Assembly: GCA_965644295.1 (NCBI GenBank)
Contig: CBFFRP010000456.1
Coordinates: 1 to 15,007 of the forward strand
From: Paraphysomonas bandaiensis
Taxonomy: Eukaryota; Protista; Chrysophyceae
Length of the DNA stretch: 15,007 nt
Direction of reading: 5' to 3'
Shown piece by piece: positions 1 to 15,007 of this stretch. The notes beneath the pieces were generated by a model. That model saw nothing but the letters and a program-made list of their open reading frames with translations, had not been told where the DNA came from and ran no database searches. The position numbers and the translations under genes were made by a program. Position 1 is the first letter of the stretch, and every line of letters begins with the position of its first letter.

Positions 1-314
1 TATACTAAAGATATGTGTCTATCCAAGTTAAAATTTATTAGTTAAAGTGTTACACAACAGCCTCTTTTTCAGCAACCTTAAAACTAAGCTTGAATCTTGA
101 TTGGAAAGAGAACAGCAAGCGCTACCAAAGGAGTATCTACAAGGCACAGAGGGGTCGGGAAAGCGCGTGATTGCACAGAATTGGCGAAAGATCCTATATG
201 ATATATGCTACCTGGAAAATGTACCAGCGGGCCTACACTACGTCTACGTTCTCGGAATGAGGACATACTCTTGATGTATTTGCTTTCGATATATAACGAA
301 GCCACTCGCATCGA

Positions 315-2226
315 TCACAAATTCTTTTTAAATTGAGAAAACGAATTGCGGACTGCAGTGACAACTGGAAACCCAATGTACCCTGCAGATGCGAGACATA
401 TTGCAAGCAGCACGCCACGCACCCAGTCTTCGGATTTTTCTTTGCCTTGGATAGCATACCAATCTTGTCCATCGTCCAGTATACCAAGAATATAAAAATA
501 ATCCTTGTGTATCATGTTTTCGCGAGAAATATAAACATTCCGACTCAGTCCGCTCCAGTCAGTTGCAACTACGTCCGACGGCCCGTATGCCTGATGTACT
601 CCAATAGAGAGATGCTGAGTAGGCTCGCCAAATATAGCCATGGCAGTAAGGAATGAAAAGTGAGCAAGCACTAATACCGTCAGTACACGACTGCATCGAA
701 TAGAAAATCGCTGGGCACCGCCAACGCACAGTGTGTTGGTCGCGGCAGCATATATACAAACAGCTACATACGCCAATAAGGTGCAGCAGAGCATGGTCGT
801 ATTAGGTGGGTGTAACAACGGCGGTAAAGTTTGAGACACCATTATTTGTATAGTCATCATATGCAGCATCATCATTGGCACAGATAATATACACACAGTT
901 AGAAACATACGAAATAACTGTCCCGTAGTAAAACCTCTTTGCTGGAAACGCGTAGATCCACTGGATTGAAAGTGTGTGGAAGTATTCAAACAGTAATTAA
1001 GTAAAAAAGAAAAGCAACACTGAAAAGTAAGCATCCACATTGTGCTTGCCACTGGTACACCAAGAATTCGAGGAATAGTGTTGTTGTCTGAGTCGTGCCA
1101 TCTGCATATAACACGGCATCAGTAGCGATACGCAGAACATGTGGACATGGCACATGTCACACAGGCATTATAACCCCATGTGACTAATTTAATGCAATAA
1201 ACTTACGTCCACCAAATAAACTTTGCTCCTATAATATCAAAAGGCCAATAGAAGAGACAACCAAGCAATGCTGTGGTAATTGGAATGACCCAATGTGATA
1301 ATCGTAACTGCCATATATATGCAGATGGGACATAGAGGACTACAATGTATACGAACCCAATATACAGTGGGAGGCGATTGGTTAGCATAAAGGTTGCTTG
1401 GGCGTGCCTACAGGGAATACATAAGAGGAATACATGTATAGTGCATTACATCTACAGATAGAAGTGCTGCCATAGATATATACATACATGACTATAGTAT
1501 AGCATAGTAGGCCTATATAAGAGTATATACGACTACAGTATCGTGTATTATATATGAGTATATGCAAGTATAGTATAGTCTAGATATTACATGTACGTAC
1601 AGTGTATATGAGTATACTAGAGTACACATGAGTAGACGTATAGCATAGTCCATATATAAGCGTGTATGAGTATAGTATAGCTATATATAAGTACAGTGCA
1701 TACGAGTGTACTATCGCATAGTATACATGCGTAGAAGTATAGTAGTATAGTATATATGTATATATTCATATGATAATTCATGTACTAGAAGTGAAGATAC
1801 ATGAATTTACAACTACATATATGAGTATCTACAGCTCTATATAAGTACAGTGCATATGACTATAGTATACTACACATCAATACACGTCTTGTGCATATGA
1901 GTATGAATTGAACCGTATACATGAGTATAGTATAGTGTAGTATATATGTATATATTCATATGATAATTCACGTACCAGAAGTTATCTACTAGAGGAAGAT
2001 ACATGAATATATTCTCATTTGCAATTCCAGTAAACAATGCACAAAAAAACAACAAAATATGTTTTTGTTTTTGTATATGATCATATCGACTTGATGCATG
2101 TATAAAGCACATAAGTGCCATAGAAGCCCATATAGCCTCACATAGAGGATATGAAGGCATCCTGTGAACCACTGTAGGGTCAAAATGATGGAAGGATGAG
2201 GTAACAGCAGCGAATGAGACTGGCAT
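315..2226 (-). CDS. Uncharacterised multi-pass membrane protein, 3 exons (2226-1976, 1407-1207, 1101-315), ~412 aa
   Basis: ATG at 2226. GT-AG introns 1975-1408 and 1206-1102 join three ORF pieces in frame (total 1239 nt): ...VDNFW|HAQATFMLTNRLPLYI...PFDIIGAKFIWWT|WHDSDNNTIPRILGVPVASTMW... Many hydrophobic segments. The D...WxW...GVP...W pattern loosely recalls CruF/DUF422-like membrane proteins; family not verified. Confidence 0.8.
1420..1975. repeat. Low-complexity TATAG/GAGTA-rich intronic repeats, including a decayed copy of the exon1/intron1 boundary
   Basis: Recurrent gagtatagtatag-type units. ~1747-1805 resembles ~1938-2005 (tagtatatatgtatatattcatatgataattca..ta..agaagt..gaagatacatgaat). 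Confidence 0.6.
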
Positions 2227-2288
2227 GAGGTGAATCGGGGGGTGTATTGAATGATGTGTGATTATGTTTAGATATAACAGTAATATCC

Positions 2289-2539
2289 ATGTATGTATGT
2301 ATGTATGTATGTATGTATGTATGTATGTATGTATGTATGTATGTATGTATGTATGTATGTATGTATGTATGTATGTATGTATGTATGTATGTATGTATGT
2401 ATGTATGTATGTATGTATGTATGTATGTATGTATGTATGTATGTATGTATGTATGTATGTATGTATGTATGTATGTATGTATGTATGTATGTATGTATGT
2501 ATGTATGTATGTATGTATGTATGTATGTATGTATGTATG

Positions 2540-2573
<34 letters not shown>

Positions 2574-2594
2574 TGTATGTATGTATGTATGTAT
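2289..2594. repeat. (TATG)n microsatellite, ~76 units
   Basis: Directly visible; one TATA variant near 2541; abuts the element's left end. Confidence 0.98.
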
Positions 2595-2595
2595 C

Positions 2596-2617
2596 TGTTA
2601 CGACCCAAGAGAAAAAT
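2596..2617 (+). repeat. Left terminal inverted repeat
   Basis: TGTTACGACCCAAGAGAAAAAT. Confidence 0.92.
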
Positions 2618-2618
2618 G

Positions 2619-2659
2619 AGCCAGTTGCTCGACTGGCACTGCCAGTCGAGCAACTGGCT
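2619..2659. repeat. Perfect 41-bp subterminal palindrome (20-1-20) with nested sub-palindromes
   Basis: AGCCAGTTGCTCGACTGGCA-C-TGCCAGTCGAGCAACTGGCT; each arm contains GCCAGT-N6-ACTGGC. Confidence 0.92.
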
Positions 2660-5400
2660 TCATGATGATGATGAATCAAGAAGTATACTGAGAATACAAT
2701 TATACGCCTTTATACAGCATGATATCATCAGACAGCATCTCATACTATGATCATAAGAGCCCCTGATTATTAGCCCAGAAGATGCCATTCCAGCATACCA
2801 GCCTTCAGTATCAAGATAGATATCTGTATCCCTCTTCAGTGCTACTTCCTTCTTCATGAGAGCATGAATATGACATATAAGAGTATCTGATTATCACATG
2901 GGAACGGTTGTGACTAGAAGCTATGTATATATCTATAGTCTTACTAACTTGGTTGTCAAGTCATGCCCGGTTTAGCCTTTTACTAAATTTCTTCCCATTG
3001 CATAGGATTTGTCCTAGACGTATACCGTTTCGCATATGCGGTCTGGGAAAGAGATGTAGTGTTAGGGGAGTTATGGGTGCAGATTGGATGGAGTTTGTGT
3101 GGGAGCCTCGTTCCACTGCGTGTCCAATACTGCGGGTCTCGCTGCGTTTGTGTAGCGTACATGCTGTCTCGCTGAGGATGTATTGATGTAGGTCCCATTG
3201 GTGATTGAGGTCTGTAATAACTCCTAGCATTGGACCAATGTCTGTGAGTAAGTTCGCATCGTATCTTCGCCAGTGCTATTGACCCGTGGTGAGGAATTCT
3301 TCCAGCATGTGCGTTACACCAACTGCAGAGTGCTGTTTCCCTGAGGACGTTAGTTGGTCCACTTCCCCATACAGTGGACACGATATCAAGGTAAATAGTG
3401 ACTAAATTACTTATAGCTGATATACTGATGATATTAACTAATGTAGTACTACTGTACAGATGATACTCTGTATTCAATACATATATGATGACAGCGGATA
3501 CTCCTTATAGGCTACTACATCATCAACTGCAGAGTGCTGTGTCCCTCGGGGACGTTAGTTGGTCCACTTCCCCGTACAGTGGGCACAACATCAAGGTAAA
3601 TAGCGACTACATTAGTTATAACTGATATACTAATGATGTTAGTTAATAACGATTTATATATCACTAGTAGCAACTAATATTCATGTTACTTGTAGAAACC
3701 AGCTATCAGGTTATTCTATACTATGAGCTCTCTACTGTATGTGCTTGCGCTTGTACATATTCCATGTTTGAAAGGATACAGTTATTATGAATGTCGACTC
3801 TATGAGTCATGATCTACTCAGTAATATGACTATTATGTGATAAGCTTTATATTGAAATATGCAATGATATAAAACATTTGAACTAGATGTACTTTGCATC
3901 AACTACAATGAAATGCTGAATGTACCTTCCCTTATACATTTATTAGTAAACGACACGAAGTTGTGATAAACAACACAAACTCATTTTGTTTCATGTATAA
4001 TCTCCTACATATGTGAACCTGTCGTTGTTAAACATATCTTGAAAGATCAAACTATTCATCATCAGCATTTGTACATCACTGTACATTCAAGTGACATACT
4101 GAATATACTCGAATAAGATTATATTCTAATAAGTAAGAAGGACCTTTATTAGGATTCAGCTTAAGACAAGATAGTATCTGTGAGTTATAATGTTCAATGA
4201 AATATATCATGCACTGAATTAGAGGGAGTATCTGTTGAAGATACATGATCATCATCATAACGTCGTCATTATCAGTTACACTTCTAACCATTCCGTTGTG
4301 CATGATAGCTATGTTTTATATTGTTATTTATAACTCTCACTTTACAGACTCTGGTATCTCATACTTGTTTAGATGTTATCTATACTCGGTTAAGTAGTAG
4401 TTTACTATGACACAAACTACTTGTTATCAGGGATAGGGAACAATATATTCTTGTATTGGTGGACTGGTCAAATATTCCATCAATATCTAAAGTTGAAATA
4501 TCTAAGTACAGGTGCACGAGTCAGCCATGTAGTATGTAGTTGACAGTTGTGGCCGGATGCAAGCATATTTCAATCAGTATTGAATGAATAATGATTATGG
4601 TGATGATGATGTCACCGATGATGGCTCAGAGGATAAGTATGAGGAAACTTTTAATTAGTTAAGAGTAGTGGGTTTGATTATCAAGTGACCTTAGACCTTA
4701 TAATGACAAGTACTAAAAGTGGAAACTACGGATGTGTTTACTTACTGACTAGTCATATACTAATATTGCAATATATTGAAATAGTAATATAGGGCCGGTT
4801 TAAAAAATCCATCAATACTATTGATGGAACGCTATCTAACAATAGTATTGCAATATATTGTTCCATATCCCTGCTTGTTACAGCACGCAACCAAAGTACT
4901 TTTGTGGCCCGTAGTTACAGAGAAATCCATTCTTCTTGCATACACATTTATTAGTATTGCACTTACCCTTCCAACTACATTTACAGAGAAATCAGATGGG
5001 AAAACTAATCGCATCAACTTGATGTGGGTTAGTTAAAACAACACTACCCACCTGTACATTCCTCTGATTCATGATCCTCGATATCATTAATCATTAATCA
5101 TACATACCGTAGCTACAAGCTCTTCTAAATCCTCTTCTGTTTGGTTTTTTTTGCTATGAGTAGATCACTAAGACCTCTTCTAGGATGTTGTCCAAACAGC
5201 AGCATGTGAGGAGTAGATTTTATTCTGGAGTGGTGCCTGCTGCCCTTTTGGAACTGCTATTTAGATAGGCCTCTACGCATTCCGATAGAACAATATTTTC
5301 TGTAGAGACAGTGCTCCCTGATGATACAATATCAACCGTCGTTGATACAATGGTATATATTGATCATATATTAGTATCATGCTGTTGCATCGATAATCAT
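2660..5400 (-). pseudogene. Possible decayed cargo gene(s) inside the element; product unidentifiable
   Basis: Short minus-strand ORFs in shifting frames (2660-2857, 2961-3230, 2983-3477, 4832-5017) and an intron-like gtatgt...atcag near 5107-5064. No recognisable motif. Confidence 0.25.
3320..3647. repeat. Diverged direct repeat, ~124 bp x2 (~3320-3443 and ~3524-3647)
   Basis: Both copies begin caactgcagagtgctgt...ggacgttagttggtccacttcccc; differences are mostly transitions. Confidence 0.85.
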
Positions 5401-5449
5401 CAGCTATATCTTACATGTGGGTGGAATGAAAAAAAACACGGCTGGATAA

Positions 5450-5568
5450 ATGAACTGGCACTGCCAGTTCATCGACTGGCTCATTTCAGCGACGGGTTTT
5501 TAGGTGCAAGGAAAAAACGACCAGTCGCTCGACTGGCAGTGCCAGTCGAGCGACTGGCTCATTTTTCT
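5450..5568. repeat. Two internal palindromes (5450-5472; 5521-5557); 5521-5568 is an inverted copy of 2610-2657
   Basis: ATGAACTGGCA-C-TGCCAGTTCAT and CCAGTCGCTCGACTGGCA-G-TGCCAGTCGAGCGACTGG. 46/48 match to the left subterminal region in opposite orientation. Confidence 0.9.
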
Positions 5569-5722
5569 GTAAAATGTGGAAGGTACCGTACTCAAGCCCG
5601 CACCATAATGGTGTGGAACTATATAAGTGGTGATGATGAGTGACCAGTGGTATGTATGGTGTTGCTGGTGAGTAATAGATCCAGGGAGGTGGGTGTTGAA
5701 GGAGGAGCTCTCTCATCACAGC

Positions 5723-7916
5723 ATGGTATCATACATACAGAACATAATAACAGCGAGAACATATCATAGTAGCATGGAATCAACTACCACGGAATCAACT
5801 ACCACGGAATCAACTACCACGGAATCAACTACCACGGAATCAACTACCACAGGGGGCATTAGAAAAGTCGGTGATGGGGAAACCAAAAATCGTAACTCCT
5901 CTGCGTTAGCTCAGTTTGCGAAGTACTTGGAGATGCGGTTCGACGGGAAGAAGAGGTATAAGGAACTCATAGACAGTGATATAAATGTAGAACTATTTCA
6001 ATGTTTCGGTGGCTTTTTGATCGATCACGCCGTCCATGGAACAACGAAGAAGCCTTTGACCCTAGGTACTGCTTGGCAGTATTTGTCAGACACGAAGACT
6101 GCGCTGACGAAGCGATTTAAAAGAAATGAGTTATTAAGCAGCTCCAATGAGCTGTGGTACAAAGATGTGAGAGCGGCAGTATCAAAGCATATTATCAAGC
6201 GGTGTATCGCACAAGGAGTGCGTATATCAGAGAAAACAAGTCCAGTGGGGAAAGAACTAATGAAGCGCATAGGTGAATACATTATACATCGGGCATCTGA
6301 TTTCTCCGGTAAGTGGACATACTTCACATATCTATGATTTACTGTATGCTAATAAACTTTATTTAGAAGTGAAGAAGTATTCATTGTACAATCTCTATTT
6401 GGTTTTCACGTTTGCTGCTGTTGGTCGGGTGTCTGAAGCAATGTTTGCTTCGTATAATAATGCAATGTGGCACTGCGATGGATACTTAACGTTTGATTGG
6501 ACAGAATTGAAGGTGGCTTCTATCAAAACAATGAACTTTTTTCCCGACTACTCTTGTCTAGAGACTTGTGTTTTCTTCGCTTATTCAATGTACTGGATGT
6601 CCTGTACTGCAGCAGATCTCAACGGTGACTTCGTCTTTCCAGATCTAGCATTGACTACATCAAGCGCTAGTCAATTTGTTTCTAAGCTACTAAAACAAAT
6701 GATCGGGAAGGTACCTGGAGTTACAAAGGAAACAACAGGCAAGGGTCTTAGAGTCGGGGCTGCAACTGACATAGCCAGTAGTCAGTCAGGCGGCATCTTC
6801 CATGCGATTATGCGTGGAGGATGGGACTTCTCCGGAGAGTGCAGCATTTTTGAGTATATCATGGGACTAGATGTCACTATTGCTGTGGGTGGAAAAATTT
6901 TAAGTGGCTACTCTAATCCCAGGAATAAGATATATCCACCCGAGTGTGTATTTATCAACAATGGAAACCGAGAACAAGTGATGGCGTTAATCGAAACATG
7001 TTATCCACTCACTTACCCAGAATTTGGGGTTGATGGCTGTCTATTTCAATTTAAACTCTCTGTGTTTGCTACATTCCTTATGAGGTTACCATCATTTGTT
7101 TCTAAATACACGGCACAACATGCAGTGGTTTGTAAATTCAAGCACAACATGATGCGCCACCATTTCACTTGGAATGACATAATGCAATGGAGTGCTGCGA
7201 TTGAGGAGGAATGGCTTCGCCTTAATTTTGTAGACACAAGAAATGTAGACGAAATTTACCAGGAGAATCGCATTCTTCGAGACCAAATACAACAGCTTCA
7301 TAGAAAGTGTGACACCCAAACTATTGCAATAGCTGATCTGCACAAGAAATTAGACACTGCTGTGGCTGATATTCTAGAAGGCTTGAAAAATATTCCAACG
7401 GATACCACTATACCAACTTCAGAGACTGTATCACGGATACCTACATCGCCTACAGTCTTGCCTCCGATTACTGAAGGACCTTCCAAAGGTCCATCCACTA
7501 CTACGACAAATGTTTTTCAATACATGAGAGTTAACATGCAGCGCATGCCCCATATATCCTTCATTCAATATAAAACTCTCGAAAAATTATGCTTATCAAC
7601 AGTTATTATTGACTATTTTGATTATGAATTACATGAAATTGTAGGAAAGAGATACCCTATGGTAGACAACGTCAACAAACAGAAAAAACTAAATCGAGTA
7701 TTGACTAAAGGACTCGGCCTATTGTACGATGACGAGAAACGTTTTCTTGATGAGCCGAAACCCTGTATGGCAAGTCAGTCTACTTCGTACAGAGAATGGA
7801 AGAGTAATTTAAAATGCATAGCTGAAAAGGTTGAATTGCGTGTTATTGTTGATTTATTTGGTCAGGAAAATTACGACAAGTTTCACCCCAAAAAAAAGCC
7901 TCTAAGAAATACATAA
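5723..7916 (+). CDS. Tyrosine recombinase, Crypton-like; exons 5723-6308 and 6367-7916, ~711 aa
   Basis: 58-nt intron 6309-6366 (gtaagt...tgctaat...tttag) joins the two ORFs in frame (ASDFS|EVKKY). YR-type motifs: FAAVGRVSE (R, 6426), ELK, TGKGLRVGAA (K-x-x-R, 6741-6752), RGGW (W, 6822), IFEYI (Y, 6855). N-terminal helical core-binding-like region (TAWQYLSDTK) and a C-terminal coiled coil. The start could instead be ATG 5774. Confidence 0.85.
5776..5850 (+). repeat. 15-bp tandem repeat x5 encoding (ESTTT)5 at the recombinase N-terminus
   Basis: GGAATCAACTACCAC, five perfect copies. Confidence 0.95.
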
Positions 7917-7993
7917 ACAGTATATATGATGCAATGAGTGCACGAAGGGACAGTGATGGTAACATTATTCCAAGGACAAAGAAAAGGAAACTT

Positions 7994-8927
7994 CAGTCTG
8001 ATGTTAGTAATCTGTAGAATGCCAATATATGTATTCATTTATAACCACTCCATCAACTTTTTATAATGTACCCTTATAATTAATGATTCATTAGTAATTG
8101 GAATACATCGTATCATTATTTACAGAGCATACAACAGTATAATCAACCATTACAGCGTTCAGCATTTTATTATTCGACACAGTCTGATGTTAGTAATCTG
8201 TAGAATGCCTATATGTATTCATTTATAACCACTCCATCAACTTTTTATAATGTACCCTTATAATTAATGATTCATTAGTAATTGGAATACATCGTATCAT
8301 TATTTACAGAGCATACAACAGTATAATCAACCATTACAGCGTGCAGCATTTTATTATTCGACACAGTCTGATGTTAGTAATCTGTAGAATGCCTATATGT
8401 ATTCATTTATAACCACTCCATCAACTTTTTATACTGTACCCTTATAATTAATGATTCATTAGTAATTGGAATACATCGTATCATTATTTACAGAGCATAC
8501 AACAGTATAATCAACCATCACAGCGTTCAGCATTTTATTATTCCACACCGTTCAGAATTCTTATCACATACAGCCATACTGCATACCCTTACACAACATG
8601 ACACATATTCACTGCAAGATGGAACAGGGGCAGCCGGGCGCTTGTGTCGCTTAGGCATCCCTCTTGCACCGGTAAGTATAAACGTCATTGCGCCTACAAC
8701 AGCATAATAAACCATCACAGCCTTCAGCATTTTATTATTCCACACCGTTCAGAATTCTTATCACATACAGCCATACTGCATACCCTTACACAACATGACA
8801 CATATTCACTGCAAGATGGTACAGGGGCAGCCGGGCGCTTGTGTCGCTTAGGCATCCCTCTTGCACCGGTAAGTATAAACGTCATTGCGCCTACAACAGC
8901 ATAATAAACCATGACAACATTCAGCAT
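7994..8927. repeat. Composite tandem array: three ~185-bp units then two 197-bp units, sharing a ~50-bp module
   Basis: cagtctgatgttag starts at 7994, 8180 and 8364. The second unit recurs at 197-bp spacing (8513, 8710, partial 8907). Confidence 0.92.
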
Positions 8928-9379
8928 CTCATATACCATCACACAACATAGTGCATGCATGATATACAGCCTTCTATTCCTTCAAATGTACCACTTCTCA
9001 TCTCTCTGCATACCTGACACTTTAAATAGGATGATGGGAGCATGATGCTCCCACCTGGAATTCAATCATTGATATCCATATCATATCACTTCATACCATA
9101 ATATACAGCCCTTCACAGTTCCTCTCCATACAGCCTTATAAACCTCGTCCAGTAACTGCATATCTCATCTCACAGTTTCATGAAATAAGATGGTAGCAAC
9201 ATGTTATCACCTATCATTCAAGCACTCATTAACGTGTATCTGCTGCATATGGCTGCCTCGTCATATTACTATATACATATACTCGATGCATGTGATATGA
9301 TGCACTATGCTATGATGCACTCTGCTGATTGGATCACTCGATGGGCGCACTTGCTGTGCGGCCTTTGTGTAAAAACAAG

Positions 9380-9408
9380 GGTGCGGGATCCCGCACCTGC
9401 GGTGCGGG
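9380..9408. repeat. Right subterminal GC-rich overlapping palindromes
   Basis: GGTGCGGGATCCCGCACC (9380-9397) overlapping CCCGCACC-TGC-GGTGCGGG (9390-9408). Confidence 0.85.
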
Positions 9409-9415
9409 CTAAATA

Positions 9416-9437
9416 ATTTTTCTCTTGGGTCGTAACA
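9416..9437 (-). repeat. Right terminal inverted repeat
   Basis: ATTTTTCTCTTGGGTCGTAACA, reverse complement of 2596-2617. Confidence 0.92.
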
Positions 9438-9442
9438 TATCC

Positions 9443-9445
<3 letters not shown>

Positions 9446-9475
<30 letters not shown>

Positions 9476-9513
9476 GGTATGTATGTATGTATGTATGTAT
9501 GTATGTATGTATG

Positions 9514-9547
<34 letters not shown>

Positions 9548-9705
9548 TGTATGTATGTATGTATGTATGTATGTATGTATGTATGTATGTATGTATGTAT
9601 GTATGTATGTATGTATGTATGTATGTATGTATGTATGTATGTATGTATGTATGTATGTATGTATGTATGTATGTATGTATGTATGTATGTGTATACGTAT
9701 GTATG
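9446..9705. repeat. (TATG)n microsatellite, ~65 units
   Basis: Directly visible, with TAGG, TATA and TACG variants. Confidence 0.98.
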
Positions 9706-9797
9706 TTAGCGATATGGATATGCATGTTTGTGGCTGTATATATTTATACTATCCAGCCATAAGAACACATTACATCTAGACTCCTCCACACCACACC

Positions 9798-11227
9798 ATG
9801 TATCGTAAACTACTCATATGTGCATTCTTCGCTTTACTCGCTTACCTAGCGAACGAATATCTCCGAAGACACTGGCTATTCATCTACCCTCATCCATCTG
9901 ACTTTCAACACACTGCAAAAATCATAGAGAGGCCCATACCCACTACATACTATGATATTGATAAACTAGGAGATGTTCTAACTACTGTAAGTTATATATA
10001 TGTATATAGGTGTATATGTATACTTTTCTATACTATATTCGCGTACTGTGTATGTATAGGCATATGTATGCACTCTTCTCATATATTCACATACTTTATA
10101 TGCATATGAACACACACTTCTCTCATACATTCACTTCCGGTGTATATGTATGCATATGTACGCACACTTCTCTCATATATTCACATACTTGATATGCATA
10201 TGTATGTATAGCTCACGCATACATTCACTTACTTTTGTTTTTAGTGGGACGATTCTTTTCAATTATACAGAGTTAGAGATGGACAAAAATTCGAATTTGA
10301 TTATATGAATACCATAAAATTTCCAGTTTTAGCTCATCGTATTCCTGAAAAAATGAGACCACAATCAACATTATGTTCCCCTCCATTTCATATACATGAA
10401 CCTCCAGTAGAAAAAAATACAACTGATATATTTTCTGATCCAGGATGGTATGCTAGTTTTGCTAAAATGTCTCCAAAAGATGCAGAAAATATGTTTAATC
10501 TTCTGAAACTACCATTTTCTGTATCAGAGAGTGAAAAAGAACATGGTTTTATATCTAATTTTAATAAACCTATGCTTACATGTAAGTAGTGTTAGATACT
10601 TATAGAATACATTCTAATTATTTATGTATATATGTATTATATACAGCACCTATTCATGCTACTCCTATGGTACTTAGTATGGCAGTTCAACTGATTGGGA
10701 GTAAATCATGGGTGTTCGGTAAGTCTTTTTTGTTATGTGATATATTTCCATATATATATAGAACTCAACTACTATTCTGTACAGTTAAACCGGATGATTA
10801 TCGTGGTGATGATATGTGGTCGGCTATGCCGGTAGCCTCTACTATGCGGCCGCAGCGTGTTCCGAAGGGTGAATTCGAGGTGTGGTTTTACACATCCCAA
10901 CCTGGTGATGTACTCTTCTTCCCTGAGTCCTGGGGGCATATTGTGTACACTCATCCTGGCCCTTGCGTGCTCATGAACTACCGGAATCTAATTCCAAACA
11001 ACTTTCTGCGACAACCGATTACCTATATGACTGCCCTCGTCAACCAACTACTATTCGGTCGTCCTCCTACCCAGAAGACTGACAAGAATGAGTGGCCTGC
11101 TCCTGAAATGAGATTCAACCAAGAAATCGCGAAGCGCATTGACGATGCGCTATGTTCGAACAACTCGCTTACTCCTTTCGACAAAAGCATGATTGACTAT
11201 ATTCGGAAGAAGACAGGGGATGCATAG
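9798..11227 (+). CDS. JmjC/cupin-fold protein with N-terminal signal/anchor; exons 9798-9986, 10245-10581, 10647-10718, 10785-11227; ~346 aa
   Basis: Three gtaagt...ag introns give a continuous 1041-nt frame. Motifs SPIHAT...VQLIGSKSWVFV and QPGDVLFFPESWGHIVYT fit the JmjC/cupin pattern (GxKxW; PGDxLFxPxxWxHxV). Hydrophobic N-terminus. Confidence 0.82.
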
Positions 11228-11782
11228 ATGGAAGTATCAGTGTATTACTAAAAAATGTGACTTCTTGACACTATTGATGGTGGTTTGAGAGTCAAGTATT
11301 GTAAGTTGCACATACTTTTTTTGTTCTGTGGTACACAAGTATTCCTTAAATTTAAGAGGTAATCGTCCTATTTTTTAATATTTTGAAAGGCCCGATGAGT
11401 CCTTGATAATTGGTCTTGCCTTTGTTTTTTTACACTTTTATAACTTTGAGGTGTAGAATGTAGAATCTGTTGAGTTTTGCTGTTTAAGCAATTATAAGCT
11501 GTAATTCTAAGATATTGGAATTATGACGGTTAGTCGAAGAACACAGTATAATATATACATTATACATTACAAGTAGGAAATACTATAAAAGCGAGTATAA
11601 TGCAGATCTGTATCATGAATGAAAAGACAAAGTATGTATTCAATTAAAATAACACATAGTACAGAGTAAAAATTAACGGCAATTAATACCTAGAACCAAC
11701 AAATATACATACCACGACAAATACGAACCAAAGCAAAAACTAGCTCCCAACCACCTGCTAAGAAGCAGAAGCATTGTGCACT

Positions 11783-12782
11783 TCAGAAGTCTTCATCGCC
11801 AATCAGGGAAGTATCGTCATTGACTGTATCGTCATTGTTCAGACCAACGTCTTCCTTCTTCGGCTTCCTGAACGTTTGAACCATACTAACCTTTCATTCT
11901 TGAAGAAATCGAATCGCTGTCATTTGTCTGACAAATTTTGTCACCAGCTCACGCCGGGAATCCCGAATAGGGTTCATACCGTCGGTCGTTCTGGAGCAAA
12001 TCTCAGACGTCCACGCTGTGGAGGATCTAAAAGCATATACGAGCCCATATTTTTGACTTGATGCTGTCGTGGACTGATAGCCTTTTCAAAAGAATATGAC
12101 ATCAGTTGGTGCAATAATAAATACTTACCAATGCTTCAGCTAATTCCCGTCAGAATGATACAGTCGCCCACGAAGACTGTTTGGAAAACAACTGGGCGTG
12201 ACAGCATCTAATCTTAGTCTTCAAATTGCACGACAATTTGCGAATATACTTCATTCTTCATTACATACCTGCAATGATATTAGAAAAAGGTAATATATGT
12301 TATACGATATATATCATAAGATATCATAATAATTGATATGGTTGTTCAAAAAACACAAGATGCATCCAGTGTAATGATACTATGATATGTATGAAACCAC
12401 GGTGTACGATATATTAATACACGATGAAAGGATGGTATAATATATAATATGATGATATGTGATGCTATGGTTCATACATCATCTCTTTGTGATAAGCACG
12501 GAAGCCTGGAAGAGTGGAGAGTTATTCGGTGCTCTGGCGTCCAATGCTAAGCTCATTCGCTGTGAGAACCGTGCCCAATATCCTGGACTGGACTTTCTTG
12601 TGCCTGAAACTCTTGTAAATTGTCGAGTTGGATGAAGAGTTATATGAAGGCAACCTGGTTTGTCGAGGTGAAGCATCTGACTGTCCGGCGCCGAAGTTGT
12701 CGTTCACGATGGATCGCTGTTGACAGGGCTGTTTCTGAGCCCTTGCAGGCGCAGCAGATGCAGTTTGTTTTCGCGGGGGCAT
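11783..12782 (-). pseudogene. Probable disrupted spliced gene of unknown product
   Basis: MPPRKQ... start at 12782, intron-like 12128-12082 (gtaagt...aag), and a last segment 12081-11783 open except one TGA at 11896-11894, ending in an acidic tail. Other stops and frame shifts upstream. Confidence 0.35.
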
Positions 12783-13375
12783 CTCACAGTAAATTGTGGC
12801 ATTGAGTCACGATGGCATCACATGTTTGAAATTCAAATATTCACATACTCTCCGAATCATACTAACGCAGACACTTCCTCACACTTCACTCACTTCGCCT
12901 CTTCACTTCAGCTACAAGAAAGTACGAAGTTGGATAGGAGTGATATCCTTCGTACGGTAGTACACAGCACAGGGGTACACAGTACAGGGGTACATAGGTA
13001 CACAGTGGTATAGTGTACGTAGTAGTCTATACAACAATCTTCTACGTGATATACAGCAGTACCATACACAGTATATGGTACAGAGTACGACGCGGCCAGG
13101 CGTTGGATTCAGAAGCAACGCAAACAATGAGAATGGCAGCAGTGACCACTCCTCAGAATGTGATAGCAATTCCTGTACTGATTACAGCACGTCACTGGTA
13201 ACTCGCCTGATAATGACAATGACACATAATTAACATTGCGTGCTTATTGTTGATTGTAGGATGCACAGTCTACTTGTTTAGTAATGGTGTATATATATAC
13301 ATATATAGAAATAATCTAATAATAATAGATATATTATACTCTTGACCGCTGCGTTGCCACATCTCTATAGGTTCA

Positions 13376-13572
13376 GAATTCAGGTACCTACAGGTCTTTC
13401 GTCTTCTACCTATAGGCAGCGAGAAGCACTACCTATAGACAGTACCTAAGCCTGCGATTCCTATAGGTGGGGTCATTAGGCATGACTATAGGTGGGACCT
13501 ATTAGAAAGGTACCTATTAGGTACTTGCGGTGGGCCTATAGGTAGGCAGAGCGACCTATAGGTACCGAATTC
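13376..13572. mobile_element. Foldback/MITE-like element rich in CCTATAGG palindromic motifs
   Basis: GAATTCAGGTACCTACAGGTC at the left versus GACCTATAGGTACCGAATTC at the right (inverted; 1 indel, 1 mismatch). Inner inverted pair CTACCTATAGGC / GCCTATAGGTAG. No TSD identified. Confidence 0.55.
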
Positions 13573-13643
13573 GTCCCACCGATGGTTACAGACTATGGTT
13601 TAGTCTAAATACATATAACATATTCCAAATCTGTTGCCTTCTA

Positions 13644-14660
13644 CTAGCTATAATCGCTTCCGGTGGGGGTATCAGGCCGCCCAAAGTCTGCGCTGATGCA
13701 ATCTTGCATTGACACCGAGTAAGCCAAGGATAAAGCAGACTTGAGGTTACTGCAACGGTCCGCTGCAATCGAAAACAGCAAAGGAACCTCGCTGACTCGA
13801 TTGAGGTGCACTACGACAAAACACGAAACAAAATTGGTGAGTAGCACCGGCGGAGTGCGGTAATTGTTGTCCCCACATAGACCCAATAACTCGGTGCAAG
13901 CTTCACGCAGGCCAGACTGCAGTTCACTGGGGCGTGTCAAATCTTTTATAATCTCAATGGCAAACAAAACGTTGTGGCGGGCAATATCACCAAGGGGGTT
14001 TGCATCCATAATAACGATATCGGTTCTCCCTCTAACTTCTCCCCTGTATAGTACTTTCCCCTTCTTCTTATTGAATACATCGTATTCACGCAGAGTGAAG
14101 ATGGGTGTACTGAATAGAAGACCGTCCGCCAACCTTTGACCATTCCCAACAGCAGCACTCACCAATTGCACCTGTGTACTCGAACTGATGAATTCCTTGA
14201 AAGCCGCGCAGAATGGATCATACACAGATACTTCATCTGTGCAACCTGCCGGCCACGCCCATTTAAAGTTAAACCGCGAGAAATATTTTTCTGATGTGTA
14301 AATATCATTGCTGAGAACGGGGAAATCGATTTTGAGATGGTCCAATAGGGCTCTCAGATTCTTCTCTTTAGTTTGGGAAGCCGCTGACGGTGTCAAGACA
14401 ATGTGAACCACTGCGGCTGGTAGATGAGACAAAATCTGATGGAGCATCAAGCTTTGTCCCTGCTGGTTGCGTTCTATCTCCTGCAGATGTCGTTCCACCT
14501 CCTGCAGATGTCGTTCCACCTCCTGCTGGTTGCGTTCTATCTCCTGCTGATGTCGTTCCACCTTCTGCTGATGTCGTTCCACCTTCTGCTGATGTCGAAG
14601 ATTTAACACAAGAGCGAAAGTAACTACTCCAACAACAACATAAAACTGCCAGTCATCCAT
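13644..14660 (-). CDS. 338-aa protein: N-terminal TM, heptad coiled-coil repeats, C-terminal PD-(D/E)xK restriction-endonuclease-like domain (Crinkler-associated type)
   Basis: Intact ORF. FYVVVGVVTFALVL; HQQKVER-like 21-nt repeats (~14459-14598); GRTDIVI...FAIEIIK...EACTELLG...PPVLLTNF resembles REase-fold motifs. Family assigned by motif recognition only. Confidence 0.65.
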   Translation of the reverse strand: MDDWQFYVVVGVVTFALVLNLRHQQKVERHQQKVERHQQEIERNQQEVERHLQEVERHLQEIERNQQGQSLMLHQILSHLPAAVVHIVLTPSAASQTKEKNLRALLDHLKIDFPVLSNDIYTSEKYFSRFNFKWAWPAGCTDEVSVYDPFCAAFKEFISSSTQVQLVSAAVGNGQRLADGLLFSTPIFTLREYDVFNKKKGKVLYRGEVRGRTDIVIMDANPLGDIARHNVLFAIEIIKDLTRPSELQSGLREACTELLGLCGDNNYRTPPVLLTNFVSCFVVVHLNRVSEVPLLFSIAADRCSNLKSALSLAYSVSMQDCISADFGRPDTPTGSDYS

Positions 14661-14693
14661 TGCGTCAATTCGAATTGTGAGAGATTAGAAAAC

Positions 14694-14998
14694 TGTACGT
14701 ATGTACGTATGTATGTATGTATGTATGTATGTATGTATGTATGTATGTATGTATGTATGTATGTATGTATGTATGTATGTAGGTATGTAGGTATGTATGT
14801 ATGTATGTATGTATGTATGTATGTAGGTATGTATGTATGTAGGTATGTATGTATGTAGTAGGTATGTATGTATGTATGTATGTATGTATGTATGTATGTA
14901 TGTATGTATGTAGGTATGTAGGTATGTAGGTATGTAGGTATGTAGGTATGTATGTATGTATGTATGTATGTATGTATGTATGTATGTATGTATGTATG
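14694..14998. repeat. (TATG)n microsatellite with TAGG/TACG variants
   Basis: Directly visible. Confidence 0.98.
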
Positions 14999-15007
14999 TG
15001 TTACGAC
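14999..15007 (+). mobile_element. Probable terminus of a second element of the same family, truncated by the window end
   Basis: TGTTACGAC equals the first 9 nt of the TIR and immediately follows a (TATG)n tract, as at 2596. Confidence 0.65.

Follow-up and report, generated by a model that had tools for sequence, protein, structure and literature searches.

DDE enzymes of the retroviral-integrase type make 4-bp staggered cuts, and microsatellites are the targets of certain DNA transposons, of which Micron is a plant example. The Ginger2/TDD transposons have terminal inverted repeats (TIRs) of 50 to 180 bp with TGTNR termini, 4-bp target site duplications (TSDs), and an RTATAY target (Bao, Kapitonov, and Jurka 2010, PMC2836005), and the hosts described in that work are animals, Dictyostelium, and one fungus, with no marine protists among them. 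In IS481EU/Banshee, the termini read TGT...ACA, the TSDs are 4 bp in several families and 15 to 24 bp in many, and non-autonomous derivatives occur; IS481EU is described only from parabasalids (Kojima 2023, PMC10045372). Reported precedents for DNA transposons that target microsatellites include MuTAnT, a Mutator-like family targeting TA microsatellites (PMC4486113), a report on guayule and rice (PMC5907723), and one on pineapple. Cryptons are recombinase-only elements that have neither TIRs nor long terminal repeats (LTRs), and their short terminal direct repeats (4 to 7 bp) are read as the substrate of recombination (PMC3212892). Accounts of them have been given by Goodwin (2003) and by Kojima and Jurka (2011, PMC3212892), CryptonS being the stramenopile group.

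Here, we analyzed a DNA stretch of 15,007 nt (referred to as the window), in which a 6.8-kb interval has the appearance of a TIR element with a recombinase gene. The interval is in fact made up of two unrelated elements, one nested in the other, and it is surrounded by (TATG)n microsatellites, a third tract of which leads into a further candidate element end at the close of the window. As examples both elements are new; the kinds that they represent are already known.

Dissection of the 6.8-kb interval

In the preliminary description of this DNA, 22-nt TIRs were assigned to the interval at 2596 to 9437, and a single element was implied. The right end as found in the window does have 22 nt in common with the left end (2596 to 2617 on the plus strand, with the inverted partner at 9416 to 9437 on the minus strand). 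The repeat finder further revealed an inverted copy of the left subterminal part at 5521 to 5568, which is 96% complementary to 2610 to 2657 and consists of AGAAAAAT and a 41-nt palindrome. When position 5568 was joined in silico to 9424, the right end could be aligned with the left end over 62 nt without any gap, 60 of the 62 positions being identical. The stretch that drops out by this joining (5569 to 9423) is bracketed at both junctions by an 8-nt direct repeat, ATTTTTCT, whose left copy, presumed to be the crossover region, lies at 5561 to 5568 and whose right copy lies at 9416 to 9423, both on the plus strand.

Five contigs or transcripts show 92 to 99% identity with the window where they overlap it, and all of them match it only rightwards of ~5563. 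Upstream of the junction TTTT/CTGTAAAATGTGG, these five sequences exhibit three mutually unrelated contexts (four with the window's own), and TTTTCT, which is part of ATTTTTCT, is common to all left junctions, in the window as well as in the three other contexts. The TIR and the palindrome were absent from every external locus of the recombinase element that was retrieved. Since the 62-nt TIR is restored by the joining and the recombinase unit occurs in other contexts, the 6.8-kb interval must be read as two elements, one of them nested in the A-run of the right TIR of the other. The 22-nt TIR is a truncated view of the terminal repeat, the true TIR being 62 nt (60/62) once the nested element is removed; the implied single element is very unlikely, because the recombinase unit is removable and is found elsewhere free of TIR and palindrome.

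It could be argued that all of 2596 to 9437 is nevertheless one autonomous element, whose 22-nt TIRs bind its own recombinase and whose TATC serves as the crossover core. The joined ends of a circle would then form inverted arms around TATC, much like a recombinase site, and the only recognizable gene between the TIRs is that of the recombinase. We regard this as very unlikely and as largely refuted already, given that the same left boundary recurs in three further contexts that have neither TIR nor palindrome, that excision of the recombinase unit restores the 62-nt TIR exactly, and that an overlap of 4 nt falls below the range for tyrosine recombinases, given as 6 to 8 nt (PMC3212892). In automatic annotation, the 6.8-kb interval would probably be misfiled.

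A TIR element resembling Ginger2 and IS481EU in its termini

The TIR element is 2,987 bp in total, with its main body at 2596 to 5568 on the plus strand and its last 14 nt at 9424 to 9437. Its left 62-nt TIR (2596 to 2657, plus strand) starts with TGTTA and includes the A-run AGAAAAAT. The right TIR is split apart by the nested element into an inner part of 48 nt (the palindrome and AGAAAAAT), which lies together with neighboring subterminal sequence at 5507 to 5568 on the minus strand, and an outer part of 14 nt at 9424 to 9437 on the minus strand, which reads CTTGGGTCGTAACA on the plus strand. The termini are TGT...ACA (TGTTA...TAACA), with TGTTA found at 2596 and, on the minus strand, at 9437, and they are flanked by a 4-bp duplication, TATC (2592 to 2595 and 9438 to 9441), as seen in one complete copy. 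A perfect 41-nt palindrome is contained in the TIR (2619 to 2659 at the left end), and the single-strand DNA hairpins of the two palindromes gave energies of -26.5 and -26.9 kcal/mol, with z scores of -9.7 (left) and -8.7. There is an additional subterminal copy of AAATGAGCCAGTCG at 5473 to 5486, and the motif AAATGAGCCAGTYG was likewise found again subterminally in the element.

The longest open reading frame (ORF) of 2596 to 5568 comprises 164 aa, and neither a Pfam match nor a homologue was found for it. With no ORF matching a family or a homologue, the TIR element is considered non-autonomous. An internal direct repeat of 120 bp is present at 3317 to 3436 and 3521 to 3641 (88% identical); it overlaps the 164-aa ORF and a 52-aa ORF, both on the minus strand and seemingly not genes. 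Searches with a 20-mer of the TIR returned 0 matches in JGI metagenomes and 0 in viral contigs. One match in prokaryotic genomes was rejected as a chance hit, since the sequence diverges immediately and no repeat adjoins it.

The 62-nt TIRs with TGTTA...TAACA ends, the 41-nt palindromes, and the 4-bp TATC would together represent the signature of retroviral-integrase-type DDE transposons, such as Ginger2/TDD and IS481EU. The TIR length of 62 nt falls within the 50- to 180-bp range of Ginger2/TDD, the 4-bp TSD (TATC, in one complete copy) is of the same size, and the TGTTA ends fit TGTNR. Compared with the RTATAY target of Ginger2, the sites read GTATCC for copy 1 and GTATG? for copy 2, which is an agreement of 5/6 positions at best over two sites; the target is like that of Ginger2 in being AT rich and mostly alternating between purine and pyrimidine. 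Unlike Ginger2, the TIR element does not contain an integrase-like transposase (a Gypsy-integrase-like DDE domain with an H2C2 zinc finger), and it sits in a tetranucleotide microsatellite instead of isolated RTATAY sites. In a comparison made by the ends, it shares with IS481EU the TGT...ACA termini, short TIRs, the 4-bp TSD of several families, and the non-autonomous state of some derivatives, whereas IS481EU elements come from parabasalids and in many families show TSDs of 15 to 24 bp. Like the plant transposons reported to target microsatellites, which are often non-autonomous, the TIR element is embedded in a microsatellite and is non-autonomous; it differs from MuTAnT by its (TATG)n tract, its 4-bp duplication, and its integrase-type termini. 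By its terminal features alone, since no transposase was found, the TIR element appears to resemble the Ginger2/IS481EU type, and other superfamilies with 4-bp TSDs are possible.

The nested element and its tyrosine recombinase

The nested element (5569 to 9423, plus strand; 3,855 bp) carries a tyrosine recombinase only and is devoid of TIRs of its own, an inverted alignment of its 200-nt ends yielding a score of 23 as opposed to a mean of 16.6 and a maximum of 27 for shuffled sequences; nor did the repeat finder list an inverted pair for these ends. On either strand, the ORFs of >100 aa in this stretch were the recombinase gene and one overlapping ORF on the opposite strand, and no reverse transcriptase (RT), RNase H, or DDE match was obtained for the ORFs of the recombinase gene against Pfam. 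A DIRS/Ngaro retrotransposon was considered and rejected, there being no RT or RNase H domain and no inverted or split direct terminal repeats. Tandem repeats of 184 bp (three copies) and 197 bp (2.2 copies) extend over 7994 to 8927 (plus strand), downstream of the gene in the non-coding 3' portion of the element; they are 96 to 98% identical, and transcript contigs break within them.

The recombinase gene runs on the plus strand from 5693 or 5723 to 7916, exon 1 extending to 6308 and exon 2 starting at 6366, and the 57-nt GT-AG intron in between (6309 to 6365) is removed in transcripts. The proteins deduced from two transcripts (L001 and L002) are 742 and 765 aa in size. A run of eight A residues at ~7890 to 7897 of the window corresponds to nine in both transcripts, by which the frame is shifted and the last ~34 aa are lost; the difference may reflect a genuine frameshift or else a sequencing or assembly error in the homopolymer. 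Near the N terminus, a 15-nt repeat (ESTTT) is located at 5776 to 5850, and its copy number varies, the window, L001, and L002 differing by multiples of 15 nt. Deviations of other kinds were seen in metagenomic copies: one contig (L003, ENA ERZ17293498) is an internal-deletion derivative in which window position 6543 is joined to 7742, and two others (L004 and L005) lack 37 nt (window 6325 to 6361), unlike the 57-nt intron that is spliced in the transcripts.

A relative of the recombinase, P0001 (742 aa, 99% identical), comes from JGI transcriptome sample 3300017004, and its cluster mates are encoded on a second transcript of the same sample and on metagenome contigs in ENA, part of which belong to Tara Oceans project PRJEB4352. 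A word search with the recombinase returned its own cluster only. Searches of the recombinase against Pfam gave no family at E values up to 10, and nothing meaningful was found in the PDB by phmmer. The representative search identified 560 relatives at an E value of ≤0.001, and conservation was counted in an alignment of 38 of them, with the numbering of P0001. R216, K244, R324, W348, and Y359 are each kept in 37 to 38 of the 38 sequences, within a set of conserved motifs comprising AVGRxGE, ExKT, LRxGA, RGGW, and a Tyr; the first catalytic His position is occupied by T in 14, H in 13, and K in 10 sequences and is Lys in P0001. Among the 38 relatives, Pfam matches were obtained to Phage_integrase in two and to Phage_int_SAM_5 in one, and neither P0001 nor any of the 38 matched DUF3504 or GCR1_C. 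The family profile showed a weak match to Cre residues 284 to 328. An AlphaFold model built from the family alignment has a mean pLDDT of 90.1, and its top fold matches in the PDB are all tyrosine recombinases, including Cre (over both domains, with ~330 to 350 aligned columns), Flp, XerH, and lambda Int. These data indicated that the nested gene encodes a transcribed and spliced tyrosine recombinase with an R-K-R-W-Y set of residues and a fold that is predicted to be Cre-like. The family is thus an expressed, intron-bearing tyrosine-recombinase transposon family whose copies are nearly identical between a culture transcriptome and ocean metagenomes, and as the family numbers at least 560 relatives but has no Pfam model, its description should be useful to the annotation of protist genomes.

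A relative of 28% identity (P0179) was found at 5694 to 9191 of L009, an 11.8-kb metagenome scaffold, at a distance of 2.3 kb from the gene for a Gypsy-type polyprotein with RVT_1, RNase H, and Integrase_H2C2 domains. L009 looks like a transposon-rich region of another organism, and P0179 gives no information on boundaries, as its two contigs represent the same locus.

The right boundary of the nested element, ...CTAAATA(ATTTTTCT), is defined in one copy. Contigs with C-terminal protein fragments end soon after the stop codon, and a search for the right end elsewhere with the 22-mer at 9386 to 9407 matched just a GC-rich bacterial contig, by chance. The element is like Cryptons in its size class (3 to 5 kb), in having a tyrosine recombinase as its sole gene, in the absence of TIRs and LTRs, in the short direct repeats at both ends (TTTTCT within ATTTTTCT, the right junction being known from one copy), and in a seemingly low copy number. 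As a lead only, CryptonS-1_PTri, the single diatom Crypton in PMC3212892, has CTGTAAG repeats, and the left junction here, TTTTCTGTAAAATG, contains CTGTAAA. CryptonS elements typically have TATGG as their terminal repeat, which the nested element does not, and, unlike CryptonA and CryptonF, the nested recombinase has no match to DUF3504 and GCR1_C, respectively; a further difference is the Lys in place of the first catalytic His, a position that varies (T/H/K) across the family. By its organization, the nested element fits the description of a Crypton, and with no DUF3504 or GCR1_C match, we call it Crypton-like.

A candidate second copy at the window end

The third microsatellite tract (array 3) lies at 14694 to 14998 on the plus strand, as read from the sequence and from TRF, which reported a 4-nt period at 14694 to 14999 with 76.8 copies. 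It is a (TATG)n array in which TAGG variants are numerous and the phase slips once, and it finishes with 13 pure TATG units that directly abut TGTTACGAC at 14999. This 9-mer (14999 to 15007, plus strand), at which the window end cuts off the sequence, is identical to the left terminus over its first 9 nt and represents the first bases of the 22-nt terminal repeat described above. The preliminary description had pointed out that the window closes with TATG/TGTTACGAC, the same 9-mer in the same orientation relative to the repeat as at 2596, and this held: exact matches to the 9-mer number 3 in the window, counting both strands, versus 0.13 expected, and none of 200 shuffles gave 3 matches. Two of the three are the true ends of copy 1. 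At one fixed position, the 9-mer has a p value of 3.8e-6 by base composition, and the value is 6.2e-5 when the calculation is restricted to the 7 nt that do not fit the repeat. The junctions read TATG TATG TATC/TGTT at 2596 and TATG TATG TATG/TGTT at 14999; both are in phase with the repeat, so orientation and phase agree.

Array 3 differs from the other tracts in its variants, being rich in TAGG and having zero TATA units, and it starts with GTACGTATGTAC, a pattern of its own that marks it as an independent tract. No relatedness was detected between the DNA upstream of array 1 and that upstream of array 3. The earlier statement that a second copy of the terminus follows an independent (TATG)n tract is thus upheld by the unrelated upstream DNA and the distinct variant pattern. 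Judged from the 9 nt that are visible, another copy of the TIR element probably begins at the very end of the window. Past 15007, copy 2 would continue as the TIR, with CCAAGAGAAAAAT and the palindrome, and its partner end would read ...GGTCGTAACA, followed by TATG. A flanking duplication that differs by site, TATC in one case and TATG in the other, is a reasonable prediction from the TATC of copy 1.

Arrays 1 and 2 flank copy 1 on the plus strand. Array 1 (2284 to 2595) has the structure TATC CATG (TATG)62 TATA (TATG)12 TATC, its last TATC (2592 to 2595) being the left 4-bp duplication, and array 2 (9438 to 9706) has the structure TATC CATA (TATG)7 TAGG (TATG)9 TATA (TATG)43, its first TATC (9438 to 9441) being the right duplication. 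The two share the opening TATCCAT (followed by G and A, respectively), and each contains one TATA unit. (TATG)n sequence makes up ~6% of the window, both visible insertions lie inside it, and it is found on both sides of copy 1 and on the visible side of copy 2. Since arrays 1 and 2 border the same element, the three tracts represent only two insertion events. The assertion that all three tracts adjoin an element end is therefore true of each tract, with one insertion counted twice. As for the "strong target preference or co-origin" that had been proposed, a preference for TAT(G/C) within (TATG)n is plausible from the junction sequences, at two insertions in a window chosen for these very features, and so not "strong"; co-origin appears rather unlikely, as discussed below.

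Alternative explanations and proposed mechanism

The 9-nt match at 14999 might have arisen by chance or be the mutated end of a microsatellite, considering that 9 nt are seen, of which the first two (TG) are also compatible with the repeat, and that even the TIR 20-mer had one chance match in 596 Gb of prokaryotic DNA. We hold this to be highly improbable in view of 3 matches against 0.13 expected, with two of them being true ends, of p ~6e-5 at a fixed position even for the 7 non-repeat bases, and of the agreement in repeat phase and orientation at both sites. Still less credible is a segmental duplication, by which array 3 and the terminus would be a duplicate of array 1 and its terminus, with no independent insertion: the order, (TATG)n and then TGTTACGAC, is indeed the same at both sites, but self-BLAST detected no similarity between 1 to 2288 and 9707 to 14693, and the two arrays differ in how they start, in their variant units, and in the unit at the junction (TATC in array 1, TATG in array 3).

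The TATCCAT at the start of both arrays around copy 1 would not be expected if the element had simply inserted into a uniform tract, and under such an insertion, the locus before insertion would have been one continuous array with an internal TATCCATA. Arrays 1 and 2 may instead be paralogous direct repeats of ~300 bp and not the halves of one tract. In a co-origin scenario of this sort, the (TATG)n arrays would travel with, or be duplicated by, the spreading TIR element, either through repair-templated copying of the element and its flanks between microsatellite loci or through an insertion into an array at its first TATC, with unequal exchange or template switching afterwards; in another form, the double array would have been present before insertion. 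The shared 7-mer TATCCAT, the one TATA unit in each array, and the bracketing of the element by ~300-bp direct repeats of similar build speak for it. We nonetheless consider it rather unlikely, as TATC lies exactly at both junctions like a normal TSD, the start of array 3 (GTACGTATGTAC) and its variant pattern are different, and a lone TATA variant per array could have arisen independently. We know of no integrase-type transposon that duplicates ~300 bp. The duplications of IS481EU reach 24 bp (PMC10045372), compared with the ~300 bp required. A stronger version, in which the spread of the TIR element is mechanistically coupled to the microsatellite and each insertion is bracketed by paralogous ~300-bp arrays starting with TATCCAT, seems to us improbable; conceivable routes are homology-directed copying of the element with its flanks or a transposition that duplicates the whole structured repeat tract. 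Were it true, the TIR element would be driving the origin and spread of tetranucleotide microsatellites in the protist.

We favor, at a probability of roughly 60%, a joint reading in which the 9 nt at the window end belong to the TIR element, either as another copy of it or as a solo end, in which this non-autonomous cut-and-paste transposon is mobilized in trans by an integrase-type enzyme with (TATG)n as a favored target, and in which a Crypton-like element later invaded copy 1. In this scheme, a transposase of the integrase type, encoded elsewhere in the genome, would mobilize the TIR element, and (TATG)n would be favored because every unit offers a near-consensus GTATGT site; with such a site in each unit, both insertions are proposed to have taken place, for that reason, after a complete TAT(G/C) unit and in the same orientation. 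The Crypton-like element would have invaded copy 1 afterwards, within the A-run of the right TIR, presumably integrating in circular form through site-specific recombination at (A)TTTTTCT, and the junction of the circular form would read ...CTAAATA-ATTTTTCT-GTAAAATG... Should the preference hold genome-wide, a tetranucleotide microsatellite would be the homing site of a TIR transposon whose termini are of the integrase type, with tandem near-consensus RTATAY sites as a simple rationale for the targeting.

Surrounding host sequence

The window has ~40% GC, a spliceosomal intron, and many microsatellites, and no RNA family was found in it by an Rfam scan. The DNA is eukaryotic and, given its matches to a culture-type transcriptome sample and to marine metagenomes, is taken to come from a marine protist; a human origin was rejected, as nothing resembling human sequence was seen. 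None of its features concerns a toxin, an effector, or a virus of animals, humans, or crops. Two ORFs are probably exons of host genes: the one at 315 to 1052 (minus strand) has a DUF7802 match near threshold (25.8 bits versus a cutoff of 27.4), and the one at 10589 to 11227 (plus strand) has a weak Cupin_8 match (17.6 bits). Between array 2 and the host genes, there is a degenerate 94-nt tandem repeat with a 44-nt subperiod (10048 to 10234). Upstream of array 3, a 338-aa ORF on the minus strand (13644 or 13647 to 14660), with no exact record in the protein collection, is a probable host gene; its N-terminal part is repetitive, with 21/63-nt repeats at 14459 to 14597, it shows weak sub-threshold Pfam matches to NNH6 and Nsp1_C, and its relatives, at ≤64% identity, are metagenome and metatranscriptome proteins only.
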